From: an uncultured Bacillales bacterium | Lineage (GTDB): Bacteria; Bacillota_I; Bacilli_A; RFN20; CAG-826 | NCBI GenBank assembly: GCA_946409515.1 | Contig: CAMJWS010000001.1 | Coordinates: 318,824 to 382,823 of the forward strand | Direction: 5' to 3' | DNA length: 64,000 nucleotides | Part shown: one piece after another, positions 1-64,000 of the stretch | Layout: each line of letters opens with the position of its first letter | Numbering within the stretch: the stretch's first letter is position 1 | Program-made: the position numbers and the translations under genes | The notes under the pieces: model-generated | The model's input: the letters and a program-made list of their open reading frames with translations, nothing else | Told to the model about the DNA's origin: nothing | Databases searched by the model: none

Positions 1-770
1 TGGAAATCGTGTTGCTTTCCTCTTTTATTCTTTTCGGGAAGCATTTTCCAGTTATTATACAATTGTGTGAGATACATTTCACCATTTTCTGGACCTTTAA
101 CAACAATATTTTCAAATGGATAAGGTTTTGCTTTGCCGAAAACTTCTTTTTTAAAAACTTCGCGCTTTCCATATGACCCATATAGACAGCCAACATATTG
201 ACATTTATCATAGTCTTTTTTCGAAGCGGCTTTATCGATTTTAAGAGAATACTTTTTTGTGTTAATGAAGAATAGGCATCTTCCCATGATGATAAAGATG
301 TTCTTTAAAAAGCTTCGTTCTTTTCTGATAGCGCATGTTTTAGACATAAGCAAATTGTTCATTCTCATTATTCTTTTTGAAAAAGCAATAGATTCTTTGT
401 AAGTGTTTCCAAGCCCATCGATAGGAAAAACGTCGATGTAAATTCCTCTCTTAATGCTTTTTCTTTGCTTTTCTATCAAGGTTGTACTTGTATCATACAA
501 TTTAGAATATGTTAACAAATAATCGTTGTTGTTTTGAAAAGGCGTCTCGAGCATAAAATTGCCTTCTTTTTTATTAAATTCTTTTATTAAACGCTGATAT
601 TCTGGTCTTGGTAAAGCAATATCTATATCGTCATCCCACGGAATAAAACCGCTATGTCTCATTGCCCCGAGAAAACTGCCATAGACAACATAGTAAGTGT
701 AGTCGTTGCTGTTTAGATATTCACAAAACCAAGAAAGCATTTCTAATAATTTTTTTTGTAAATCATTCAC
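1..770 (-). CDS. licD: LicD-family phosphotransferase (phosphocholine/polyol-phosphate transferase), 3' end outside window
   Basis: Reverse-strand translation gives MNDLQKKLLEMLSWFCEYLNSNDYTYYVVYGSFLGAMRHSGFIPWDDDIDIALPRPEYQRLIKEFNKKEG, the LicD signature (GxxLGxxRHxGFIPWDDDxD). The ORF runs off the window start, so it is absent from the ORF track. Probable GTG start at 770 with GGAG 9 nt upstream; an alternative in-frame ATG lies at 737. Confidence 0.75.
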   Translation of the reverse strand, partial: MNDLQKKLLEMLSWFCEYLNSNDYTYYVVYGSFLGAMRHSGFIPWDDDIDIALPRPEYQRLIKEFNKKEGNFMLETPFQNNNDYLLTYSKLYDTSTTLIEKQRKSIKRGIYIDVFPIDGLGNTYKESIAFSKRIMRMNNLLMSKTCAIRKERSFLKNIFIIMGRCLFFINTKKYSLKIDKAASKKDYDKCQYVGCLYGSYGKREVFKKEVFGKAKPYPFENIVVKGPENGEMYLTQLYNNWKMLPEKNKRGKQHDF

Positions 771-790
771 ATCAATAATCTCCGATAAAA

Positions 791-2242
791 TTAGCTCTTT
801 TTTCTAAAAATACTACGGGCTTTCATCAAAATCTTCTTTTCTACATCTATAACCATTTTGTCTTGGAACAAATTAATGCTGATGAAATAAGTTATCACTC
901 CAACCAAAACACACACGATAGTACGCAGAATGATGTTTTTTATCGTAATCAACGGTATGATTACAAGGCCAGCCATTATCAAAGCCGCAACAAACGGTTT
1001 CCAAGTTAGCCTTATTGGGACCAAAAATCTGTCTTCTTTTCTTAAGCCAACAAAAGTAAACAAATCTATTACAATTTCTCCAACAACAGAAGCAACTACA
1101 GCCCCATAAATGCCAAAATAAAAAATTAGAGGTATATTAAGAACTATATTCACAACTGTACCAATAATAAAACCAAAAGTGACCTGCTTTTCTCTGGAAG
1201 AAGCAATTGCTACTTGATAGCAGCACAAATCGCCAATAGATTTAATGAAAACAATAATTGCAAACATACGAACTGCCAAAATCGCTGGTTCAAAGCCTTC
1301 CCCATATAATATTAATATCGCTTCTGGAGCGAGAAGAATACACCCAGCAATTATTGGAAAAGCCAGTAAACAAACAGAATGAATTCCTAGTTGAACTAGT
1401 TCGAAAAACTTCTCTTTGTCATTTGAATAGTAGAAACTCAATCTAGGCAAAAACACAGCAGTCATAGCAGTGCATATATTAACAAATATGGTTATTATGT
1501 TATGAGCATAAGTGTAGTAAGCAACGCTCTCTTTACCAAGCATAGAACCTATCATTGTAATATCCACTTTGCTATACAATGTGCTGCAAATTACCCCAAC
1601 GCCCAAAACAAGGCTGACAAGTAGATGTCTTTTAATATTAATTCCTTTGAAGGTAAACGAAACATATTTTCTTGAGTGAAGCACATTGAGAATGTAGTTG
1701 CATCCAGTCGAAGCGCTTGAGATGTAAGCATAAATAATGAAGTCGTTGGAACTGCGAACAAAAACAAACAATAGAGAAAGCGCTAAAATTTTAATCACAA
1801 TATTTCTGAGAGCAATGTATTGATAATCTTCAACCCCCTGATATAGCCAATCTATGTTCAAAAAATTGAAAACAATTAATAGCCCAGATGCAATGTAGAG
1901 ATTGATATTTTCAGCTCTAAACGCAATTGCTATCAAAGAAATATAAAATAGCGTTGAGACTGCTGTAGTAATAAAGTTGCATATGAATAACTCGCTAAAA
2001 GATTTATTTAGTTCTTCTTTATTTTCCTTGATTTTTGCAATGATTTTGGTTCCATAGTTTGGTAATCCTAAAATCGCCAAAGAGACAAAATAGGACGCAA
2101 TATTTTGTGCATAAGAAACTTCTCCAATACTTTCAACGAGCAAAACTCGGGATACATAAATTGAAACAACAAGCGGAAAGGCAATGTTGATAAATCGATA
2201 CAAAACATTAAAAAAAGTGTTATTACTTAGCGATTTTGACAT
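791..2242 (-). CDS. wzx: Polysaccharide/teichoic-acid flippase, Wzx (MOP/PST family)
   Basis: 483-aa polytopic membrane protein with about 12-14 hydrophobic segments, typical Wzx length and architecture, inside a glycosyltransferase operon. Confidence 0.75.
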   Translation of the reverse strand: MSKSLSNNTFFNVLYRFINIAFPLVVSIYVSRVLLVESIGEVSYAQNIASYFVSLAILGLPNYGTKIIAKIKENKEELNKSFSELFICNFITTAVSTLFYISLIAIAFRAENINLYIASGLLIVFNFLNIDWLYQGVEDYQYIALRNIVIKILALSLLFVFVRSSNDFIIYAYISSASTGCNYILNVLHSRKYVSFTFKGINIKRHLLVSLVLGVGVICSTLYSKVDITMIGSMLGKESVAYYTYAHNIITIFVNICTAMTAVFLPRLSFYYSNDKEKFFELVQLGIHSVCLLAFPIIAGCILLAPEAILILYGEGFEPAILAVRMFAIIVFIKSIGDLCCYQVAIASSREKQVTFGFIIGTVVNIVLNIPLIFYFGIYGAVVASVVGEIVIDLFTFVGLRKEDRFLVPIRLTWKPFVAALIMAGLVIIPLITIKNIILRTIVCVLVGVITYFISINLFQDKMVIDVEKKILMKARSIFRKKS

Positions 2243-2245
2243 AAT

Positions 2246-3262
2246 TTAATCTTTTTTTGCTTGTTTCTTACGTTTTATTCCCCATACATTGCCAACAAAA
2301 GAAAAGCCAAAAACACGGACTAGTCTTGACACTATTTTTTCTTTTCTCTTGACTAAATAAGATAACTCCGACGGGATATCGTACGCTAAACGCATATGCT
2401 TCAGCGCAGATACGAGTTCTTTTCTTTCTGCCCTAGAGTATGATGAGTAATGATAGAGAACGACGCCAATAAGCGATTGGGCATTCAACTTCAGTAAAAC
2501 GCCAACTGTTGTTTTCCGCGGGTAACGTTCTACAGAGTCAAGCAAATTTCCTTTCGCAAAAAACAATAAATCGGATGAAAATTTAAATGATGCAGTATGT
2601 GAAATAGAATCCTTGTGCTCTCGTCTATAATTATAGAGATATGCTGACGAGAAAGACACGGTTGAAGAATTTGCCCATAATTTGTATGTAAAATTAACAT
2701 CTTCACAAAGACGGCCAGCTGGAAATTTTATTTTTTTATCAAAAAGGATTTTTTTCTTTATAACATAGCATACCGAACACCAGCCATATGAGTAGTTGTT
2801 TTCCAAAAATAAAGTCAGAGCTTCTTCTTTATTAACACGCCCCTTGTTTTCCATTTCTCTAGTTATTGTCAAAAATGGTTGCTTTTCATTATTCTCATAA
2901 AACGAATTCATAGAAAAAACTAAAAAATCTGGTTCTTGTTCAGTTATCTGCTGATCTATTTTTAAAAACACATCATCAGACCAAAAATCATCGCTGTCTA
3001 AAAAAACAACGTAGTCTCCAGAAGCCTCTTCTATGCCTCTATTCCTAGCACAAGAGAGACCTCTGTTTGTTTGATGTATTACTTTTACGTTTTTATGCTG
3101 TTTTGAAAGAGTATCCGCCAATGAAGGAGTACTGTCCGTTGAACCATCATCTATAATTATTATTTCTATATTTTCACCATTTGGCTGATACGCGACACTT
3201 TCCACACACTTTTGAAGAAAGTTTTCGACATTAAATGCAGGTATGACAACACTATACATCAT
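2246..3262 (-). CDS. Glycosyltransferase family 2
   Basis: N-terminal VVIPAFN...IIIDDGSTDST...DSDD motifs (GT-A fold, DxD). Confidence 0.85.
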   Translation of the reverse strand: MMYSVVIPAFNVENFLQKCVESVAYQPNGENIEIIIIDDGSTDSTPSLADTLSKQHKNVKVIHQTNRGLSCARNRGIEEASGDYVVFLDSDDFWSDDVFLKIDQQITEQEPDFLVFSMNSFYENNEKQPFLTITREMENKGRVNKEEALTLFLENNYSYGWCSVCYVIKKKILFDKKIKFPAGRLCEDVNFTYKLWANSSTVSFSSAYLYNYRREHKDSISHTASFKFSSDLLFFAKGNLLDSVERYPRKTTVGVLLKLNAQSLIGVVLYHYSSYSRAERKELVSALKHMRLAYDIPSELSYLVKRKEKIVSRLVRVFGFSFVGNVWGIKRKKQAKKD

Positions 3263-3265
3263 TTA

Positions 3266-4210
3266 TTACCCCTCCTTTTTTAGAATCCTAACAAAGAAAA
3301 ATAGAATAGTTATAAATAATCTCTTCCAGCCGAAGCAACGCCTCATAGCATGTGTATATTGCATGCACATTGACTCATAGTTGGCATCAGAAGAAAACAT
3401 TTTTTTCTCTAGATAAATACCTAACAATATAAAGAAACAGCGTTTATCTAAAAAGTGTCGCAAAAATGGCTTTTTTTCACTTTTTGACAATTGATTAATA
3501 GCATTGCAAATAAATGTTTTATCAAATACCTTTTTAATGTTACGGGTAGTCGTGATAGAACCTGCTCTATTGGCTGTATTCACATAACAAGGGAAATTGT
3601 TAAAAATGAATGAATTGGCTAAGCAAATCACTTTTGGGGACCATAATTCATCTTCGTGATAAATCCCTTTTTCAAATTCAATGCCATTTTCCATTAAAAA
3701 AGACCTTTTAGTAACAAATGACCAAGCAGAATACCAAAAACCTTTTGCCTTATATAAAACTTTCAGAGCATCTTTTTTGTCCAGTGTGGTTTCATCTTTC
3801 ACGAAAGACCATTTATTCTCAACTGTCTCATTTGAATCTTCAAAATACGATAAGATGCGGCTAATAATCACATCAGGTTCTTTTTTACATAAAAAACGTA
3901 AGGAATCTAACGCTCCTTCAGGAAGAAAATCATCACTATCTAGCCAAATAACATACTTTCCATTTGCCTCATGAAGGCCTGCATTTCTTGCATCAGACAA
4001 ACCACCATTTTCTTTTTTTACAATTTTGATATTTGATTTGTTAAATTTTTTGCATACATCAAGTACAACATCAACTGTTGAATCTGTTGAACCATCATCA
4101 ACAACTATTATTTCACAATCTCCGCCATCTTGTTTGATTACGCTGGTTAAAGATTTAGCGATATATTTTTCTCCATTAAAAACTGGAATCACTATACTAA
4201 AAAGAATCAT
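3266..4210 (-). CDS. Glycosyltransferase family 2
   Basis: SIVIPVFNGEKYI...VVDDGSTDST...LDSDD motifs. Confidence 0.85.
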   Translation of the reverse strand: MILFSIVIPVFNGEKYIAKSLTSVIKQDGGDCEIIVVDDGSTDSTVDVVLDVCKKFNKSNIKIVKKENGGLSDARNAGLHEANGKYVIWLDSDDFLPEGALDSLRFLCKKEPDVIISRILSYFEDSNETVENKWSFVKDETTLDKKDALKVLYKAKGFWYSAWSFVTKRSFLMENGIEFEKGIYHEDELWSPKVICLANSFIFNNFPCYVNTANRAGSITTTRNIKKVFDKTFICNAINQLSKSEKKPFLRHFLDKRCFFILLGIYLEKKMFSSDANYESMCMQYTHAMRRCFGWKRLFITILFFFVRILKKEG

Positions 4211-5168
4211 GCTTTTTCACCATTCTCCTGAAATGCAATAATTTTGCAACTATTCGTAAGCCAAAAAGCGGAATCAAAAAACGAACTATTTTTTGTTTAC
4301 CATTTTTTGTATACTTCACAATAAATTTTGTGCCCTTCAATTCTTTTAGAAGAGTTTTCTTTTCCTCTCCAGCAAAAAAAGAATAAGAAGAAAGCGATGC
4401 ATAAAACTCTTTTGAAATGTTGTTCAGCAATTCCATTTTTAATCGTCTATCCGACAAGCTATCAAAAAATTCAAAATTCTTTTTGACTGTTGTCAATCTG
4501 TTTAATTCGTTTTTTAGATTTGGCTTGCTTGTTATTGATCCTGGGCGCCCTAATTGATATTCATAGGCTTCAATCATGATCGGAGCAATGTGAGAAACCA
4601 AAGATAACGCTCTTGGTATTAAGTACACGTCTTCATAATTAATACCTTCTGGGAAGAATAAGCCATTAGAAACTAAAAAAGACTTTCTAAACAAATATTT
4701 CCAAGCATACCACCTAAAATGCGTTTTCTCTAAAATATTTGCCAATGTTCGCTCACCATCAATTTGAATTGGCAAATATTCTTCAACAGTCTTCCCATTT
4801 TTTATTGTCTTGTAGCCAAATTCATAAACATCAAAATCACAATTCTTCGCGTGATCTATTAAAATATCAATGGCACCATTGGCCAAGCAATCGTCAGAAT
4901 CAAGAAATTGGATGTATTCTCCTGTGGAAACATTTATTCCATAATTCCTTGCGCTGGATAGTCCTCCGTTGGTTTTTGTGAAAACTTTTACTCTTTTATC
5001 TATAGCAGAAATTTGCTCACACAATAAAAGACTATTGTCCGTTGAACCGTCATTGATAATGAGAACTTCGAAACAATTTTCTTTGCTCTTAAGCAAAGAG
5101 TCGAGGCATCTTTCAATAAGACTATATGTATTATAAACAGGTATTACTATACTTAATAACTTGCCCAT
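4197..5168 (-). CDS. Glycosyltransferase family 2
   Basis: LSIVIPVYN...INDGSTDNS...LDSDD motifs. Start chosen at internal Met (MGKLLSIV); the longer ORF to 5261 would overlap the upstream gene. Confidence 0.8.
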   Translation of the reverse strand: MGKLLSIVIPVYNTYSLIERCLDSLLKSKENCFEVLIINDGSTDNSLLLCEQISAIDKRVKVFTKTNGGLSSARNYGINVSTGEYIQFLDSDDCLANGAIDILIDHAKNCDFDVYEFGYKTIKNGKTVEEYLPIQIDGERTLANILEKTHFRWYAWKYLFRKSFLVSNGLFFPEGINYEDVYLIPRALSLVSHIAPIMIEAYEYQLGRPGSITSKPNLKNELNRLTTVKKNFEFFDSLSDRRLKMELLNNISKEFYASLSSYSFFAGEEKKTLLKELKGTKFIVKYTKNGKQKIVRFLIPLFGLRIVAKLLHFRRMVKKHDSF

Positions 5169-6265
5169 ATGATTGCTTTTTCTAGAGAATCGATAGTATA
5201 AGGGATGACGTTGTCCTTGCCAAAGCCTCCTTCGGCAAATTTCAAGTTGATTATCATCCATATGAAAAGAACACCATAAATAGCAGCCGGGACAAAAGTT
5301 TTTACCACTAAGTTACGGCTCCTTTTAATATTGTAAATTGAATTTGCAATCACAATTGGAAAGAAGGCAAAGAAATAATTCGAGAATCTTGATATCATTG
5401 CATTTTTAAGACTTAGCAATTGGAAAAAGAGTGAAAAGCACATAGCGCAATAAAGCATTGTATCAAGCCTCATTTCTTCTGTTCTATTGGTAATAAAAGA
5501 AAATGCCAAAATTTTATTCTTATCCATGACAATAACAGCAGCAAACAGAAGTAGATAAACAACGAAAAATCTGAGAGCACCTGTTTCTGTTTCACCAGGT
5601 CTATCTGCATACCCACTGTACATAAAACGCGTCAAAAATGAAAAAATTGGATCGAATAAAATGAAAACCAACAAAGTGATTGCTATAAAGAGGAACAGAG
5701 TCTTGAATGTAAACTTTTTAATAAAGAGAGACGCTATGATAAATAACAAAAAAACAAAGGCGCTTTTATGAATAGTTATAGCAACAAGATTTACGATAAT
5801 AGCAGGTATATATTTCTTTTTATAGGTCAAATAAAATGAAAGCATGCAGATACACACAGCCAAATCATTTCTCTGTGTGTTCATTAATCTCGTATAATAA
5901 CAAAACATGAAGAATAAAATTATGCTTGTTCCAAGACTTTTTGATGTCTTGTAAAAGACAAAAAAAGCAAGGCAAAGTGACAAGGAGCCCACAACAAAGA
6001 AAAAGAAAGTTTTTGTAGGAGAGATAAAAAAGATTGCTTTATTAAGATATAGCCATCCAGGCTCAATATATGTTGATGAAATATCAGTTTTCGGAGATTC
6101 CATAAACATATCAACATATGCCTTAGTATCCCATCCAACATTCACGCTTCTAAAAGTATACACTGCAATAAGTATTACTAGCGAGATGAGTAAAAGAACT
6201 TTTTTATTCTTCACTAAAACTGCAAGTATGATTATTAATGCTAAGAGAGATAAATAAAACAACAT
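5153..6265 (-). CDS. Wzy/EpsG-like oligosaccharide repeat-unit polymerase (polytopic membrane protein)
   Basis: About 370 aa with around 10 TM segments and no soluble domain, sitting between GT2 genes. Start trimmed to an internal Met to avoid overlap with the 6273 gene. Confidence 0.55.
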   Translation of the reverse strand: MLFYLSLLALIIILAVLVKNKKVLLLISLVILIAVYTFRSVNVGWDTKAYVDMFMESPKTDISSTYIEPGWLYLNKAIFFISPTKTFFFFVVGSLSLCLAFFVFYKTSKSLGTSIILFFMFCYYTRLMNTQRNDLAVCICMLSFYLTYKKKYIPAIIVNLVAITIHKSAFVFLLFIIASLFIKKFTFKTLFLFIAITLLVFILFDPIFSFLTRFMYSGYADRPGETETGALRFFVVYLLLFAAVIVMDKNKILAFSFITNRTEEMRLDTMLYCAMCFSLFFQLLSLKNAMISRFSNYFFAFFPIVIANSIYNIKRSRNLVVKTFVPAAIYGVLFIWMIINLKFAEGGFGKDNVIPYTIDSLEKAIIWASY

Positions 6266-6272
6266 AATACTG

Positions 6273-7256
6273 CTACATGCCGCGCATCTTTTTAATCTTT
6301 TTTTGCACAAAATAAACCATTTTGGTCAGTAAAAAGAGTCTGTGGGAGATAAGAAAAATTAGAAGGCGAACTCTCAGAGAATATCCTTTTATATAAAAAT
6401 TTTTTGTATTAAATAGCGGGCTTGTTTTTGCTGCTCCAATATACTCTTTCCATTCATGTCTTTTCATCGTTTCTAGCGATGATAATCCTGTAGAATATAC
6501 ATATTCAAGCATAAATATAGCCTCTTTTTCACACGAGAAAGAATCATTCAACATATCATCGATAGTTTTGAAAGCGAGCTGAGCATTTTTGATATCAAGC
6601 AAAGTAACGTCGTGCATAAGCGATGATTGATTTTGAAAATACAAATAAAGTGGAGCACAAATATGAAAAAACGAGGAACAATTTGATATTGCTACCTTTG
6701 TAAAAGGCAAATCTTCATTTCTTCTTATGCATAAGAAACGCGCTGAACTTTCAATTAATACCTTTCTTTTATAAATTTTGCCGCACGTCATTCCCTTTGA
6801 ATAAACTAACACTGAACTGGCAGAAGGCATATTATTGTTGTCGCCATTTGTCATAATGTTTGATGTGTACGACCTTTTCCCGTTAATAATCTTGTAGTCA
6901 AACATAATGCAATCATAATTCCGCTTCAAAAGTGGAAAAACCATATCAAAAAAAGAATCATCAAATCTATCATCAGAATCTAAAAAAGTTACATATTCTC
7001 CTGTTGATTTATTGATACCCTCATTTCTACTAAAACCTGGTCCAGAATTACTCTCATTAAATACTAAGACTACATCCAGTTTTGTTTCTTTTGCAAAAGA
7101 AATCAATTCATTGCGGGAATCATCGGTAGAACAATCATCTATCACAATAAACTCAATATTTAATGAATTAGATTGTACAGACTGGCTTTTTAAGTAACTA
7201 ATAATAGTCTCAGATGAGTTGTAACATGGAATAACAATTGAAAGAAGCTTTGACAT
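6273..7256 (-). CDS. Glycosyltransferase family 2
   Basis: LSIVIPCYNSSETI...VIDDCSTDDS...LDSDD motifs. Confidence 0.85.
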   Translation of the reverse strand: MSKLLSIVIPCYNSSETIISYLKSQSVQSNSLNIEFIVIDDCSTDDSRNELISFAKETKLDVVLVFNESNSGPGFSRNEGINKSTGEYVTFLDSDDRFDDSFFDMVFPLLKRNYDCIMFDYKIINGKRSYTSNIMTNGDNNNMPSASSVLVYSKGMTCGKIYKRKVLIESSARFLCIRRNEDLPFTKVAISNCSSFFHICAPLYLYFQNQSSLMHDVTLLDIKNAQLAFKTIDDMLNDSFSCEKEAIFMLEYVYSTGLSSLETMKRHEWKEYIGAAKTSPLFNTKNFYIKGYSLRVRLLIFLISHRLFLLTKMVYFVQKKIKKMRGM

Positions 7257-7268
7257 TTTATTTCACCC

Positions 7269-8105
7269 TTACATTTTGGTGGAATTTCTGGCGAACTTTT
7301 TATAAACATAAGATCTTATTTTATTTGGTAGCAAGACTTGAACTATGAATCGTTTTAAACAATTTGCTATATAAGTTGAGAAATTTATTATTTTGTTTTT
7401 AAACATAAACGATTGGAGTTTTTTTTCACTCTTGTAATAAGATAAGCCACCTCGTCTTGCGTACTGATTGGCACCAGTTCTCACGTTGACTAAATTTGTA
7501 CCAGTGTTTGCAAATGTGGCATTATTTAAAAGCATTCTAACCCAAAGATAGTAGTCTTCATTGAAATGTAAATCTAGATACCCGCCCGATTCAAGTAGAG
7601 AGGTTTTTTTAAGCATCACTGTCATGTGATTGAAAGGACATCGTTTTTTTAAATACTTTTTAATTTCGTTATCAAACATTGGAACATTTCTGTAACTAAC
7701 GACATTATTTTCGTTGTCCACAAACTCTGAAATATTGCCTCCAACAACATCAACATGGTCATTTTTTTCGAAAAACATTAGTTGCTGCTCAAATCTATTC
7801 GGAATGGCAATGTCGTCACTGTCCATACGAGCAATTAACTCATTTGAGCAATTTTCTGTGGCTATTTTCAGTGCATTGCCTAAGCCTCCATTGGTTTCTA
7901 ATCTAATTGCTTTCAAATTAAATCTTTCGGAATACTTGTTAATAACGGTGTTTATTTCATCAGGAACAGGACCGTCAACCACCAATACAATTTCATCTGG
8001 TTTGATTGTTTGCTGATCAGTGATGCTCTCCAATGCCCTATCAAAATAACAAGGGGCATCGTTTTTATATACAGACATCGCAACGGAAAATGATTTGTGT
8101 TTCAT
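7269..8105 (-). CDS. Glycosyltransferase family 2 (WcaA/AmsE-like)
   Basis: SVAMSVYKND...LVVDGPV...RMDSDD motifs. Confidence 0.8.
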   Translation of the reverse strand: MKHKSFSVAMSVYKNDAPCYFDRALESITDQQTIKPDEIVLVVDGPVPDEINTVINKYSERFNLKAIRLETNGGLGNALKIATENCSNELIARMDSDDIAIPNRFEQQLMFFEKNDHVDVVGGNISEFVDNENNVVSYRNVPMFDNEIKKYLKKRCPFNHMTVMLKKTSLLESGGYLDLHFNEDYYLWVRMLLNNATFANTGTNLVNVRTGANQYARRGGLSYYKSEKKLQSFMFKNKIINFSTYIANCLKRFIVQVLLPNKIRSYVYKKFARNSTKM

Positions 8106-8867
8106 TTAGTCTCCCATCAAGTTTTCTGCTTCTAGCTGCTTTTGGTTGTATTCAGCCTCATCAATCGTTCCCTTTTGTAAAAGCCAATCACCATAATCTA
8201 TATCACTTGCCGTACCATCTCGGACAGTATTCTCTCTTTTAAAAACTTTGAATATTGTTCTCACAATTAGCATAAAATCACCAAACAGCGTAATCGCGTC
8301 AACATATTGTAAGTCATATTCTAGTTTTTGCTCCCATGTAATATTATTTCTACCATTCACTTGTGCTAATCCAGATAATCCTGGTCTAATGTCGTGTCTG
8401 CGCCTTTGTTCTTTGGTCATGAACACCATATCTCTAACTAATTGAGGGCGTGGTCCAATAATAGACATGTTACCAATAAAGATATTAAATAATTCAGGTA
8501 GTTCGTCCAAACTTGTGGATCTTAAAAATTTGCCATATTTATTAAGTCTCAGTTCGTCTGGCAGCAGTTTCCCAGAACTGTCTCGTTTATTTGACATAGT
8601 ACGAAACTTGACTAGTCTAAAAATTCTTTCCTTTCCGTTTTTACTCTTTTTGCCTGGTCTCTTTTGTAAAAAGAAGGGATTCCCCCTCATAAAAACTGCT
8701 CCAAGAAAAGAAAGTAAAACAAGGATTGGACATAGAATTAATATAGCAAGCCCTGACAAAAATATATCCCAAAAACGTTTAAAAAATGGCTTATAAAAAA
8801 GCCATGATAAAAGAAACAACAATGAGAAACTCCCAACTATTATGCTCAAAATCCAATACCATTCCAT
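8106..8867 (-). CDS. Undecaprenyl-phosphate sugar-phosphate transferase (bacterial sugar transferase, initiating enzyme)
   Basis: N-terminal TM followed by the conserved core KRPGKKSKNGKERIFRLVKFRTM...LDELPELFNIFIGNMSIIGPRP (Bac_transf / PglC-WbaP C-terminal domain). Confidence 0.85.
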   Translation of the reverse strand: MEWYWILSIIVGSFSLLFLLSWLFYKPFFKRFWDIFLSGLAILILCPILVLLSFLGAVFMRGNPFFLQKRPGKKSKNGKERIFRLVKFRTMSNKRDSSGKLLPDELRLNKYGKFLRSTSLDELPELFNIFIGNMSIIGPRPQLVRDMVFMTKEQRRRHDIRPGLSGLAQVNGRNNITWEQKLEYDLQYVDAITLFGDFMLIVRTIFKVFKRENTVRDGTASDIDYGDWLLQKGTIDEAEYNQKQLEAENLMGD

Positions 8868-8870
8868 GGA

Positions 8871-10151
8871 TTATTCAAAACACCTCTTAATTGTTTCAAT
8901 GATTTTATCTTGTTGTTCTGGTGTCATTTTATTATCTGATGGCAAGCAGCATCCTCTTTCGAAGATGTCAGCGCCTACATCTTTAACTCCACCAGCAATG
9001 TATGCGTTAGTACGGCATCTAATTGTGCCATCTCTACCAATACATTCATGCATTCTATACATTGGTTGCATATGCATTGGTTTCCAGATCGGTCTACCTT
9101 CAGCGTTAAGGCTAGCAATAGCTTCTAAAATTTCTGTTGGGCATGATTTGCCATGTTCAGAAACATATAATGATTTTGAATCATCTCTAACTTGTTTGCA
9201 CATTGCATCTTTATCAATAATCAATGCTGATAACCAGTAATTTGGTTTTGTGTTATCAACGATAGGATTGAGCTTAACTGGTAAGTCTTTTAGCCCTTCA
9301 ACATATCTATCATAAATTGCTTTCTTTTGAGCAATATGTTCATTTAAATACGGATACTGTCCACGGATAACACCAGCAATAACGTTACTCATTCTATAGT
9401 TATAACCGACTTCTTCGTGTTGATACCAAGGAGCATTCTCTCTGGCTTGTGTTGACCATTTACGTGCTTTATTAGCGACTTCTAGGTCATTTGTTAGCAA
9501 ACAGCCACCACTGGAACCAGTGATTATTTTATTGCCGTTGTATGAAACGGCAGCGTAGTCACCAAACGAACCACATGGTTGACCATTTAAATATGCGCCC
9601 ATTGCTTCAGCGGCATCTTCAATTAAAAGAGCCCCATGCTTATGACAAATATCTCTAATTAAATCAATTCTACCTGGGAAACCATATAATTCAGCACAGA
9701 CAACTAGTTTAACTTCTGGATATAATTCAAAAGCTTTTTCCAAAGCTACTGGATCCATATTCCATGATGATTCTTCTGTGTCAATAAAAACTGGAATACC
9801 ACCTTCATACACTACTGGGTTTAATGTGGCGTCAAACGTCATATCAGAGCAGAAGACTCTTTTACCTTCTAATGCACCATGACTGATTTGTGGTTTATCA
9901 TATAATCTTTCACCAGCAAACTTAACGCATAAATGTAAAGCAGATGTACAGTTGCATAATGCTACTGCATATTTAACACCTGCTTGTTTGGCAGCTAGTC
10001 TTTCTACTTCGTTGATGTTTTCACCTACTGTTGACATCCAGTTTGTCTCATAGGCTTCTTTCATGTATTTAAGTTCTTCGCCATGCATTGTTGGGGAAGC
10101 TAAATACAATTTCTTTTCAAATGGTTTTAAATCATCTTTTCTAACAAGCAT
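8871..10151 (-). CDS. DegT/DnrJ/EryC1/StrS-family PLP-dependent sugar aminotransferase (PglE-like)
   Basis: 426 aa; DegT-family sequence features (ALHLC, SFNGNKIITGSSGG) and overall length. Confidence 0.85.
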   Translation of the reverse strand: MLVRKDDLKPFEKKLYLASPTMHGEELKYMKEAYETNWMSTVGENINEVERLAAKQAGVKYAVALCNCTSALHLCVKFAGERLYDKPQISHGALEGKRVFCSDMTFDATLNPVVYEGGIPVFIDTEESSWNMDPVALEKAFELYPEVKLVVCAELYGFPGRIDLIRDICHKHGALLIEDAAEAMGAYLNGQPCGSFGDYAAVSYNGNKIITGSSGGCLLTNDLEVANKARKWSTQARENAPWYQHEEVGYNYRMSNVIAGVIRGQYPYLNEHIAQKKAIYDRYVEGLKDLPVKLNPIVDNTKPNYWLSALIIDKDAMCKQVRDDSKSLYVSEHGKSCPTEILEAIASLNAEGRPIWKPMHMQPMYRMHECIGRDGTIRCRTNAYIAGGVKDVGADIFERGCCLPSDNKMTPEQQDKIIETIKRCFE

Positions 10152-10174
10152 ATTTTTATGCTCCTTAAGATAGT

Positions 10175-11506
10175 TTATGCAACTTTCTTTTCTTTTCTAA
10201 CTGCTCTTACCAAGTAGAAGATTGCGATACCTAATACCGCAACCATCATAATAGGAGCGGAAACTTTAATTGCTCTAACAATAAATGAACTTGAGAAAAT
10301 TGATGCATTGTTATGATAAACATTACTTGTGGCAATTGTGTCTTTCATAACATATTCATCATTATATTTTTCAATCATTGTTTTAAATAAAGTTTCTAAA
10401 TCGTTATAATCTGTACCTAATTTAGCAATCATGTTCTTAACTGTGTTTTCTACTTCTTCTGTGGAGGTAGCACTATTAAGAGTATCTAAAATGTTTTGAT
10501 AATCAGCAATTTGCTTTTCAATTGATGTAATCATATTGGAAGTGCTGATTTGTTTTGCTAATAAGGTGTTATATGTTTCTACAGAGTTAGATTCGACTTT
10601 GATGATGTTTTCACCAGTACCAACATACACTGTGGAGTCGATTTCGTAGTTATTAACTTGAGCAGTAATGGCCGCTAAATCGGATGTATATTTGGTTTTA
10701 TCGTAGTTAAGTCTTTCAATTAAGTATGTGTAATAATCTTTTAATCTTTGGACGTCTTTACTTAAAGCGTTTAAGACGATGATGTTATTAATCTTATTAG
10801 CGTCTGTATTGATTAATGATTGAGCTTTTAAGTAAAGATCTCTAAATGACTTACCATCAATTAAGAAATCATCATGTTCTTTGAAAACACTATCAGCGTA
10901 GTCCATTAACACTTCTAATCTGGTGGACATGATTTGGCTTTGATAGATGTAGTCATAATTGTCTAAGTTAAACAATTCTTGATAGGCATCTTGTGCAAAT
11001 GTTTTCTTATAAGTTGTATAGAACTTTTCACTATACTTAACGACAATGTTTTCTAAAAACTTATTGAGTTTACCTGTTGATAATTTACTATCTAAGTCTT
11101 GATACACTACGAAACGATATCTAACTGGGTGATAGTCCTTAGAAGAAATCTTTCTGCCATCACTTTCGCCAGTGATGTGTTCGTATGAGTTAATCTCTTC
11201 AACGATGTTACCTGGGACAGAGTTTTCTAAAACGATATAAGGTTTAACTTTTTCAACTTCATAAGTTAATCCTGTTTCAGCTAAGGCGTCTTCAATAATA
11301 TCGTTAGTTAAAAAGCTAACTGGATTGAATGAATTACCGTTAGGGTCTTTACCATCAGAAGCACCATCATAGTTAAATTGAATGGTTTCACTTGAATAGG
11401 CTTGAACCTTGTTAATTGCTTTATAGTCAATAACGGAATAAACGAGACTAAAGATTGCCGCACCGATAAAGACGAATGCTGGGATCCAAATATGTTTGTT
11501 TTTCAT
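10175..11506 (-). CDS. Wzz-like polysaccharide co-polymerase / chain-length determinant (PCP), paralog 1
   Basis: N-terminal TM, a large coiled-coil extracytoplasmic region, a C-terminal TM, and a DGKDPNGN motif shared with the next gene. Start set at MKNKHIW (11506), preceded by GGAGG. Confidence 0.6.
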   Translation of the reverse strand: MKNKHIWIPAFVFIGAAIFSLVYSVIDYKAINKVQAYSSETIQFNYDGASDGKDPNGNSFNPVSFLTNDIIEDALAETGLTYEVEKVKPYIVLENSVPGNIVEEINSYEHITGESDGRKISSKDYHPVRYRFVVYQDLDSKLSTGKLNKFLENIVVKYSEKFYTTYKKTFAQDAYQELFNLDNYDYIYQSQIMSTRLEVLMDYADSVFKEHDDFLIDGKSFRDLYLKAQSLINTDANKINNIIVLNALSKDVQRLKDYYTYLIERLNYDKTKYTSDLAAITAQVNNYEIDSTVYVGTGENIIKVESNSVETYNTLLAKQISTSNMITSIEKQIADYQNILDTLNSATSTEEVENTVKNMIAKLGTDYNDLETLFKTMIEKYNDEYVMKDTIATSNVYHNNASIFSSSFIVRAIKVSAPIMMVAVLGIAIFYLVRAVRKEKKVA

Positions 11507-11507
11507 A

Positions 11508-13028
11508 TTACATAGCCTCCTTATTTTCATTTGCTTTTCTGACGTTTCTGAATTCGATGATAAACGCATCGCCAATCCAGATGATTAAGCCAACGGCTAA
11601 ACCAGCAGCGTCGCCTAAGGCAAATAGCTTAAGATTGTCCTTTAAACTTTCTGTCTTTGTTGTGGTGATTGTATGCATATATCTGTTCTTATATGCGTTA
11701 GAAGCAAATAATTCTTGAGAAGATTTGTTTACCAAACCATACACAGCTTTAGCGTTTGCTAATGCCTTACTGGTGTATTCTTGTGCTTTTGCTTTTTGGT
11801 CAGCGGTGGCTTCTGGACCATCTAACTTAGTTATACGGTCCGCTAACATATCGATTCTTTCTTGAAGTTCAGATTTATGTTCATTCATTTGAGTGAGTTC
11901 TAAAACTAATCTATTGTATTCTGCATCAGTGTGTGGAACTTCAATTGGTGTACCATTATCAGTATTAACAACAACCTTACCATTCTTATAGTGTTCAATA
12001 GAATTTTGTAATGTTGTGATATTAGAAGTTGTTTCTGCTAAATCTAATTCCGCTTGTCTCTTTTGCATCTCACAATATGTCTTTAAAATGAGCTTGTCTT
12101 TATAGACGTTATTTAGTGAAATGTACGAATAGATATAATCAATATCAGTGCTCTTTAATCTATTGATGGTTTTAGATAATTCTGAGAACGAAACACCATC
12201 AGTTGTTCTGAAATTAGGAAGAATAGCAGTTTTCTCATCACAGTACTTAGCGAGATAGTTCATTGAATTACTAATTTCATCTAGTGTTTCTAAGTAGTCT
12301 AGTGTTTCTTCATTGACTGCACTTAAGTAGTCGTTAGGTAATGTCTTTTCTTGGTATGTTTCAACAAAATATTCATTATAGGATTCTGTAATTGCGCTTA
12401 ATAAGTGTTGCAAGTCATTGGTAGGCAAAACAATCTTGTCGCTTCCAGAACTAAACACATTGCCAATTGTAATGACATATTGTGGTCTATATTTCAATGT
12501 GAATTGTTGGATTAATCTACCATATTCACTGTTCTTTTCTTGAAGTAACTTATCTAAGATTTCTTTTTGTTGTTTTGTTTTATCAGTTAAGATACCAGTG
12601 ATTTGAATATTGTTTTGTACTTGAGCGGTACTTAGCTTCTTGGAAAGCGTTACATTATTTAAAGCGTTATTCACAATATAGGAAGACTTTAAATATGTGA
12701 TATCAAGGTCATTACCATTTGGATCTTTTCCTTCATCCGCTTCAGCGTAATCTAAAGAAAGAATAGATACCGCTTGTTCATTCTTATCTTTAAGTTGATA
12801 CATTAATGTTGGCACTAAAAGACCCACTAAGAATGTGGATAAGATTAACCAACCAAAGATTTTGAATCTCTTTCCTAAGGTGGAGAAGACATTCATGATG
12901 GATATACCTTGTTCTTGGTCTTCTTGATTGTTATTGATGTAAAGATCAATTTTCTTGCTATTTTCCAAAGATTGGGCTTCTTCTTTAGTCTTCTTCTTTG
13001 GTTTTAGCACTTCTTTTTCTTCAGGCAT
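11508..13028 (-). CDS. Wzz-like polysaccharide co-polymerase / chain-length determinant (PCP), paralog 2
   Basis: Same topology (N- and C-terminal TM, long coiled-coil periplasmic domain) and a shared DEGKDPNGND motif. AGGAGG lies 8 nt before the ATG. Confidence 0.6.
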   Translation of the reverse strand: MPEEKEVLKPKKKTKEEAQSLENSKKIDLYINNNQEDQEQGISIMNVFSTLGKRFKIFGWLILSTFLVGLLVPTLMYQLKDKNEQAVSILSLDYAEADEGKDPNGNDLDITYLKSSYIVNNALNNVTLSKKLSTAQVQNNIQITGILTDKTKQQKEILDKLLQEKNSEYGRLIQQFTLKYRPQYVITIGNVFSSGSDKIVLPTNDLQHLLSAITESYNEYFVETYQEKTLPNDYLSAVNEETLDYLETLDEISNSMNYLAKYCDEKTAILPNFRTTDGVSFSELSKTINRLKSTDIDYIYSYISLNNVYKDKLILKTYCEMQKRQAELDLAETTSNITTLQNSIEHYKNGKVVVNTDNGTPIEVPHTDAEYNRLVLELTQMNEHKSELQERIDMLADRITKLDGPEATADQKAKAQEYTSKALANAKAVYGLVNKSSQELFASNAYKNRYMHTITTTKTESLKDNLKLFALGDAAGLAVGLIIWIGDAFIIEFRNVRKANENKEAM

Positions 13029-13070
13029 TTTGTTTACCTCCTACTTCTCGCGTATGTATGTGTATTAATA

Positions 13071-13095
13071 TGCAAAAAGCATCACGAATGATGCA
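13071..13095 (-). terminator. Candidate intra-operon intrinsic terminator/attenuator between the dehydratase and wzz genes
   Basis: Minus-strand transcript reads GCAUCA-UUCG-UGAUGC (6-bp stem, 4-nt loop) followed by UUUUUG, placed between the capD stop and the wzz RBS. Confidence 0.4.
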
Positions 13096-13125
13096 TGAAT
13101 ATTAAATTATTTACTTTTTTTCTAA

Positions 13126-15087
13126 TTACTTTTGATCGCCGTTTATATATGTTGGCACCACTTCTTTAAGAGCGCCTTTAGTGATGCTATTAGATTTAAG
13201 CGCCATTGCTTTTCGTAATATGTCTAACTTTTCATTAAGTTCATCCATTGAGATCGGATGATCTTTTTCAATGAAGATTTTTTCATTTTCTGTTTTAGTT
13301 AGTCTTTCATCTTTCACTAATAACTCTTCATATAGTTTTTCACCTGGTCTTAAACCAGTTTCAACGATATCGATATCCTTGTATGGTTCATAACCAGACA
13401 TTTTGATAATGGATATCGCTAAATCATAAATTTTGACTGGTTGACCCATATCAAGAACCATTAATTCACCATTTTTAGCAATAACGGCACTATGTAAGAC
13501 TAATTGAGATGCTTCTGGGATAGTCATGAAGTACCTAATAATACGTTTATCAGTTAATGTGACTGGGCCACCATTAGCGATTTGTCTTTTGAATAATGGG
13601 ATAACTGAACCCGCACTACCTAAGACATTACCAAACCTAGTTGCAGAGAATGTTGTGTGCTGTCTCTTTCTAGCATGTGTCATACAAATCATCTCACACA
13701 TACGCTTAGTAGCGCCCATGACGTTTGTAGGATTCACCGCCTTATCAGTAGAGACCATATGGACTCTATCTGTTTTATATTTTTCTGCTAACTCGACTGT
13801 ATTTAATGTACCAAAGACGTTGTTATCAACCGCTTCAATGATATTATGTTCCATAAGTGGGACATGTTTATGAGCAGCGGCCATAATCACAATATTTGGT
13901 TTATAGGCTTTGAATACTTTTTCTAAAGCGTCTTTATTAGTGATGCTACAGATTTCTACTTGTAAATCTAAGGCATCTTTATATTGGATTTTTAATTCTT
14001 GTTGAATGTCATAAACACCATTTTCATAGATATCTAAAAGAATGAGTTGTTTTGGTTCCATCTTCGCTAATTGTCTAGCGATTTCGCTGCCAATAGAACC
14101 ACCACCACCTGTAACTAAGATAACTTTGCCTTTGTAGTAGTTGATTGTTTCTTCGGTAATGACTTCTTGTTCTTTACGGAATAGTAAGTCTTCAATATCA
14201 AAGTCTCTTAATGTTCTTCTACCTTTAGAGGCTGATTGCATCGCTGGATAGTCATATGACTTAATCTTAAATCCTGCGTTTTTATAACGTTCATAAATTG
14301 CTTTTCTTTCTTCCATACCAACGGAAGCAGGAAGAGCAATAATGACTTCTTGCACGTTATAGTCTCTTAATAAGCCAGGAGCGTGTTCATCATCATATAG
14401 GACTTCTTTACCAAAGATTTCTCTACCAAGTTTTTCTTTATCGTTATCAACGAAACAGACTGGATAGTATGTGGAGTTTGGATTGTCTAATAGTTCTTTA
14501 GCTAAGCCAGTACCGACACCACCAGCACCAACAATTGCGATTCTAATCTTAGCGACTGGATCTCTATCGTCTTTGCTCCATCTAGCTCTCGCAAAGATGT
14601 TAACAAAGCCAACCATAAACTTACCAAACTTGGACTTACGGTTAACAGAGATATAAAGCCATCTATAAACCATACGGACCGCGAGTGATACAAGCGTTGT
14701 GGTTAGAACGATAAATGTGACAACCACGAACTCTAATGGGTCTTTGAAAATTGGAACATACTTTTGGATGAAGAAATAGATGAAGAGGGTGATTGTATCC
14801 GCGATCATGACACGGATGTAAGAACCAACACCACCATATCTCCAGACTTGTCCATAGACTCTAAGGAAGAATCTAGCGGTAATAAGAATTGGCATTGAGA
14901 TGGCAAAATGGATAAGCACCTCTAATGCTTCTTGTGGGTTCGCTAATGGGCGTCCGCCTGAGCGCGGGAAAAAAATAAGAGCGAACACCACGACTGTGGC
15001 GTAAATTAAAATGTCATAGGCCACTAATAACCATCTAATAGGGAATAGTGAATACCTATGTTTTCTACTCTTTAATGTTTTACTCAT
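13126..15087 (-). CDS. capD: Membrane-anchored UDP-N-acetylglucosamine 4,6-dehydratase (CapD/PglF/WbpM family)
   Basis: N-terminal 4-5 TM helices and two Rossmann motifs (VGAGGVGTGL and VTGGGGSIGSE); length 653 aa is typical of PglF/CapD. Confidence 0.85.
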   Translation of the reverse strand: MSKTLKSRKHRYSLFPIRWLLVAYDILIYATVVVFALIFFPRSGGRPLANPQEALEVLIHFAISMPILITARFFLRVYGQVWRYGGVGSYIRVMIADTITLFIYFFIQKYVPIFKDPLEFVVVTFIVLTTTLVSLAVRMVYRWLYISVNRKSKFGKFMVGFVNIFARARWSKDDRDPVAKIRIAIVGAGGVGTGLAKELLDNPNSTYYPVCFVDNDKEKLGREIFGKEVLYDDEHAPGLLRDYNVQEVIIALPASVGMEERKAIYERYKNAGFKIKSYDYPAMQSASKGRRTLRDFDIEDLLFRKEQEVITEETINYYKGKVILVTGGGGSIGSEIARQLAKMEPKQLILLDIYENGVYDIQQELKIQYKDALDLQVEICSITNKDALEKVFKAYKPNIVIMAAAHKHVPLMEHNIIEAVDNNVFGTLNTVELAEKYKTDRVHMVSTDKAVNPTNVMGATKRMCEMICMTHARKRQHTTFSATRFGNVLGSAGSVIPLFKRQIANGGPVTLTDKRIIRYFMTIPEASQLVLHSAVIAKNGELMVLDMGQPVKIYDLAISIIKMSGYEPYKDIDIVETGLRPGEKLYEELLVKDERLTKTENEKIFIEKDHPISMDELNEKLDILRKAMALKSNSITKGALKEVVPTYINGDQK

Positions 15088-15089
15088 AA

Positions 15090-15623
15090 CTATTTGTTAA
15101 TGATATTTGTGATGATATTGATACCAATAGGAGCGGTCACTAGTCTTCCGCACATCATGAATTCCACTAGGACTGTTCTCTTATGGAGATTGACTTTCTT
15201 GATTTGAGTTTCTAAACCCATTAAAGGTCCATCTAAAACTCTAATCATTTCACCTTCTTTAACTTCGATGTTTGATATTTCAGTAATGCGGTTATTATTC
15301 GCACTATAAAGGATATCAATCATACGGGATTCATCTTTATCTAGGGGCACAAAGTTTTCTGTTCCCTCTTCTCTACCTAAGAGCTTTTGAAAACCTGGAG
15401 TGAAATATAACTGTCTAAACAATTCTCTAACATTATTAGTTTCCACAAAAATATAGCCAGGGAAGCATCTTTCGATAACTTCTTTAGTTTCACCCTTATA
15501 TTTGCGAAGTGATTTACGATATGGCGAGAAAACGTCGAAAGATGCATCGTCTGGCTTATTTTTCAATATGTCCTCGATGGCTTGTTGTTCTTTCCCGGTT
15601 TTGACTTGAATAACGTAATACAT
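15090..15623 (-). CDS. NusG-paralog specialised transcription antiterminator (LoaP/UpxY/RfaH-like), first gene of the glycopolymer operon
   Basis: 177 aa with an NGN domain (YYVIQVKTGKEQ...PGYIFVE) and a C-terminal KOW-like region (GEMIRVLDGPLMGLETQIKKV). Sits at the head of the operon after a roughly 490-bp leader. Confidence 0.7.
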   Translation of the reverse strand: MYYVIQVKTGKEQQAIEDILKNKPDDASFDVFSPYRKSLRKYKGETKEVIERCFPGYIFVETNNVRELFRQLYFTPGFQKLLGREEGTENFVPLDKDESRMIDILYSANNNRITEISNIEVKEGEMIRVLDGPLMGLETQIKKVNLHKRTVLVEFMMCGRLVTAPIGINIITNIINK

Positions 15624-16052
15624 AACTTAAATAACTCCGTTTTTAGGCATGCTCGTTCATTAGATATAGTCCAATAAATATACCTAGAAAATAAGATGAC
15701 TTCTATCCCCTATAAGAGTGCCATAAGCTTCAGGTTAGTAAGATAGATGATGAAGGTGTAGTGATAAAGTATTAAAACTTTATTGCGTGCCGCTATTATA
15801 AAACGTTTCTTTGAAAATATGCAACTCTTGGCAGAAAAAAACTAGAATCTAAGGTTAATAAACCAACATTCTAGTCAAATATTTGAAATTCAATAAAAGA
15901 ATGTAAGGTATAAGATAAAACCTTACTTAATTCCTTGCTATTGATGTCTCCCTTGATGTTAAACATAATAAATTGCAAGACGTATTTATAAAAGCATCCT
16001 ACATTACTTATTATACTTAATAAGAAACTTTAGACAAACAAATTATCGCATG

Positions 16053-16083
16053 TGTATATAAAAATGGGCGCATAAGGCCCATA
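16053..16083 (-). terminator. Intrinsic terminator downstream of uppS
   Basis: Minus-strand AUGGGCCUUAUGCGCCCAU hairpin followed by a U-run. Confidence 0.6.
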
Positions 16084-16112
16084 TGTTATACAAATACGTG
16101 TATGTGTAAGAT

Positions 16113-16826
16113 TTACTCTTCTACGATCTTACCGTATCTTCTATCTCTTGTTTGATACTCTTTTAAGCATTCTTCAAACTTATCTTTAGTGAAGTCTGGC
16201 CAATATGTTGGGGTGAAGATAAATTCAGAATAAGCGAGCTGGTATAGCAAATAGTTGCTTAAACGTTGTTCTCCACTTGTTCTAATCATTAGGTCAATTG
16301 GAGGTAGATTTGAGGTATATAGATGATCACTAATTGTTTGTTCATTGATATCGTTTATATCTAACTTATTTTCTTTCACTAAAGTAGCGATTTCTTTCGT
16401 GGCTTTGACTAGTTCTTGTCTAGACCCATAATTAAGTGCAATGTTAAAAACATAGTTATTATTATCTTTGGTCTTTTTAATTGCTTCTAAGACTGTTTTT
16501 TGCGAGTGTTTAGGGAGTCTAGTGATGTCCCCCATCACTTGCACTCTAACACCATCCCTCATTAAATCAGCGATGTTATCTTTAAAGAACTTATCCAGAT
16601 ATCTAAATAACAAAGTGATTTCACTTTTTGGTCTATTCCAGTTTTCAGTGGAAAAAGCATATAGGGTCATGCAATATATATGATTAGCCTTAACTGCATC
16701 AAATATTTCAATAATTCTCTTACAGCCTTCTTCATGACCTGCGGTTCTAGGTAAGCCTCTTTTTTTAGCCCAACGACCATTGCCATCCATGATTAAGGCA
16801 ACGTGATTAATTTGATTATTCGCCAT
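16113..16826 (-). CDS. uppS: Undecaprenyl diphosphate synthase (isoprenyl transferase)
   Basis: HVALIMDGNGRWAKKRGLPRTAGHEEG... cis-prenyltransferase motifs; 237 aa. Confidence 0.9.
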   Translation of the reverse strand: MANNQINHVALIMDGNGRWAKKRGLPRTAGHEEGCKRIIEIFDAVKANHIYCMTLYAFSTENWNRPKSEITLLFRYLDKFFKDNIADLMRDGVRVQVMGDITRLPKHSQKTVLEAIKKTKDNNNYVFNIALNYGSRQELVKATKEIATLVKENKLDINDINEQTISDHLYTSNLPPIDLMIRTSGEQRLSNYLLYQLAYSEFIFTPTYWPDFTKDKFEECLKEYQTRDRRYGKIVEE

Positions 16827-16828
16827 AA

Positions 16829-17686
16829 CTACTTATTCCTACTTTCTAGATATTCTTTTATTTGATTGATTGTATTTAACGGAGTGGATGTCCCACTTGC
16901 GATAACTGCGTTTTTATGTTTAATATCTAACTTTTTACAATCTTCGATATTTTCTAGTAGATATATTGCTTTATCAAGATGTCTCTTTTTAGCGACTTCA
17001 TATAGTTTCATTGTATTTGATGATTTCTTACTACCCACGATGATGATTGTATCTATATCATCCCCTAGTTCATTGATGGCCTTTTGTCTTAACAAAGTCG
17101 CATCACATATCTCATCAATGATATTAGGGTTCTTGATATTCTTTTTTATTTCTTTATGGATATCTTCTAGTTCTAAAAATGATAATGTTGTTTGATTGAT
17201 GATTAATGGATTATCGGTTTTGACATGAGAGTAGTCAAACTTCTCATTAATATCATAGAAGAGCACATTATCATTTTTTGTTAACGCCGCATTTGCTTCT
17301 GGATGATTAGCTTTACCAATATAGATAGTTTCTTTACTACCTCTTATGGCATTAAAGCATTCTTTTACTTTAGGACATGTTGCATCAAAATAGGTGACAC
17401 CCCTAGTAGATAAGATATCTTCATAGACATCAGGATGACCATGCGCGGTAAATATCACAATATCATTGCTTGTGAATTTCTTAAGGATCTCTAATGGATT
17501 CTTACTAGTTAAGTCTATTGTTTTAATACCATATGTTTCTAGTTCTTTAGTAACTTCTTCATTATGGACAAGTAAACCAAAAACATAGATATTCTTATCT
17601 TTATATTCATTAGCGACCTTCTTAGCGAGATTAATCGCATTTATCACACCATAACAATGGGCGATAGGTTTAAGTAACTTAATCAT
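16829..17686 (-). CDS. ispH: 4-hydroxy-3-methylbut-2-enyl diphosphate reductase
   Basis: CYGV...LLVHNEEV...DATCPKV...ICDATLLRQ...SSNT motifs carrying the three conserved Cys; 285 aa. Confidence 0.85.
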   Translation of the reverse strand: MIKLLKPIAHCYGVINAINLAKKVANEYKDKNIYVFGLLVHNEEVTKELETYGIKTIDLTSKNPLEILKKFTSNDIVIFTAHGHPDVYEDILSTRGVTYFDATCPKVKECFNAIRGSKETIYIGKANHPEANAALTKNDNVLFYDINEKFDYSHVKTDNPLIINQTTLSFLELEDIHKEIKKNIKNPNIIDEICDATLLRQKAINELGDDIDTIIIVGSKKSSNTMKLYEVAKKRHLDKAIYLLENIEDCKKLDIKHKNAVIASGTSTPLNTINQIKEYLESRNK

Positions 17687-17689
17687 AAA

Positions 17690-19537
17690 CTAGAGTAACT
17701 TTCTTAAATCATCAAAGGTAATACCTAGTTCTTTAACTTGGTCTAACACGTTGCCATGTTTAACAAAGCCATTAGGAATCGCTAGGACTTTGACTTTACC
17801 GTTATAACCAAATTCGTTTAGATAATTAAGCACGTATGAGGCAAAGCCCTCTTTCGTGCCATAGATATCATAAAGAACGATTTGTTTCTTATTGAATAAT
17901 GACTTTAGTACTTCTTCATCGATTGGTCTAAGGAACATCGCGTTAACAATTGTATAGCCTGGTACTTCTTCCACTAAGTGTTTTACTACTGGACCATAAG
18001 AGATAATCGCTATATCACCATCATTAGTTTCTATTTTCCATTCACCTAGTTTAACAGGACGTGGTTCATGATTATCAACTTTTGGGGTGATATCTTTAGG
18101 ATAACGGATCGCTAATGGGTGATGGAATGATGTGGAGAAGTTAAATAAATCAATCGCTTCTTCCATATTAGACGCCATCGCAATAGCGATATTAGGAATA
18201 CTCATTAAGTACGCGACATCATAGATACCTGAATGGGTTTCACCATCTTCTCCAGGTAATCCCGCTCTATCGATAAGGAAAGTAACATCACTATCAAGTC
18301 TAGCCACATCATGGCTAATTTCATCATAACTACGTTGTAAGAAGGTACTATAAATAGAATAGTAAGCATGGATATCTTTATTTAAGCCCACTGCTGCGGC
18401 AAAAACCGCACCATGTTCTTCAGAAATACCAACATCAAATACTCTATCTGGATATTTTTCTAATAAGTCATCAACACATGAGCCCACCATCGTCGCGGGA
18501 TTAATTAATACCATCCTATCATCAACTTTAAGTCTATCTTTTAATAATTGAGCGTAGACTTGGCTCCACGATATATAGTTAGGATCTCTTTGTTTAAGTG
18601 GTTTGCCTGTTTCAATATCAAATGGACCAACACCATGCCAGTTACCAACATCATCTTCTTCGGCAAATTTATAGCCTCTACCCTTTTGAGTGGTGACATG
18701 TAAAACAACTGAAGTAGGCGCATTCTTCGCGTAGTTAAAGGCTTTCTCTAATTGTTTGATGTCATGTCCATCAATATTAGAGATGAAATATAAACCCATT
18801 TCAGTAAATAAGTTCTTTCTAATAAAGAGTTTCTTAAATTGACGTTTAATCCAGCTTGTTAAATGGTAGAACCATCTTGTTAAGAAAGTCTTTTTTAAGA
18901 ACCTTTGATATCTATCTTTATTTCTTAAGTATCCTTTGGATAATCTAAACTTTTCAAAATAACGGTGCATTAAGCCACGTGATTCACCAATAGAACGGTT
19001 ATTGTCATTGATGATAATAATGACTTTATGATTGAAATTAGCGATGTTATTAAGGCCTTCGAAGGCAAGACCATTGGCTAACGAACCATCACCAATAACA
19101 GCGATAACTTCATATTTCTCTTTATTTAAGTCACGAGCTAGGGCTAAACCCATCGCTGCGCTTATAGATGTAGAAGAGTGACCAGCTTCATATGGATCAT
19201 ATTCTGATTCACTTCTTCTTTGGAAACCTGATACCCCATCACTCTTTCTTAATCTATCAAGGCTTCTACCAGATAAGATTTTATGAGCATAACTTTGATG
19301 GCCTACATCAAATATCACCTTATCTTTAGGTAAATCAAAACAGTGATGAATAGCGACAGTTAAATCAGTGGCCCCTAAAGAACTAGCGAGGTGGCCACCA
19401 TTTTTCGCGCAGCTAGTAATAATCTTATCTTTGATATCTTTACTAAGCTGTTCGAGTTCACTGACATTTAACCCTTTGATATCCGCAGGGTTAAAAGGTT
19501 TATCTAAATCAAATCTCTTAATATCTTTCTTCTTCAT
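17690..19537 (-). CDS. dxs: 1-deoxy-D-xylulose-5-phosphate synthase
   Basis: GGHLASSLGATDLTVAIHH...DVGHQSYAHKILSGR...GDGSLANG thiamine-diphosphate motifs; 615 aa. Confidence 0.9.
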   Translation of the reverse strand: MKKKDIKRFDLDKPFNPADIKGLNVSELEQLSKDIKDKIITSCAKNGGHLASSLGATDLTVAIHHCFDLPKDKVIFDVGHQSYAHKILSGRSLDRLRKSDGVSGFQRRSESEYDPYEAGHSSTSISAAMGLALARDLNKEKYEVIAVIGDGSLANGLAFEGLNNIANFNHKVIIIINDNNRSIGESRGLMHRYFEKFRLSKGYLRNKDRYQRFLKKTFLTRWFYHLTSWIKRQFKKLFIRKNLFTEMGLYFISNIDGHDIKQLEKAFNYAKNAPTSVVLHVTTQKGRGYKFAEEDDVGNWHGVGPFDIETGKPLKQRDPNYISWSQVYAQLLKDRLKVDDRMVLINPATMVGSCVDDLLEKYPDRVFDVGISEEHGAVFAAAVGLNKDIHAYYSIYSTFLQRSYDEISHDVARLDSDVTFLIDRAGLPGEDGETHSGIYDVAYLMSIPNIAIAMASNMEEAIDLFNFSTSFHHPLAIRYPKDITPKVDNHEPRPVKLGEWKIETNDGDIAIISYGPVVKHLVEEVPGYTIVNAMFLRPIDEEVLKSLFNKKQIVLYDIYGTKEGFASYVLNYLNEFGYNGKVKVLAIPNGFVKHGNVLDQVKELGITFDDLRKLL

Positions 19538-19601
19538 GCTTTTAGGTATCTTAATTGTGCCACATTATAGTAAAAATAACAAAAAAATAAATATTTTTTA
19601 A

Positions 19602-20114
19602 CTATTCTCTTTGTTTCTTTCTTTGGTGTCTTATGACTAGGAACAATACTAAACCAACAAGGAAGGCACCTAATAAATAACCACCATAGTCGATTAGTAC
19701 ATCAGTAAACTCACCACTTCTCTCAGGGACATTTAATTGGATGATCTCTGTAGTCATAGCGATGATTAAACCGAATGATAAAGCAAATATAGTATTAAGG
19801 AAGTGTTTAATCCATTTGAAATCTTTAAAGATATAGTAAATCGCTAAGGAAGAGAAGATACCACTTACCACAAATAAGCCAAAATGGCCTAATGATTTCC
19901 TAATAAATGTCGCAAAGGCATTATAGTTCTCTGGAGTTACTGTGCCTGGTCTTACTGTATTAACTACTTCTTCACTTACTTCCACCACTCCTTGTGAAGC
20001 TTGACTACTTTGAGCACCATTTAAGCAGGAATGGTAAATGATATAAGCGTTAATAGCGACCGCTAATACGGTAAAGATAATCATTAAGATTAAATCTAAC
20101 TTGTTCTTTTTCAT
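19602..20114 (-). CDS. VanZ-like family membrane protein
   Basis: RKSLGHFGLF...TTEIIQLNVPERSGEFTDVLIDYGGYLLG matches the VanZ consensus. Confidence 0.6.
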   Translation of the reverse strand: MKKNKLDLILMIIFTVLAVAINAYIIYHSCLNGAQSSQASQGVVEVSEEVVNTVRPGTVTPENYNAFATFIRKSLGHFGLFVVSGIFSSLAIYYIFKDFKWIKHFLNTIFALSFGLIIAMTTEIIQLNVPERSGEFTDVLIDYGGYLLGAFLVGLVLFLVIRHQRKKQRE

Positions 20115-20162
20115 ATATTAGTGAAATTATACACGAATATAGTTCATTAACAAGTTAAGCGT

Positions 20163-21203
20163 TTAGAAGCATCTCTTTGTTTTAGCTCTATAACAAGCCT
20201 CTGGATCTTTACTCTTTTCACAGTGGTAACATAATTCATTATTAATAAATGCACCAGAGAAGTATTCATCTAAGTTTTTCACTGTGGTTTCAGCGATATT
20301 ACTTAACGCTTCATTAGTGAGATAGGCTTGATGGGATGTAATAATGACATTAGGTAATTGTAAAAGAAGTGATAAGGTATCATCATTAACAATCTTTAAG
20401 GAATTATCTTTATAGAAGAGATTAGCTTCTTCTTCATAGACGTCTAAGCCCACTCCTCCGATTTGTTTTTCTTTAAGGCCTTCCAGTAAGGCTTTAGAAT
20501 CAATTAAGCCACCACGTGATGTATTTATAATGACTACGCCCTTCTTCATTTGCTTGATGGCTTTTCCATCTATCATATGTCTATTTTCATTAGTTAATGG
20601 GCAGTGTAGTGAAATAATATCACTTCTAACGTACATTTCTTCTAAAGAGACATATTCATAGCCACTATCTTTGATTGGGTATGGGTCATAACATATAACT
20701 TTCATCCCAAATCCTTTAGCGATGTCGATAAACACTCTACCGATTTTACCAGTGCCTACAACACCGATGGTCTTTTCATGTAAATCAAAACCACTTAAAC
20801 CTTCTAAGTTAAAGTTAAAGTCTCTAGATCTAATATAGGCTTTATGAATGTGTCTATTAAGGGATAGTAACAATGCGAAAGCATGTTCTGCGATAGCGTA
20901 AGGAGAATAAGCAGGTACTCTAGCGACATGAATCTTATTTTTATAAGCACTTGCTAAATCAACATTGTTATAGCCAGCGCATCTAAGAAAGACACCATGT
21001 ATACCATATTCATTAAGTTTAGTGAGTACTTCATCATTGAGTTCATCATTAACAAAACACATCACTGCGTCAAAGTCTTTCGCCAAGGCGACAGTGTGAT
21101 TAGATAATCGATCTTTATAGTAAGTGAATTGATATTTATCTAAATAAGGTTTGAATGATGCCTCATCATATTTTTTCGCGTCGAATACAGCAATTTTTTT
21201 CAT
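20163..21203 (-). CDS. ldhA: D-isomer-specific 2-hydroxyacid dehydrogenase (D-lactate dehydrogenase-like)
   Basis: GVVGTGKIGRVFIDIAKGFGMKVICYDPY NAD-binding motif; 346 aa. Confidence 0.85.
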   Translation of the reverse strand: MKKIAVFDAKKYDEASFKPYLDKYQFTYYKDRLSNHTVALAKDFDAVMCFVNDELNDEVLTKLNEYGIHGVFLRCAGYNNVDLASAYKNKIHVARVPAYSPYAIAEHAFALLLSLNRHIHKAYIRSRDFNFNLEGLSGFDLHEKTIGVVGTGKIGRVFIDIAKGFGMKVICYDPYPIKDSGYEYVSLEEMYVRSDIISLHCPLTNENRHMIDGKAIKQMKKGVVIINTSRGGLIDSKALLEGLKEKQIGGVGLDVYEEEANLFYKDNSLKIVNDDTLSLLLQLPNVIITSHQAYLTNEALSNIAETTVKNLDEYFSGAFINNELCYHCEKSKDPEACYRAKTKRCF

Positions 21204-21323
21204 ATTATTTATCCCCCTATTAACATCATAGAGTAAACGGAAAATTTATTCACATGATATGCCTTAGAACTTTTAGGCCTTATATAAATATAAGATTTAA
21301 AAAAATATTTAACGAAATTGCTT

Positions 21324-21352
21324 GACACATTTAAAAATAAGACTATTATTAT
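21324..21352 (+). promoter_or_regulatory. Candidate sigma-A promoter (TTGACA -35 with a downstream A/T-rich -10) for the small plus-strand gene
   Basis: A perfect TTGACA hexamer at 21324-21329 is followed by ATTATT/TATGTA-like hexamers about 17 nt downstream. Confidence 0.3.
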
Positions 21353-21422
21353 GTATTCAAATGCGGAATACCGCGTCCTAAGCAAGACGATAAAAGGCTA
21401 TAGAAAAGAGGTATTCTAGTAG

Positions 21423-21647
21423 ATGAACAAAAAGTATTTATTAGAAGCGGTCGTAGAAGGAAGATTCATCAAATTCAATAAAGAATTCAAGAGTAGAAAT
21501 TCCGCGATTGATTACATCTTCAAGTATTACAATAGACACATGCTTGATCTCAGAGTTAACGAAGAATACTACGTTAACGAAAACAAACACGATATCGCGT
21601 ATATCTCTGATTACGACAATCGCTTCAGAATTAGCAGAGCATACTAA
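21423..21647 (+). CDS. Small hypothetical protein (74 aa)
   Basis: ORF with AAGAGG-like RBS about 10 nt upstream and a strong terminator downstream; no recognisable domain. Confidence 0.4.
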   Translation: MNKKYLLEAVVEGRFIKFNKEFKSRNSAIDYIFKYYNRHMLDLRVNEEYYVNENKHDIAYISDYDNRFRISRAY

Positions 21648-21668
21648 TTCTCTTCAATCTAAAATAAT

Positions 21669-21700
21669 GGCCTACCCTATTGATGAGTAGGCCTTTTATT
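21669..21700. terminator. Bidirectional intrinsic terminator between convergent genes
   Basis: GGCCTACCCTATTGATGAGTAGGCC hairpin followed by TTTTATT, with an A-run before it serving the opposite strand. Confidence 0.7.
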
Positions 21701-21708
21701 ATATTTAT

Positions 21709-22488
21709 TTATCCAAGAGCGATATCTAATACCATCATGAGCACAAAGCCCACCGCTAAACCGATGGTCGCTAAGTTAGAATGTTTACCTTCATTAGCTT
21801 CTGGAATAAGTTCTTCCACGACAACGTAAATCATGACACCTGCGGCAAAGGCAAGTACAAATGGTAATATAACGGACACTAAATATGTAATTAAGATAGC
21901 AACGCCTGCGGCTAATGGTTCAACCGCACCACTAATAAAGCCATAAAAGAATGCTTTTCCTTTAGATACACCTTCTTCTTTTAAAGGCATAGATACAATT
22001 GCCCCTTCTGGGAAGTTTTGAATAGCCATACCTATAGCTAAGGCTAAAACAGCTTGTTCGTTCACTTGGCCCGCTAAAGCGGAAGCAATAACAACACCAA
22101 CCGCTAAACCTTCAGGAACGTTATGAAGAGTAACGGCTAATAACATCTTAAATGTTTTAGAATATTTATCTTTCTTAAGGCCTTCTTCTTCCTTATTGAT
22201 GTGCATATGAGGCACTAAATAGTCAAGAAGAAGCATGAAGCCAACGCCTAATAAGAAACCTACTCCTGGAAATACATATGCTTTCCAATCACCTTCGTTG
22301 TACAAATCAATCGCGGGTTGCATAAGTGACCAAATAGAAGCGGCAATCATCACGCCACTAGCGAAGCCTAATAATATCTTTTGTAGTCTTGGATTGATTT
22401 CTTTCTTTAAGAAGAAAACCATCGCACTACCTAAGGTTGTGCCCACTAATGGAATAATTAAGCTAATAATAAGAATAATTGGTCTCAT
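21709..22488 (-). CDS. zupT: ZIP-family zinc/metal transporter
   Basis: 259 aa with 8 TM; HNVPEGLAVG and HxxxE motifs typical of ZupT. Confidence 0.85.
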   Translation of the reverse strand: MRPIILIISLIIPLVGTTLGSAMVFFLKKEINPRLQKILLGFASGVMIAASIWSLMQPAIDLYNEGDWKAYVFPGVGFLLGVGFMLLLDYLVPHMHINKEEEGLKKDKYSKTFKMLLAVTLHNVPEGLAVGVVIASALAGQVNEQAVLALAIGMAIQNFPEGAIVSMPLKEEGVSKGKAFFYGFISGAVEPLAAGVAILITYLVSVILPFVLAFAAGVMIYVVVEELIPEANEGKHSNLATIGLAVGFVLMMVLDIALG

Positions 22489-22530
22489 ATACCGGTATGT
22501 ATTCTATATGCATATAGAAATTAAAGCAAC

Positions 22531-23358
22531 CTATATATTATCTATTCGTTTATTCTTATCGAATATCTCTGGATATGGATTCTCTTTAGGATCAACATCA
22601 GAGAGCAAACATACTGCATGGTGCACTCTTTTTGTTAAGTCTATTCTTTGCTCACCTTCACTTAAGGCTTCATCTTTATATAATGGTTCCCCTATTTTTA
22701 AAGTAATCGCGACTTCTTGACCAAAGATATGTCTTCTAATCCAAGAAGGCTTTCTAAAAGAGAAACCAATCGGTAAAACTGGTTTATTAAGGCGACACGC
22801 TAATGAAAAAGCCCCTGTATGGAATGGTCTTATATATGGATAGCATTCCCACATACTACCTTCAGCGTATACTTGTAACCATCCGCCTTCTTTTAAATAT
22901 TGTTCTATTGCTTTATTAGAGGCGACTTTACCACCTAAATTATCATCAGGAATTGGTACACCACCCACTAATCTTGCTAAAGCACCATTTTCTCCCCTAA
23001 TATTAGCGGCCCAGACTAAGACTCTTGTTTCTCTTGGTCTAAGAGCTTTCATAATAGCGATATAGTCCCACATATGGACATGGTTAGAGATGGTAATAGC
23101 CCCATTCCTTAGTTCATCTTTATATTTTTTAAGGTTTTTACGTCCCTTAATTCTTAGTCCCATATAGATTGGACAAAGAGGAAAAACGATTAAGTAAAGT
23201 AGTACACGTACCCACCATCTTTTAAATCTAAAACCTTTAGAGTTATCAATATAGGGGTAATGTTCATCAAAAACTAAGCCATTATTCTTTTTAACAACTA
23301 AATAATGCTGATCAGTATATTCTGGATAGTTATATTTTGTGGAATGTGGATTATACAT
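22531..23358 (-). CDS. Lysophospholipid acyltransferase-family protein (PlsC-like)
   Basis: NHVHMWD (HX4D) acyltransferase motif plus a downstream EGS motif. Confidence 0.65.
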   Translation of the reverse strand: MYNPHSTKYNYPEYTDQHYLVVKKNNGLVFDEHYPYIDNSKGFRFKRWWVRVLLYLIVFPLCPIYMGLRIKGRKNLKKYKDELRNGAITISNHVHMWDYIAIMKALRPRETRVLVWAANIRGENGALARLVGGVPIPDDNLGGKVASNKAIEQYLKEGGWLQVYAEGSMWECYPYIRPFHTGAFSLACRLNKPVLPIGFSFRKPSWIRRHIFGQEVAITLKIGEPLYKDEALSEGEQRIDLTKRVHHAVCLLSDVDPKENPYPEIFDKNKRIDNI

Positions 23359-23380
23359 TAACTAGATTTTAACATAAAAA

Positions 23381-23414
23381 GAAAGAAGCGGACAATTTCC
23401 GCTTCCTTCTTTTG
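23381..23414. terminator. Hairpin terminator (usable on either strand) at the 5'/3' edge of the GC-rich RNA-like block
   Basis: GAAGCGGACAATTTCCGCTTC hairpin followed by CTTCTTTTG on plus, or by UUUCUUUUUAUG on minus. Confidence 0.5.
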
Positions 23415-23545
23415 AACCGTTGTACCTATTACTAGATACCCAAGTTAAGCTCTTTTGACTGGTGGTGCTTCTTGTTAAAATGCGTTTTGAACTGAGTAGC
23501 GCATTAATGGCCAGCTTCTCTAAGATATTCTCTTTAGAGCTTTCA

Positions 23546-23700
23546 TCCTCTTCGTCATGTCCGGTGCCGGGTTTATTCTGCCAAGCTTTAACGCAGATGC
23601 CGGTGACTATTGCTAGTCAGGTGGGATCGTACCGATAACCACTATTTCTAATGGTTCTTTGCTAGTGCAACCAGTTAACGACGGTTCTTTAATCCTTCGA
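23546..23700. repeat. Repeat module 3 of the GC-rich RNA-like block
   Basis: Shares the CCTCTTYGTCWTGTCCGG leader, the hairpin at 23561-23607 (loop CCAAGCTTTAACG) and the trailing CTTTAATCC motif with modules at 23867 and 24166. Confidence 0.5.
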
Positions 23701-23866
23701 GGTTCCCGAATCAGTTACGGGAAGTGGTTGACTGATCTAGTCTTAAGTTCTTTAGGCCTTTTCTTTGTAAGATTTCCATCTGGGTTCTCTTACTATCATC
23801 TCACGTTAGGTTGAGTAATGAGATTTAGGCTTTGCGGTTAGGTTTTCTCTAACTCGCTTTGTTTTT

Positions 23867-24008
23867 CCCTCTTTGTCTTGTGTCCGGCGGTGGTTTTACG
23901 CTGTTAAACTCTAACTCAGCGACCACTGTAGCAGTGAGGTTTGCCGTTTGAATTTCCCGAAGGATTTCCAGCCTTTGCGATCATTGACTGGGAACTTTAA
24001 TCCCAGAG
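23867..24008. repeat. Repeat module 2 of the GC-rich RNA-like block
   Basis: Hairpin at 23884-23928: stem CGCUG/CAGCG plus GGUGG/CCACU, loop UUAAACUCUAACU. Followed by CTTTAATCC at 23996. Confidence 0.5.
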
Positions 24009-24165
24009 CCTTACTATCAACGTCGTTTTAGTGGTGATCGTCTTACTTTTAAGGCTAAGTTTTCGCCCATTCGCTATCTGTGCCATTGCTGACCAGTTAG
24101 TTTATTTCAGGTTTTGAGTTGCTTTAGCCTGAATGTGGGGTGTTGATGGGTAATTGACCTTCATC

Positions 24166-24310
24166 ATCCTCTTTGATCTTGTCGGGCGGTGGGTTTATGC
24201 TGTCAAACTCTAATTCAGCATCCACTGTAGCAGGGAGGATTTGCCCTTGATTGATTACGAGAACCAATCTGCCAGTACAATCATTGATCCAGACCTTTTC
24301 TTTAATCCTG
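24166..24310. repeat. Repeat module 1 of the GC-rich RNA-like block
   Basis: Hairpin at 24183-24227: stem UGCUG/CAGCA (compensatory relative to module 2), loop UCAAACUCUAAUU. Followed by CTTTAATCC at 24298. Confidence 0.5.
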
Positions 24311-24439
24311 GAAACGCTTTAGCAACTTAGATACCTGCGTTGACTGTTTTACCTGGTCTTAAGATATATAAGAATCTATCAATTCTTATTATCTTACTCA
24401 CTCGGTTTCCCGGGTGGGTTATTATAGTATGCACTTATT

Positions 24440-24615
24440 TAATTTTTATTGCAACACTTTTTTTAAAATTTTTTTAATTATTTTTTATGAAAATCATTTT
24501 TTCTTGATTTTATCTAACTTTTTTATTTGAATAAATTTTTAATATTTTTAAATAATTGTTATTTTTATAATCTTTTTTATCTGTTTTTATCAATATTTAT
24601 TTAATTATTTATATT
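24440..24615. promoter_or_regulatory. Extremely AT-rich region (over 85% AT) with T-tracts phased at about 10 bp: intrinsically curved DNA; possible UP-element or promoter region
   Basis: Runs of TTTTT/AAAAA recur at helical-repeat spacing. A TATAAT hexamer on the minus strand at 24421-24426 faces the GC-rich block. Confidence 0.3.
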
Positions 24616-24619
24616 TTTA

Positions 24620-24652
24620 TATGAGCGAGTGTGGGCGTGAGTGTGGGCGCGC
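24620..24652. repeat. GC island with direct repeat GAGTGTGGGCG x2 inside the AT-rich region
   Basis: GAGCGAGTGTGGGCGTGAGTGTGGGCGCGCAC is a conspicuous GC-rich tandem 11-mer flanked by AT-rich DNA. Confidence 0.4.
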
Positions 24653-24671
24653 ACTTTCTTTTTATATATTT

Positions 24672-24708
24672 AGAAAAAAAATGAAAAGGCCACGGATGTA
24701 GCCTTTTC
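24672..24708 (-). terminator. Intrinsic terminator, minus-strand orientation (downstream of the two-component operon)
   Basis: Minus strand: AAGGCUACAUCCGUGGCCUU hairpin followed by UUCAUUUUUUUU. Confidence 0.6.
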
Positions 24709-25099
24709 GAGAGAGAAAGGAAAGCGCTTTTAATTTAATTGCATAGCTTTCAGTGCGCTTGAGACTAAATAGCTATGAATATTTTAAGTGCCGTTAATAG
24801 CCGGTATTTGGTAATCCTGGTTCATTGTTGTCGGAGTCTAAGCCAAATCACCACCAGCAAGGACGCTTAATAATCTTAGTAAGCCTGGATAATCTAGAAA
24901 TAATGCCACCTAAAAGAGTGCGCATATTGATAAGAGTGTTCTTCTCAGTATTCTTAGCAATGTCCCCTCTTTTTAAAGCAATACTATTTCTTCCCCCAGA
25001 AATAGGCAAAAATGGAAATACTAAAAATCCATTTATGTCTTTGCTTACTTAAAGAATATGAAGGCAAACTTAAATGAACTTTAAATTTTTAAATATTTT

Positions 25100-26419
25100 T
25101 TAAAGTATAATCGTGAAAAAAATCTTATTTTCTTTGATGGATACAGATATTTTTCCCTTATGTAGTTCCACTATTTCCTTAGCGATACTTAGACCGATAC
25201 CCGAACCTTCTTTAGTAACAGAGTTTGGACTACGATAGAATCTTTCAAATAATAGGTTTGTGTCAATTTCGTTATCTTCTATATCGTTAGAAAATACAAT
25301 TTCATTCTTGCGATTAGAATTCTTTTTAACTATTAAGTTAACTTCGCCATTATTCTTAGTGTATTTTAAGGCATTATCAAAGAAGATGTAGAACAGCTCA
25401 TTGATGAGATATATATTTCCTCTCATATTAACTCCATCAGTGATATCACTACTAAATATTAATCCCTTGTTTTTAAAAGTTGGAGCAAACGAATCCACAC
25501 TTTCCATAGCAAGCTTGGAAATTGAGAATTCCGTGAATGGATAGTTATTAGCGTTACCTTCATCTAGTCTAGAGAGAGTCACTAATTGTTTTGTCATAGC
25601 GTTTAAACGCATTATTTGATCATGAATAGATTCGGTCCACTCACTTTTACCATTGTCCATTTCCACGAGTTCTAAGTCAGTAGAAATAATAGTTAATGGT
25701 GTCTTTAATTCATGTGATGCATTAGTAATAAATGCCTTTTGTTTTCTATATGATTCTTCACTAGTTCTAAAGACAAGCTTACTAGATAAAATGATTAAAA
25801 CAGCAAGGACGGTATAGCTTATTGCCGCGATTATTAAAGAAGACATAAAGAAGTTATTCCAGGCGTGCGTTCTTTCTGAAGTATCTAAGAAAACAACATA
25901 TGAATTATTTAATTCTCTTTCTTCTAATATTGGTTGATTAGCTTCTGCATCCCAACTCACAAAGGCTTGAACAGTCTCTTCAATATAAGCAACTTTAAAA
26001 CGCAATTTACCTATCACACCATCGGTTTTACCACTTGCCAATATTTCTGTCGCCATTGCTTCACGTGATTCATTATCAATATCACCTTGTGCGATATGGT
26101 CGTAGTCGGACCACGTAACAACACCATCAGTGTCAAAAACCGTGGCAAAGAATTGTTCATTAATGTCTTCTCTTCTTGGATTAAAAAAGCCACCTGGTCC
26201 TGGTTGGACTGGTTCTCCATTTTCATCTGTAGGAAAAACACCATTTGCGAATAAAACATTTTGGTGTGAATACTCGATAACATCGTACAACGTCTGTGCT
26301 GTTTCACCACTGATTTTCAGATGGTTAGAAACATTAATCGCAGCAATAGTTGAGGCCAAAACAAAAAGAATCGACACTAAAGCCGCAAGAATAAAACGTA
26401 ATCTTAGTTTTCTAATCAT
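25100..26419 (-). CDS. Two-component sensor histidine kinase
   Basis: Two TM segments flanking an extracytoplasmic domain, HisKA H-box (NASHELKTPLT) and a HATPase_c C-terminus (GSGIGLSIAKEIVELH). Confidence 0.85.
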   Translation of the reverse strand: MIRKLRLRFILAALVSILFVLASTIAAINVSNHLKISGETAQTLYDVIEYSHQNVLFANGVFPTDENGEPVQPGPGGFFNPRREDINEQFFATVFDTDGVVTWSDYDHIAQGDIDNESREAMATEILASGKTDGVIGKLRFKVAYIEETVQAFVSWDAEANQPILEERELNNSYVVFLDTSERTHAWNNFFMSSLIIAAISYTVLAVLIILSSKLVFRTSEESYRKQKAFITNASHELKTPLTIISTDLELVEMDNGKSEWTESIHDQIMRLNAMTKQLVTLSRLDEGNANNYPFTEFSISKLAMESVDSFAPTFKNKGLIFSSDITDGVNMRGNIYLINELFYIFFDNALKYTKNNGEVNLIVKKNSNRKNEIVFSNDIEDNEIDTNLLFERFYRSPNSVTKEGSGIGLSIAKEIVELHKGKISVSIKENKIFFTIIL

Positions 26420-27092
26420 TCTTATACTCCAAGTAATAGCCTTGGTAACGAATTGACTTAATCTTTACTTTAGAATTAATACTTTCTAATTTCTTTCTTA
26501 GATAGGATATAAATACCCACACATTCTCGCTCGTGCTATAGGATTCAATATCCCAAACGCTTTTACTAATGGTGTCTTGGGATACAACATTACCATTTGC
26601 TTTGATGAGCAAAGTGATAATTTGTAATTCTTTGTTCATAAGAACAACTTTATTCTCACCATTGATTAGGCAGCAGTTTTTATTATCTAAAGTTAAATCA
26701 CCAAACTCGAGTTTGTTTTCTTCTTCATATGATGGTTGACGACGAAGTAATGCTCTAATACGGGCTAATAGTTCTTCCACCACGAATGGTTTTGGTAAAT
26801 AGTCATCGGCGCCTAAATCTAAACCATGGATTTTGTCTTCAGTTGTCGATTTAGCGGTCAACATAATGATTGGTGTGTCGATTTTGTTGTCTCTCACTCT
26901 TTTTAAAACATCTAAGCCATTAATCTTAGGAAGCATAATATCAAGAATGATGATGTCATATTTATATTGACCAATGTATAAAAGAGCTTCTTCACCATCA
27001 AAAGCACTGTCGACAATATAGGAGTTGCGTTTTAAAACAGTGGTTAAAGCCTTATTTAGTTGAACGGAGTCTTCTACTAATAGTAATTTCAT
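26412..27092 (-). CDS. OmpR/PhoB-family response regulator
   Basis: Receiver domain (LLVEDS...DIIILDIMLP...LTAKS) plus a winged-helix C-terminus; 8-nt overlap with the kinase gene. Confidence 0.9.
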   Translation of the reverse strand: MKLLLVEDSVQLNKALTTVLKRNSYIVDSAFDGEEALLYIGQYKYDIIILDIMLPKINGLDVLKRVRDNKIDTPIIMLTAKSTTEDKIHGLDLGADDYLPKPFVVEELLARIRALLRRQPSYEEENKLEFGDLTLDNKNCCLINGENKVVLMNKELQIITLLIKANGNVVSQDTISKSVWDIESYSTSENVWVFISYLRKKLESINSKVKIKSIRYQGYYLEYKND

Positions 27093-27191
27093 TGCTTAAA
27101 AAGTATCTTTTTTACTTTAAATAAAACTTAAACGATTTTTTGTGTATTAGCAATAATTATTAATAATTATCAACATTTAAGGTTCGCTAAA

Positions 27192-28787
27192 TTAGAACAA
27201 AGCGGAGATGATCTTGAGTACTGAACAGATACTCTTCTTAATACCTCTAAATTTATAGTCTTGTGGGACTTTTTCGCTGAGTTCAATCATATGTTCAAAA
27301 TCTTTAGTGATATCGTCCATACATGGGCATTTATAGAGGATTGCGCCACATTCAAAGTGATGCACAAGGCTTCTAAAATCAAAGTTAATCGTGCCCACGA
27401 ATCCTAACTCATTATCTGCGATTGCGGTCTTCATATGATTAAAGCCTGGTCTATATAAATAGATATTAACACCAGCATCTAATAGATATCTAAAGTTAGA
27501 TTTAGCCATCCAATACACAACTGGTTTATCAGGCATACCAGGAACAATAAGATTAACTTCTACGCCTCTAAGAGCGGCGCTTCTTAAAGCATCTAATAAG
27601 CTATAAGTAGGTACTAAATATGGCGTAGAGATATAAACCTTCTTTTGAGCGTAATTAAGAATATTGATATATGTTTGTTCGCCTAAAAGCGCACTGACAT
27701 AATCACCTGGACCATCGCCAAATGGCATCACATAGCCACTATCTTCGAATTCTGGATAATCATAGTTCATCCATTTGTTATAGTCAGAAATATGGCCCAC
27801 AACTAAGTTAAGGTTTTGTAAGAAAACAGCAATAAGGTTATTGATCGCACTACCTTCAATCTTAATCATGGTATCTTTCCAATAACCAAATCTATTGATC
27901 TTATTCGCATATTCATCCGCCAAGTTCATACCACCAGTAAAAGCCATTTGATGGTCAATAACCACAATCTTTCTATGGTCACGGTTGTTATAAACACCAG
28001 AAAGGATTGGTCTAAATGGATGGAACTTATAACATTTAATACCATATTTACCTAAGATCTTTGGTGTTCTAGCACTGATAGTGCCACCACAACCCATATC
28101 ATCATAGATGATACGTACTTCAACACCTTCGCTAGCTTTTTGAATTAATACCTGTTGTACTTCATCCCATATTTCACCATCGCTGATGATAAAGAATTCC
28201 ATAAAGATAAATTCTTTAGCGAGCTTTAATGATTCTATTAATTCAGGGAAGAATTCTTCACCAGTCGCATAGTATTTCACTCTGTTATTAGGGTGAATAC
28301 CTAACTTAGTGATGTTATTGATATATCTAAAAGCATTAACAGCAGTGCCTAATTCTTCACGATATTCTTTCTTGGCTTTTTCATCTAGTTGGAAGTGTTT
28401 GTTATATTCTTCTGTTGTGGTTTTAATGATTCTCTTATCACGTTTATTTAGACCATGGTTACCAAAGATTAAGAAAATAATGGAAGTGAATAGTGGTAAA
28501 AGAAGCATACCCACTATCCAAGGAATCTTGAATTCAGGATCTTCATGTTTATTAACGATTCTAAAGAAGATTAAAACAGCGATAACAAATATTGCCACAC
28601 GAAGTGGAATATAAACTAATCCAACGATATTTCTAACCGTTTCACTAGCGACATTAGGATCATTGATCACTAGGACAACAACATCCTCAAGGAAGAATTG
28701 GATAAATACGAAAGCACCTAATTCTATTAATAGAATTAATATGATTAGAAAGTATCCTGAGAATAGGTTTCTAAAAAACTTTTTCAT
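27192..28787 (-). CDS. cls: Cardiolipin synthase (phospholipase D family, two HKD motifs)
   Basis: HRKIVVIDHQMAFTGGMN and HMKTAIADNELGFVGTINFD HKD motifs, with N-terminal TM helices. Start set at MKKFFRN (28787), preceded by GGAGG. Confidence 0.85.
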   Translation of the reverse strand: MKKFFRNLFSGYFLIILILLIELGAFVFIQFFLEDVVVLVINDPNVASETVRNIVGLVYIPLRVAIFVIAVLIFFRIVNKHEDPEFKIPWIVGMLLLPLFTSIIFLIFGNHGLNKRDKRIIKTTTEEYNKHFQLDEKAKKEYREELGTAVNAFRYINNITKLGIHPNNRVKYYATGEEFFPELIESLKLAKEFIFMEFFIISDGEIWDEVQQVLIQKASEGVEVRIIYDDMGCGGTISARTPKILGKYGIKCYKFHPFRPILSGVYNNRDHRKIVVIDHQMAFTGGMNLADEYANKINRFGYWKDTMIKIEGSAINNLIAVFLQNLNLVVGHISDYNKWMNYDYPEFEDSGYVMPFGDGPGDYVSALLGEQTYINILNYAQKKVYISTPYLVPTYSLLDALRSAALRGVEVNLIVPGMPDKPVVYWMAKSNFRYLLDAGVNIYLYRPGFNHMKTAIADNELGFVGTINFDFRSLVHHFECGAILYKCPCMDDITKDFEHMIELSEKVPQDYKFRGIKKSICSVLKIISALF

Positions 28788-28877
28788 AGTTTCTCCCCTC
28801 GATTTATCGTATGTATATGTTAGCACATTTTGTGCTATTTTTTGATATTTTATATTGCTTTATACATATAAAGGTCT

Positions 28878-30197
28878 ATGATAGTCGTTTGTATGATTGC
28901 TACTATCGTCATTTCTGCTATTACATTCCTAGGAATCACTCTATCTACATTACTCTTCCCTAGAATCAAATTAGGTAAGATTTATTTAGATACATATTGG
29001 CTTATCGCTTTATTAGGAGCGATTGTTTTAGTGGCCACTACTTTATGCCCAATTAAAGAGATTGGTGCTTCTTGGACTAGTAGCGCTGCAATTAATCCAC
29101 TGAAGATATTAGTTTTATTCTTTTCGATGACCATCCTTTCTATTTTCTTAGATGAAGTTGGTCTATTTAGATTCCTTGCTTGCTTTGCAGTTAAGCACGC
29201 GAAGAACAGTCAAACCGCATTATTCTTTATCCTCTACTTTTTAGTGGCGTTCCTTACAGTATTCACCTCTAACGATATCGTGATATTAACATTCACACCA
29301 TTTATTTGTTTCTTCTGTAAGAGAACTAAGATTTCACCTCTTCCATTTTTAATCGCGGAGTTTACCGCTGCTAATACATGGTCAATGATGTTTGTAATTG
29401 GTAATCCTACAAATATCTATCTAGCAACTTCCGCGAATATTACCTTCATCGATTATTTCAAAGTGATGGCTATTCCAACCTTATGTGCTGGCTTGGTGGA
29501 GATTCTTATTATCTATCTCTTATTCCGTAAGAAACTTGGACAAGTATTAAGTTGTGAAGACTGTGAAACAGTCCATATTGAAAGTAAGTTTGATTTAATT
29601 GTTGGTGTCACTCACTTACTAGTGTGCTTAGTCTTCCTTATCATCTCTCCATATATTCATCTAGATATGTGGCTCATATCTCTGATATGCGCAGTATCAT
29701 TATTAGTCTTTGTTATTATCACTAGATTAGTAAGAAGAAAACAGTGGCATTATTTAGTTAATCCACTTAAAAGATTACCTTATCAATTAATCCCATTTGT
29801 TTTATCAATGAGTATTATTGTTATTGCGCTTCACTATCAAGGAGTGGCAGAGAAAATCGGCGAATTATTAAATACCGTATCGCCTATCTTATCTTATGGC
29901 GCCTCTTCTTTCATCATGGCTAATATGGTCAATAATATCCCAATGTCTATCTTATTTGCGGATGTCCCATTAGCCTTAGAAGGGCAGGCATATTATCAAG
30001 CAATCTACGCGACGATTATTGGTAGTAACATTGGTGCTTTCTTAACACCAGTTGGCGCTTTAGCGGGTATTATGTTTCAAAGTCTATTATCAAAATACGA
30101 AGTCAAGTTTACATTCAAAGACTTCGTTAAATATGGATCTATCATTAGTGTTCCAGTAATCGCTACCGCGTTAGCGGTCTTATTAGTAATGCTTTAA
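28878..30197 (+). CDS. ArsB/NhaD-superfamily anion permease (YbiR-like)
   Basis: 439-aa polytopic membrane protein with the duplicated-halves architecture typical of CitMHS/ArsB permeases. Confidence 0.6.
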   Translation: MIVVCMIATIVISAITFLGITLSTLLFPRIKLGKIYLDTYWLIALLGAIVLVATTLCPIKEIGASWTSSAAINPLKILVLFFSMTILSIFLDEVGLFRFLACFAVKHAKNSQTALFFILYFLVAFLTVFTSNDIVILTFTPFICFFCKRTKISPLPFLIAEFTAANTWSMMFVIGNPTNIYLATSANITFIDYFKVMAIPTLCAGLVEILIIYLLFRKKLGQVLSCEDCETVHIESKFDLIVGVTHLLVCLVFLIISPYIHLDMWLISLICAVSLLVFVIITRLVRRKQWHYLVNPLKRLPYQLIPFVLSMSIIVIALHYQGVAEKIGELLNTVSPILSYGASSFIMANMVNNIPMSILFADVPLALEGQAYYQAIYATIIGSNIGAFLTPVGALAGIMFQSLLSKYEVKFTFKDFVKYGSIISVPVIATALAVLLVML

Positions 30198-30958
30198 TCA
30201 AGTAGTTCTATAGGCGCAGCGAAAGCATAGTTAAAGCCATTCATAAAGCCAATGTAATATGTTTTGTTCTGATGCCATGCTTTTTCATTTTCTTTATATT
30301 GCTTAAGAAAAATATTATGCACTTCTTCATAATGCGATGAATTGATGTCTTTAAGGTAATTTAATAAGCAAATTAGAAGTTTAACCGCTTTCATTTGATA
30401 TCTTTTGATAACAAATATCGCCACTTTAAAAACTCTTTCATATAAGTCCTTATAGCCCTTGCTATACAAATAAGGCAATAATCCAGTAAATCTTGATACA
30501 TCACTAACAATGTATTTATCTGCGTCTTTTGTGCCAATGTTAGTGTAGAAATACTTGGTGTCCCCTACTAGGTAATTAATAGACATTGTGTGGATACCCA
30601 TGCCAGTTATATCCGCTACTTCTTTCATAAAAACAATATCAGCATAAGGTAGATTCTCTTCTTTAATGAGGAACTCGGTAACTTCCACTAAAGAAGTAAG
30701 ATATTCTTCATCAGGACAATAGATATAAAATAGCCCATCATAATCTTTTGGGAATATATCTCTTGGCTCTTTCTTTTTCTCTATTACCGCTTTAAAATTA
30801 GCAATTCTTTTTAGATATTCTTGCTTGTGATAAGCAATAAAATCTTCAATGGTTAGTCCTTCGCTGGCTAATATTGATGGATTTTCCACTAGTTCAGAAT
30901 CCAAATACAAATCTGTCAGGCGTTTTACTTTTGCAATTCTATCCATATTAGGCCTCAT
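30194..30958 (-). CDS. Hypothetical protein
   Basis: 254-aa ORF with no recognisable motif. Confidence 0.4.
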   Translation of the reverse strand: MRPNMDRIAKVKRLTDLYLDSELVENPSILASEGLTIEDFIAYHKQEYLKRIANFKAVIEKKKEPRDIFPKDYDGLFYIYCPDEEYLTSLVEVTEFLIKEENLPYADIVFMKEVADITGMGIHTMSINYLVGDTKYFYTNIGTKDADKYIVSDVSRFTGLLPYLYSKGYKDLYERVFKVAIFVIKRYQMKAVKLLICLLNYLKDINSSHYEEVHNIFLKQYKENEKAWHQNKTYYIGFMNGFNYAFAAPIELLD

Positions 30959-31586
30959 ATTTCCTTAATCTATTAAACATATAGATAGGCACCATAATCA
31001 TCGCTACTGCGATAATTAATGGGAAATAACTATTTAAGATTCTCATAAACGGTAAGTCACGATAATGAGAAATGGTCTTATATAAGAATTCTTGAATAAT
31101 AACAGCGTCAGCGAGAGCAGAGACAAATATCATTTCTTTAATACCAATGACCATAATGTCATTTTTTTCTAATGCACCTCTCAAATTGATGATTGATAAA
31201 ACAAACATCAAGATAACAAAGGCAATAAAGATATAACCAATCACACCTTTAAAGTTATTCTTACTAGATGTATCAATGCCTCCGACTTTAAGAGCAGCAA
31301 ATAAGAGGAACAGGACTGCAAAAGATAACGCTAAAATCATCATGATAAAATATGATTTCTTTTTAGTTTTTCTATCAGCGTTCATATCTTTCCAGAAAAT
31401 GAACTTACAAGCACAGACCACAGCTGTGGATAAAGAAGCAATAATTAAAATTATTGAGTTAGAGATAACACCTAAACCAATTTTATAAAGGAAAGACACT
31501 AATGAGATAAGCGCCATTAAAAGAGCAATTTTCTTAGGTGTGATTAATTTGCTTTTCTTTTTGCTTTTCTTCTTCCCTTTAGCCAT
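30948..31586 (-). CDS. Hypothetical membrane protein with Lys-rich N-terminus
   Basis: 212 aa; 5-6 hydrophobic segments. Confidence 0.4.
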   Translation of the reverse strand: MAKGKKKSKKKSKLITPKKIALLMALISLVSFLYKIGLGVISNSIILIIASLSTAVVCACKFIFWKDMNADRKTKKKSYFIMMILALSFAVLFLLFAALKVGGIDTSSKNNFKGVIGYIFIAFVILMFVLSIINLRGALEKNDIMVIGIKEMIFVSALADAVIIQEFLYKTISHYRDLPFMRILNSYFPLIIAVAMIMVPIYMFNRLRKYEA

Positions 31587-31595
31587 AATATGTCC

Positions 31596-33323
31596 TTATT
31601 TATACTGTGAAGAATATAAGGAATAGTAGAATCCTTGTTTCTTCATTAATTCTTGATGGTTACCTGTTTCTACGATTGCACCATCTTTCATAACAATAAT
31701 AATATCCGCTTTTTCGATTGTTGATAACCTATGAGCGATAACTATTGATGTTTTATCTTTCATCATATAATCAAAAGCGTCAGTAATAAGCTTTTCACTA
31801 CGAGTATCAATATTGGATGTAGCTTCATCTAAAATCACTAGTTCTGGATTAAGCAACATAATTCTAGCGATAGCGATCATCTGTCTTTGACCTTCAGATA
31901 AGCCGTGTTTATTACTAACCTTAGTTAAATAGCCGTTAGGTAAAGTATTAATGAAGATATCAGCGTGAGCCTTCTTCGCAGCTTCTTTAACTTCTTCTTC
32001 ACTAGCCTCTTTCTTATAGTAACGGATGTTATCTAAGATTGTGCCAGTAAAAATCCAAGTATCTTGAAGAACCATACCAACATGGCTTCTTAAAGATTCT
32101 TTTTTAATATCTAAATATGATTGGTTATTGATGTTAATAAGACCACTATTAGGATCATAGAAACGCATCAATAAATTAATGAGAGTTGTCTTGCCCGCAC
32201 CTGTTGGTCCAACGATAGCAACTTTCTGTCCTTTTTTGATTTCTAAAATGAAGTTTTCAATGAGCTTTCTATTAGTGTCATAGCTGAAAGACATATCCTT
32301 AAATTCAATGCTATCAATGCTTTCGATTTTGCCTTCTCCATTATTGATATCATCATCAATATTTAAGAAGTCATTTATTCTTCTAAGTGACGCTTTTGCG
32401 TTCTCAAATTCTGAGACAACATTAGAGATTTCGTTGAATGGTTTTGAGTATTGATTTGTGTATGATAAGAAGCTTGATAAACGGCCAATAGACATTACCG
32501 CAAAGACAGTAATTAAATCATCATTAAAGCCAAGCATAATGATACCTGCAACGCCAATAATGACATAAATAATGTTATTTACTAATCTAGTGCTTGGATT
32601 GACCCATGAAGCCGAAAACTGCGCAATTCTCCCCTCTTTTTTAAGTTTTCCATTTATTTCATTAAATTCCTGAATTGCGGCCTTTTCATAGTTCAAAGAC
32701 TGCACTATATCGATATTATTGAGTGTTTCTAAGGAGGATGCGGACAGGTTTGCTTGTAGTTCTGACTGCTTTTTATAGTGTTTATAGGAGAATGATGAAA
32801 CAATCTTTGCCATCAGCATACTTAACGGGGTTAAGATGATTACTCCAAGGGCTAAAATCCAGTTCACCATCACCATCATAATAATGGTAATAATGACGGT
32901 GAAAATACCTTGCATCAAAGTCTTAAATACAGCGAATAAACCACTAGCGAAATTCTCCATATCCCTGATCTCAAGTTGGACAATATCACCGTGTCTTTTA
33001 TTATCAAAATCCTTTAAAGACATAGCATTAATTTTTTGATACACATCGTCTCTTGCTTTCTTGATTGCCTTTTGTGAAACGTTCATCACAATGACTTCAA
33101 ATAAGTAGCCAAAAACAATACCAATAATGATTAAACCTAAGGCCACGAATACATAGATATTAAATAGTTGATGATTACTATCTTTAGAGGCATCAAGCGC
33201 TCTACCTAATAAGAAAGGTTGGGCTATTTGAGCAATAACAAAGAGCAATGAAAAGACTAACGCAATCACGAGTGATTTACGCATTGGCTTTAGGTAACTG
33301 AAAAGTCTTTGTTTGCTAGTCAT
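31596..33323 (-). CDS. ABC transporter, fused permease/ATP-binding subunit (type I exporter, heterodimer partner B)
   Basis: Six TM helices followed by Walker A (GPTGAGKTT), signature (LSEGQRQ) and Walker B motifs. Confidence 0.9.
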   Translation of the reverse strand: MTSKQRLFSYLKPMRKSLVIALVFSLLFVIAQIAQPFLLGRALDASKDSNHQLFNIYVFVALGLIIIGIVFGYLFEVIVMNVSQKAIKKARDDVYQKINAMSLKDFDNKRHGDIVQLEIRDMENFASGLFAVFKTLMQGIFTVIITIIMMVMVNWILALGVIILTPLSMLMAKIVSSFSYKHYKKQSELQANLSASSLETLNNIDIVQSLNYEKAAIQEFNEINGKLKKEGRIAQFSASWVNPSTRLVNNIIYVIIGVAGIIMLGFNDDLITVFAVMSIGRLSSFLSYTNQYSKPFNEISNVVSEFENAKASLRRINDFLNIDDDINNGEGKIESIDSIEFKDMSFSYDTNRKLIENFILEIKKGQKVAIVGPTGAGKTTLINLLMRFYDPNSGLININNQSYLDIKKESLRSHVGMVLQDTWIFTGTILDNIRYYKKEASEEEVKEAAKKAHADIFINTLPNGYLTKVSNKHGLSEGQRQMIAIARIMLLNPELVILDEATSNIDTRSEKLITDAFDYMMKDKTSIVIAHRLSTIEKADIIIVMKDGAIVETGNHQELMKKQGFYYSLYSSQYK

Positions 33324-33324
33324 C

Positions 33325-35121
33325 TTATTCCTTTCTAATTTGGGTTTCATAAATCTCTTTATAGATTGGGCAGTTCATTAATAGGTCATTATGCTTACCT
33401 TGACCCACAACTTGTCCACCTTCTAACACTAAAATATAGTCAGCGTGTTGAATGGTAGACACTCTTTGAGAAACGATGACTTTAGTCATATCTTTAAAAC
33501 TATTGATAGTTTCTCTAATACGTTTATCCGTTAATAAATCTAACGCTGATGTGGAATCATCTAGGATTAAGATATTTGGTTTACGAATGAGCGCTCTAGC
33601 GATACACAATCTTTGTTTTTGACCGCCAGAGAAGTTCAGTCCACCTTCATTGACTTCATGATTAATACCATCTTCATACTTACTCACAAATTCATATGCT
33701 TGCGCTTGTTTTAAAGCGTTGATGATATCTTCATCACTAGCGGCAGGATTACTCATTAAGAAGTTAGATTTAATTGTGCCTTTAAATAAAGATGATTTTT
33801 GATTAACTAAGCCAATATCATTTCTTAAATCATTTAAGTTATAGTCCTTCAAAGAAACTCCTTGATACAAGACATCACCCTTAGATGCATCATAGAATCT
33901 TTCGATTAAATTAATAACTGTGGACTTACCACTACCAGTACCACCAATAACACCAAAAGTTTCACCTTTTCTAATTTGGAAATCTAAATCATTTAAGAAG
34001 TAATTATCATCATCCATAAATGAGAAACTGACATGATTAAATCTAATTAAAGGGGCCTTATTATCGATAAGATACTGCTTATTTTCATTAACGATTGATG
34101 GATTAATAGAAAGAACACTATCGATTCTTTTAGAGGAGACATGAGCCTTAACAATCTCAATAATTACTTGTGAGAATTGGACCACTACAAAGAAGATTTG
34201 AGATAAGTAAGCCATCTCTGCAATGATGGTAGAAGCTACTTGTGTATTAGAGGCACTAAATAAGCTATTTTGTAAGAGCAAGATAATAACAATTAAGACA
34301 ATTGATGTGATGGCGAATGTTAAAGGATTAATTAATGAGTTAATGCGATTAACTTTAATGGCCTTATCTTGATAGGCATTTGTCTTAATCGCAAATTCAT
34401 TATTTTCTCTATCTTGTTGATTAGAGGCTCTGACCACTCTTGCGCCATCTGTAGTTTCGCTTGTTTTATTACTTAAATCATCTAAGTCATTTTGGATTTC
34501 AACATAGCCTTTAGATGATTTTCTTAGGACTAGGAAGTTCACTAAGAAGATTAGAGGAACAATCGCAGTAAAGGCTAAGCCCACTCTCCAATCTAAAATA
34601 AATGACATCACTAATGAGCCAATCAATATGAATGGAGCGCGTATCACTAATCTCACAAACAAAAGAACACCATGTTGTAGCTGGTATGTGTCACTATTTA
34701 TCACTGTTAATAGTTTAGAATTACTAACTTGTTCTCTTTCCTTTTTAGAGAGCTTAAGCATCTTATCATATAAGGATTCTCTAACTTCAGTGCCCACTGC
34801 TACTGAAGAAACAGCGGCGATATACTGACTAATCATGGTCAAACCATATCCAACAACACCCATAATCAGGATAATTAAGCCACCCACTAAAGCATCACTA
34901 ATAGTGTTATTAGAGAAATTAAACGCTCTTATAAAAGATGCCACAGAAGAGGAGATCTTATTTGGAATAGATTCAGGATTACCATATTGATTTAAATCAA
35001 TAATAGCCTTCATAAATAAAGGTATTAATAAATCAAAGATTGCTTCTATGATTTTAATAAATGGTCCTAGAGCAATACTGAGGATATTGTGTTTATATGA
35101 ATCAGATACTTTTTTAATCAT
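33325..35121 (-). CDS. ABC transporter, fused permease/ATP-binding subunit (type I exporter, heterodimer partner A)
   Basis: Six TM helices followed by GGTGSGKST, FSGGQKQRLCIARAL and ILILDDSTSALD motifs. Confidence 0.9.
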   Translation of the reverse strand: MIKKVSDSYKHNILSIALGPFIKIIEAIFDLLIPLFMKAIIDLNQYGNPESIPNKISSSVASFIRAFNFSNNTISDALVGGLIILIMGVVGYGLTMISQYIAAVSSVAVGTEVRESLYDKMLKLSKKEREQVSNSKLLTVINSDTYQLQHGVLLFVRLVIRAPFILIGSLVMSFILDWRVGLAFTAIVPLIFLVNFLVLRKSSKGYVEIQNDLDDLSNKTSETTDGARVVRASNQQDRENNEFAIKTNAYQDKAIKVNRINSLINPLTFAITSIVLIVIILLLQNSLFSASNTQVASTIIAEMAYLSQIFFVVVQFSQVIIEIVKAHVSSKRIDSVLSINPSIVNENKQYLIDNKAPLIRFNHVSFSFMDDDNYFLNDLDFQIRKGETFGVIGGTGSGKSTVINLIERFYDASKGDVLYQGVSLKDYNLNDLRNDIGLVNQKSSLFKGTIKSNFLMSNPAASDEDIINALKQAQAYEFVSKYEDGINHEVNEGGLNFSGGQKQRLCIARALIRKPNILILDDSTSALDLLTDKRIRETINSFKDMTKVIVSQRVSTIQHADYILVLEGGQVVGQGKHNDLLMNCPIYKEIYETQIRKE

Positions 35122-35187
35122 CTAATACATAATATCACTTAATAGCAATTAGTTTAATCGCTATTATTTTATTTATGAGCGTAAAGG

Positions 35188-37224
35188 TTGAATGGCATTC
35201 ACTTTTTGCTTTATAATAGCGTCATGAAATTTGGAATTCTTGTTAAAAAAATTAGACAAAGATATAGACTCACACAAAAGGAATTAGCGGACGCTCTTGG
35301 CTATTCTCATAAGTCTATGATCAGCAAAATCGAAAAAGGCGAAACAGAAATGAGCTATGATAAAGCCGTTCTTCTTGTAGAGAAGTTTGGTTTAAACGCT
35401 AACGAATTATTTTTTGAAATTAATGAAAAACCATCTTTAGATGGTCGTGATAAAAAGATTGTGACTATCCAAGATATTTCTTGTTATGGTCAATGCTCAA
35501 TTACTGTGGCTCTCCCTATCTTAAGTGCCTGTGGTTATGAAACCGCTATTTTACCAACATCTATTCTTTCTACTCATACCTCTGGTTTCCATGGTTTCGA
35601 ATATAAAGATATGGATGAGGAATTAGATAAATTCCTTAAACACTGGGATAGAGAAAATTTAGGATTTGACGCTATCTATACTGGTTATTTAGGCAGTGTC
35701 TCCTTAGTGGACTTTACCTTAAGAGCAATTAAACAATTAAAGAAAGAAAACTCTTTGGTAATTGTTGATCCTGCCATGGGTGATAAAGGTAAATTATATC
35801 CAGCGTTTAATGAAGAATACGCACTAAAAATGCGTGAACTCATCAAAGAAGCGGATATCATCTTACCAAACATTACAGAAGCCGCTTATATGAGTGGCGT
35901 TGCTTATAAAGAAAAATACGACAAGCCATATATCGAAAACTTAGTGAAAGAATTAAGCAAATATACATCCGCGAAGATTATTCTTACTGATGTTTCTTTC
36001 CAAAAGAACACCACTGGTGTCTTTATCTATGATAATGGCTATATGCAATATTATAAGCATCACAAGATTGGTAACGGTTATCATGGCACAGGTGATATCT
36101 TCTCTTCTACCTTCGTCGCCTCTTACTTAAAGAACCGTGAATTATATCTATCCGTTAAAATGGCTGCGGATTATGTCTATCGATGTATTAACTACACCCA
36201 AAGTGATAAGAATCACTGGTATGGGGTGAAATTTGAACCATTATTAAATGGATTAGTTAATAAATTAAATGATATCGAAAGGACAAATAGAAAAATGATC
36301 TTAAAACATGTCGACGAAGCAGTCGGTAAAACTCCATTAGTGGAGCTCACAAATTACGAACAAAACTTAAAATTAAACGCGAGAATTATCGCTAAAGTTG
36401 AATACTTCAACCCAGCAGGTTCTGTCAAAGACAGAATCGCTAAAGCGATGATTGATAAAGGTGAAAAAGATGGCTTAATTAAGAAAGATACAATCTTAAT
36501 TGAACCAACAAGTGGTAATACAGGTATTGGCTTAGCTATGGTCAGTGCCGCACGTGGCTATCGCTTAATCATCACAATGCCTGAAACCATGTCTATTGAA
36601 AGAAGAAACCTTTTAAAAGCCTACGGTGCAGAACTCGTCTTAACTGATGGTAAGTTAGGTATGAAAGGCGCTATCGCTAAAGCGGAAGAATTACACGCTC
36701 AATATCCTAACAGTGTGATTCCAAGCCAATTCACAAACCCCGCTAATCCAAACGCCCACTACTTAACAACGGGTCCAGAAATTTTTGAAGAATTAAGTGG
36801 TCGCGTTGATATCTTTGTGGCTGGTGTTGGTACTGGTGGCACAATCTCTGGTGTTGGTAAATACTTAAAAGAACAAAATCCAGAAATTAAGATTGTTGCA
36901 GTTGAACCAGAATCTTCTCCAGTCTTATCAAAAGGCACACCTGGTCCACATAAGATTCAAGGTATTGGTGCAGGCTTTGTTCCTCAAACACTTAATACTG
37001 AAATCTATGATGAAATTATCACAGTTTCAAACGAAGATGCCTTCGCTACTGGTAAGACCTTAGCAAGAAAAGAAGGCTTACTTGTTGGTATCTCTAGTGG
37101 CGCGGCTGTGAAGGCGGCAACTATCTTAGCCCAACGTAAAGAAAATCAAAGTAAAACTATCGTGGTTCTCTTACCAGATACTGGTGAAAGATACTTATCC
37201 ACAGACATGTTCAAAGAAGAATAG
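35188..37224 (+). CDS. Tri-domain fusion: HTH_XRE DNA-binding domain + pyridoxal kinase (PdxY/PdxK) + cysteine synthase/O-acetylserine sulfhydrylase (CysK)
   Basis: aa 13-80 are an XRE helix-turn-helix ([26 protein letters not shown]). aa about 88-360 match PdxY ([27 protein letters not shown]). aa about 368-678 are CysK ([16 protein letters not shown] lysine motif, [17 protein letters not shown]). The reading frame is uninterrupted. Confidence 0.75.
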
Positions 37225-37241
37225 TAAACAACAAAAACAAA

Positions 37242-37275
37242 GGAGACGGGTAGCAATTCCGTCTCCTTTTTATTT
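37242..37275. terminator. Bidirectional intrinsic terminator
   Basis: GGAGACGGGTAGCAATTCCGTCTCC hairpin flanked by an A-run and a T-run. Confidence 0.7.
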
Positions 37276-37362
37276 ACTTTTTTATTCTTATTTGGTTTAA
37301 TGAATTTGCTGGATGTTATTGTTGCACGATCATCATTGATGAATCTGTGTCCTTCCAGTTTT

Positions 37363-37734
37363 TTATTTGCATTTTTTATTCTTTTTTGTTTTAATATTTT
37401 TGCCGGATTCGCTATTATTGCGACTATTACTAGTCTGCAGGTCTCCGGCTTTTTTAATATCAGGATAACTAACATCTACGTTTTGTCGAATCTCTAGTTT
37501 TCTTGAACTAAAACGATTTTTTGAATCTTTCTGTTCTTGCTTTACTATGTACATTGGCTTGTCCCCACCACTCACAAGGGGATTTTTCTTTTTCCAATTC
37601 TTCTTTCCACCTGAAGTTTTGGAATGTGTCACACGATGGAAGATGTACTTATTCCCTTCTTCATCCACAATATAAGCTGGGTGTCCGTTTCTAAAATAAA
37701 TTCTAAAATGTCTTTCAAAGATTTTGTTTTTCAT
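37363..37734 (-). CDS. Hypothetical basic protein (Lys-rich C-terminus)
   Basis: 123-aa ORF with GGAGG RBS; no recognisable motif. Confidence 0.4.
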   Translation of the reverse strand: MKNKIFERHFRIYFRNGHPAYIVDEEGNKYIFHRVTHSKTSGGKKNWKKKNPLVSGGDKPMYIVKQEQKDSKNRFSSRKLEIRQNVDVSYPDIKKAGDLQTSNSRNNSESGKNIKTKKNKKCK

Positions 37735-37770
37735 TAAAAAACCTCCTATTAATTAAATAGGAGGCTTTTT
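37731..37770 (-). terminator. Intrinsic terminator after the PP2C-HATPase gene; its 3' arm doubles as the RBS of the next gene
   Basis: CCTCCTATTAATTAAATAGGAGG hairpin followed, on the minus strand, by UUUUUUAAUG. Confidence 0.6.
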
Positions 37771-37789
37771 TCAATTTTGTCCGAAAAAC

Positions 37790-39646
37790 TTAGAACTTCT
37801 TTTTCAAAGTAACAATATTCTTGTGATTGATATAGTCATAGGCGTATTCACTCATTAACTTCTTAACAATTAATATGCCTAAACCACCCTCCGCTCGTTT
37901 AGCGTAGTTGCCATCAAGTGGCTCATTATTAACGGTAAATGGATCGAACTTATCCGCTCTATCGATAATGGTCATAACGAATTCGTTTTGATCTTCATTA
38001 TAGAGCAATCTGATGAATATATCATCAGTGTATTCAGCGTAGCCGTATTTAATGATGTTAGATAGCATTTCATCAGCGACAACACATAAGCTATTAATGA
38101 AGCCTTCTTCAATGTTCATTTCATGAGCGAATTCTTCAATTAAACCAATCATCTTTGGAAGGCTATCTTTTTCGCCTCTAAATGTTTCTTGCTTATATAG
38201 ATATCTATCACCATGATATTTCATTGTGATATAAGTCATATCATCCGCTTGATCTTCACCATCAACGAATCTTTCAATATCGTCTTTTAAGGTGTGATGC
38301 AATTCTAATAAGCAGGAATACTTCTTCGCGTTAAATAAAGCGATTAAACGGTCTTCTCCATAGAATAAACCCTTAGAGTTACGGGCTTCGGTAATGCCGT
38401 CTGTATATAAAGTTAAAGTATCACCATTTTTAAGTTGATATTTCTCATTAGTGACGAATACATCTTTAAGAGGTCCTAAGACAAAACCTGGTTTACATTT
38501 TAAGTAATGATAGTCTTGTTTTTGACCAACAATAGGAGGATTGTGTCCCGCATTTGCGAAGTTCATCTCACCTGTTTTAGTGTTGATTACTGCATAGAAG
38601 CAGGTCACAAACATATTGGAGTCATTGCCTTTATTAATGATTCTATTAACTTCTTTTAAGACCTCTTCTGGAGTTTTATCAATAGAAGCACAGTTTCTAA
38701 AGCAAGTAATGGTTTTCATCATAAACATTGCCGCTGGAATACCTTTACCAGAGACATCAGCGATGACTAATGCTGCGTGTTCATTATCAAGCAAGAAATA
38801 GTCATAGAAGTCACCACCAACGTGCTTCGCTGCTTTTAGTTCTGCTTGAATTTCAATATCTTCACTAGTGACGAATTCCGTTGGTAATGTCGCCATTTGA
38901 ATCTCTTTAGCGACGTCTAATTCTGTTCTAGTCTTTTCTTGTTCACTATTAACACTAATTTCTTGTTTTAATAATTTATAAGTTCTGACGTTTAAGGAGT
39001 TCGAAACAACAAAGATCAACGCTAAGAGCAAAGCTCTTGGTAAGAAAGTAAAAGTCAAAGCTTGTAAGTATCTATTTTGACCTGCTACTAATTGTTCGTG
39101 TAATAAGTCATAACGTTCTTTAACACCAAAGACTTCTACCGCATCACCATTAACGACTTCTTTAATACCTAAGATATTCGCGTCATATTCACCTACGAAC
39201 AAAGATAAGAATAAGCAAAGTAACATTAAAATAGAAATCACACCAAAGGTGATTCTACCTAACTTAGGATTATAGTAATGGTTAGTCATAATGATACATA
39301 ATGCCCAACCAATAAATGAGTTCCTTGGTAAGATGACATTAAGTACGGCGATAATCATCACGAAAGAGAAAACCACAAAGAACTTATAATTTGGTTTCTT
39401 TAAAGCCTTCTTAAACTTAAATACATATAGCAAAGGCGTTAATAAGATAACGATACTAATTGGGAAGGCAATATTGATTAAAGGCATGATTTGAGGTGAA
39501 GCATAGAATGCCCCTGTCATATAGCAAATCCAAATGCCTAAAAGCAAAGCCGCACCAAAAGCGTTAGCGATACTCATCTGTTTGTTCGCATCCGCTTCGT
39601 TTTCGTAATAAGCTTCTAAATATTTATTTCTCTCAAACTCAGTCAT
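37790..39646 (-). CDS. Membrane-anchored PP2C (SpoIIE/RsbU-type) phosphatase fused to a C-terminal GHKL (RsbW-like HATPase_c) kinase domain
   Basis: About 6 N-terminal TM helices; central SpoIIE domain (ADVSGKGIPAAMFM, DGITEA); C-terminal HATPase_c (ADEMLSNIIKYG...GGLGILIVKKL). Confidence 0.75.
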   Translation of the reverse strand: MTEFERNKYLEAYYENEADANKQMSIANAFGAALLLGIWICYMTGAFYASPQIMPLINIAFPISIVILLTPLLYVFKFKKALKKPNYKFFVVFSFVMIIAVLNVILPRNSFIGWALCIIMTNHYYNPKLGRITFGVISILMLLCLFLSLFVGEYDANILGIKEVVNGDAVEVFGVKERYDLLHEQLVAGQNRYLQALTFTFLPRALLLALIFVVSNSLNVRTYKLLKQEISVNSEQEKTRTELDVAKEIQMATLPTEFVTSEDIEIQAELKAAKHVGGDFYDYFLLDNEHAALVIADVSGKGIPAAMFMMKTITCFRNCASIDKTPEEVLKEVNRIINKGNDSNMFVTCFYAVINTKTGEMNFANAGHNPPIVGQKQDYHYLKCKPGFVLGPLKDVFVTNEKYQLKNGDTLTLYTDGITEARNSKGLFYGEDRLIALFNAKKYSCLLELHHTLKDDIERFVDGEDQADDMTYITMKYHGDRYLYKQETFRGEKDSLPKMIGLIEEFAHEMNIEEGFINSLCVVADEMLSNIIKYGYAEYTDDIFIRLLYNEDQNEFVMTIIDRADKFDPFTVNNEPLDGNYAKRAEGGLGILIVKKLMSEYAYDYINHKNIVTLKKKF

Positions 39647-39648
39647 AA

Positions 39649-40803
39649 TTAGATACCTATATCAATGTCATCATATTTATCTAGTAAGGCAATTAATCTT
39701 TCCTTACAACCATTTAATCTCTTTTGATTATCCTTTTGGTTAGTTAATGTCCACCACACCATATGAGCGTAGCAAACTAAAGCAATCTTATCTTTAATAA
39801 TCTCATCTTCTTTACCGAAGTATAAACGGATAATATCATCATAAAGCTTGACACAGTACTCCCCTTTTAAGCCAAAGAACTGTTCACTATTACCTGGAGC
39901 ATCTTCTTCAAAAGCGACATATGGGCAGCGGAGATTTGCGAGTTCAAAGATTGGATGACCCACTGATAAGGTATCCATATCAATTAATAAGAAGTCTTCA
40001 CCTTGGACCATGATGTTTTTAAAGTGGCAGTCCCCATGGACAAAGGTACTTCTTTCAGGAACACTCTTCATAAGTGCTAAAGCTTTTTCATAATGAGCTT
40101 CATCTAAAAGAGGTTTAATGGTTTCCACTTTTTCGATAAAGAATTTCTTAATAGAAGGAACTGATGGATCAAAACATTTAGTACTATTAATCTTCTTTAA
40201 TAATTCGACATATTTATTTAATAATTCTTCATATTTTTCTGGATATTTACTAAAGGCATTCTTTAAAGACATACAGTCAAGCATTTCAAAACGGACACCT
40301 AGTTTATCCTTAACTTTAACGATATCAAAAGATATCGCAGTAGGAATACCTAAGACGAATGCTTGTTTAGCGAGTTTTAATTCTCTTTCAATTTGTTTTT
40401 CATCACTAGTTCTATTAAAGACCTTAATGATGGTGTCTTTATCGATACGATAAACTGTGGAGAAGAAACCTTCACCAATAACTTCCGCACCATCGACAGA
40501 CATTTCTCTAACGGCTTTTTTAACATCCATGATGTTGGTAAAACCAGTCATTTGTAAAACATCATAAACATCCAAACTAGCGTTTATAACATGTGAGTCA
40601 TTAAATCTCTGTTTAATCTTTAAGATAATACGAAGACCCGCACTAGAGATGTATTGAAGTTTAGCGAAGTCTAAATTGAGTGTTTGAAATTTATTTGAGG
40701 AAAGAACTTCATCAATTTCTTTTTCTATATACTCAGAATTATAAGAGTTAAGTTCTCCTTCGAAAAATAAAGTGAGTAAATTATCAATTAATTCAAAACG
40801 CAT
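39649..40803 (-). CDS. STAS (anti-sigma-factor antagonist-like) domain fused to an APH/protein-kinase-like phosphotransferase domain
   Basis: N-terminal STAS with a SpoIIAA-like phospho-Ser motif (YISSAGLRIIL). The C-terminal domain has a Gly-rich loop (IGEGFFSTVYR), beta3 Lys (IIKVF), a catalytic HGDCHFKNIM and IDMDT (Brenner/APH motifs). Confidence 0.7.
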   Translation of the reverse strand: MRFELIDNLLTLFFEGELNSYNSEYIEKEIDEVLSSNKFQTLNLDFAKLQYISSAGLRIILKIKQRFNDSHVINASLDVYDVLQMTGFTNIMDVKKAVREMSVDGAEVIGEGFFSTVYRIDKDTIIKVFNRTSDEKQIERELKLAKQAFVLGIPTAISFDIVKVKDKLGVRFEMLDCMSLKNAFSKYPEKYEELLNKYVELLKKINSTKCFDPSVPSIKKFFIEKVETIKPLLDEAHYEKALALMKSVPERSTFVHGDCHFKNIMVQGEDFLLIDMDTLSVGHPIFELANLRCPYVAFEEDAPGNSEQFFGLKGEYCVKLYDDIIRLYFGKEDEIIKDKIALVCYAHMVWWTLTNQKDNQKRLNGCKERLIALLDKYDDIDIGI

Positions 40804-40873
40804 ATACCGTCTCCCTTATATATGTATGCCTTTACATACATTATAACGAATTATACGTATACGCGCTAATTAT

Positions 40874-41836
40874 TTATATTTGTCCTTCGCTGCTTGAAGA
40901 TGGATTTGAACTACTATTACCAAATGGATTCTTAGGAGCGCTTAGTTCATAGGCTAAATTCATCACTGTATTCAATGAATCTTCATCGATGAGCTTTTCA
41001 AAAGATGTAGAGTAATTTCTACCATATTTATCTTGTGTTGAGTAATAAGCTTTTACTAATCTATCTTCTCTGAACACATCAATTGTCCAACCTGAGCCTC
41101 TGATATAAAGACGTGTCTCTGAACCATGTCTATAAAAGCCAACAGGTAAATTCTCAAACGTCGCGCTCTTTAAAGCGGTGCAAATAGAACCATCGTCTTT
41201 GAATGTGAAGTCATAATATCTTGCAGGTGTTTCATCAGTGACAAAGACGAATTCTAAATCGACATTTTCATCTTCACTCATTTTATTGATGACAGAGAAC
41301 AAGGTCATTTCATTAATCATGTCGTTATATTCACGCTCAATGTTGTCGCGTTCTTCTTGTTCTCTTCTTTCTTCTTCTCTAATGGCTTGATATTCATTAT
41401 CAATCATTTTGAAAACTGATTTTGCTATCTCTTCATCGAATTGATAATAAAAGGTAAGATCCTTTCCTTGATTTCGATCGTATCTACTTGTTGTGGCATA
41501 TCCATTCTCATAAAAAGCAATTTCATGGTATCCATATCCTAGGAACATAGTGTATCTAAAGTGCAAGGTAAAAGTTGTATCGCTTAATTCTGGTGTGCCT
41601 TTCATATATAAGTATTCGGCATCATCAACCTTAGATATTACCTTATTAACGATGTCACCATTAAATCTGTAAGTATTATATGTTATATAATTTCCACCAA
41701 TGTTAGTCTTAGCGAGATATTTACTTGGGTTTTGCTCAGCAGTATAGTCTCTATCGCTTTTAAAAAGCCAGGAACAGGATGCTGTAGAGATAACGATAAG
41801 GGAAATAGGTAACATTAGTAACGCTTTTTTGCTCAT
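40874..41836 (-). CDS. Lipoprotein, function unknown
   Basis: Signal peptide with lipobox ISTASC; acidic ERREQEER repeat segment. Confidence 0.5.
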   Translation of the reverse strand: MSKKALLMLPISLIVISTASCSWLFKSDRDYTAEQNPSKYLAKTNIGGNYITYNTYRFNGDIVNKVISKVDDAEYLYMKGTPELSDTTFTLHFRYTMFLGYGYHEIAFYENGYATTSRYDRNQGKDLTFYYQFDEEIAKSVFKMIDNEYQAIREEERREQEERDNIEREYNDMINEMTLFSVINKMSEDENVDLEFVFVTDETPARYYDFTFKDDGSICTALKSATFENLPVGFYRHGSETRLYIRGSGWTIDVFREDRLVKAYYSTQDKYGRNYSTSFEKLIDEDSLNTVMNLAYELSAPKNPFGNSSSNPSSSSEGQI

Positions 41837-41904
41837 AGTGGTTTACCACCTTTCACTTATTAGACGTTAATAAATATAGAAAACTGCTAAACAAATATCA
41901 ATCT

Positions 41905-42255
41905 TTATGAATGATATTGCTTCAGCAACTCTTTTTTAGCGGTTTCTAAGTCAATCTTACCAATAGTGTATAAATGAATAATCTTCTTTGCTTGAGAAGA
42001 TGGCTCCATGCCATCGGTAGAGTTAATAATGTACGCTAAGGTTTCAATTTCTGTAGGTTCTTTTTCTTCATCATTCAATTCAAAAGGAATGCCTTTTTTC
42101 AAAGCGACTTGTCGTAAGAATAAATCAATAGCCTGACTCATAGATATGCCAATTGTATTAAGTATCCTTTCTGCTTCCTTTTTAATGTCGGATTGTATCC
42201 TTGCGTGCACTACCTCATTCTTCATATTCCATATCCTCACTAAAAATTGCATCAC
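41905..42255 (-). CDS. Ribbon-helix-helix protein, RelB/DinJ antitoxin-like, with C-terminal extension; no adjacent toxin gene
   Basis: VHARIQSDIKKEAERILNTIGISMSQAIDLFLRQVALKKGIPFEL aligns with the DinJ N-terminal RHH. The true start is probably an internal Met (MKNEVV, about 42225). Confidence 0.55.
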   Translation of the reverse strand: MMQFLVRIWNMKNEVVHARIQSDIKKEAERILNTIGISMSQAIDLFLRQVALKKGIPFELNDEEKEPTEIETLAYIINSTDGMEPSSQAKKIIHLYTIGKIDLETAKKELLKQYHS

Positions 42256-42308
42256 GAACGTGACACATTATCAAAGTATTATTAGCACTATTATCTTGAG
42301 ATAATTAC

Positions 42309-43433
42309 TTAAAACTTCTTTAGTAATTCTCTAATATGTTCAAGGCACTTTTTCTTATCTTCTTCAGGCATATTGCGTTTCTTAAGATAATGTAAAGCGC
42401 GTACACAGCCAATTAATCTAGCTTTATCAATCGCGAGTTGATATTGTTTATCATTTAAATCACTATAGTATTTTCTAGAGATTGTTTTCCATAAATAATT
42501 CGCGGTCTCTAGGGAGATACCTAAAAAGTCTTCAATCGCTGCGCGTCTAATTTCACCAAATTCGAAATATGAGTTACAGACACTAGCGATTTCAAATATT
42601 GGATTACCAGTACATAAGGTATCCATATCAATAAGCATTAGGTCATTACCAACTAGAAGTTGGTTCTTAAGATGAAAATCACCATGAATAAGAGTCTTAG
42701 TTTCTGGTATATCTTCAATAAGTTTTTTAAGTTTTAGATATTCTTGGTCGCTTAAGAAGATTCTAATGTTATTCACATATTTAAGATGACTCTTCTTCAT
42801 ATCTGGTAATGAAGGATCATCACAAACTGTTGTGTGCATCTTCTTTAAGACAGCCACTGCTTTATCAGCAAAGTCATCAAGATTCTTTTGACTTTGTTTA
42901 ACGTAGTTGACACATGATTCAGCATTTAATAATTCAAAGACTGTACCATATTGGTCGCCCACTTTAACTGTATCAAGCGCTATCGCGGTAGGTAAACCTA
43001 GTACAAATGCCTTTTTAGATAGTTCTCTTTCTCGATTAATATCTTCTAATGAGGAACCTAGTTCATAGACCTTAACAATGGTATCTGGGGCAGTAGAATA
43101 TACGGTACCGTGTGCGCCCTTTCCGATAATTTTGCAGCCATCTACTGACACTTGACGTAAGGCTTTTTCAACAGTGACGATATTAGTGAAACCTGTCATT
43201 TCAAAGATGTCATAAACAGAGATAGAAGTATTAATAACACAGACTTTATCAAATCTCTTTTTAAGGCCTAAAACAACACGAAGACCCGCACTAGAAATGT
43301 ATTTCATTCCCTGTGCATCAAGCACTATTTCGTCATAACTATGACCTTCTATTTGCTTAAGAATATCTGCTTCAACTTCAGCAAAATTATCAAATGATAA
43401 AGAAGATGGTAATTGATAAGTAAAGATAACCAT
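42309..43433 (-). CDS. STAS domain + APH/protein-kinase-like domain fusion (paralog of 39649-40803)
   Basis: YISSAGLRVVL STAS motif; IGKGAHGTVYS Gly-loop; HGDFHLKNQLL catalytic loop; IDMDT. Confidence 0.7.
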   Translation of the reverse strand: MVIFTYQLPSSLSFDNFAEVEADILKQIEGHSYDEIVLDAQGMKYISSAGLRVVLGLKKRFDKVCVINTSISVYDIFEMTGFTNIVTVEKALRQVSVDGCKIIGKGAHGTVYSTAPDTIVKVYELGSSLEDINRERELSKKAFVLGLPTAIALDTVKVGDQYGTVFELLNAESCVNYVKQSQKNLDDFADKAVAVLKKMHTTVCDDPSLPDMKKSHLKYVNNIRIFLSDQEYLKLKKLIEDIPETKTLIHGDFHLKNQLLVGNDLMLIDMDTLCTGNPIFEIASVCNSYFEFGEIRRAAIEDFLGISLETANYLWKTISRKYYSDLNDKQYQLAIDKARLIGCVRALHYLKKRNMPEEDKKKCLEHIRELLKKF

Positions 43434-43561
43434 GTATTAGTGTCCCCCTCTAATAAATAGCTAGTTTAACTAGACTTATTATTTATAAAAAGTTTTCTTA
43501 AAGATATTATACAAAAACATGTCAGTTATTTAAAAACAAAGCACTTTTAAAACGTTGTATT

Positions 43562-44464
43562 TTATTTAAGTGGCTTGTATTTTATTTGCAAAGTATCAAA
43601 ATCGTCAAATTGTTCATATAACATAATATTTTTCTCTGCGGCTATGCTTCTCAGCTTTTCTAATTGCTTTGAGGATACGTTTTTTCCAACATATATTCGT
43701 TTAATTTTTGGTACCTTAATTTTATCTTTCGGCTTGCCAATTATTCTCCATTCTTTCTGAAATGACCATTCTTTGTATTTTGTTAAAAAGACTTGCATGA
43801 ATTTTAAGGTGTTATTAAATTCCTTTATTTTTCCACCAGATAATTGAAATACAAAAGTATCCAGTTGCGAGCCTATAACATCCATAATCAAATTATTATT
43901 TTTCTTAGAGCGATATAGAACTGGATATGTATTCGATAGCGCAAAACCATCATCAGAAAAATCATATTCTATACAAACACCAGAATAGTGCTTCGCGTAC
44001 ATTTCCCACATAACTTGGTTTTTATCACATTCAGTTAGTGAGCCGATACCAATTTCTTTATAAGCGTTATATGCTATTTTGAAAAGGCTCAATGCGGCTT
44101 TTTCGTTTTCTTTTGAAAGATTTGAATCAGAAACCACATCAGCAGCTAATTGTTGCAATTGTTGAGCATTTTTTCTTTCAAAAGAATTACCATATTTTTT
44201 GAAAAACTTCTCTATTTCTTTAGAATTCATATCAATAACGCAAGCTCTTATTAAACGCTTGTATTGTTCTTTACTGATATCACTGGGATAGCGAGACAAT
44301 CTATCCGTTAAATTATTAATAAAAGAATCACTGCTAAAATCCATACTTTTAATATCATCTGTCAAAGTATCGATAATTCTACACTCAAATTGATCATCCA
44401 ATTTAAAAGCAGGACACATGTAGATGTAATTCTTACTAATTGAATCAAGAGTATATCTATTCAA
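43562..44464 (-). CDS. DUF2971-like protein
   Basis: MWEMYAKHYSGVCIEYDF and FQKEWRIIGK resemble the conserved DUF2971 motifs (MWxxYA..GvCi, EKEWR). Confidence 0.4.
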   Translation of the reverse strand: MNRYTLDSISKNYIYMCPAFKLDDQFECRIIDTLTDDIKSMDFSSDSFINNLTDRLSRYPSDISKEQYKRLIRACVIDMNSKEIEKFFKKYGNSFERKNAQQLQQLAADVVSDSNLSKENEKAALSLFKIAYNAYKEIGIGSLTECDKNQVMWEMYAKHYSGVCIEYDFSDDGFALSNTYPVLYRSKKNNNLIMDVIGSQLDTFVFQLSGGKIKEFNNTLKFMQVFLTKYKEWSFQKEWRIIGKPKDKIKVPKIKRIYVGKNVSSKQLEKLRSIAAEKNIMLYEQFDDFDTLQIKYKPLK

Positions 44465-44629
44465 TTTGGCATATCTATATAGTTTTTTGGAAACAAATTA
44501 AAGTGGTTAGTAACATCATCAAGCCACTTTTCATTATAGTTCCCAATGTTTTGTTCCATCTGAAATTTGATTGATTCCAATATGTATTTTTCTTTTTGCT
44601 TGTCGTTCATTTGTAAGGGGTTATTACAT

Positions 44630-45022
44630 TTACTTTTCTTTACGGAAATAGGCTCTATCATGAGCAATTTGTCTTAAACACTTTTCACCGTGGATGAAGC
44701 ATTGTTCATCAGTCGGTCTTGAAAATGAAGAGATGATAAGGAAAACTCCCAAAAGAGTGTCAAGAGAAGCACCAACAATATAAATAATCATTCGTGCATC
44801 ACCGTAGTAAAGACTAGCGTATTCTCTACCTATTTCGTTTAAAGTGATTTCACCAAAAACAATGATAATGATAAACACTAAAACAGCACTTGCAATCGCC
44901 CCTATTCCAATACCTCTTTTAATCCAATAGAGTTTTGGATAATGGCTTCGACCATATTCAATGACTTGTTGTCTGGTATATTCTTTGTCACCATATTGAT
45001 ATGTACTTGCCATAATAGTCAC
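44630..45022 (-). CDS. Small membrane protein
   Basis: 130 aa with two TM segments. Confidence 0.35.
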   Translation of the reverse strand: MTIMASTYQYGDKEYTRQQVIEYGRSHYPKLYWIKRGIGIGAIASAVLVFIIIIVFGEITLNEIGREYASLYYGDARMIIYIVGASLDTLLGVFLIISSFSRPTDEQCFIHGEKCLRQIAHDRAYFRKEK

Positions 45023-45144
45023 TCCTTATCGATGTTTTTTTCAATTTTGATTATAAAGTAAATAATATAAAAAATAAAATAAAAGCCAGTTATGCTTTTA
45101 GTTTTGATAAACTATATGTAGCAAGTATTGCTAGGGAGACCAAT

Positions 45145-45648
45145 ATGGATATCAAAAAAGGTAATCAAGATTTTTTAAATATCTTAGATAACAATAAGGA
45201 ATTAAAAGAAAGAAGAGATGAGTTAGTAAAGGGACAACACCCTGATACTTTAGTCATCACTTGTTCTGATTCTAGAGTTGTCCCTGAATATATATTCAAT
45301 GCCTCATTAGGGGAGTTATTTGTTATTAGAACCGCAGGCAATGTCATTAATGAAGGCGAATTAGCCACAGTGGAATACGCGATTGAACACTTAAAGGTCA
45401 AACGTATTATTGTTTTAGGTCACACCCACTGTGGAGCGGTTCACGCGGCTATTAATGATGAAAAAGGTAAATATTTAGATCCAATATTAAGAAGAATTAA
45501 GACTAATATCAGTATCATCACCAATGAAACAATGGCGGCTAAAATGAACTCCATTGGGGAAGCTGAATATTTAAGAAGTAAGTTCCCTGATTATAAAGGC
45601 ACTATTGAATCAATGATGTATGATATTGAAACATCTAATGTGTTTTAA
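45145..45648 (+). CDS. Beta-class carbonic anhydrase
   Basis: ITCSDSRV...GHTHCGAV zinc-ligand motifs (C-D-R ... H-x-x-C). Confidence 0.85.
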   Translation: MDIKKGNQDFLNILDNNKELKERRDELVKGQHPDTLVITCSDSRVVPEYIFNASLGELFVIRTAGNVINEGELATVEYAIEHLKVKRIIVLGHTHCGAVHAAINDEKGKYLDPILRRIKTNISIITNETMAAKMNSIGEAEYLRSKFPDYKGTIESMMYDIETSNVF

Positions 45649-45665
45649 GAATTATAATTAAATAA

Positions 45666-46298
45666 ATGGAAGACTCTAAAAAATATCAAAAAGCATTTTT
45701 GTTGTTCACTATCGCACAGTTCTTTATGATGCTGGGCTTATTTGAATATGGTACTTCCATTAAAGCTATATCAGACATCATGGGTTTATTTGTGTTATTC
45801 GAACTAACTGCAAATATCATGATGATTGCCGCAGTCACAAAGTTACATGATTTTAATAAGAATTTCTTCTATTCTTTTGTCACTTCCATTATCTGTCTAT
45901 TTACTAGTTTATTAGCCACCATAGGCGGTGAATCCACGGAAGACTTCACTGTTTCATGGGCCCGTGGCATTGATATTTCATCTAACATCTTATTATGCGT
46001 TTCTTATGCTTATTTCTTCTTAGGCTGTAAAGATTGCTTTAATGAAACAGGCATGGAAAGAAATGCAAAAAAATGTCGATTTGGTTTCTTCTATGTTATC
46101 GGTATGACTATCCTTATTAACTTAATGGCGTTTATCGGTAGTTTTAATGGTGTCAAAACAAACTATATTGCCGCTTCGATATTTAGATATGGCGCTTTAG
46201 CGGTCAAATTAGCAATGTATCTATTTATGTTCATTATCCTAGTAATAATGATGCGCAATATGAAAAATAAGCAAAAGGAGGAAGAAGCTCATGAATAA
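45666..46298 (+). CDS. Hypothetical membrane protein
   Basis: 210 aa; 6 hydrophobic segments. Confidence 0.4.
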   Translation: MEDSKKYQKAFLLFTIAQFFMMLGLFEYGTSIKAISDIMGLFVLFELTANIMMIAAVTKLHDFNKNFFYSFVTSIICLFTSLLATIGGESTEDFTVSWARGIDISSNILLCVSYAYFFLGCKDCFNETGMERNAKKCRFGFFYVIGMTILINLMAFIGSFNGVKTNYIAASIFRYGALAVKLAMYLFMFIILVIMMRNMKNKQKEEEAHE

Positions 46299-47280
46299 GT
46301 TTTTCTCCTTCTTTAAGAAATATCCTGTCATCCTAACCTTAGCGTTAGTTATCCCTCCAACAATTTCTGTCTGCCAATATCTCTTTGTGTGGGAAGGGGC
46401 TTTCCATAATGAATACTATCAAGGTGAAGAATTAAAAGTGGATGATAGTAAGTTTGAAATAACCGCGATCAAGCATATTGGCAAAGTATCACAAAGTTCC
46501 TCTAACTTTTCCTATCAAGGAGCGGCCTGTTATAAAGATAAATATGTTGTTTGTTTAGATGGATTAGAAGCCATTCAAATCTATGATTCTAACAATATGA
46601 AATTACTCCATCATATAAATGGCACATTTAATAAAGAATGGCACTGCAACCAAGCTTTCTTTGGTGATCAATACTATAAGTTAACGGATGAATATCCACT
46701 TCTATATGTTTCTATGGAGCATAAGAATGTTCATTCCACGATTGCGTTTAGGATATACACTAAAGGTGGTGTCTATCATTTAGAAGAAATACAAACAATT
46801 AAATTAGTCTTTGACTATGAAGAAGATACAATCTATTATCCAAACTCATATTATGACTTTGATGATGGTCTTATCTATTATGGTGGCTATACTGAAAACT
46901 CTTATATGAGAAGCGAGACTAATAAGTTAAAGTATTATTCTTTCCCAATGCCAAGTTATAGAGAAGAATACTATGAAGTACACACTGATAATCCGATTGA
47001 TACTTTTACTCTTCCTAGTGAAACCGCGACACAGGGTGGCTTTATTTCCCACCATCACTTATATCAAACATTCTCATTTGGTTCTAAAACGGATCCATTA
47101 AGAGCCCCTGTTATGAGGGTTGTGGATTTAAGAAACAAAACCATTATTAAAGAATATAAAAACTTAGGTGAACAATTTGGGGTTTATACAGAATTTGAAC
47201 ACCTGGCCCTTAACGATAAGGGAAGAATTATCTCATTAGGTAATCCTTTTGATATTTACGAATTTGAGTACAAAGGCTAA
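46291..47280 (+). CDS. Hypothetical protein with N-terminal signal/anchor
   Basis: 329 aa; translationally coupled to the upstream gene by an 8-nt overlap. Confidence 0.4.
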   Translation: MNKFFSFFKKYPVILTLALVIPPTISVCQYLFVWEGAFHNEYYQGEELKVDDSKFEITAIKHIGKVSQSSSNFSYQGAACYKDKYVVCLDGLEAIQIYDSNNMKLLHHINGTFNKEWHCNQAFFGDQYYKLTDEYPLLYVSMEHKNVHSTIAFRIYTKGGVYHLEEIQTIKLVFDYEEDTIYYPNSYYDFDDGLIYYGGYTENSYMRSETNKLKYYSFPMPSYREEYYEVHTDNPIDTFTLPSETATQGGFISHHHLYQTFSFGSKTDPLRAPVMRVVDLRNKTIIKEYKNLGEQFGVYTEFEHLALNDKGRIISLGNPFDIYEFEYKG

Positions 47281-47511
47281 TTAGTCTTCATCCATATCAT
47301 CGATGAACATCGTTTCATCTTCCATTGGATCATCACTATAACCATATTTAGAAGATGATTTACTTTTAGATATATATCGATAGTTACCTCTAAGTTTGTT
47401 ATAGAACGCAACTGGCTTAATCATAAAGAAGCCCACGATTAGAAATAACAACGCAAACCAAAACATGGAATAAAGCACTGTTAAGAAAATTGCTAGACCA
47501 TTGTTTTTCAT
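47281..47511 (-). CDS. Small membrane protein with acidic C-terminus
   Basis: 76-aa ORF, one TM; 4-nt overlap with the macro-domain gene. Confidence 0.3.
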   Translation of the reverse strand: MKNNGLAIFLTVLYSMFWFALLFLIVGFFMIKPVAFYNKLRGNYRYISKSKSSSKYGYSDDPMEDETMFIDDMDED

Positions 47512-48011
47512 ATTTTAAAAGCTTCTTCAAATACCCTGAGGTTATTGATATCAGGATAGATGCATAAGTAGATGTTCTTTAATGTTTTAGGTTTGTAATC
47601 ATGTAAGGCTTGACAACAAATCTTTACTGCTTCTTTGATTGGATAACCAAATGCCCCTGTTGAAATAGAAGGAAAAGCGATTGATTCTAAGCCTAATTCA
47701 TCCGCAAGTTTTAAGCAGTTGATATAGCAGTTGTACAAGGTAAGTGAAGGATTAGGATCGCTATAATATCTAGGACCAACTGTATGGATGATGTATTTAT
47801 TATCTAAGCTATACGCTTTAGTGGCTTTCGCTTCTCCTGGTTTACAACCATTAAGAGTGCGACATTCTTCTAAAAGAAGTGGACCCGCTGCTCTATGGAT
47901 TGCACCATCAACACCACCGCCACCTGATAGCGTTTCGTTCGCAGCATTAACAATCGCATCCGCGATGCGTCCTATTTTAGTAATATCTTGATAAATAACT
48001 CTTATGTTCAT
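47508..48011 (-). CDS. Macro-domain protein (O-acetyl-ADP-ribose deacetylase, YmdB-like)
   Basis: IVNAANETLSGGGGVDGAIHRAAG and AFPSISTGAFGYP macro-domain motifs. Confidence 0.85.
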   Translation of the reverse strand: MNIRVIYQDITKIGRIADAIVNAANETLSGGGGVDGAIHRAAGPLLLEECRTLNGCKPGEAKATKAYSLDNKYIIHTVGPRYYSDPNPSLTLYNCYINCLKLADELGLESIAFPSISTGAFGYPIKEAVKICCQALHDYKPKTLKNIYLCIYPDINNLRVFEEAFKI

Positions 48012-48020
48012 GATTATAGT

Positions 48021-48530
48021 TTAGAAGCAATAACCATTCACTGCAAACAAGGAAAGGATAAAACAGCCTAATGTGGTGAAAAGATTAATGCTGATAATAA
48101 ATGCTACTAAAGAAAATGAATTAATGTGTTTATACTTATTACTTCTATAGTAAGAATAATATCCTTCAGCGGTCCTACTTTCTAAATCTATATTTGCTTT
48201 TTGTTTGTGCCAAAATAATGCATACCACCCAACTCCAAAAGCAATGCCAAAAATGAATAATCCACCTAAAATGAAGAAGGACGGTATATAAATAGCGTTA
48301 TTAAACTCCTTAATAATTGGTAAGGTACTAAAGAATGTAATGAATGTATAAAACGCTGTTGGTATAAATAGATAAACAACTAATAATAAAGCCTGATTAA
48401 TATATTTGAAATCTGGTTTTTTAAATGGCTGTTTAAATCTTATAAACACCACCAAAGCAGTCTCGATCAAAAGCAATATCATCGAGAAAGACGCATAAGA
48501 TAAATCGTTGGATACTGAAGTTAACACCAT
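48021..48530 (-). CDS. Hypothetical membrane protein
   Basis: 169 aa; 4 TM. Confidence 0.35.
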   Translation of the reverse strand: MVLTSVSNDLSYASFSMILLLIETALVVFIRFKQPFKKPDFKYINQALLLVVYLFIPTAFYTFITFFSTLPIIKEFNNAIYIPSFFILGGLFIFGIAFGVGWYALFWHKQKANIDLESRTAEGYYSYYRSNKYKHINSFSLVAFIISINLFTTLGCFILSLFAVNGYCF

Positions 48531-48543
48531 GTTTAAATTCTAA

Positions 48544-49230
48544 TTAAATTACTCCACATGGAATAAGTATAACAAGAAGAAGGGCCACTAGTCCCCATTC
48601 TGCAATTAAGAATATATTACGTGTCTTTGGTTTCATATCTGGAACATAGTTACTAGCAAGGAAGAATGGAATGTATGTAGTAATAAATACTGGAATAACG
48701 CCCCACCATGGATAGACCCAGATAAATGAGTTATTAGATGTGCCCGCTAAGAAGGATTCAAATAAGGCAAATAATAAGGCCATTTCAATAGCAACCATTA
48801 ATTTACAACTAATGCCTTTAAACTTACCTCTAGCAAAATATCTCTTAGTTCTATCTTGAGGCATCATCTTAAAGGAAATAATACCCGCTAAAGAGAACAT
48901 CATGGATAATTCCCAAGAAACACCAATTAAAAGAATAAATGTTGTGGACTGATTAGATACCGCCCATAAAGGATAACCACTGGCTTTAGCGATTATTGCA
49001 TTAGCGATTTCATATAACCAGTGCACACCATATAAGGCTAAGCCTGCTTGTACAGCCGCATAGTTCTTCTTATGGATTTCACTCCAATAGACATAGAAAA
49101 CTACGGCTAAGATGAAAATAAACGTCCAATTAAAGTTATTTGTGTCGCGCACTAAAATGGCATCAACAAGATCCTTGGCGCCTTGTGAGCCATCGCCCCA
49201 AAATTTGAAATTCATATGTATATACCTCAA
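48544..49230 (-). CDS. Hypothetical integral membrane protein
   Basis: 228 aa; 6 TM. Confidence 0.4.
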   Translation of the reverse strand: MRYIHMNFKFWGDGSQGAKDLVDAILVRDTNNFNWTFIFILAVVFYVYWSEIHKKNYAAVQAGLALYGVHWLYEIANAIIAKASGYPLWAVSNQSTTFILLIGVSWELSMMFSLAGIISFKMMPQDRTKRYFARGKFKGISCKLMVAIEMALLFALFESFLAGTSNNSFIWVYPWWGVIPVFITTYIPFFLASNYVPDMKPKTRNIFLIAEWGLVALLLVILIPCGVI

Positions 49231-49337
49231 TTTGATTATATACCAAAAAGTATTAGAAAATATCTCACTTTATTGTGGTTTTTAAATTTTTTCGAACGTT
49301 TTAGGCAATTAAATTGTATTATTAGTGAAGGGTAACC

Positions 49338-49832
49338 ATGGCAAAAACTCTATACTCAGCATTCTTTAATAAAGAGGATTGGGCCGTTAAAGAGGTCTAT
49401 TCCTACTACTCACGCTTAGTGAAGCATGTTTCTTTTGAAATACTTCATGATAATGACCTAGCGGATGATGTCGTTAGTGAAACATTTATCAAGTTATTAG
49501 AAAAAGGAAAAGTTGATAACGATAGTAACTTTGTTGCCTATATGTGCGCTATCGCGAAGAACTTATCCTTAAACATGATAAAAGAAAGAAATAGATATGA
49601 ATCACTGAACGAAGATATCGCTATGTCCACTGATGAAAAGAAGGACGACATCCTTGATATCTTAAAGGGTAAGTTAGAAGAAGATGAATATAATATCCTC
49701 GTTATGCGAGCGGTACTAGAGTATCCCTTCAATGATATTGCTCTAGTTTATAAAGCCACAGCTTCTTCAATGCGTGGCATCTACTTCAGAGCAAAGAAAA
49801 AAGCACAAAAACTTTTGGAGGGACTTTTATGA
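49338..49832 (+). CDS. ECF-type sigma-70 family RNA polymerase sigma factor
   Basis: 164 aa; region 2-like DLADDVVSETFIKLL and region 4-like FNDIALVYKATASSMRGIYFRAKKK. Confidence 0.65.
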   Translation: MAKTLYSAFFNKEDWAVKEVYSYYSRLVKHVSFEILHDNDLADDVVSETFIKLLEKGKVDNDSNFVAYMCAIAKNLSLNMIKERNRYESLNEDIAMSTDEKKDDILDILKGKLEEDEYNILVMRAVLEYPFNDIALVYKATASSMRGIYFRAKKKAQKLLEGLL

Positions 49833-51301
49833 GTTTGAAAAACAAATTAAAAGAAGCTTACAGCAATAAAGTAACCACCCCTAAGGGTTATCAAGAATTA
49901 AATAATAAAGTTGAAATAAAGAAAACCCACCACAATGCCTTTAAAACAGTGAAGTGGGTCAGCATTGGTTCATTATCTCTTGTGGGTACATTCGTATTAG
50001 TGGTCGCTAGTGTCGCTATTTTCTCTAACATGAAGATCACTGAGAATTTTGCAGACAGTGTTAAGAAAGCAAGATTCTCCATGTATGACACCAACTTATT
50101 AGAGAGTGAAACATTTAAGCGCCTTAATAACATCACTTATGATCAAGAAAAGAAAAACGAACCAATAAGTGAAGACTTTGTTACCTATGTAAATAGTTTT
50201 ACAGAAAAGACCTATCAAGGTTTTAATAAAACATCTAACTTTGCGTATTCTCCTTTAATGGTGTATACCCAAATGGACCTCATCTCCTTAGCGCTCTCTG
50301 ACGATGAAGCCATCGCAGAAGTTAATGCCGCTTTAGGTACAAGTGATATGGAGTTTAGAGGCACTAATGTGCGTAACGCTATGCTTAACAATTCCTATGC
50401 GAATAAGGAATATAAGAGTACCGTACAAACTAAAAACGCTGTGTTCTATGATCCAGATCGCGCTGAATCAGACATTAATCAAAATTTCTTAACAGGTTTA
50501 ACCGCTAGACGCGCTGAAGCTTATAGTATGAGTTATAATCTTGATAATGATATCAATAACATCCTTAAATGGATTGATGAAAGTGTGAATGAAACTGGAT
50601 TCTTAACCAAACAAGATTTAGAAATAGATGAAGATACATTTATTATGTTTGTTTCCAGTTTATATTTTGATAATGCTTGGCAAAACAAATATGTCGCTAA
50701 AGACACTAAAAATGATACTTTCCATCTTAGTGATGGAGAAACAGTCACTACAAAGTTTATGAACCATGTCATCCTCAATGAATATCGTGACTTTGGTGAT
50801 TATGTTTCAGTAAAAGACGGCTATAGATATGGCTACTATGTAGAGTACTTTGTGCCTAAAAAGCTTGAGGATAATATCTTTAACGTTTTGCCAAACGATT
50901 TCTTAACTAAAGAAGTTGAGCCTAAATACGCTGCAATTAGTCTTTCGGTTCCTAAACTTGATATGACATGTAAAAGTGACATTACTGACATCATTAAAGG
51001 AACAGGCATTCAAAAGATGTATGAACACGAATCAGGCCACTACTACTTAGATAATGCCTGTGAAACACCAAACTTTGAAGATGCATCATGGGTTAAGTTC
51101 ACAAAGCAAAAAACTTCTGTGAGTTTTGATGAAGATGGCACAGTTGTTAAATCAATCACTTTCTCCGTCGGCAATGGAACGGACTCATATCATCCTAGTA
51201 ATGGTTATGAAGTGACATTAAATCAACCATTTGTGTACGTCATTAAAGATAGTAACGGTTTGCCTCTTGTTCTAGGAGCAGTAAATAATCCAAAAGCGTA
51301 A
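49829..51301 (+). CDS. Membrane-anchored serpin-family protein (candidate anti-sigma factor/partner of the ECF sigma)
   Basis: ATGA start overlap with the sigma gene. About 40-aa cytoplasmic N-terminus and one TM. The extracytoplasmic domain carries serpin hallmarks FIMFVSSLYFDNAWQNKY (breach/shutter), FDEDGTVVKSITFSVGNG (hinge and reactive-centre loop) and PFVYVIKDSNGLPLVLGAVNNP (C-terminal serpin motif). Confidence 0.65.
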   Translation: MSLKNKLKEAYSNKVTTPKGYQELNNKVEIKKTHHNAFKTVKWVSIGSLSLVGTFVLVVASVAIFSNMKITENFADSVKKARFSMYDTNLLESETFKRLNNITYDQEKKNEPISEDFVTYVNSFTEKTYQGFNKTSNFAYSPLMVYTQMDLISLALSDDEAIAEVNAALGTSDMEFRGTNVRNAMLNNSYANKEYKSTVQTKNAVFYDPDRAESDINQNFLTGLTARRAEAYSMSYNLDNDINNILKWIDESVNETGFLTKQDLEIDEDTFIMFVSSLYFDNAWQNKYVAKDTKNDTFHLSDGETVTTKFMNHVILNEYRDFGDYVSVKDGYRYGYYVEYFVPKKLEDNIFNVLPNDFLTKEVEPKYAAISLSVPKLDMTCKSDITDIIKGTGIQKMYEHESGHYYLDNACETPNFEDASWVKFTKQKTSVSFDEDGTVVKSITFSVGNGTDSYHPSNGYEVTLNQPFVYVIKDSNGLPLVLGAVNNPKA

Positions 51302-51330
51302 AAAAGAAGCCCTCTTAGAGGGCTTTTTTA
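51301..51330. terminator. Bidirectional intrinsic terminator
   Basis: AAGCCCTCTTAGAGGGCTT hairpin followed by TTTTTT. Confidence 0.7.
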
Positions 51331-51962
51331 ATTATCTCTTTAATATCTAACAAGTCTTCGATGATATATGTTTCTTTACCAGTGGCTAATCCATAGCCAT
51401 CTTTAGGCAAGAACATAATGCTCTTGATATGTGCGTTGTTCGCACATTCAATATCCATACTTCTATCGCCTACATAGTAGGTGTTATTTCTATCTAGATG
51501 ATATTTATCTACGAGATAGTTAATTGAGTCTGGTAATGGCTTTCTATTAAAAACGGGATCCACACTGGTGATGATTTCATCAAAGTAATCATAGATTCTA
51601 ATATTTCTTAATACTGGTTCAGTGGATCTACCTCTATGGGTAAAGACATAACTATGGATACCTTGCTCTTTTAGATATTCCAATATCTCTAAAGCGTGTT
51701 TCATTGGTTTAATCTTTAACTTCTCTTCGCCAGAGATTTGGGAATATCGATCTTTTAATTCATCAAACTTAATACCAGTTTGTTTTTCCATGCCTTGAAT
51801 AAAGTGACCAACAGAATATCTAATGGCTTCTTTATAGACATCTTCTCTATTTAGTTCGATACCAATCTTTTCTTTATAGATACGACAAAGACTATCTACG
51901 ATAATATCGTAAGAATCAATTAATGTGCCATCTAAGTCCCAAATGAATACTGGTTTAGCCAT
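51315..51962 (-). CDS. HAD-superfamily hydrolase (phosphatase)
   Basis: FIWDLDGTLIDSY motif I, a motif II Thr and a motif IV D-R-S-M-D. Confidence 0.8.
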   Translation of the reverse strand: MAKPVFIWDLDGTLIDSYDIIVDSLCRIYKEKIGIELNREDVYKEAIRYSVGHFIQGMEKQTGIKFDELKDRYSQISGEEKLKIKPMKHALEILEYLKEQGIHSYVFTHRGRSTEPVLRNIRIYDYFDEIITSVDPVFNRKPLPDSINYLVDKYHLDRNNTYYVGDRSMDIECANNAHIKSIMFLPKDGYGLATGKETYIIEDLLDIKEIIKKAL

Positions 51963-51964
51963 AA

Positions 51965-53212
51965 TTAGATTTCCTTGCCTCTACAATATCTATATTTGAT
52001 ATTACTAACTTCCCCTGAATAGCAGAATCTTTCTACAAGTTCTTTAGGGGATAAATTCATAAATGAATCTTGTAAATCACCGATGACCAACGCATCAAAG
52101 TCATAACCAGGTTTAAAACTACCAACTTTACCAAATATTTTGCCACTTCCTAAAGTGGCCATATAGAAGGCTTCTTCAAAACTAATGGTCCTATTATCAC
52201 TTTCATATAGTGATTTTATTTTAGAAAGACGAATCGCGCTGGCGACTTGTCTATAAATACCTAAATATGAGCCTGCGGCGATATCACTACCAATAGCTAA
52301 ACTAATACCCGTATCAATTAAATTACCAGCGGGCATTATTCCTGCGATAACGTTTGTTGTAGCGTCAGGACACGTCACTGCGTAGCCACCACAGCCTTTT
52401 AATAAATCAATATCTTCTTTAGAAGGATAGATGAAATGTGCGGCAATAAATGGTTTATGTTTAAGTAAGCCTGCTTCCTTATAGATTTGTATATCGCATC
52501 GACAACCATCGAAGCATTTCTTCGCTTCTTCTTTTTCCCATAAGGATTCAACGATATGGGTTTGACAGCCAATATCATATTTATCAGCGAGTTCCCCTAG
52601 TTTCTTTAATAATTCAAAAGAACAAGTAGGCGCAAATCTAGGAGTTAATATTGGTTTAGCATACTTATTGTTGATATGTTTCTTTATAAATTCTTCGGTG
52701 TTCTTAATCGATTCCTCTGTTGTCTCAACAAGATAATCAGGACTATCCTTATCCATATTGACCTTACCAACATAGGCTCTAATACCTCTAGCTTCTAATT
52801 CACCAATTAGATAATCAGAAGCGGGATTATGGATAGTAGCAAACACTACTGCGTGCATCGTGCCATGTTTAATTAAATCATTAACAAACGCACTATAGAC
52901 TGCTTTATAGAAAGCCTCGTCTTTATATTTAGCCTCTAGTGGGAAAGTATACTTATTTAGCCAATCATACAATAAAACATCCATGGCAATCCCTCTTTGA
53001 GGATATTGAGGCGCATGGACGTGTAGATCATTAAATGCAGGAATGATGATATTGTCACCAAAGTCTATGACTTTATAGTCTTTTAATTCATCTGGTAAGT
53101 CTTGATAGACACCCTGAACAACTCCATTATTAACGATAATATAGCCAGACTTAGTTTCTTTAAGTTCTTTTATAGATTCAGAATAGACAATATTACCGTG
53201 ATAGATTTCCAT
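51965..53212 (-). CDS. Amidohydrolase-superfamily deaminase (guanine deaminase-like)
   Basis: LHVHAPQYPQRG HxH metal motif and a later HxxE motif; 415 aa. Confidence 0.75.
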   Translation of the reverse strand: MEIYHGNIVYSESIKELKETKSGYIIVNNGVVQGVYQDLPDELKDYKVIDFGDNIIIPAFNDLHVHAPQYPQRGIAMDVLLYDWLNKYTFPLEAKYKDEAFYKAVYSAFVNDLIKHGTMHAVVFATIHNPASDYLIGELEARGIRAYVGKVNMDKDSPDYLVETTEESIKNTEEFIKKHINNKYAKPILTPRFAPTCSFELLKKLGELADKYDIGCQTHIVESLWEKEEAKKCFDGCRCDIQIYKEAGLLKHKPFIAAHFIYPSKEDIDLLKGCGGYAVTCPDATTNVIAGIMPAGNLIDTGISLAIGSDIAAGSYLGIYRQVASAIRLSKIKSLYESDNRTISFEEAFYMATLGSGKIFGKVGSFKPGYDFDALVIGDLQDSFMNLSPKELVERFCYSGEVSNIKYRYCRGKEI

Positions 53213-53270
53213 ATGAATTACTATAGCAAAAAAGAATCAGGTAATAAACCTGACTCTTATTAATCGATCA
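53107..53270. repeat. Direct repeat copy A (amidohydrolase 5' end plus upstream terminator)
   Basis: About 85% identical to 54121-54278. Confidence 0.7.
53227..53254 (-). terminator. Intrinsic terminator after the 275-aa gene
   Basis: TCAGGTAATAAACCTGA hairpin followed by a U-run on the minus strand. Confidence 0.6.
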
Positions 53271-54087
53271 CTTTCTTTCCAGTAAATATATCGGTATAGA
53301 GACTTTCTTCGTATTCTCTTAGTTTTTCTTCATACTCTTCTTTGGTTATTTCGCCATCGCTGAACTTTTTGGCTAAGTAATATTCATGAGTATATAAATC
53401 GGTATAGCGACCAAAAACTAATTCCGTTGTATTAGGGTATAGTGGCTTTTGCTTATCATAATGATTATTTTCGCCCTTAATTAGATATAAGAAATCGATA
53501 TCTTCTTCTTTGGCATAAGACCACCACCAGAGGTGCCGGTTACCGGGTCTATTTGTATCAAAGCGAATAATTACATACCCTTGCTTTTTTTCGCTATATT
53601 TGAATACCATGGCGTATTCAGGGCTAGTTTTAAAATAGGCTTTGATATAGACATTGTCACCGAATTTAAATTTTTTGCCATTACACGAGCCTTCATCATA
53701 AGTTTCTTTGGGAAAACGTTCTAGAGTTTGTCTATTGTATTCCTCTCTAGTTATCTCGCCGTCGGTAACTCTTTTTGCCAAATAATAATCATCAGTGTAT
53801 AACTCACCATATTTAGCGGGATAAATGCATGTGTCTTCAGAAAATAATGGTTTATGTCTATCATAATAGTTATCTTTACCATCAATCTTTTCTAGAAGTT
53901 CAATGTCATCTTCTTTAGCGTAAGACCACCACCAAGAAGGATCTTCTGGAGAATAGGCATCGAACACAATGATGACATACATCTCTTTACTCTCGTCATA
54001 CTTAAATATCTGTGCATAGCAGCAGTCGATTTTTAAATAGGCTTTAACATAGACATTGTCACCAAATTTAAATTTTCTTTTCATCAT
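53260..54087 (-). CDS. Hypothetical protein built from two tandem copies of a domain of about 135 aa (KFKFGDNVY...WWWSYAKE-D...YYLAK...DGEIT.EEY)
   Basis: Residues about 5-135 and about 138-270 align along their length with roughly 45% identity. Confidence 0.5.
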   Translation of the reverse strand: MMKRKFKFGDNVYVKAYLKIDCCYAQIFKYDESKEMYVIIVFDAYSPEDPSWWWSYAKEDDIELLEKIDGKDNYYDRHKPLFSEDTCIYPAKYGELYTDDYYLAKRVTDGEITREEYNRQTLERFPKETYDEGSCNGKKFKFGDNVYIKAYFKTSPEYAMVFKYSEKKQGYVIIRFDTNRPGNRHLWWWSYAKEEDIDFLYLIKGENNHYDKQKPLYPNTTELVFGRYTDLYTHEYYLAKKFSDGEITKEEYEEKLREYEESLYTDIFTGKKVID

Positions 54088-54120
54088 TAATTGTTTCCTG
54101 GGGTTGGATTTGGACTTTCT

Positions 54121-54278
54121 GGGTGAACAACACCATTATTGACGACAGTATAGCCAGACTTAATTTCTTTAAGTTCTTAAACTGATTCAGAATAGACAAT
54201 ATTACCGTGATAGATTTCCATATATGAAACACTATAGCAAAAATAAACCAGGTATTAAACCTGGCTGTGATTATTTTA
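54121..54278. repeat. Direct repeat copy B (degenerate, non-coding copy of the amidohydrolase 5' end plus terminator)
   Basis: Alignable to 53107-53270 and includes a copy of the hairpin (CCAGGTATTAAACCTGG). It falls in intergenic DNA, so the CDS fragment is a remnant. Confidence 0.7.
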
Positions 54279-56220
54279 TTTTTTTGTAAGCATTTGATAA
54301 ATACAAACCAATTGCGTCAATGTCATAGAATGGTCTGACATCGTAGAATACTGATGATCCGTTTCCATATTCAATTGGATAATCAACAGGGACACCACCA
54401 TCGATATTATCGCCCGCTCTATTTGAACACATCAAAAAGTTAGAACGGATAAATGGGGTACCATCTGCGGTGGTTTGTGAACAAATAGAACAACTACCGC
54501 CACCACTTTTTTGGCCTAAAATCTTATAGCCCAATTCTTTTGCGCATGCTGGGAATAAATTAGCGCATGAGAATGAATAATTACTTGTTAAAACACCAAT
54601 GTTGAAGTCAAAGCTCTTCGCGGCTTCTTTATCTTGTTCATCGTATTTACCATCTAAGTTGATATCCACGATATATTCATCAACCATATCATATTTATTA
54701 AATGTGTCTTTAGAGCAATCAAAACCAACACCACCATTCAATAAACCCAATAGGCCTATATTTGCACAAGTATCGCCACCACCATTAGAGCAGATGTCTA
54801 AAACGATATTCTTTACTCCTTCCTGCTTCGCTTTATTAAAGGAACTTAGAACATAGCCAAAAGAATCACCATTTGTTGGAGCGGGACCTAAACCCTTATA
54901 GTAATCATCCCAGCCTTCATAATCGACATGGAATTGTGGGAAGCCAATATAAGCGGTTGGATTACCTTCTGGGTGATAATAGTAATAACTATGACCACCA
55001 ATTGGACGATCATAATAGAAAGAATAATATGCATAAGCTTTTTTGTTTTGAATGTTATTTACTTTATTGAATAGAGTAGTAAATTCACTAACCCTAGAAG
55101 CTTTTGATTTAGACATGTCATAATTGTCTGAACCAGATGGTAAATAAGTATGACCGCCATCGTATAAACCAGCGAACAAAGCATGTAATCCTTGATAATA
55201 TTGATCTTTATCCGTGGACAATAAATATTGTTTAATCTTTGGATGATGTTGTTCTAATAAGCCATCAAGGCCTAATGTTTGGAATAGTTCATCGCCAAAG
55301 ACCATTTGCTTTGTATAGCCACGATAACTATCAAAGGACATGCATAATTCGTTATAAACGTAATTAGCTAAATCAACTGGTCTTGCTTCGCTTAAATCAT
55401 CTATTTTTGTGTAATAGTTGTCATAACTATCAGGAGTGGTTTGCTCGCCCATTGCTTCATACCAGTCTAAAATAAAGATTTCTTTACCGTTATACGCGAT
55501 GTTATAAACCGCGACAGAACCACTGAAAGAACTTAATAACGTTAATGGAGCATAGACGTCTTCATCATCAAAATAAACGTTAATGGAATACTTTGCTAAG
55601 TTAATAGTGCCTATCTCTGGTTGTGATTTAGTGGTATTGAGCTTGTCTTGAATAAAGATCTTAGAAGTTGAAGAGACAAAATCAGGGTGATTAGAAAAGG
55701 CCACTAAATCGTTAGATGTGAATATATCATTAGTGTAATCAAAAGCAAAATAGCTACCAGATGGTAAAGAATAACGTAAGGTATTATTGTTTTCTCTAAC
55801 AATCTCTAATTCAGTTCTAAAGAACTCTTTATAGTATTTGTCCACTGAAATGTATGGGACATTAGGAGTGTCTTTGTAATAGCGGAGCGTTGTGGAATCA
55901 GGACATTTCACATGGCTTTTATGATTAACATTGACTTGTTTATCAATGTACTGTTTATCTGATGGCCAAGAGCTAGAGTTAGAAGCGCTACTACTGGAAT
56001 AGGAACTACTACTAGAAGACGATGTGCTAGAAGAAGTTGATGTGCTTGTACTAGTGGATGTGCTTGTACTAGTGGATGTAGAAGATGGTGTTCCGTTAAA
56101 AGAATCGCTTCTAGAAAAGTGACTATCAAAAGTTGAGGTAGCACTATTAGCAGGCATACAGCCTACTACAAGCAATGATATGGCAACAGGGACTAGTAAT
56201 ATTTTCTTTCTCATAATCAA
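54271..56220 (-). CDS. Lipoprotein with Ser/Thr-rich low-complexity linker and C-terminal S41 peptidase-like domain
   Basis: Signal peptide with lipobox LVVGC; (STS)n-(S)n linker; IVLDICSNGGGD resembles the S41 DLRxNxGG motif. Confidence 0.5.
   Translation of the reverse strand: MIMRKKILLVPVAISLLVVGCMPANSATSTFDSHFSRSDSFNGTPSSTSTSTSTSTSTSTSTSSSTSSSSSSSYSSSSASNSSSWPSDKQYIDKQVNVNHKSHVKCPDSTTLRYYKDTPNVPYISVDKYYKEFFRTELEIVRENNNTLRYSLPSGSYFAFDYTNDIFTSNDLVAFSNHPDFVSSTSKIFIQDKLNTTKSQPEIGTINLAKYSINVYFDDEDVYAPLTLLSSFSGSVAVYNIAYNGKEIFILDWYEAMGEQTTPDSYDNYYTKIDDLSEARPVDLANYVYNELCMSFDSYRGYTKQMVFGDELFQTLGLDGLLEQHHPKIKQYLLSTDKDQYYQGLHALFAGLYDGGHTYLPSGSDNYDMSKSKASRVSEFTTLFNKVNNIQNKKAYAYYSFYYDRPIGGHSYYYYHPEGNPTAYIGFPQFHVDYEGWDDYYKGLGPAPTNGDSFGYVLSSFNKAKQEGVKNIVLDICSNGGGDTCANIGLLGLLNGGVGFDCSKDTFNKYDMVDEYIVDINLDGKYDEQDKEAAKSFDFNIGVLTSNYSFSCANLFPACAKELGYKILGQKSGGGSCSICSQTTADGTPFIRSNFLMCSNRAGDNIDGGVPVDYPIEYGNGSSVFYDVRPFYDIDAIGLYLSNAYKKIK
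55960..56090. repeat. Low-complexity coding repeat (Ser/Thr codons; tandem GATGTGCTTGTACTAGTG x2)
   Basis: Encodes the STSTSTS...SSSSS linker of the lipoprotein. Confidence 0.6.
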
Positions 56221-56244
56221 ACAATTATTGGATTTATTCTAGTC

Positions 56245-56322
56245 CAAGTATAAGTGAATATTCAATTATTTAAGTAAAGTCTTTTGCACGAGTTCTTCAT
56301 ATTCCCTTATAGTTTTCTTATC
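56245..56322. repeat. Direct repeat copy (duplicate of the 3' end of the SGNH hydrolase gene)
   Basis: About 85% identical to 57308-57388; in frame it would read KKTIREYEELVQKTLLK*. Confidence 0.65.
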
Positions 56323-56647
56323 TAGCTATAAGAGGAACAATCTTGCTTAAACTATTCCCTAATGCTAGTTTTGCTTCTCTAATATCAATATCATTTTGAA
56401 GATTTAGGAAATAGTTTTCACTAAGACCAAATAGCTTACCTAATTTAATAGATGTTTCAGCAGTTATTTTACGTCTATCATGGAGTAAATCTTGAATACG
56501 AGATACAGGTACATCTATTTCTTTTGCTAAACGATAGGCGGAAAGAGAGTATGGAACCATAAACTCTTCTTTTAATATTTCACTAATCTTTGGTGTTTCG
56601 ATATGTTTCATAACGCAACCCTCAAGGTAATTATATACCTGTGTCAC
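56318..56647 (-). CDS. HTH_XRE protein, HigA antitoxin-like; no adjacent HigB
   Basis: LSAYRLAKEIDVPVSRIQDLLHDRRKITAETSIKLGKLFGLSENYFLNLQNDIDI matches HigA-family HTH. Confidence 0.55.
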   Translation of the reverse strand: MTQVYNYLEGCVMKHIETPKISEILKEEFMVPYSLSAYRLAKEIDVPVSRIQDLLHDRRKITAETSIKLGKLFGLSENYFLNLQNDIDIREAKLALGNSLSKIVPLIAR

Positions 56648-56676
56648 GTGTATATCAATAAACCCGTATTTAGTAA

Positions 56677-57204
56677 TTATTTCTTAGATACACGTTCTTC
56701 TGGAAGATGTATTGTATATCCTTTGGATGAATGAGCAAAAGCAATAGCTGGATAATAGGCCCCACCATTCCATTTTGGATCATGCTCGGCATTTATGATG
56801 TCATAGGCAACGACATACTCACCATATTCGGTTGTAAATGTATCAGTAAATGTAATAACGTCTGAATCCTTTGAATAGAAATCATATTTATCAGATAAAA
56901 AGTCTTTGACGGTTCCTATTTCGACAAGGGTGCTAATCCATGTTTGATTATAATTCTCATCAACGATCGCAATACTTCTAGCAATAGTAAATGAATCTAA
57001 AGCTTCATAAATAGTGCGATACTGCGGAGCGTGTCTTGCTGTTACCGAAATAATCAATTCATCGTCTTGATATCTTTTGGCGTCAACCCAAATAGCTACT
57101 GGATAAAGGGCTACGTGCAAAGAATATACTTCATCCTTGTTGATACAGCCAGTTAAAGCAAGTAACGATGCTAAAAACAATAATCCTTTTTTCATACTAT
57201 GCAA
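56677..57204 (-). CDS. Lipoprotein, function unknown
   Basis: Signal peptide with lipobox LALTGC. Confidence 0.5.
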   Translation of the reverse strand: MHSMKKGLLFLASLLALTGCINKDEVYSLHVALYPVAIWVDAKRYQDDELIISVTARHAPQYRTIYEALDSFTIARSIAIVDENYNQTWISTLVEIGTVKDFLSDKYDFYSKDSDVITFTDTFTTEYGEYVVAYDIINAEHDPKWNGGAYYPAIAFAHSSKGYTIHLPEERVSKK

Positions 57205-57307
57205 ATTATATAAAAAGAAGTGATGTAGTCAATATAAAATCTATTTGTTACCTTTCTAGAATCATCATTTCTTTAAGAGTGTTTAATTCTTTTTTTGATT
57301 AAGACCA

Positions 57308-57388
57308 TGTAAATCAATACTCGATTATTTGAGTAAAGACTTTTGCACTAGTTCTTCATATTCCCTTGCGGTTTTCTCATCCAAGAAT
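57308..57388. repeat. Direct repeat original (3' end of the SGNH hydrolase gene)
   Basis: See 56245-56322. Confidence 0.65.
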
Positions 57389-58050
57389 TCAGGAACATAA
57401 AGGTTCTTAATCATTTGATTGTTATTAAATGTATGTACGAATGTTAGTGCAGCGATATATCTACCAACATCATTTAAATGGAAACCGTCTTTATGGAAGT
57501 TTTCGCCATACCTTTCAATAGAGGCTTCAATAGAATCGCCACTTCTAATGATGATATCGATACCTAAGTCTTTGGAGACATAGTCATATGTTTCACAAAT
57601 ACATTTATACATGGTTTTTCGATCATAGTTATAGTGTTCAAAATTAGTGTTCTCAAAGCCTGTTTGATATGGCCATGTTTTGTGTAAAACAAGTGTTGAT
57701 TCTTTTTGATATCTTCTTACATATTCAATAAGTTCATTGATATATGGATAGAAAGTATCTTTTAAGCCCGAAAAGACACTGACTTGTTGAAGAGTGATAT
57801 AATCCCACTTCTTCATTAAAAGAGCGTCTTTTAAAGCGATATATCTGCCAGTGGATTCTCCATTAACAAACCATTCATATGGTGAAGAGCCATCTTTAAT
57901 AAAACCAATATGTTGTTCTAAAGAACAGCCACCGACATATAAGACACCTAATTCAATTTCAACATCACTACCTAAAGATAGTTCATGTGTATATCTAGCG
58001 GCGTCCACGCTGAAGGAATTACCAATCATCAAAACACTGATCTTTTTCAT
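57325..58050 (-). CDS. SGNH/GDSL-like hydrolase
   Basis: N-terminal IGNSFS block (GDS-like) and C-terminal DGFHLN (DxxH) catalytic motif. Confidence 0.55.
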   Translation of the reverse strand: MKKISVLMIGNSFSVDAARYTHELSLGSDVEIELGVLYVGGCSLEQHIGFIKDGSSPYEWFVNGESTGRYIALKDALLMKKWDYITLQQVSVFSGLKDTFYPYINELIEYVRRYQKESTLVLHKTWPYQTGFENTNFEHYNYDRKTMYKCICETYDYVSKDLGIDIIIRSGDSIEASIERYGENFHKDGFHLNDVGRYIAALTFVHTFNNNQMIKNLYVPEFLDEKTAREYEELVQKSLLK

Positions 58051-58781
58051 AATCTATGCATCCATTCTTTAATTACTTTAACAACTTCATATTCATTATC
58101 TTCATCAAGTTGACCACTACCGTGGCAGTGTTCACCTTTTAAGATTTGTAGTTCTACATCTGCTTCTTTATTAAATGTCTTAATTGAAGACATCAGTAAC
58201 TTATTTTGTTCTAATCTATTTGGTAAATCACATTCATAAGTTAATAGTAAGAGATGTGAAAAATCAGTATCTTTATTCACATAGTATAAAGGGGCAGCTT
58301 CATCCACTCGTTGGAGTAATGGATCTAAGCCTCTTTCATATTTAAGAATATTGAAGTGCGTTGTTGGTTGACCAGCATCACTAATCCAACCAACGATTTC
58401 TTTATTATCAATACCAACTTCTTTTAAGTATTCTTTGTTTAAACAAAGCATTAAGGTGAGATACGCTCCAGCGGATTGTCCACTGACTAAGATACCTTTA
58501 CATCTACCATATCTAGAGATGTTGTCTCTAATATAACGAACCGCCATCGCGGCGTCCTTAACACATTCTGGAAATTTCTTTTCGGTTAATAAACTATAGT
58601 TCGCAGTAGCGACCGCGAAGCCTAACTTAGTTAGATGTCTAACAAAGTCATGTGTGTCGCCTTTATCGCCTTCCACTAAACCACCACCATGAAAATAGAC
58701 TATCGCAAAGAACTCATCTTGTTCTGGTAAGAATAAGTCCATATATAAGTCTTTATGGAAATTAAGATTTTTATCTTCCAT
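58047..58781 (-). CDS. Alpha/beta-hydrolase-fold esterase/lipase
   Basis: HGGGL oxyanion motif and GQSAGA nucleophile elbow. Confidence 0.75.
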   Translation of the reverse strand: MEDKNLNFHKDLYMDLFLPEQDEFFAIVYFHGGGLVEGDKGDTHDFVRHLTKLGFAVATANYSLLTEKKFPECVKDAAMAVRYIRDNISRYGRCKGILVSGQSAGAYLTLMLCLNKEYLKEVGIDNKEIVGWISDAGQPTTHFNILKYERGLDPLLQRVDEAAPLYYVNKDTDFSHLLLLTYECDLPNRLEQNKLLMSSIKTFNKEADVELQILKGEHCHGSGQLDEDNEYEVVKVIKEWMHRL

Positions 58782-58782
58782 C

Positions 58783-59688
58783 TTATCTCACAGTGCTTAT
58801 CACCACTCTACCTTTACCTTTGATAAGACACTTCTTGCCATAAGGAAGGAAGAATGTATCGTATTGATTGGAATCAATATCATTCACTTTGCCCTTTCCT
58901 TCCAAGAAGGTAAAGGAGATAAATGCTTTTTTATTCGCATTAATCTCTAATTCATTATCAAAGTTAACTTCTTTAACGGTGAAATATTGATTATCAGCGA
59001 GTACTTCATTATTACTTTTAACAACTTTAAACTGACGATAATCGATGACGTCTAATGCCTTTTTGATATGTAGCTCTCTAGGATTACCAAATTGATCTAA
59101 ACGGTTATAGTCATATAAACGATAAGTAAGATTAGAGTTTTGTTGGATTTCAATTAATCTCACACCAGCGCCTATCGCATGGATTGTTCCTGGATTAATA
59201 ATAAATGTATCACCTGGTTTAACTTCGAAGAAGTTGAGGCAGTTTAAGATATTACCTTCTTTTAAGGCTTTTTCTATTTCTTCTTTTGAGTAGTCTTTAT
59301 TTAGACCAACATAAAGTCCACTGCCCTTATCCGCGGCAATAATATGCCACATCTCACTTTTACCAAATGATTGTTCATATTTCAAAGCGTAGTCATCACT
59401 AGGATGGACTTGGACTGATAAGTTCTCTTTCGCATCTATTAATTTTATTAATAATGGGAAATATGGAAATCTATCCATTACTGGACCGATATCTTCTTTA
59501 GTGAGAACATCCACGAGTCTTTTGCCTTGATCTTTGCCTGAGGCAATGATTGAGGAATCATTATCTCTGACGGATAATTCCCAGCACTCACTCACTCTAT
59601 CTGAAGATAGACCTTTATTAAAGTTCTTAAAATAGGTCCCACCCCAGATATAGTCTTTAACAATTGGATTAAGCTTAACTAGTTCCAT
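58783..59688 (-). CDS. manA: Mannose-6-phosphate isomerase, class I
   Basis: YIWGG, ECWELS and QVHPSD cupin/PMI motifs; 301 aa. Confidence 0.75.
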   Translation of the reverse strand: MELVKLNPIVKDYIWGGTYFKNFNKGLSSDRVSECWELSVRDNDSSIIASGKDQGKRLVDVLTKEDIGPVMDRFPYFPLLIKLIDAKENLSVQVHPSDDYALKYEQSFGKSEMWHIIAADKGSGLYVGLNKDYSKEEIEKALKEGNILNCLNFFEVKPGDTFIINPGTIHAIGAGVRLIEIQQNSNLTYRLYDYNRLDQFGNPRELHIKKALDVIDYRQFKVVKSNNEVLADNQYFTVKEVNFDNELEINANKKAFISFTFLEGKGKVNDIDSNQYDTFFLPYGKKCLIKGKGRVVISTVR

Positions 59689-59690
59689 AT

Positions 59691-61370
59691 TTATCTAATA
59701 AATCCCTCGAATAAGGCTTTTAATTCATCAACGCGTTTTTGACCATCCGCGAAGATATAAATCTTAAGCTTTGGTTCTGTACCACTTGGTCTAATCGTAA
59801 TTGTGGAATTATCTTTTAAGAAGAATTTCACCACATCACTCTTTGGTAAGTTGGTTGGTTCTTGTTTATTTGCGTAGTAGATATAACCGGCTTGGTAGTC
59901 ACCAATATGGTCAATATCTTTGACTTCTTGTTTCACTTTATCGTTTCTAAAGAATTCCATTAAGGATTTGATTTTATTCATACCCTCAACACCTGGGAAT
60001 TCATAAGTTAATAAAGCGGTCTTAAAGTCACCATATTTCTTATATAGTTCGTTTAATCTATCTAACATTGTTAAGCCTTGTTTCTTTAAGTGATTAGCGA
60101 CTTCACAAACAAGCATCACTGCATTAACTGCATCTTTATCTCTAACGTCAGTGTTAGTTAGATAACCACAAGACTCTTCAAAACCGAATAAATAGTCATT
60201 CTGAGCGTTTTTCTCTTCAAGGAAGAGTATTTGTTCGCCAATGTATTTAAAACCCGTTAGAACGTCGATTACGCGCACTTCATAGTCTTTTGCCATTAAC
60301 GCCGCCATATCGCTACTAACGATTGTTTTAACTAAGACTGGATTCTTAGGTAATTTGCCTTGTTCTTTCTTCGCGTTATATATCGCATCAAAAAGAATTA
60401 AGCCCACTTCATTACCAGTAAGGATATGTGGATTACCATGATCATTAACAACCACACCACATCTATCACTATCAGGGTCAGTAGCCACTAAGATATCAGC
60501 GTTCTCTTTTTGTAATTGTTCAATGCCTAACTTTAAGGCTTCATGAATCTCTGGATTAGGATATGGACATGTTGGGAAGTTACCATTTGGCATTTCTTGT
60601 TCTTTGACAATTGAGACATTATTAAAGCCATCTTGTTTTAAGATAGTCGTAACACAACGACGACCCGCTCCATTAAGAGGGGTATAAACAATATTTAAGT
60701 TTCTTTCTTCATTATAGATTGATTGCTTTTTAGTGCTTTCCATATAAGCATTAAAACAATCTTCATCAATGAGGATGATTTTATTTTCTTTCACTAATTT
60801 ATCAAAGTCACCCACTTTGACATCATTGAACATATCAATAGCGAGTATTTCTTCTAAGACCGCATTAGCGAGGTTATCAGTGCACTGGCATCCATCTGGA
60901 CCATACACTTTATAACCGTTATAAATCTTGGGATTATGAGAGGCTGTTACCACCACACCTGCGTCACATTTAAAATAACGTACAGCGAAAGATAAGGATG
61001 GGGTTGGCATAAGTTCTCTATATAAGTAGACCTTCACACCATTACTAGCAAGTGTAGATGCAGTCTCTTTAGCGAATTCATCACTATGGTTACGGCTATC
61101 ATATGCGATAGCGACACTTGGATTAGCTTTCTTTTTGTTTAAGTAATTAGCTAAACCTTGAGTGGCTCTTCTAATGATGAAGCGGTTCATTCTATTAGTG
61201 CCCACTTCCATCACGCCACGTAAGCCACCTGTACCAAAGGCTAGATCACGATAGAACCTATCTTTAATAAGTTCATCATTACCTTTAATCGCTAATAGTT
61301 CGGCTTTTTCTTCTTCGTTTAATAAAGTTGAATTAAGCCATGTTTCATATATCTTGCTGTAATCTCTCAT
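59691..61370 (-). CDS. Phosphoglucomutase/phosphomannomutase (alpha-D-phosphohexomutase)
   Basis: TASHNP active-site serine loop and DPDSDR metal-binding loop; 559 aa. Confidence 0.9.
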   Translation of the reverse strand: MRDYSKIYETWLNSTLLNEEEKAELLAIKGNDELIKDRFYRDLAFGTGGLRGVMEVGTNRMNRFIIRRATQGLANYLNKKKANPSVAIAYDSRNHSDEFAKETASTLASNGVKVYLYRELMPTPSLSFAVRYFKCDAGVVVTASHNPKIYNGYKVYGPDGCQCTDNLANAVLEEILAIDMFNDVKVGDFDKLVKENKIILIDEDCFNAYMESTKKQSIYNEERNLNIVYTPLNGAGRRCVTTILKQDGFNNVSIVKEQEMPNGNFPTCPYPNPEIHEALKLGIEQLQKENADILVATDPDSDRCGVVVNDHGNPHILTGNEVGLILFDAIYNAKKEQGKLPKNPVLVKTIVSSDMAALMAKDYEVRVIDVLTGFKYIGEQILFLEEKNAQNDYLFGFEESCGYLTNTDVRDKDAVNAVMLVCEVANHLKKQGLTMLDRLNELYKKYGDFKTALLTYEFPGVEGMNKIKSLMEFFRNDKVKQEVKDIDHIGDYQAGYIYYANKQEPTNLPKSDVVKFFLKDNSTITIRPSGTEPKLKIYIFADGQKRVDELKALFEGFIR

Positions 61371-61401
61371 AAAAATTCCTCACATTTAATAATATCATCA
61401 A

Positions 61402-63645
61402 TTATTTAATGGCTTTTAATTCAAAAGCGTCACTAGGAACATACATTTCAAATTTAGGCATCTTATAAACTGAGAAGTTATTTGGGACCACTAAGGAAGC
61501 ATATAGTCCACATCCTGGGATTTGGACATAGATTAATAACTTATCACCTAAGACATCTTCATCATAAGCACTGACTTTAATCTTATTAGGAGCTTTCATC
61601 TCTGGATTAGATAGTTTGTCATTATATTTAAGCATCTTTTTAGAGAAGATAGGCACTAATTTATCTTGCTTAAATGTGATTTCATATTGTCCATCAGCGT
61701 AGTTCTTATTGTTTGGATATGTAAGAGCAGCACCACCAACATTGATTTTCATCATGCCGTTAACGGTTTTAACTGTGGCAATACCTTCATTAGGATAAAC
61801 GATTTCACGGGAATTAATCTTATTATGGTCTTGGTCATATAATTTGATGCGGTTATATGGAAGATATAATTCCACTTCTTTACCAAGTTCAACCTTTTCC
61901 CCATTAGCGACCTTAATAGCGAAGTATCCTTCGACACCTTTTAAGGAGAAATAGACCGCTTGATAGTCAGTCTTTTGTTCAACGAATTCAAATTTGCCTT
62001 TTAAAGCGAGGGCTAATTTTTCTTCTGGATGAACATCAATCGCTTCCATTGGAACATAGATATCAACTTCTTCGCCTTCTTTGATATCTTTTCTAGCGAT
62101 ACCTCTAGCGAATAATGGTTGTTCTAAACCTTTAAGGACAAAGTTAACGTTCATTAAGTCATCTTTCGCGGTGACTTCTTTGACTGTTGCTTTTAATAGA
62201 TAAGCACCATCAACTTTCTCTAAAGAAATTTCATTGCCTTTAATAGCCATGACCATCTTTTCTTCAAAGACTTTGTCATAAAGGCTTGGAAGATGATTTC
62301 TATCAACTTCTAATTCTTGTTCACCGAGTTTAATGACGTTACGAGCGATATTGATTTCAAATTCATTTAATCTACTTGGTTTTGTTAAAGAGACATAGTC
62401 AGGTTTAATTGCTAATTTGATGTCTTTATCGCATGCAGCGTCTAATAAGTGATTAACAAAGTGTTTTTCTAAAACGACTTCTTGTTCGCCAACTTGCATT
62501 AAGTTGTTATTAATTCTCACTGGGATTTCATCTTCATGTGGGATGCCCATAATCGCTTTATGTGTTTCAGCGTCAAACATATAGGCATGATCCATATTGA
62601 ACGCCATATTGATTTCTTCATTCGCGTGAATCTTGCTATTGAATGGAATCTTAATGATGAATGGATCTTTTCTATTTTCCATCTTGCAGTAAAGGATGGA
62701 TTCATCGCCTAAGTGTTCCACAACTTCAATGAAGGCTTTTAAGTCACCTTCGTTTGGTCTGACGTGTTCTGGTCTAATACCTAATAAGACTTTTTGACCG
62801 ATATATTTCTTGTTTGCTAATTGTTTAGCTTTGATATCTGGGAAAGTAACAACCATATCATGTAAGCCATTTAATTTGGCTTTAAGGACTTTATCATCCA
62901 TAAATAGTTCTGCATCAATGATATTCATTTGTGGAGAACCTAAGAAGGTAGCGACGAATAAGTTACATGGGTCTTCAAATAAGGTGATAGGAGTATCAGC
63001 TTGTTGAATAAAGCCATCCTTCATAACAACGATACGATTGCCCATTGTCATCGCTTCTGTTTGGTCGTGAGTGACATAGATGAAAGTGGTTTCTAATTTT
63101 TCATGGAGTTTTGTAATTTCACTTCTCATAGAGACACGTAATTTCGCATCTAAGTTAGATAATGGTTCATCAAGTAAGAAGACCTTAGGATCTCTAACAA
63201 TAGTTCTACCTAAAGCCACACGTTGACGTTGACCACCAGAAAGCGCTTTTGGTTTTCTTGTTAATAATTCAGAGATTTCTAAGATTTCCGCAGCGGCACG
63301 CACTCTTCTATCGATTTCTTCTCTTGGCGTATGTCTGAGCTTTAAACCAAAGGCCATATTGTCATAAACAGTCATATGTGGATATAGAGCGTAGCTTTGG
63401 AAAACCATGGCGATATCTCTATTCTTTGGTTCAACTTCGTTCATGAGTTGTCCATCAATATATAATTGACCAGCGGTGATTTCTTCTAAACCGGCGATCA
63501 TTCTTAAAGTTGTGGATTTACCACATCCAGAAGGACCAACGAAAACGACGAACTCTTTGTCTTTGATTTCTAAGTCAAAGTCATTGACCGCGCGTACTCC
63601 TCCATCATAAACCTTATAAACGTGTCTAAGTGTTACATCTGCCAT
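61402..63645 (-). CDS. MalK/MsmK/UgpC-type sugar ABC transporter ATP-binding protein with an unusually long C-terminal extension (about 380 aa)
   Basis: Walker A (GPSGCGKST), Q-loop, LSGGQRQRVALGRT signature and Walker B (LLDEPLSNLD) lie in the first about 240 aa. The total is 747 aa, against about 370 for typical MalK. Confidence 0.8.
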   Translation of the reverse strand: MADVTLRHVYKVYDGGVRAVNDFDLEIKDKEFVVFVGPSGCGKSTTLRMIAGLEEITAGQLYIDGQLMNEVEPKNRDIAMVFQSYALYPHMTVYDNMAFGLKLRHTPREEIDRRVRAAAEILEISELLTRKPKALSGGQRQRVALGRTIVRDPKVFLLDEPLSNLDAKLRVSMRSEITKLHEKLETTFIYVTHDQTEAMTMGNRIVVMKDGFIQQADTPITLFEDPCNLFVATFLGSPQMNIIDAELFMDDKVLKAKLNGLHDMVVTFPDIKAKQLANKKYIGQKVLLGIRPEHVRPNEGDLKAFIEVVEHLGDESILYCKMENRKDPFIIKIPFNSKIHANEEINMAFNMDHAYMFDAETHKAIMGIPHEDEIPVRINNNLMQVGEQEVVLEKHFVNHLLDAACDKDIKLAIKPDYVSLTKPSRLNEFEINIARNVIKLGEQELEVDRNHLPSLYDKVFEEKMVMAIKGNEISLEKVDGAYLLKATVKEVTAKDDLMNVNFVLKGLEQPLFARGIARKDIKEGEEVDIYVPMEAIDVHPEEKLALALKGKFEFVEQKTDYQAVYFSLKGVEGYFAIKVANGEKVELGKEVELYLPYNRIKLYDQDHNKINSREIVYPNEGIATVKTVNGMMKINVGGAALTYPNNKNYADGQYEITFKQDKLVPIFSKKMLKYNDKLSNPEMKAPNKIKVSAYDEDVLGDKLLIYVQIPGCGLYASLVVPNNFSVYKMPKFEMYVPSDAFELKAIK

Positions 63646-63648
63646 AAA

Positions 63649-63990
63649 TTAGGCCTCCTTGTCATCTTGACTTTCTTTATATAAACCCTTACCGACCATG
63701 TGAGGGTAATGTTCTTTGTTAATATATTTATCAAACCCATAATGGGATATCAGTGTGTATAAGATAATAACCACACTATTGAAGATAGCGAATAATAATA
63801 AACCGACAGTTAAGGTAATTAAGTTAAATAAACCTAAGACCACGACTGTTCCTGTACTTAATAAGTAAATAAGCAATATTCTCCAGTTAAGTAATCCTAA
63901 GAAGGAGAATGAATTTCTTAATGTGACTCCATAGCCATTTTCATAATAGACACACTGTGTGAAATTAAGCACAACGACCATACCAAACAA
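63649..63990 (-). CDS. Small membrane protein
   Basis: 113 aa; 3 TM. Confidence 0.35.
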   Translation of the reverse strand: MFGMVVVLNFTQCVYYENGYGVTLRNSFSFLGLLNWRILLIYLLSTGTVVVLGLFNLITLTVGLLLFAIFNSVVIILYTLISHYGFDKYINKEHYPHMVGKGLYKESQDDKEA

Positions 63991-64000
63991 TAAGAAGAAT

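Follow-up and report, generated by a model that had tools for sequence, protein, structure and literature searches.

Very large, intricately folded non-coding RNAs (ncRNAs) are rare in bacteria and have repeatedly been associated with unusual roles; OLE, for instance, binds membrane proteins. OLE dimerises; ROOL and GOLLD assemble into nanocages made of RNA only (PMC12286853). ROOL, 581 nt on average, is exceeded in length and complexity only by rRNAs, GOLLD and group II introns, according to a survey from 2017, which covers 224 candidate structured RNAs (PMC5737381). From the same survey comes cow-rumen-1, which Rfam (RF02946) models as a 61-nt hairpin with an unpaired 3' tail. The name 'cow-rumen-1' is absent from all searchable full texts; the main text of the survey does not discuss the motif, and the supplement may record a tandem arrangement (PMC5737381).

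We analysed a 64-kb stretch of DNA from an uncultured Bacillales bacterium, here called the window, to whose positions all coordinates refer. From 24419 to about 23376 on the minus strand, hence read from high to low, it carries a stand-alone gene for one highly structured ncRNA of ~1,043 nt. The 61-nt hairpin that occurs in this RNA three times is the catalogued cow-rumen-1 and hence not new. On the other hand, the large RNA appears to be new: the motif is internal to one ~1,043-nt transcript with its own promoter and intrinsic terminator, and no description of such an RNA was found in the literature, including the searchable parts of the ROOL/GOLLD and rumen structured-RNA papers. That the locus encodes a single large structured trans-acting ncRNA is, in our judgement, very probable; identity and the mode of action proposed below, taken together as one explanation, we hold with little more than even confidence.

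The copies in the window share with cow-rumen-1 the outer 4-bp and inner 8-bp stems, the conserved 3' tail and the ruminant foregut habitat. They belong to this family, whose description is incomplete: in place of a small independent RNA with an unpaired 3' tail, we found an internal sub-domain, present three times (five times in some genomes) in a unit of 1.04 kb, with its tail paired. With ROOL, GOLLD, OLE and raiA the RNA has in common its length, many multistem junctions with covarying pseudoknots, occurrence in Bacillota, a stand-alone gene and apparently high expression, and with ROOL also the rumen origin. It differs from all four in consisting of internal repeats of one fold, an architecture that to our knowledge has been described for none of them. 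Moreover, ROOL and GOLLD are frequently located in phages or prophages, whereas this RNA lies among housekeeping chromosomal genes and shows no phage association.

The preliminary description of the locus had found that it fits no recognisable RNA class and had called for a covariance-model search of Rfam. In that search only cow-rumen-1 exceeded its threshold; the statement thus holds in part, the hairpin of each module being a catalogued motif. With the models of ROOL, GOLLD, OLE, raiA and HEARO, nothing in the 64-kb window reached the gathering threshold and 23200-24800 yielded no hit even at E<=1, and Rfam gave no match to RNase P, tmRNA, SRP, 6S, group I/II introns, riboswitches or known ribozymes. 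Sub-threshold matches lay on the terminator hairpin and were due to chance; ARAGORN detected no tmRNA in the window.

Extent, strand and coding potential of the transcription unit

The block had been noted for its high GC content and for the lack of any ORF of at least 60 aa. Both observations stand: GC is 0.43-0.45 over 23450-24350 and 0.22-0.38 in the flanks, and the longest ORFs, 58 and 51 aa, both lie on the plus strand. In 20 homologues, read with four codes (the standard one and those in which a single stop codon is reassigned), we found no conserved ORF; the strand and frame of the longest open frames varied from homologue to homologue, and substitutions showed no 3-periodicity, the counts per phase being flat. 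A protein-coding gene or pseudogene was rejected, since there is neither a conserved reading frame nor a codon-position bias in substitutions.

Transcription is driven by a conserved sigma-70-type promoter of its own (A-tract, -35, 17-nt spacer, -10 CATACT). The promoter region (columns 1-55 of the alignment) is conserved in 39 homologues, most of which have TTGACN as the -35, and the 5'-most transcript-like contigs begin at the window equivalent of 24419-24418, 7 nt past the -10. The minus-strand TATAAT at 24426-24421, seen before as a consensus element, was rejected as the -10, being unconserved and a mere 2 nt away from the 5' ends that were observed. At the other end, a hairpin and T-run with covarying stems is present in 39/39 homologues, so that promoter and terminator are both kept in every one of them, and neither internal promoters nor internal terminators were found in the block. 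Terminator-like hairpins do bracket the locus as previously reported (23385-23405 and 24683-24708); the former limit of the block at 23406 was too narrow, and the transcript reaches ~23376 with the 23385-23405 terminator included. The previous strand reading also had to be corrected. We assign the RNA to the minus strand because of the Rfam hits, the orientation of promoter and terminator, the edges of the contigs and the finding that G-U cells outnumber A-C cells 2.3-fold; the RNAalifold energy, nearly equal on the two strands (-309.2 and -309.5), gives no strand signal. The features of the unit, from 5' to 3', are as follows.

24426..24464, minus strand: conserved promoter, with A-tract (UP-like) 24464-24458, -35 TTGCAA 24454-24449, 17-nt spacer and -10 CATACT 24431-24426
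23376..24419, minus strand: whole transcript, ~1,043 nt (5' leader, three modules, 3' domain), from colinear conservation, covariation and clustered contig edges
24360..24416, minus strand: 5' leader, with hairpin 24416-24410/24405-24399 and hairpin 24396-24392/24364-24360 around 24388-24381/24376-24369
24271..24358, minus strand: module A junction domain, closing helices 24358-24353/24275-24271 and 24346-24341/24283-24278 (RNAalifold)
24340-24337/24317-24314 and 24312-24307/24293-24288, minus strand: module A inner hairpins, the latter with loop UUAAA, the CTTTAATCC of the preliminary description
24166..24246, minus strand: module A pseudoknot domain, X GGGC 24246-24243, Y AUCCUC 24240-24235, then mini-hairpin CUG-CUA-CAG
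24228-24168, minus strand: module A hairpin (Rfam hit) and partners, X' GCCC 24187-24184, junction strand GACAAGAUCAAA, Y' GAGGAU 24171-24166
24106..24133, minus strand: A-B linker hairpin 24133-24128/24111-24106, loop highly conserved
23951..24040, minus strand: module B junction domain, 24040-24036/23982-23978 and hairpin 24006-24001/23993-23988 with UUAAA loop (helices 22-28)
23968-23962/23957-23951, minus strand: module B variable hairpin (RNAalifold)
23868..23946, minus strand: module B pseudoknot domain, X CGGC 23946-23943, Y CCUC 23939-23936, Rfam hit 23929-23868
23888-23885 and 23871-23868, minus strand: module B partners X' GCCG and Y' GAGG, with X-X' covariation
23767..23857, minus strand: B-C linker of three hairpins, 23857-23851/23839-23834, 23824-23818/23804-23798 and 23793-23788/23772-23767
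23637..23747, minus strand: module C junction domain, long closing helix 23747-23725/23673-23657 around 23724-23719/23707-23702 and 23699-23694/23684-23679
23656-23649/23644-23637, minus strand: module C variable hairpin, downstream of the junction closing helix
23545..23634, minus strand: module C pseudoknot domain, X CGGU 23634-23631, Y AUCC 23627-23624, extended P5 hairpin 23619-23614/23609-23604
23606-23547, minus strand: module C hairpin (Rfam hit) and partners, X' ACCG 23565-23562, Y' GGAU 23548-23545
23415..23539, minus strand: 3' domain, hairpin 23539-23536/23521-23518 and helix 23515-23511/23462-23458 around 23506-23500/23484-23479
23446-23435/23426-23415, minus strand: last hairpin of the 3' domain (RNAalifold)
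23376..23405, minus strand: intrinsic terminator, stem GAAGCGG/CCGCUUC 23405-23385, then U-tract 23384-23376

Three paralogous modules, each with a pseudoknotted cow-rumen-1 domain

Between its 5' leader and its 3' domain, the RNA has three paralogous modules of ~300 nt (A, B and C), which are connected by structured linkers. Every module contains a three-way-junction domain, a variable hairpin and a pseudoknotted domain centred on the cow-rumen-1 hairpin. The three repeat units had been recognised before (spacing 321 and 299 nt), in agreement with the Rfam matches (321 and 300 nt) and with a direct-repeat family of three copies (323 and 299). The module cores align over ~200 nt with a mean column identity of 71%, and the similarity of the modules therefore extends well past the hairpin. 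With regard to the conserved strings reported earlier, CTTTAATCC is indeed in all three modules, whereas the string given as the start of each unit is exact in module C alone and differs by a substitution or an indel in modules A and B. The three RF02946 matches (23547-23606, 23868-23929 and 24168-24228, all on the minus strand) score 77.7 bits in module A, 77.4 in B and 73.2 in C against a gathering threshold of 53.4, and all cover model positions 1-61 of 61. What had been taken for a 13-nt loop is resolved in the Rfam model into a 3-bp stem, a UAGA-type tetraloop and a 3-nt bulge.

Sixty full-length copies were reduced to 39 non-redundant homologues with a mean identity of 0.68. Across these, the 235 predicted pairs in 53 helices are 93.0% paired, compared with 31-42% in controls with slid 3' partners. 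Both sides have changed in 157 of the pairs (56-78 in the slid controls), and none of 500 shuffles attained the observed values. The proposal of selection on RNA structure is thus strongly supported by massive covariation over ~1 kb together with the lack of a coding signal, and the compensatory differences noted earlier between the stems of the three modules are real, the orthologues agreeing.

The signal runs along the whole molecule. Compensatory changes occur in the 5' leader fold (helices 2-6, RNAalifold on 39 sequences). In the module A junction (helices 7-10) the closing helices are 98-100% paired, with 3/5 and 5/6 pairs changed on both sides, and the module C junction (helices 38-42) includes helix 42 with 8/8 such pairs. 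Helix 19 of the A-B linker is 97% paired with 5/6 pairs changed on both sides, and helices 34-36 of the B-C linker have six each. The cow-rumen-1 hairpin helices (12-15, 29-31 and 45-46) are 95-100% paired, with compensatory replacements such as GUGG/CCAC by GAAG/CUUC, and those of the 3' domain (48-52) are 87-100% paired with many compensatory pairs.

The tail of the motif, supposedly single-stranded, forms two pairings with sequence on the 5' side of the hairpin, X with X' and Y with Y'. The two pairings cross, giving each module a covarying pseudoknot that the Rfam model lacks. The inner X-X' pair is canonical in 117/117 modules and the outer one in 109/117 (GC30, CG67, AU10, UA1, GU1), against 55 on average and at most 75 in shuffles; of the eight non-canonical cases, three are mis-anchorings of the regular expression. 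Within module B, the outer pair is canonical in 39/39 with five pair types (CG30 AU6 GU1 UA1 GC1), which 0 of 10,000 shuffles match. The Y-Y' pairing of module C (helix 43) alternates between AU17 and UA17 and between UA26 and CG13. In two sequences whose module A tail reads GAGA, UCUC is found only in that module's own Y, and Y-Y' pairing is therefore intramodule. These intramodule pairings better explain the long-range helices 16, 17 and 32 predicted by RNAalifold (A tail-C, A tail-B and B tail-C), which have zero covariation or many mismatches and were set aside; no covarying contacts between modules were detected. The junction strand that these pairings leave, 11-13 nt long, is nearly invariant and in most homologues reads GACA-N-GAUCGAA.

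Distribution, genomic context and expression

Colinear copies of the 1.1-kb block occur in 21 ruminant MAGs (65-98% identity), and the block is present in 101 of 102 rumen metagenome loci, making ~120 loci with the conserved block. The sole exception (L064) was a chance match, an unrelated GC-rich sequence with no Rfam hit. Some genomes carry variants with five modules (1.6-1.7 kb) or two genes in tandem (2x3). The triplication is ancient, and each module has been kept as its own orthologue group: the nearest neighbour of a pseudoknot domain falls in the same module class in 112/116 cases, and A, B and C keep distinct identities and a fixed order in all lineages.

Flanking genes vary among distant homologues, and those downstream are unrelated and often on the opposite strand. 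We rejected as a partner gene the protein cluster that adjoins the RNA in 36 loci (cluster 0), a mixture of unrelated secreted proteins (Cthe_2159+Big_2, Endonuclease I, Peptidase_S41+Big_2) apparently joined largely via the shared Big_2. Blastn against phage and plasmid records found no relatives, and the hairpin pattern had 0 matches in IMG/VR. A looser junction-strand pattern had 59 viral matches, which were due to chance, nhmmer with the block profile recovering none of them at E<=10. With neighbours unconserved and no phage or plasmid matches, the locus is therefore read as a trans-acting gene. An acyltransferase/ZIP gene lies downstream in the window's clade alone; among the window and 19 related loci, the acyltransferase ORF starts 11-49 nt past the terminator in most and at least 454 nt past it in four.

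For expression we used contig edges. A transcript-like set of 29 contigs was taken from 15 datasets in which no contig is longer than 2.4 kb, their metatranscriptomic nature being judged from edges and lengths, not from dataset metadata. Of these contigs, 20 have their start 0-28 nt downstream of the predicted +1, and 25 end within 84 nt before the terminator end; in contrast, the edges of contigs from DNA datasets spread across thousands of bases. About 20 contigs extend from the +1 region across every module as far as the terminator region, and no contig start falls on a module boundary. One contig (L027) terminates exactly at ...GAUCGAAGAG of a module tail, and part of the transcript pool may be processed. 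A single large transcript fits better than three tandem sRNAs because the unit has a single conserved promoter and a single terminator, with none inside, and contigs span the distance between them. Expression of the RNA seems to be high, in an uncultured lineage that is widespread in the ruminant gut. The preliminary description had listed three observations that would speak against a structured RNA, namely homologues with an intact ORF across the block, absence of a transcript and substitutions that break pairing; checked in the 20 homologues, approximated by the contig edges and checked in the 39 homologues, respectively, none of them overturns this reading.

Possible modes of action

The RNA may be a trans-acting multivalent scaffold or sponge; every module would then bind one copy of a common partner, be it a protein, another RNA or a small ligand. 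We suggest this because the same invariant pocket-like junction occurs in every module, the module number varies, the promoter looks strong and the neighbours are not conserved; as a reading of architecture it is tentative, and we place it somewhat below even. A possible parallel in mode of action, though not in family membership, is offered by the CsrB/RsmZ sponges, which likewise would combine a repeated unit bearing an invariant exposed sequence with variable copy number, action in trans and a strong promoter; their units are ~20-nt hairpins with GGA loops, whereas those here are pseudoknotted and ~300 nt long. Flavivirus xrRNAs and tandem glycine riboswitch aptamers are also tandem elements, in which a three-way-junction strand pairs with sequence just 5' of the closing helix. 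This resemblance would be one of topology with no sequence relationship, and the modules here are far larger. The invariant junction strands could instead be purely structural or catalytic.

Other explanations have to be weighed against the scaffold or sponge. One precursor might be cut between modules into three ~300-nt sRNAs that act separately, each with a cow-rumen-1 pseudoknot domain, which would be the 'three tandem paralogous sRNA genes' of the preliminary description in co-transcribed form. The Rfam typing of cow-rumen-1 as 'Gene; sRNA', the lack of a well-supported helix between modules, the varying module number (3, 5, 2x3) and the end of contig L027 at a module tail are in line with such processing. 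We nevertheless consider it unlikely, as the linkers are conserved, structured and covarying (helices 19 and 34-36), internal promoters and terminators are absent, the ~20 contigs crossing all modules include none that starts at a module boundary, and distinct A/B/C identities in a fixed order are not expected of interchangeable sRNA copies. Improbable to the same degree is an RNA-only architectural particle, whose three linked modules would pack with pseudo-three-fold symmetry and possibly multimerise, as an intramolecular counterpart of the OLE/ROOL/GOLLD homo-oligomers. In size and ornateness the RNA is comparable to these, of which OLE dimerises and ROOL and GOLLD build RNA-only cages (PMC12286853); ROOL was likewise first found in cow rumen, according to the text of the survey (PMC5737381); one fold is common to the three modules, and their nearly invariant unpaired strands could make tertiary or inter-module contacts. 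However, the RNA has no sequence or covariance-model likeness to OLE, ROOL or GOLLD, the covarying inter-module contacts that might be looked for were not detected, and a module number of 3 or 5 poorly suits a closed symmetric particle.

A cis-regulatory leader, for example a triple aptamer controlling the downstream acyltransferase/ZIP genes by regulated terminator read-through, is very unlikely. In the window's clade the acyltransferase ORF does lie close behind the terminator and has no obvious SD sequence, and two contigs (L028 and L105) begin at the +1 of the RNA and continue through the terminator into the acyltransferase gene; a local cis effect may exist there. Across distant homologues, however, we found no conserved association with a downstream gene class, as would characterise a riboswitch or leader. 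Moreover, the strong canonical terminator is kept in 39/39 copies with no obvious anti-terminator pairing seen, 1 kb is far above the size of any known leader, and a promoter-like site at 23395-23366, overlapping the terminator, could drive the acyltransferase as a leaderless mRNA. A decayed coding gene, a gene in an alternative code or a mobile or satellite DNA element is extremely improbable. Variable genomic context and tandem duplications might suggest a mobile element, yet no terminal repeats or neighbouring recombinase were found at the block, and phage, plasmid and viral relatives are lacking. As for coding, the surrounding genes read normally in code 11, a conserved frame and 3-periodicity are absent, and substitutions keep base pairing.

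Finally, it is conceivable, though rather unlikely, that the locus represents an undescribed class of giant ncRNA with three to five linked copies, forming either a pseudo-symmetric RNA-only machine or an array with an active site (ligand-binding or catalytic) in each copy. If true, this RNA would be longer than GOLLD (1.04 kb, and 1.6-1.7 kb in some genomes) and would be a natural RNA evolved by internal domain multiplication, like repeat proteins. The sequence set, boundaries, secondary structure and pseudoknots suffice to begin structural work without culture of the host. If the identity of the transcript is confirmed, it would be among the longest bacterial ncRNAs outside rRNA and group II introns, and the Rfam 'sRNA' motif would be a fragment of a much bigger molecule, so that both the model of the family and its typing would have to be revised. 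It would also illustrate clearly how an RNA can arise when a pseudoknotted domain is triplicated, here long ago and with a module number that still varies between genomes.

The cow-rumen-1 hairpin and the block that contains it

The hairpin that the preliminary description noted in each unit of its candidate novel RNA is real and conserved, but it is the catalogued cow-rumen-1 motif viewed from the opposite strand. In a cmscan search against Rfam 15 (gathering score for RF02946, 53.4 bits), the model was matched three times, once in each module of about 300 nt (A, B and C):

Matches to Rfam
24228-24168, minus strand, cow-rumen-1 RNA (RF02946), full-length, 77.7 bits
23929-23868, minus strand, cow-rumen-1 RNA (RF02946), full-length, 77.4 bits
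23606-23547, minus strand, cow-rumen-1 RNA (RF02946), full-length, 73.2 bits

No other family reached threshold in the whole 64-kb window, and at E<=1 there was no credible match in 23200-24800 to ROOL, GOLLD, OLE, raiA, HEARO, RNase P, tmRNA or SRP, or to any intron, riboswitch or ribozyme model; ARAGORN likewise gave no match. On the plus strand at 23292-23416, SpF25, sraA, antisense SR1 and manA-II were matched at 21-31 bits, in each case below the gathering score; these matches coincide with the terminator hairpin and the first part of the acyltransferase gene, and we treated them as chance.

The 61-nt RF02946 model spans only about one-fifth of each module, and the larger block was much as first described. 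GC content is 0.43-0.45 over 23450-24350 against 0.22-0.38 in the flanks, the longest ORFs are of 58 and 51 aa (none of at least 60 aa had been reported), and the three units were recovered independently by direct repeats (three copies, spacings 323 and 299 nt), by alignment of the module cores (about 200 nt, mean column identity 71%) and by the Rfam matches. The bracketing terminators also reappeared, as terminator-like hairpins at 23385-23405 on one side and 24683-24708 on the other. Separately, 24627-24649 contains 1.9 copies of a GC-rich 12-nt unit, GAGTGTGGGCGT, within a spacer of 22% GC, about 200 nt upstream from the promoter of the RNA, and this too scored as a terminator-like hairpin on the plus strand.

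Secondary structure and the module pseudoknot

RNAalifold on the alignment of 39 non-redundant homologues gave 235 pairs in 53 helices across the whole transcript. Pairs were then scored against controls in which 3' partners were slid by 1-3 columns, and against 500 shuffles, none of which attained any observed pairing measure.

Pairing in the alignment, observed and slid
Cells paired: observed 93.0%, slid 31-42%
Pairs changed on both sides: observed 157, slid 56-78
Cells changed on both sides: observed 1,178, slid 131-216

Parts of the transcript
5' leader: two hairpins
Junction domain, one per module: a closing helix around two hairpins, with a UUAAA loop in the second
Rest of each module: a variable hairpin and the cow-rumen-1 domain
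Remainder: structured linkers between modules, a 3' domain and the terminator

The main new structural point is a pseudoknot in every module, formed by the 3' tail (CCGCCGGACAcGAUCGAAGAGG) that the Rfam model leaves unpaired. In the Y-Y' helix, GAGGAU at the tail end complements AUCCUC immediately 5' of the hairpin; where the tail of module A is GAGA, in two sequences, the upstream element of the same module is UCUC and that of module B is unchanged, and Y-Y' of module C (helix 43) shows AU17/UA17 and UA26/CG13. In the X-X' helix, RCCN directly before GAC in the tail complements NGGY located 3-5 nt upstream of Y, and the strands are matched among paralogues (A GGGC/GCCC, B CGGC/GCCG, C CGGU/ACCG). 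With only the invariant GG and CC as anchors, the flanking pairs were counted over 117 modules:

Flanking pairs of X-X'
Outer pair: GC30, CG67, AU10, UA1, GU1; canonical in 109/117
Inner pair: CG50, UA44, UG23; canonical in 117/117

For the outer pair, shuffles averaged 55 and peaked at 75, and three of its eight non-canonical cases are regular-expression mis-anchorings. When the orthologues of module B are taken by themselves, the outer pair is canonical in 39/39 with five pair types, which 0 of 10,000 shuffles attained. The order X, Y, hairpins, X', junction strand, Y' means that the two helices cross. The intramodule X-X' and Y-Y' replace three long-range inter-module helices proposed by RNAalifold (16, 17 and 32), which draw on the same invariant sequences. 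One strand of 11-13 nt remains unpaired in every module and is nearly invariant, reading GACA-N-GAUCGAA in most homologues.

Homologues, transcription unit and neighbours

When one genome per GTDB species was scanned for an exact pattern, 23 stretches turned up in 21 MAGs, all from ruminants (cattle, goat, yak, buffalo, water deer) and carrying the label Bacilli, Bacillales or Erysipelotrichaceae. Most stretches have three copies spaced as in the window (about 300 and 323 nt), and the entire 1.1-kb block is colinear across these MAGs at 65-98% identity (blastn). A metagenome scan added 102 further loci, 101 of which match the block profile; the other was rejected as a chance match. Sixty full-length copies reduced to the 39 non-redundant ones (<95% identity; mean identity 0.68). 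The nearest relative of a pseudoknot domain is the same module of another genome in 112/116, and mean identity is 0.76-0.77 within a module class, 0.71 for A versus B and 0.61-0.63 for A or B versus C, so that the triplication is older than every lineage sampled and all three copies have been retained. Later additions are a five-module form, A-B-A'-B'-C, of 1.6-1.7 kb in some genomes and, in others, two complete RNA genes in tandem, separated by about 30-220 nt (five-module or tandem loci L011, L027, L029, L048, L052, L057, L071, L077, L079, L103, L106, L117 and L120; listed separately, L042, L092, L093, L115, L025 and L012+L021). In two contigs, L054 (Ga0255061_10031794) and L044 (Ga0255060_10129527), the RNA is fused to part of its own sequence in inverted orientation, seemingly a fold-back artefact that arose in transcriptome assembly or during cDNA synthesis, the RNA being highly structured.

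A promoter (A-tract, -35 of TTGACN or TTGCAA, 17-nt spacer, -10) precedes the structured part in 39/39 homologues, and downstream all have a covarying terminator hairpin followed by a T-run. The consensus TATAAT noted earlier on the minus strand overlaps the window's -10 yet is not conserved:

24431-24426, minus strand, CATACT, the window's version of the conserved -10

In 15 datasets (Ga0255059-62, Ga0256869-72, Ga0326507-09, Ga0352976/77/79/85, Ga0138317/21, Ga0180030) no contig exceeds 2.4 kb, and 29 contigs carry the RNA. Their starts lie 0-28 nt inside the predicted +1 in 20/29, those furthest 5' (L105, L035) starting at window-equivalent 24419-24418, 7 nt past the -10, and their ends lie at most 84 nt before the end of the terminator in 25/29; in the remaining datasets contig edges are thousands of bases off on both sides. 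From these edges and lengths we read the 15 datasets as metatranscriptome assemblies. Judged by the transcript-like contigs, the full-length RNA measures about 1.04 kb (1.6-1.7 kb for five-module forms) and is abundant enough for assembly in many samples.

Neighbours of the RNA gene in the window
26412-27092, minus strand, response regulator of a two-component system
25100-26419, minus strand, histidine kinase of the same system
Other flank, minus strand, acyltransferase/ZIP/2-hydroxyacid dehydrogenase group

Synteny with these genes is limited to the clade of the window; the genes beside distant homologues are unrelated and often lie on the opposite strand, and the sole recurrent neighbour cluster proved to be a mix of different secreted proteins and was rejected as a conserved partner. 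In the closest relatives (L001, L009, L017, L096, L101) the histidine kinase and RNA genes are separated by a cassette of about 2.3 kb with genes for a VTC-domain protein, a DUF4956 protein and a secreted Cthe_2159+Big_2 protein; the window is without it, and 24400-24737 and 24965-25150 match its two sides. The acyltransferase ORF (22531-23358, minus strand) begins about 18 nt past the terminator U-tract with no visible Shine-Dalgarno, and a promoter-like site at 23395-23366 (minus strand; -35 TTGTCC, TG-extended -10 TAAAAT), overlapping the terminator, would have transcription begin at the ATG, which points to a leaderless mRNA. In one sub-lineage (L019 1168-2775; equivalents in L092, L093 and L115) a gene for a secreted protein of the Endonuclease I family lies on the same strand and begins 73-76 nt downstream of the terminator.

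Possible modes of action

The locus encodes one long, highly structured, trans-encoded RNA, apparently well expressed, in which a single pseudoknotted fold occurs three or sometimes five times. Its hairpin motif is already known, and the literature yielded no account of the 1-kb RNA, of how its modules are arranged or of its pseudoknots: 'cow-rumen-1' is absent from searchable full texts, searches on large bacterial RNAs gave nothing relevant, and the main text of the 2017 discovery paper does not discuss the motif, though its supplement may mention tandem copies (PMC5737381). In that paper ROOL, with an average of 581 nt, is surpassed in length and complexity by rRNAs, GOLLD and group II introns alone; by this yardstick the RNA is longer than ROOL.

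That the block is a coding remnant or a mobile element is hardly credible. An intact frame in relatives, which would speak for a decayed pseudogene, was sought in 20 homologues under the standard code and under codes in which one stop codon at a time was reassigned; no open frame is conserved, the longest switches strand and frame between genomes, and substitutions relative to the window are spread evenly over the three phases, so the noncoding reading stands. Viral contigs, phage records and plasmids contained no relatives of the RNA; together with the unconserved neighbours, this is what one would see for a trans-acting RNA gene rather than for a leader or mobile element. A cis-acting leader is very improbable, even with two transcript-like contigs (L028, L105) that run past the terminator and on into the acyltransferase gene.

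Processing of the transcript into three sRNAs is unlikely. The sole hint of cleavage at a module boundary is the 3' end of L027 (Ga0352976_1016758) exactly at ...CCGGACAUGAUCGAAGAG, the module tail, which could be chance; between modules there is no conserved promoter-like or terminator-like element. Equally unlikely is a pseudo-symmetric particle made of RNA only, after the model of the dimers and nanocages that OLE, ROOL and GOLLD form (PMC12286853). The likeliest mechanism, proposed tentatively, is that of a multivalent scaffold or sponge binding several copies of one partner. Each copy of the fold carries the same invariant junction strand; every module would do the same job, and module number may tune capacity.

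Follow-up and report, generated by a model that had tools for sequence, protein, structure and literature searches.

A fused helix-turn-helix, pyridoxal kinase and cysteine synthase from uncultured ruminant-gut Bacilli as a candidate enzyme-regulator

Why would an XRE-type helix-turn-helix (HTH), a pyridoxal kinase (PdxK), and a PLP-dependent cysteine synthase (CysK) share a single reading frame, and does the resulting protein act as a regulator, as a pair of enzymes, or as both? This question is raised by a locus within a 64,000-nucleotide stretch of DNA from an uncultured Bacillales bacterium, referred to below as the window. Positions 35188..37224 of the forward strand form one uninterrupted ORF, which amounts to 678 aa when counted from the TTG at 35188. 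Pfam matches on this 678-aa ORF place HTH_3 at aa 19-74, Phos_pyr_kin at aa 114-337, and PALP at aa 376-664, and the original prediction of a single, uninterrupted three-domain ORF is thereby borne out. The predicted 678-aa product is not. The TTG at 35188 was excluded as a start since it forms part of a conserved promoter's -35 hexamer; the N-terminal "extension" that it would add is translated promoter. The correct start is the ATG at 35224, which yields a product of 666 aa and was also picked by the gene callers. Upstream of this ATG the frame is open for only 12-13 codons, and locus L006 is without any alternative start. The features of the locus are collected in Table 1, and the residue numbers of domains and motifs given there and below are counted from ATG 35224.

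Table 1. Positions of the genes, domains, and putative control elements in the window.
Feature	Position	Strand	Remarks
Divergent ABC exporter gene pair encoding half-transporters of 598 aa and 584 aa	31596..35121	-	Conserved partner
Candidate operator, 17-bp imperfect inverted repeat GTTGAATGGCATTCACT	35187..35203	+	Family consensus GTTGAA-N5-TTCAnC
Predicted sigma-70-type promoter, TTGAAT (35188-35193), 18 nt, TATAAT (35212-35217)	35188..35217	+	10/12 matches
HTH-PdxK-CysK fusion CDS	35224..37224	+	666 aa, stop codon included
XRE/Cro-C1-type HTH domain	35242..35409	+	aa 7-62; Pfam HTH_3
Pyridoxal/pyridoxamine kinase domain, ribokinase superfamily	35452..36267	+	aa 77-348; NCBIfam PRK07105
SD-like GAAAGGA in the PdxK-CysK connector	36277..36283	+	Glu-Arg codons, rare AGG at 36280-36282
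In-frame ATG, Met358	36295..36297	+	Ancestral cysK start, probable internal translation start
O-acetylserine sulfhydrylase (CysK) domain	36295..37221	+	aa 358-666; TIGR01139
Predicted intrinsic terminator	37239..37269	+	12-bp stem, then T-run

An ORF of this kind could be an artefact in which a missed stop codon, or a frameshift introduced during sequencing or assembly, joins two genes. There is some ground for such a suspicion, as both parts are separate genes in relatives and one related contig carries a homopolymer frameshift at the junction. However, the identical 666-aa product is recorded in NCBI, ENA, and Logan, and the 99-member cluster that contains it consists mostly of 666-aa proteins from many independent assemblies. 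HTH-PdxK-CysK is also intact in 15 loci (71-97% identity) from uncultured ruminant-gut Bacilli/Erysipelotrichaceae, 10 of them GTDB species representatives; these loci are phylogenetically related, and counts such as 15/15 are not counts of independent events. Relatives of the fusion make up 36 clusters at 71-97% identity. With the exact product present in three sources and with 15 intact loci, a frameshift artefact is excluded and this explanation is effectively refuted. The fused ORF is a genuine, evolutionarily retained three-domain protein.

Each of the three domains is well defined. The N-terminal HTH matches the HTH_3, HTH_19, and HTH_31 models only, which identifies it as XRE-type; HTH_3 scores 40.7 bits against a Pfam cut-off of 23, with the model covered full-length, and fused and unfused clades alike keep the recognition-helix segment KSMIxKIEK without change. 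The kinase domain matches PRK07105 (NF005491) with 279.6 bits, above the curated equivalog cut-off of 231, over model positions 6-281 of 286. In the PDB it matches 3mbh (E 1e-45), 3h74 (7e-42), and the PdxK of E. coli, 2ddm (1.5e-13), and all three structures align with it at the GTGD anion hole with the catalytic Asp, at DPxMGD, and at the N..E ATP/Mg ligands. Neither the fused nor the unfused clade shows any change in DPAMGD (aa 182-187), N216/E219, or GTGD (aa 288-291). The CysK domain scores 454.2 bits with TIGR01139 (curated equivalog cut-off 350.95; model positions 2-298 of 298) and aligns full-length with the solved CysK structures 3rr2 and 2q3b (E 1e-113). Its Schiff-base (PLP) lysine, K402, is encoded at 36427-36429 within SVKDR, and the motifs SVKDR, TSGNTG (T429-G434), GVGTGGT (G536-T540), and ISSGAA (S624/S625) are at least 90% conserved across the clade. 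The claim of a complete PdxK and a complete CysK therefore stands: curated cut-offs are passed, the quoted motifs are present and conserved across the clade, and the CysK lysine and the ATP-binding residues of PdxK are conserved on alignment, including that with solved structures. Judged by these motifs, both enzyme domains look fully catalytic.

The same motifs bear on the idea that the PdxK-like domain senses a ligand but does not catalyze, like the kinase-like domain of ROK/NagC-type repressors; the protein would then combine a regulator with CysK and lack kinase activity. Kinase folds have been recruited as sensor domains elsewhere, and the HTH-PdxK fusion is the older one, with no internal start at its junction. 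However, the domain scores above the curated equivalog threshold for pyridoxamine kinase, and its GTGD, DPAMGD, and N/E ATP-Mg residues do not vary among relatives, be they fused, unfused, or stand-alone. We consider the absence of kinase activity to be very improbable.

The manner in which CysK became attached is shown by a sister clade (L001 and L012-L015, ∼60% identity) in which HTH-pdxK and cysK are separate, translationally coupled genes. In these loci, cysK follows the gene for a 351-357-aa HTH-PdxK either after a gap of 8-9 nt or in overlap with it, through ATGA or by 14 nt. Because the two genes are separate and coupled in the sister clade, the comparison shows that the fusion arose by loss of the stop codon between adjacent, translationally coupled HTH-pdxK and cysK genes. 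The junction residue Met358 is conserved in all fused members and aligns with the start of the separate cysK in L001 and L012-L015, which identifies it as the old cysK start. The linkage of the two enzymes is older still, with cysK adjoining a stand-alone pdxK in 8 further rumen Bacilli loci. A homology search with the HTH alone, aimed at its origin, gave just two matches, both of them pieces of this gene at contig ends. In one close relative, L002, an additional A within a homopolymer run splits the frame again; the fused and split states thus appear interconvertible and perhaps near-equivalent.

The sister clade also shows what the regulator may have looked like before the fusion. The HTH-PdxK unit, the operator, the promoter, and the divergent ABC operon are all present there alongside a separate cysK; because of this, CysK is taken to be a late add-on, gained by stop-codon loss, and not an integral sensor of the regulator. 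This comparison weighs directly on a reading of the protein as a covalent sensor of the CymR-CysK type, in which the OAS/sulfide or apo/holo state of CysK would control the HTH and the regulator would respond mainly to cysteine. Such an arrangement is not without parallel, as CysK has precedent as a regulatory partner of the repressor CymR (PMC4961446) and natural Rrf2+PALP and MarR+PALP proteins are found among CysK homologues (P0097, P0110, P0117, P0071). However, the same HTH, operator, and promoter occur in the sister clade without a covalently attached CysK, and a whole PdxK domain plus a disordered linker separate the HTH from CysK in the fusion. Cysteine-regulon genes, and other B6 or cysteine genes, were not found near the locus. 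Taken together, a CysK-driven sensor of this type is distinctly unlikely.

The separate origin of cysK has left a mark inside the fused ORF. It had been claimed that neither a stop codon nor a convincing internal RBS separates the domains; the former is correct and the latter is not, since the SD-like GAAAGGA is found at the PdxK/CysK junction in 15/15 fused loci. In the window it sits 11 nt ahead of the in-frame ATG at 36295, and across the fused loci an SD-like AAGGA lies 8-11 nt ahead of the junction ATG in all 15, as compared to 12/620 (1.9%) of the other ATG triplets in the same ORFs. The SD-like 5-mer is kept despite differing linker peptides (K-E, Q-R-S), and its position is homologous to that of the SD ahead of the separate cysK in the unfused clade. 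Codon usage points in the same direction: the junction Arg is AGG in 12/12 loci, AGG accounts elsewhere for only 3 of about 228 Arg codons, and synonymous sites have otherwise diverged among the fused loci (57-77% same codon). With this SD and ATG both kept, free CysK is probably also produced from the internal start.

Upstream of the fused gene, TTGAAT-18-TATAAT is the best promoter-like site of the region and is kept in all loci. An SD was absent from positions -20..-1 of the ATG in every fused locus examined; the unfused clade carries a leader with AAGGA ahead of HTH-pdxK. Because ATG 35224 lies only 6 nt past the -10 box, the mRNA of the fused gene is predicted to be leaderless. The original proposal was to look for a palindromic operator upstream of the gene's own promoter; a conserved inverted repeat is found on the -35 box of the gene, where it constitutes a candidate operator. 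The perfect 6-1-6 core of this repeat, TGAATG-G-CATTCA at 35189-35201, overlaps the -35 box; under the outer-arm description, the right arm matches at only 4/6 positions in the window's own subclade. In the intergenic alignment of the 15 loci, no non-coding block other than this repeat is invariant. It occurs once per HTH-bearing locus (15/15 versus 0/66 stand-alone pdxK loci) and at a fixed distance from the ATG in 20/20 HTH-bearing loci. Within the 64-kb window it is the sole perfect match, and no further copies were found there within one mismatch. Its conservation is partly explained by promoter function because the repeat includes the -35 hexamer. A search for riboswitch or T-box control gave no Rfam match near the locus. 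Since every HTH-bearing locus has the repeat on the gene's own -35 box, and since the recognition helix does not vary, the original reading of the protein as a regulator-enzyme is plausible; what does not hold is the inclusion of CysK as an integral part of the regulator.

The putative regulator may have a second target. Orthologues of the ABC pair (69-95% identity) are divergent from HTH-pdxK in every HTH-bearing locus with enough flanking sequence, and the pair is absent beside stand-alone pdxK, except for a weak pair (34-35%) about 1 kb off in L044. This makes the ABC operon a candidate for control by the HTH. The best matches of the two proteins are generic and MsbA-like, below all NCBIfam cut-offs. 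An assignment as the CydDC thiol exporter was rejected, with CydD/CydC scores of 189-250 bits versus cut-offs of 329-435.

These observations can be combined into a model that we hold to be somewhat better supported than not, in which the protein is an autoregulating enzyme-repressor that carries a tethered CysK, with free CysK supplied from the internal start. In this model, an HTH dimer would bind the 17-bp inverted repeat on its own -35 box and repress the leaderless transcript, and it may also control the divergent ABC-exporter operon ∼70 bp away. The PdxK domain would be a working B6-salvage kinase whose ligand state (B6 vitamer, PLP, or ATP) sets the affinity for DNA, following the enzyme-repressor logic of BirA and NadR. 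The tethered CysK would be a working PLP-dependent cysteine synthase placed beside its cofactor supplier, and would add a third dimer interface. Initiation at the internal SD and ATG would yield free CysK, with most CysK made separately and the full-length species acting as a low-abundance regulator/loader.

A more ambitious version would have PLP pass from PdxK to the tethered apo-CysK without entering a free pool, with the apo/holo or OAS-bound state of CysK and the occupancy of PdxK together setting HTH affinity, and with the ABC pair as a B6-vitamer (or cysteine) transporter under the same control. An AF2 model of the full protein (pLDDT 86.7 but pTM 0.52) is informative here. The domains are confident, the HTH is a five-helix bundle followed by a disordered linker (aa 65-73), and the PdxK-CysK connector is modeled as an ordered helix. 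The model contains no defined inter-domain arrangement and no PdxK-CysK interface, and because of the latter it offers no structural support for channeling. We regard this extended version as unlikely.

The opposite view is a neutral "operon collapse", in which a chance loss of the stop codon produced a harmless fusion whose domains work just as independently as they did before it. The metabolic work would then fall to free CysK made at the internal start, and the tether would bring neither new regulation nor channeling. In keeping with neutrality, the same operator, promoter, and ABC partner already belong to the split ancestral state, both elements of the internal start (SD and ATG) survive in the fusion, L002 has returned to the split state through a 1-nt indel, and the AF2 model lacks fixed inter-domain packing. 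However, the fusion is unbroken in 15 loci that have diverged well at synonymous sites (57-77% same codon), it is kept in members down to 71% identity, and the connector is predicted to be an ordered helix and not junk. The sequence data alone do not separate neutrality from a modest benefit; we take a purely neutral origin and upkeep to be possible, if rather doubtful.

The autoregulating enzyme-repressor would be of interest beyond this locus. The route by which reactive PLP reaches the enzymes that depend on it is an open question. One hypothesis, itself debated, is a direct transfer from PdxK/PNPO, and for PdxK such transfer has been proposed to fold-I and fold-II enzymes (bioRxiv 10.1101/2023.02.13.528268). 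A tethered pair of PdxK and client, together with a naturally split sister version as control, would offer a clean test of direct PLP hand-off. If the PLP-loading/sensing reading is true, the fusion would be a natural "Rosetta-stone" case of direct PLP transfer from a pyridoxal kinase to a fold-II enzyme, and an XRE-HTH-PdxK with a conserved operator would represent a B6-linked regulator class distinct from MocR/PdxR, in a clade of uncultured rumen Bacilli with a poorly known vitamin economy. The locus also captures a gene fusion in progress, with separate, overlapping, fused, and re-split states among close relatives and the ancestral RBS still present inside the new ORF. It further serves as a warning for annotation: "one ORF" here probably means two products. 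The public label of the protein is just "cysteine synthase A".

The HTH-PdxK-CysK architecture appears to be undescribed, as the original prediction had proposed: it was not found in the literature searched, and the fusion is named only "cysteine synthase A" in every source, with no more specific name. Independent PdxK-CysK fusions were absent from the top 150 matches of a 1.84-billion-protein search, a negative of limited power because no representative of the fused clade itself is visible in that library; the long multi-stretch matches were PALP-PALP or PALP-CysE. Among the closest known systems are the split HTH-pdxK/cysK operon and the stand-alone PRK07105 kinase beside cysK, which comprise the same genes at 50-77% identity and represent the direct evolutionary precursors. 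The sister clade's split operon has its promoter, operator, and ABC partner in common with the fused locus. The precursors differ in producing separate polypeptides, and the sister clade differs in having a leadered mRNA with an SD; relative to it, the stop codon between the genes is gone in the fused clade, and so, by prediction, is the leader.

The mechanisms to which the protein was originally likened hold as analogies only, since the HTH type and the effector folds differ. The effector of MocR-type regulators is a PLP-binding fold-type-I domain, either non-catalytic or a relic. MocR, GabR, and PdxR are B6-linked transcription factors, as the present protein may be, and PdxR regulons include pdxK and B6 transporters (PMC5320631). 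However, they combine a GntR winged HTH with a fold-type-I aminotransferase-like effector, in place of the XRE HTH_3, the ribokinase-fold kinase, and the fold-type-II PALP found here; with neither a GntR-type wHTH nor a fold-type-I effector domain in the fusion, membership in this family was rejected. The CymR-CysK complex of Bacillus subtilis and the CysE-CysK complex are similar in that CysK is physically joined to a DNA-binding protein or a pathway partner, and CysK is mentioned as a regulatory partner of CymR (PMC4961446). CysK often serves as a partner in fusions or complexes, and single polypeptides of the Rrf2+PALP, MarR+PALP, and hexapeptide (CysE)+PALP types occur among CysK homologues. 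CymR, in contrast, is an Rrf2-family protein in a non-covalent complex, whereas the fusion has an XRE HTH, a kinase domain in between, and a putative regulatory unit that is older than the attachment of CysK. Membership was rejected here as well, as the fusion lacks an Rrf2 domain and the Rrf2+PALP fusions found elsewhere are unrelated to the XRE HTH.

In logic, the protein is also close to NadR and BirA. NadR combines an HTH with an NMN adenylyltransferase and a ribosylnicotinamide kinase, and BirA combines an HTH with a biotin ligase; both are salvage enzymes that double as repressors. In each, the ligand state of the enzyme controls DNA binding, and NadR regulates salvage and transport genes. 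The present protein is similar in that an N-terminal HTH is fused to an enzyme for the salvage or activation of a vitamin-derived cofactor, and NadR is likewise a three-domain protein. There is no homology to either, as the fusion is built from an XRE-type HTH, a ribokinase-fold kinase, and a fold-type-II PLP enzyme, and its third domain is a client of the cofactor and not another salvage step. Nonetheless, the putative regulation by the fusion would follow the logic of NadR and BirA, which fits the conserved candidate operator on its own promoter and the adjacent transporter operon.

The fused gene is almost certainly a real and conserved one. Its exact 666-aa product was recorded in three sources, the corresponding 90% cluster holds 99 members, mostly of 666 aa, and a search of 5.8 billion proteins recovered the same HTH-PdxK-CysK architecture in ∼36 clusters (97% down to 71% identity), almost all of 662-668 aa and drawn from NCBI, ENA, JGI, and Logan assemblies. 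Intact copies of the fusion were also found at the DNA level, in 15 loci (the window and the related loci L003-L011, L016, L017, and L084-L086). Of these, 10 are GTDB species representatives, MAGs from rumen, omasum, and reticulum whose titles name uncultured Bacilli, Bacillales, or Erysipelotrichaceae. These records exclude the frameshift artefact against which the original prediction had cautioned. The architecture occurs only in a small lineage of uncultured Bacilli from the ruminant gut and, as had been proposed, is apparently undescribed: no source names the combination, the label, including that of JGI, being 'cysteine synthase A' only, and it was not found in the literature searched. 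No independent PdxK-CysK fusion appeared among the top matches of an exhaustive HMMER scan of a 50%-clustered library, in which the fused clade itself is hidden and the power of the scan thus limited. Three tandem copies of Rfam RF02946 'cow-rumen-1 RNA' (73-78 bits versus a gathering score of 53.4) lie elsewhere in the window and fit a rumen origin.

By sequence, the three domains are unremarkable members of their respective families: an XRE HTH, a PRK07105 pyridoxamine kinase (280 bits versus a curated NCBIfam equivalog cut-off of 231), and a cysteine synthase A (TIGR01139, 454 bits versus 351). The CysK part aligns end-to-end with the solved CysK structures 3rr2 and 2q3b (E 1e-113) and keeps SVKDR with the Schiff-base lysine, TSGNTG, GVGTGGT, and ISSGAA. 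For the kinase part, 3mbh, 3h74, and E. coli PdxK (2ddm) could be aligned, and DPAMGD, PNITE, and the GTGD anion hole are retained. The catalytic lysine and ATP-binding residues, whose conservation had been in question, are thus in place; each listed catalytic residue is kept in at least 90% of clade members, and all three domains are under purifying selection.

Features of the window around the fused gene (Pfam residues are numbered from TTG 35188)
Feature	Position	Strand	Remarks
RF02946 copies	23547-23606, 23868-23929, 24168-24228	minus	∼300-320 nt spacing, ORF-poor gap
CitMHS/ArsB-family permease	28878-30197	+	just past the ABC pair
Half-transporter ABC exporter pair	31596-35121	minus	divergent from the same 102-nt intergenic region
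Extended -10 of ABC operon	35129-35137	minus	upstream of ABC gene start 35121, seen by eye
Inverted repeat, 17 bp, GTTGAATGGCATTCACT	35187-35203		overlaps -35; perfect 6-1-6 core 35189-35201
Promoter TTGAAT-18-TATAAT	35188-35217	+	best promoter-like site in region
Fusion ORF	35188-37224	+	one uninterrupted frame
HTH_3	aa 19-74	+	Pfam
Phos_pyr_kin	aa 114-337	+	Pfam
PALP	aa 376-664	+	Pfam
GAAAGGA	36277-36283	+	11 nt before in-frame ATG 36295 (Met358)
Terminator (strong)	37239-37269		after gene
Membrane SpoIIE/PP2C-type phosphatase	37790-39646	minus	first of partner-switching-like module (37790-43433)
Two paralogous STAS (anti-sigma antagonist) + APH-like kinase fusions	39649-40803, 42309-43433	minus	same module

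The single reading frame of the original prediction stands, but its 678-aa product does not. TTG 35188 was rejected as the start, being the first base of the -35 hexamer, and the conserved start is ATG 35224 (666 aa), which is also the one that gene callers picked. Upstream of this ATG, most fused loci have an open frame of just 12-13 codons, no other start is available in L006, and the apparent N-terminal conservation '..FYNS.' is TATAAT in translation. Since the -10 element ends 6 nt before the ATG in every fused locus (7 nt in L086) and none of the 12 fused loci checked has a Shine-Dalgarno-like (SD) element in -20..-1 of the first ATG, the fused-clade mRNA is predicted to be leaderless. 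The sister clade, in which HTH-pdxK and cysK are separate genes, has a 27-nt leader carrying AAGGA. No riboswitch or T-box is present at the locus. The divergent ABC operon also seems leaderless, as 7 nt separate the end of its extended -10 (TGaTATTAT) from its ATG and an SD is lacking; this block is common to both clades (e.g., TGcTATGAT + 8 nt + ATG in L001), and both transcripts of the intergenic region may start at their ATGs.

A candidate for the palindromic operator sought upstream of the gene was found on its own -35. The 17-bp repeat belongs to a family with the consensus GTTGAA-N5-TTCAnC and half-sites 11 bp apart, perfectly symmetric in L086. No second perfect match exists in the 64 kb of the window, and no other non-coding block is invariant when 15 intergenic regions are aligned. 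The repeat occurs exactly once per HTH-bearing locus (15 loci in this count) and in 0/66 stand-alone pdxK loci, and its distance from the ATG is constant across 20/20 loci. Its right arm falls in the promoter spacer, where promoter function constrains no sequence, and the HTH recognition-helix segment KSMIxKIEK is invariant in both clades. We consider autoregulation by the HTH at this repeat moderately probable. The ABC pair is present at every HTH-bearing locus with enough flank and absent from stand-alone pdxK loci, except for L044, where a weak pair (34-35%) lies at a distance of ∼1 kb. The ABC exporters are generic MsbA-like proteins and could not be assigned as CydDC or another named exporter. 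The permease beyond it recurs in two distant fused loci (L003, 1020-2330; L086, 1-364), so that the conserved neighbourhood may reach one gene further.

The sister clade (∼60% identity; L001, L012-L015; proteins P0121 and P0123) has an HTH-PdxK of 351-357 aa, and a gene of its own downstream encodes the 316-aa CysK. Its junctions come in four arrangements (AAAAAGGAAAATAA + 9 nt + ATG, an 8-nt spacer, an ATGA overlap, and a 14-nt overlap), all of them typical of translational coupling. The separate CysK start MKIYKHID... coincides exactly with ...K-MIYKHID of the fusion, which identifies the junction Met as the putative old cysK start and makes an origin by stop-codon loss between adjacent operon genes very likely. 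The pdxK-cysK linkage is older than the fusion: in seven further rumen Bacilli loci a stand-alone pdxK lies ∼100 nt from a divergent cysK (72-75% identical), and in one more the two are in tandem. The fusion is simple and partly reversible. In the close relative L002 (P0042; ENA ERZ28633711; L002 1470-1500), A8 instead of A7 at the junction splits it again, giving an HTH-PdxK of 372 aa and a cysK that overlaps it, which could be either a homopolymer/assembly error or a real reversal. Among unfused loci, HTH-pdxK of L015 (2-244) is cut short by a premature stop at codon 80, likewise either such an error or real variation. The unfused HTH-PdxK NLZ15792.1 (NCBI, P0123 cluster, 'pyridoxamine kinase') has 300 aa versus 351, indicating that the public annotation starts ∼50 residues late and omits the greater part of the HTH domain.

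The claim that no convincing internal ribosome-binding site separates the domains was overturned. The window junction reads gat atc GAA AGG Aca aat aga aaa ATG, and its Arg codon is AGG in 12/12 fused ORFs first examined; AGG accounts for 3 of ∼228 other Arg codons in fused genes and for 8% window-wide. Identical residues share the same codon at only 57-77%, so synonymous sites had ample opportunity for change. The strongest test was provided by the members that have diverged most, in which the linker peptide itself varies: the sequence is gcaAAGGAagatttaactATG (Lys-Glu) in L084, caAAGGAGcgttaaacaaATG (Gln-Arg-Ser, with the gene's only AGG) in L085, and GAAAGGA in L086. In 15/15 loci, positions -18..-5 relative to the junction ATG contain an SD-like 5-mer, as compared to 12/620 (1.9%) other ATG triplets of the same ORFs. 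This conservation across differing linkers indicates that selection acts on the nucleotide sequence of the element rather than on the peptide it encodes. The simplest explanation is additional translation of CysK as a separate product; the internal start is likely functional, and the gene probably yields two products.

In the mechanism considered most likely, an HTH dimer would occlude the -35 and repress its own leaderless transcript, and may act too on the ABC promoter ∼70 bp away. The PdxK domain would be salvage kinase and ligand sensor at once, following BirA/NadR logic, and an active CysK would be made both tethered and free. The tether would set a major PLP client next to the enzyme that supplies it and add a dimer interface. 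The chief rival is an operon collapse that is nearly neutral and leaves the domains to act independently. AlphaFold2 (97-sequence alignment) returned confident domains (mean pLDDT 86.7) but a pTM of 0.52, with a disordered HTH-PdxK linker (aa 65-73, numbered from ATG 35224) and a long PdxK-CysK helix (338-356). The modelled picture is one of tethered domains without a confidently fixed interface, which neither supports nor excludes PLP hand-off. It seems rather doubtful that the fusion brings an advantage over the split state in PLP delivery or regulation. With fused and split versions both occurring in nature, the system could serve to test direct PLP delivery; it also provides a candidate B6 regulator outside the MocR family and a textbook case of gene fusion in which an internal start is kept.

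Other single-polypeptide CysK fusions occur in metagenomes, namely Rrf2 (CymR-like)+PALP, MarR+PALP, hexapeptide (CysE-like)+PALP, and PALP+TMP-TENI (P0097, P0110, P0117, P0071, P0073, P0105, and P0062 of the same protein-search match list); in the Rrf2 proteins, the CymR-CysK complex would exist in covalent form. A CymR-like regulator sensing via CysK is disfavored for the present fusion, because the sister-clade regulatory unit works without an attached CysK. The original prediction had likened the fusion to MocR/GabR and CymR-CysK while noting a different architecture. The difference holds: HTH class and effector fold exclude it from MocR/GabR, and the lack of an Rrf2 domain excludes it from the CymR-CysK systems. 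By analogy, it would be of the enzyme-repressor type, closest in working logic to the non-homologous NadR and BirA.

Follow-up and report, generated by a model that had tools for sequence, protein, structure and literature searches.

STAS domains fused to an APH-type kinase and encoded beside a membrane PP2C-HATPase_c_2 protein: a candidate partner-switching module in a rumen bacterium

A conserved three-gene signalling unit of a rumen bacterium, at positions 37790-43433 of the 64 kb stretch of DNA analysed here (the window), encodes two proteins in which a STAS domain is joined to a kinase of the APH/choline-kinase type, together with a membrane protein that unites phosphatase and serine-kinase domains, and it probably works as a phospho-switch of the partner-switching type, with a kinase in place of a sigma factor as its output. 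In most accounts, partner switching serves to free a sigma factor, and to our knowledge only a handful of its non-sigma outputs have been worked out. Here the switch domain is built into the same protein as a kinase that is catalytically intact as judged by its residues, and the output of the switch would therefore be a phosphorylation reaction. An earlier note on this DNA had suggested that a kinase gated by the phospho-state of its STAS domain replaces sigma-factor release, and this interpretation is supported by the analysis presented below.

Organization of the module

The features of the module are collected in Table 1. The open reading frames and coordinates given in the earlier note coincide exactly with those of the ORF check, every motif it had quoted for the STAS and kinase-like domains was located by translation, and the Pfam matches of the three proteins are all well over gathering scores. 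The linkage of paralog A with the membrane protein gene is operon-like, since the TAA of gene A (39649-39651) is followed after 2 nt by the downstream ATG (39644-39646). As had been claimed, no sigma factor is found among the module genes, nor is there an extra STAS, HATPase_c_2 or SpoIIE gene. Paralog B is 38% identical to A and 41-44% identical to the type found in Clostridia, and it is found at the corresponding site in the closest relatives alone (loci L001, L003 and L074). It has no kinase or phosphatase gene of its own; as the genes lie close together, it is assumed to be controlled by the same membrane protein.

Table 1. Coordinates of the genes and domains of the module, numbered from the first nucleotide of the window
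Feature	Position	Strand	Extent	Basis
Membrane PP2C-HATPase_c_2 protein	37790-39646	-	618 aa	ORF, Pfam
N-terminal polytopic membrane region	38987-39577	-	aa 24-220	Kyte-Doolittle scan
SpoIIE/PPM phosphatase domain	38216-38785	-	aa 288-477	Pfam, motifs
RsbW/SpoIIAB-type GHKL Ser-kinase domain (HATPase_c_2)	37799-38173	-	aa 492-616	Pfam
STAS-APH paralog A	39649-40803	-	384 aa	ORF, Pfam
STAS domain of A	40504-40791	-	aa 5-100	
Predicted phospho-acceptor Ser54 of A (codon)	40642-40644	-		
APH/choline-kinase-type kinase domain of A	39652-40503	-	aa 101-384	
STAS-APH paralog B	42309-43433	-	374 aa	ORF, Pfam
STAS domain of B	43158-43424	-	aa 4-92	
Predicted phospho-acceptor Ser48 of B (codon)	43290-43292	-		
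Kinase domain of B	42312-43151	-	aa 95-374	

The STAS-APH proteins and their conservation

The two paralogs had been described as fusions of an N-terminal STAS domain to a C-terminal APH domain, and Pfam calls both domains in A (STAS 2.3e-12, APH 7.2e-14) and in B (STAS 1.1e-11, APH 1.5e-16). The STAS domains are of the SpoIIAA/RsbV subtype (profile match to SpoIIAA 1.5e-13 to 1e-11) and carry the motif YISSAGLR at residues 51-58 of A and 45-52 of B, with Ser54 of A aligned to the phospho-serine of the D-S-x-G-L motif. The C-terminal domains are bilobal, with a protein-kinase-like fold and the helical C-lobe known from APH/ChoK enzymes, and the AF2 model of A has a pLDDT of 92.3 and a pTM of 0.80. 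Translation places in them a Gly-rich loop (IGEGFFSTVY in A, GKGAHGTVY in B), a beta3 lysine (Lys127 in A, within VKVY in B), the catalytic motif HGDCHFKN in A or HGDFHLKN in B, and IDMD in both; in the kinase of A, the key residues are G110xG112, K127, E141, H256-G-D258-x-x-x-x-N263 and D275-M-D277. The best NCBIfam match is TIGR02172 (Fibrobacter paralog family, 1e-26), to which the two proteins are related without being members (94.5 bits for A and 93.7 bits for B against a cutoff of 228.2).

The fusion is neither an artefact nor a one-off. It forms an uninterrupted ORF, almost always of about 390 aa, in 587 clusters (50% identity, E<=1e-30), it also occurs in 66 GTDB species and 80 metagenome loci, and it is abundant in Firmicutes of the rumen and the human gut; it is thus neither confined to this genome nor joined by a frameshift. 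In 146 distinct sequences, Ser54, Gly56, Arg58, Lys127, Glu141, Asp258, Asn263 and Asp275 are 100% conserved and G110, G112 and H256 are likewise invariant, so that the phospho-acceptor and the catalytic machinery of the kinase are jointly under selection. The points named beforehand as those on which the earlier reading could fail, namely conservation of the STAS serine (146/146), spread of the fusion and a kinase fold with catalytic Asp and Lys, have thereby all come out in its favour. The family also has an invariant motif of its own, G152-x-P-T-A-I-x-x-D160.

The membrane PP2C-HATPase_c_2 protein

The adjoining gene had been taken to encode a polytopic membrane protein with PP2C and HATPase_c domains, a description borne out by Pfam matches to SpoIIE (PF07228, 1.4e-52) and HATPase_c_2 (PF13581, 2.4e-18) and by 5-6 transmembrane segments (five clear hydrophobic segments and a weaker one in the hydropathy scan). 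The membrane region matches no Pfam family and is presumed to be a sensor or an anchor; by Pfam, the protein also has no HisKA domain, no PAS domain and no C-terminal STAS in cis. Its catalytic sites are intact: the four metal-site motifs of PPM phosphatases (GGD279, D297xSGKG, TDG417 with D416, and DD469 with D468-D469), the N-box (E526, N530) and the G2 box (G587GxG590) are conserved at 95% or more in 67 homologs. The GHKL domain gives a weak match to the RsbW equivalog, and the nearest solved sequences are the RssB-type PP2C of Pseudomonas aeruginosa (3es2) and Rv1364c (3ke6, 8.4e-11). On these sequence features, the protein is predicted both to write and to erase the phosphate on the STAS serine.

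Gene neighbourhood in relatives

A PP2C-HATPase fusion is encoded immediately beside STAS-APH, on the same strand, in 42 of 51 evaluable close relatives. Where a SpoIIE gene follows downstream on the same strand (62 cases), the spacing is between -11 and +11 nt in 59. SpoIIE-domain genes number 85 within 2.5 kb of STAS-APH versus 3 in 0.8 Mb of farther flank, an enrichment of about 37-fold. At about 40% identity, relatives in Clostridia adjoin SpoIIE-HATPase_c_2 proteins that differ in length and in the kind of sensor, and some Clostridia have natural Rosetta-stone fusions, STAS-APH-HATPase_c_2, in which the RsbW-like domain is C-terminal and a separate HAMP-SpoIIE protein and a free STAS are found alongside; other relatives have a stand-alone HATPase_c_2 of 135-148 aa. 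The functional link that had been proposed between the STAS-kinase and the PP2C-HATPase protein is thus supported by conserved tight adjacency and by natural fusion. It is accordingly most improbable that STAS-APH is an antibiotic-resistance or metabolic kinase placed here by coincidence, as might be read from the Pfam APH assignment and from structural neighbours that are mostly aminoglycoside and macrolide kinases. Besides the enrichment with gaps of a few nucleotides, the persistence of linkage at low identity and the triple fusions, the models of resistance families score far under their cutoffs (the best, APH(6)-I, gives 18.8 bits against 325), and no plasmid copy of STAS-APH was found.

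Among the evaluable loci, 9 of the 51 close ones and 12 of the 26 distant ones have neither a PP2C nor a HATPase_c_2 gene within 4 kb of STAS-APH. The STAS-APH gene is thus found at some loci without writer and eraser beside it, and its product may act with different partners. An extra stand-alone STAS is encoded in 17 of 51 close and 11 of 26 distant relatives, in some of them with an SDF symporter beside it. Such genes, and the precedent of RsbR-type proteins, in which a fused sensor signals through STAS, would fit a reverse flow of information, with the APH-like domain as the input that binds or phosphorylates a metabolite and modulates the PP2C-HATPase protein through STAS, the real targets being other proteins such as the stand-alone STAS paired with the SDF transporter. 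This direction is considered unlikely, since no candidate target, such as a stand-alone STAS or an SDF, is encoded in the 64 kb window, and since the serine of the fusion protein is itself invariant, which marks that protein as a substrate.

In many distant relatives, STAS-APH is instead coupled to a homolog of small alarmone hydrolases (HD_4), the coupling being translational in many Clostridia, and loci with only HD_4 and STAS-APH retain the invariant serine with no HATPase_c_2 nearby. These loci, and the fact that some enzymes of the APH fold phosphorylate peptides or proteins (TvaE, LxmK, YihE), could be explained if the APH-like domain were itself the kinase of STAS serines, its own in cis or in trans or that of a free STAS, and hence a part of the switch rather than its output. 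There is, however, little likelihood in this, as it would be redundant with the RsbW-type kinase co-encoded or fused in most loci, and we know of no STAS kinase with this fold.

The only sigma gene of the 64 kb window, of the ECF type (49338-49832), is unrelated to the module: it lies 5.9 kb away on the other strand, has a downstream membrane partner of its own (pair 49338-51301) and recurs in just one of the other 153 loci, the syntenic L003, where it lies at the edge. No sigma domain is present in the three Pfam-annotated contexts of distant relatives. Canonical control of a sigma factor encoded elsewhere, with the RsbW-like domain sequestering sigma, unphosphorylated STAS-APH as anti-anti-sigma factor and the APH domain as an accessory second input, would agree with the SpoIIAA/RsbV subtype of the STAS, with a kinase of the HATPase_c_2 type and with the name 'anti-sigma factor antagonist' given to relatives by NCBI; the analysis, moreover, covers just 64 kb of the genome. 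It is nonetheless judged improbable, given this distribution of sigma genes and because an accessory role would not require fully conserved catalytic residues in the kinase.

Proposed mechanism

In the favoured reading, with a kinase as output, the N-terminal region of 5-6 transmembrane segments would sense an envelope or membrane cue, which would set the balance between the RsbW/SpoIIAB-type serine kinase and the SpoIIE/RsbU-type PP2C phosphatase, both predicted to be cytoplasmic and to target the conserved STAS serine, Ser54 in A and Ser48 in B. That these two domains act on this STAS, and that its phosphorylation gates the kinase, we infer from the conservation and linkage described above. 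The phospho-state of STAS would control the fused kinase either within the molecule, by acting on the N-lobe next to it, or through reversible capture of unphosphorylated STAS by the RsbW-like domain at the membrane. The kinase may then phosphorylate a hydroxyl group on its substrate. Its fold neighbours (11-18% identity) make a small molecule a likelier substrate than a protein, but they also include TvaE, LxmK, FN3K and YihE, which act on peptides or proteins. The natures of substrate and signal are likewise inferred.

The HD_4 coupling hints at a nucleotide-related output. A more specific proposal, in which STAS-APH proteins are signal-gated kinases making an alarmone-like phosphorylated nucleotide or another product phosphorylated on a ribose hydroxyl, which the hydrolase homolog in Clostridia would remove, in a second-messenger or toxin-like pathway under partner switching by a membrane sensor, is put forward as a long shot.

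Significance

The STAS-APH family is large, with hundreds of clusters at 50% identity, and so far unstudied. Once the substrate is identified, thousands of genes annotated 'anti-sigma factor antagonist' or 'phosphotransferase' would gain a function, and the way in which a STAS domain governs the enzyme fused to it would become apparent; a link with alarmone metabolism might also emerge, as the family is repeatedly paired with a small alarmone hydrolase. The modular variants (fused, split and triple-fused) offer natural controls for experiments.

Comparison with known systems

No paper devoted to STAS-APH proteins came up in a literature search, in line with the earlier view that the architecture had not been characterized. 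The label 'atypical' given to the module is somewhat overstated, since the switch logic has precedents in Rv1364c, SypE/SypA and Anabaena All4160.

With the APH/choline-kinase family (PF01636; APH(2''), APH(4), LicA/ChoK, MTR kinase), the kinase domain shares the bilobal fold, Gly-rich loop, Lys-Glu pair, HGDxHxxN and DxD, whereas its identity to solved members is only 11-18% and it always comes with an N-terminal STAS. As in RsbV/RsbW/RsbU and SpoIIAA/SpoIIAB/SpoIIE of Bacillus subtilis, a STAS with a conserved phospho-serine is co-encoded with a HATPase_c_2 serine kinase lacking HisKA and a SpoIIE-family PPM phosphatase with its metal-site aspartates. The differences from those systems are that kinase and phosphatase are united in a single membrane protein, that the STAS, instead of being free-standing, carries an APH-type kinase, and that there is no sigma target, no sigma gene being found in the module or in the annotated contexts of relatives.

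In Rv1364c of Mycobacterium tuberculosis (PAS-PP2C-RsbW-like kinase-STAS), PP2C and RsbW-like kinase also follow each other on one chain and act on the serine of a cognate STAS (PMC9138534); that protein, however, is cytoplasmic, has a PAS sensor and a STAS in cis, and feeds SigF, whereas here the presumed sensor is polytopic and the STAS domains are on separate proteins with an enzyme of their own. SypE of Vibrio fischeri likewise combines a serine kinase and a PP2C in one protein, which set the phospho-state of the STAS protein SypA with an output other than sigma (PMC10120452), but SypE is soluble with the order kinase-REC-PP2C, and SypA is a stand-alone STAS. In the STAS-glycosyltransferase All4160 of Anabaena PCC 7120, an RsbW-type kinase phosphorylates the STAS serine and a SpoIIE-type phosphatase brings about reactivation; this phosphorylation regulates the fused enzyme (PMC13555669, 2026). 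There, a Bac_transf sugar transferase serves as effector, kinase and phosphatase are two distinct proteins, and the distribution is mostly confined to cyanobacteria, whereas the present candidate system has an APH-type kinase as putative effector and belongs to gut and rumen Firmicutes; like the All4160/HenR/Alr3423 system, it has an N-terminal STAS joined to an enzyme, and an RsbW-type kinase and a SpoIIE-type phosphatase, its putative regulators, are co-encoded.

Domain architecture of the module

The three open reading frames of the module were described in an earlier note from sequence alone, and the ORF map reproduces their coordinates exactly (see the table below). Pfam assigns a STAS and an APH domain to both paralogs (2.3e-12 and 7.2e-14 in protein A; 1.1e-11 and 1.5e-16 in protein B), as expected from the proposed fusion of STAS to a kinase fold, and places a SpoIIE domain (1.4e-52) and a HATPase_c_2 domain (2.4e-18) on the chain of the 618-aa protein, where a PP2C phosphatase and an RsbW-like kinase had been predicted; no HisKA was detected in the latter by Pfam. 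Its polytopic nature is likewise apparent, since the first 220 residues carry five clear hydrophobic stretches plus a weaker sixth. Between the stop of gene A and the start codon of the membrane protein lie 2 nt, and every motif quoted in the note is found by translation. The observation is thus confirmed without reservation. None of the three proteins matches a defence system in PADLOC.

Both halves of the membrane protein look active, judging by their motifs: the PPM motifs GGD279, D297xSGKG, TDG417 and DD469 and, on the GHKL side, the N-box (E526, N530) and G2 box (G587GxG590) are all at least 95% conserved among 67 homologs. The closest solved sequences are the RssB-type PP2C domains of Pseudomonas aeruginosa and Rv1364c (3ke6), and the latter shares with the membrane protein the PP2C-then-kinase domain order.

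Features of the window and of loci of relatives carrying STAS-APH genes (L numbers; coordinates within each locus)
Feature	Position	Strand	Remark
Membrane protein, 618 aa	37790-39646	-	ORF map
Protein A, 384 aa	39649-40803	-	ORF map
Protein B, 374 aa	42309-43433	-	ORF map
Lipoprotein-like ORF between A and B	40874-41836	-	No family
RelB/DinJ-type antitoxin-like ORF between A and B, 116 aa	41905-42255	-	
Very basic ORF, 123 aa	37363-37734	-	No family
DUF2971 protein	43562-44464	-	PADLOC candidate defence family PDC-S31, 5.9e-26
HTH-Phos_pyr_kin-PALP fusion, 678 aa	35188-37224	+	
ECF-type sigma factor, 164 aa	49338-49832	+	
ECF sigma factor and serpin-domain protein (pair)	49338-51301	+	
Rfam cow-rumen-1 RNA motifs	23547-23606; 23868-23929; 24168-24228	-	73-78 bits
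STAS-APH-HATPase_c_2 triple fusions	L117:7956-9572; L109, L111, L114, L122, L130, L136, L142, L149-L153		
HD_4 small alarmone hydrolase homologs	L067:3878-4447; L070:5424-6011; L099:7390-7989; L147:7398-7958; about 20 more loci		
SDF-family symporter, then stand-alone STAS	L147:5035-9149; L148; L152; L070; L071		
EAL-domain membrane protein, 586 aa	L020:9407-11167		One species

Spread and conservation of the STAS-APH family

No record matching the exact sequence of protein A was found. It is 92% identical to a homolog from the metagenome-assembled genome RGIG8901 (water-deer omasum), and its relatives are labelled Bacilli, Erysipelotrichaceae, Acholeplasmatales and Ca. Enteromonas. Because the relatives retrieved by the initial search were all at least 91% identical, conservation was assessed with a profile and with a screen of 1.84 billion representatives clustered at 50% identity, which yielded 587 clusters at E<=1e-30. 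Among the best 150 of these, nearly all are 380-400 aa long and match from about residue 1 onwards. A frameshift artefact confined to one genome can therefore be dismissed, and the STAS-kinase fusion forms a large family. The profile search adds metagenome-assembled genomes of Clostridia, Ruminococcus and Lachnospiraceae, in which the relatives are annotated as 'anti-sigma factor antagonist' or 'phosphotransferase'; a tblastn search against plasmids found no plasmid-borne copy.

An alignment of 146 distinct full-length members, drawn from 153 loci, bears on the two residue-level predictions of the note, conservation of the STAS serine and presence of the catalytic Lys and Asp, and both hold. 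Ser54 of A, which aligns with the phospho-acceptor of SpoIIAA/TM1442, is present in 146/146, as are Gly56 and Arg58 and, in the kinase domain, the glycines of the Gly-rich loop, Lys127, Glu141, His256, Asp258, Asn263 and Asp275. Since all are invariant, the switch serine and an intact set of kinase active-site residues have been kept together. A further invariant motif of the N-lobe, G152-x-P-T-A-I-x-x-D160, is peculiar to this family. Compared with PDB sequences, the family profile matches SpoIIAA-type proteins at 1e-13 and hygromycin/choline kinases weakly; the top match of A itself in such a search, haemagglutinin HA2 (E 1e-4), is spurious and attributable to low-complexity or coiled-coil noise. 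The nearest NCBIfam model, TIGR02172, scores under its cutoff, and the resistance-APH models score far under theirs.

Genomic link with the PP2C-HATPase protein

Conservation of the gene neighbourhood is evident. In the great majority of 66 GTDB species loci, a PP2C-HATPase_c_2 gene follows the A-type gene on the same strand, and with HMMs built from these loci a fused phosphatase-kinase was counted within 4 kb in 42 of 51 evaluable close relatives. Spacing is tight, 59 of the 62 same-strand SpoIIE genes immediately downstream of STAS-APH lying at -11 to +11 nt. SpoIIE-domain genes number 85 within 2.5 kb of STAS-APH versus 3 in 0.8 Mb of farther flank (about 37-fold enrichment). Adjacency persists at about 40% identity: Clostridial relatives also adjoin SpoIIE-HATPase_c_2 proteins, of 676-935 aa and with different sensors, one being 5TM-5TMR_LYT.

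In one sub-family, an RsbW-like domain is found at the C-terminus of STAS-APH itself (about 530 aa; Pfam-verified on L117), and beside these triple fusions lie genes for a free STAS and for a HAMP-SpoIIE phosphatase without a kinase domain. This sub-family is the strongest evidence for the link. Another has a stand-alone HATPase_c_2 of 135-148 aa, and such splitting, fusion and re-fusion is the pattern that would be expected of functionally interacting components. Given the conserved tight linkage, the fusions and the recurrent other partners in relatives, coincidental adjacency is essentially excluded; the feature is real and conserved.

Neighbouring genes and sigma factors

The lipoprotein-like and RelB-like genes lying between A and B were considered as module members and rejected, being absent from nearly all other loci. 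The former is kept upstream of A in the closest relatives, where it evolves fast (44-51% identity versus 85-92% for A); the latter has no toxin gene beside it, and its position is not conserved in other loci. Downstream of the membrane protein, the very basic ORF is kept at 59-77%; the DUF2971 gene lies just upstream of B. The 678-aa protein combines an XRE-type HTH with pyridoxal/HMP-kinase-like and PLP-dependent cysteine-synthase-like domains, and adjoins the module in relatives too (83-97% identity). The window belongs to an uncultured member of the Bacilli living in the rumen, and the three cow-rumen-1 motifs, spaced at about 300 nt in a region with few ORFs otherwise, are consistent with that origin.

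In the search for sigma factors, Pfam was run on 53 ORFs out of a set of 55 large, non-overlapping ones in the window, TM130 (44630-45022) being compared against PADLOC only and the neighbour set of 53260-54087 being otherwise complete. The sole sigma gene among the scanned ORFs is of the ECF type and lies outside the module, in agreement with the note. It overlaps the gene of a 490-aa protein with a single TM segment and, at its C-terminus, a serpin domain, which is an unusual anti-sigma-like partner. This sigma factor was rejected as the module's missing target, because it comes with a partner of its own and is lacking from other loci except at the edge of the syntenic L003. That the target is a sigma factor encoded elsewhere is improbable.

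Other recurrent partners in relatives

Directly upstream of STAS-APH, 12 of 26 evaluable distant loci encode an HD_4-domain protein of about 190 aa. In the annotated Clostridial contexts that carry it, the two genes are 1 nt apart or overlap; coupling is often translational. The HD_4 proteins match Lmo0812/4yf1 at 2e-21, 7qoe at 8e-23 and the N-terminal hydrolase region of RelA/SpoT at 1e-19 to 4e-27, keep the HDxxED and DKLxNMR motifs and are, by these matches, clear homologs of small alarmone hydrolases. Identity of B to A (38%) is lower than to the HD_4-linked type of Clostridia (41-44%), which places the divergence of the window paralogs far back.

A stand-alone STAS and an SDF-family (DctA/GltP-like) symporter also recur, in some loci within the STAS-APH operon. 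By analogy, this arrangement calls to mind the regulation of SulP transporters by STAS and suggests that the switch has a second output. No HD_4, stand-alone STAS or SDF symporter gene was found in the window. In L020, the EAL-domain protein replaces PP2C-HATPase downstream of STAS-APH.

Proposed mechanism

The interpretation of the note is supported, and the best explanation, which we hold to be reasonably probable, is a membrane-sensed kinase output of APH type controlled by the phospho-state of STAS. The membrane domain would sense a cue, which would set the ratio of RsbW-type kinase to PP2C activity. We infer the subsequent steps from family knowledge and gene context: Ser54 of A and Ser48 of B would be phosphorylated by the RsbW-type kinase and dephosphorylated by the PP2C; a reading in which the APH domain is itself the STAS kinase has little probability. 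The phospho-state of STAS would then control the attached APH-type kinase, either intramolecularly, which is conceivable because the linker to the N-lobe has only about 10 residues, or through binding of unphosphorylated STAS to the membrane-located RsbW-like domain. That STAS-APH constitutes the input is unlikely. Under the preferred explanation, the kinase would transfer phosphate to a hydroxyl group of its substrate, a small molecule being the more probable kind. A product that is alarmone-like or modified on a ribose hydroxyl, removed in relatives by the paired small alarmone hydrolase homolog, is a rather doubtful proposal.

Comparison with known systems

Apart from a sigma target, the components correspond to what defines a partner-switching module. 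A kinase and a phosphatase joined in one protein are already known from Rv1364c (PMC9138534) and SypE (PMC10120452). The concept of STAS-enzyme switching is no longer unprecedented either, since the Anabaena glycosyltransferase All4160 was shown in June 2026 to be a STAS-enzyme fusion switched by an RsbW-type kinase and a SpoIIE-type phosphatase, which its authors term a lineage-specific strategy (PMC13555669); non-sigma STAS outputs were also proposed, from gene context, in a survey of Campylobacterota (PMC9239204). No publication on STAS-APH proteins was found in the literature. The family, large, gut-associated and unstudied, is directly testable, and among relatives its pairing with alarmone hydrolase homologs leaves room for a more novel reading. 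In view of these precedents and of the literature search, the module therefore represents a known switching scheme joined to an effector domain that is new and widespread.
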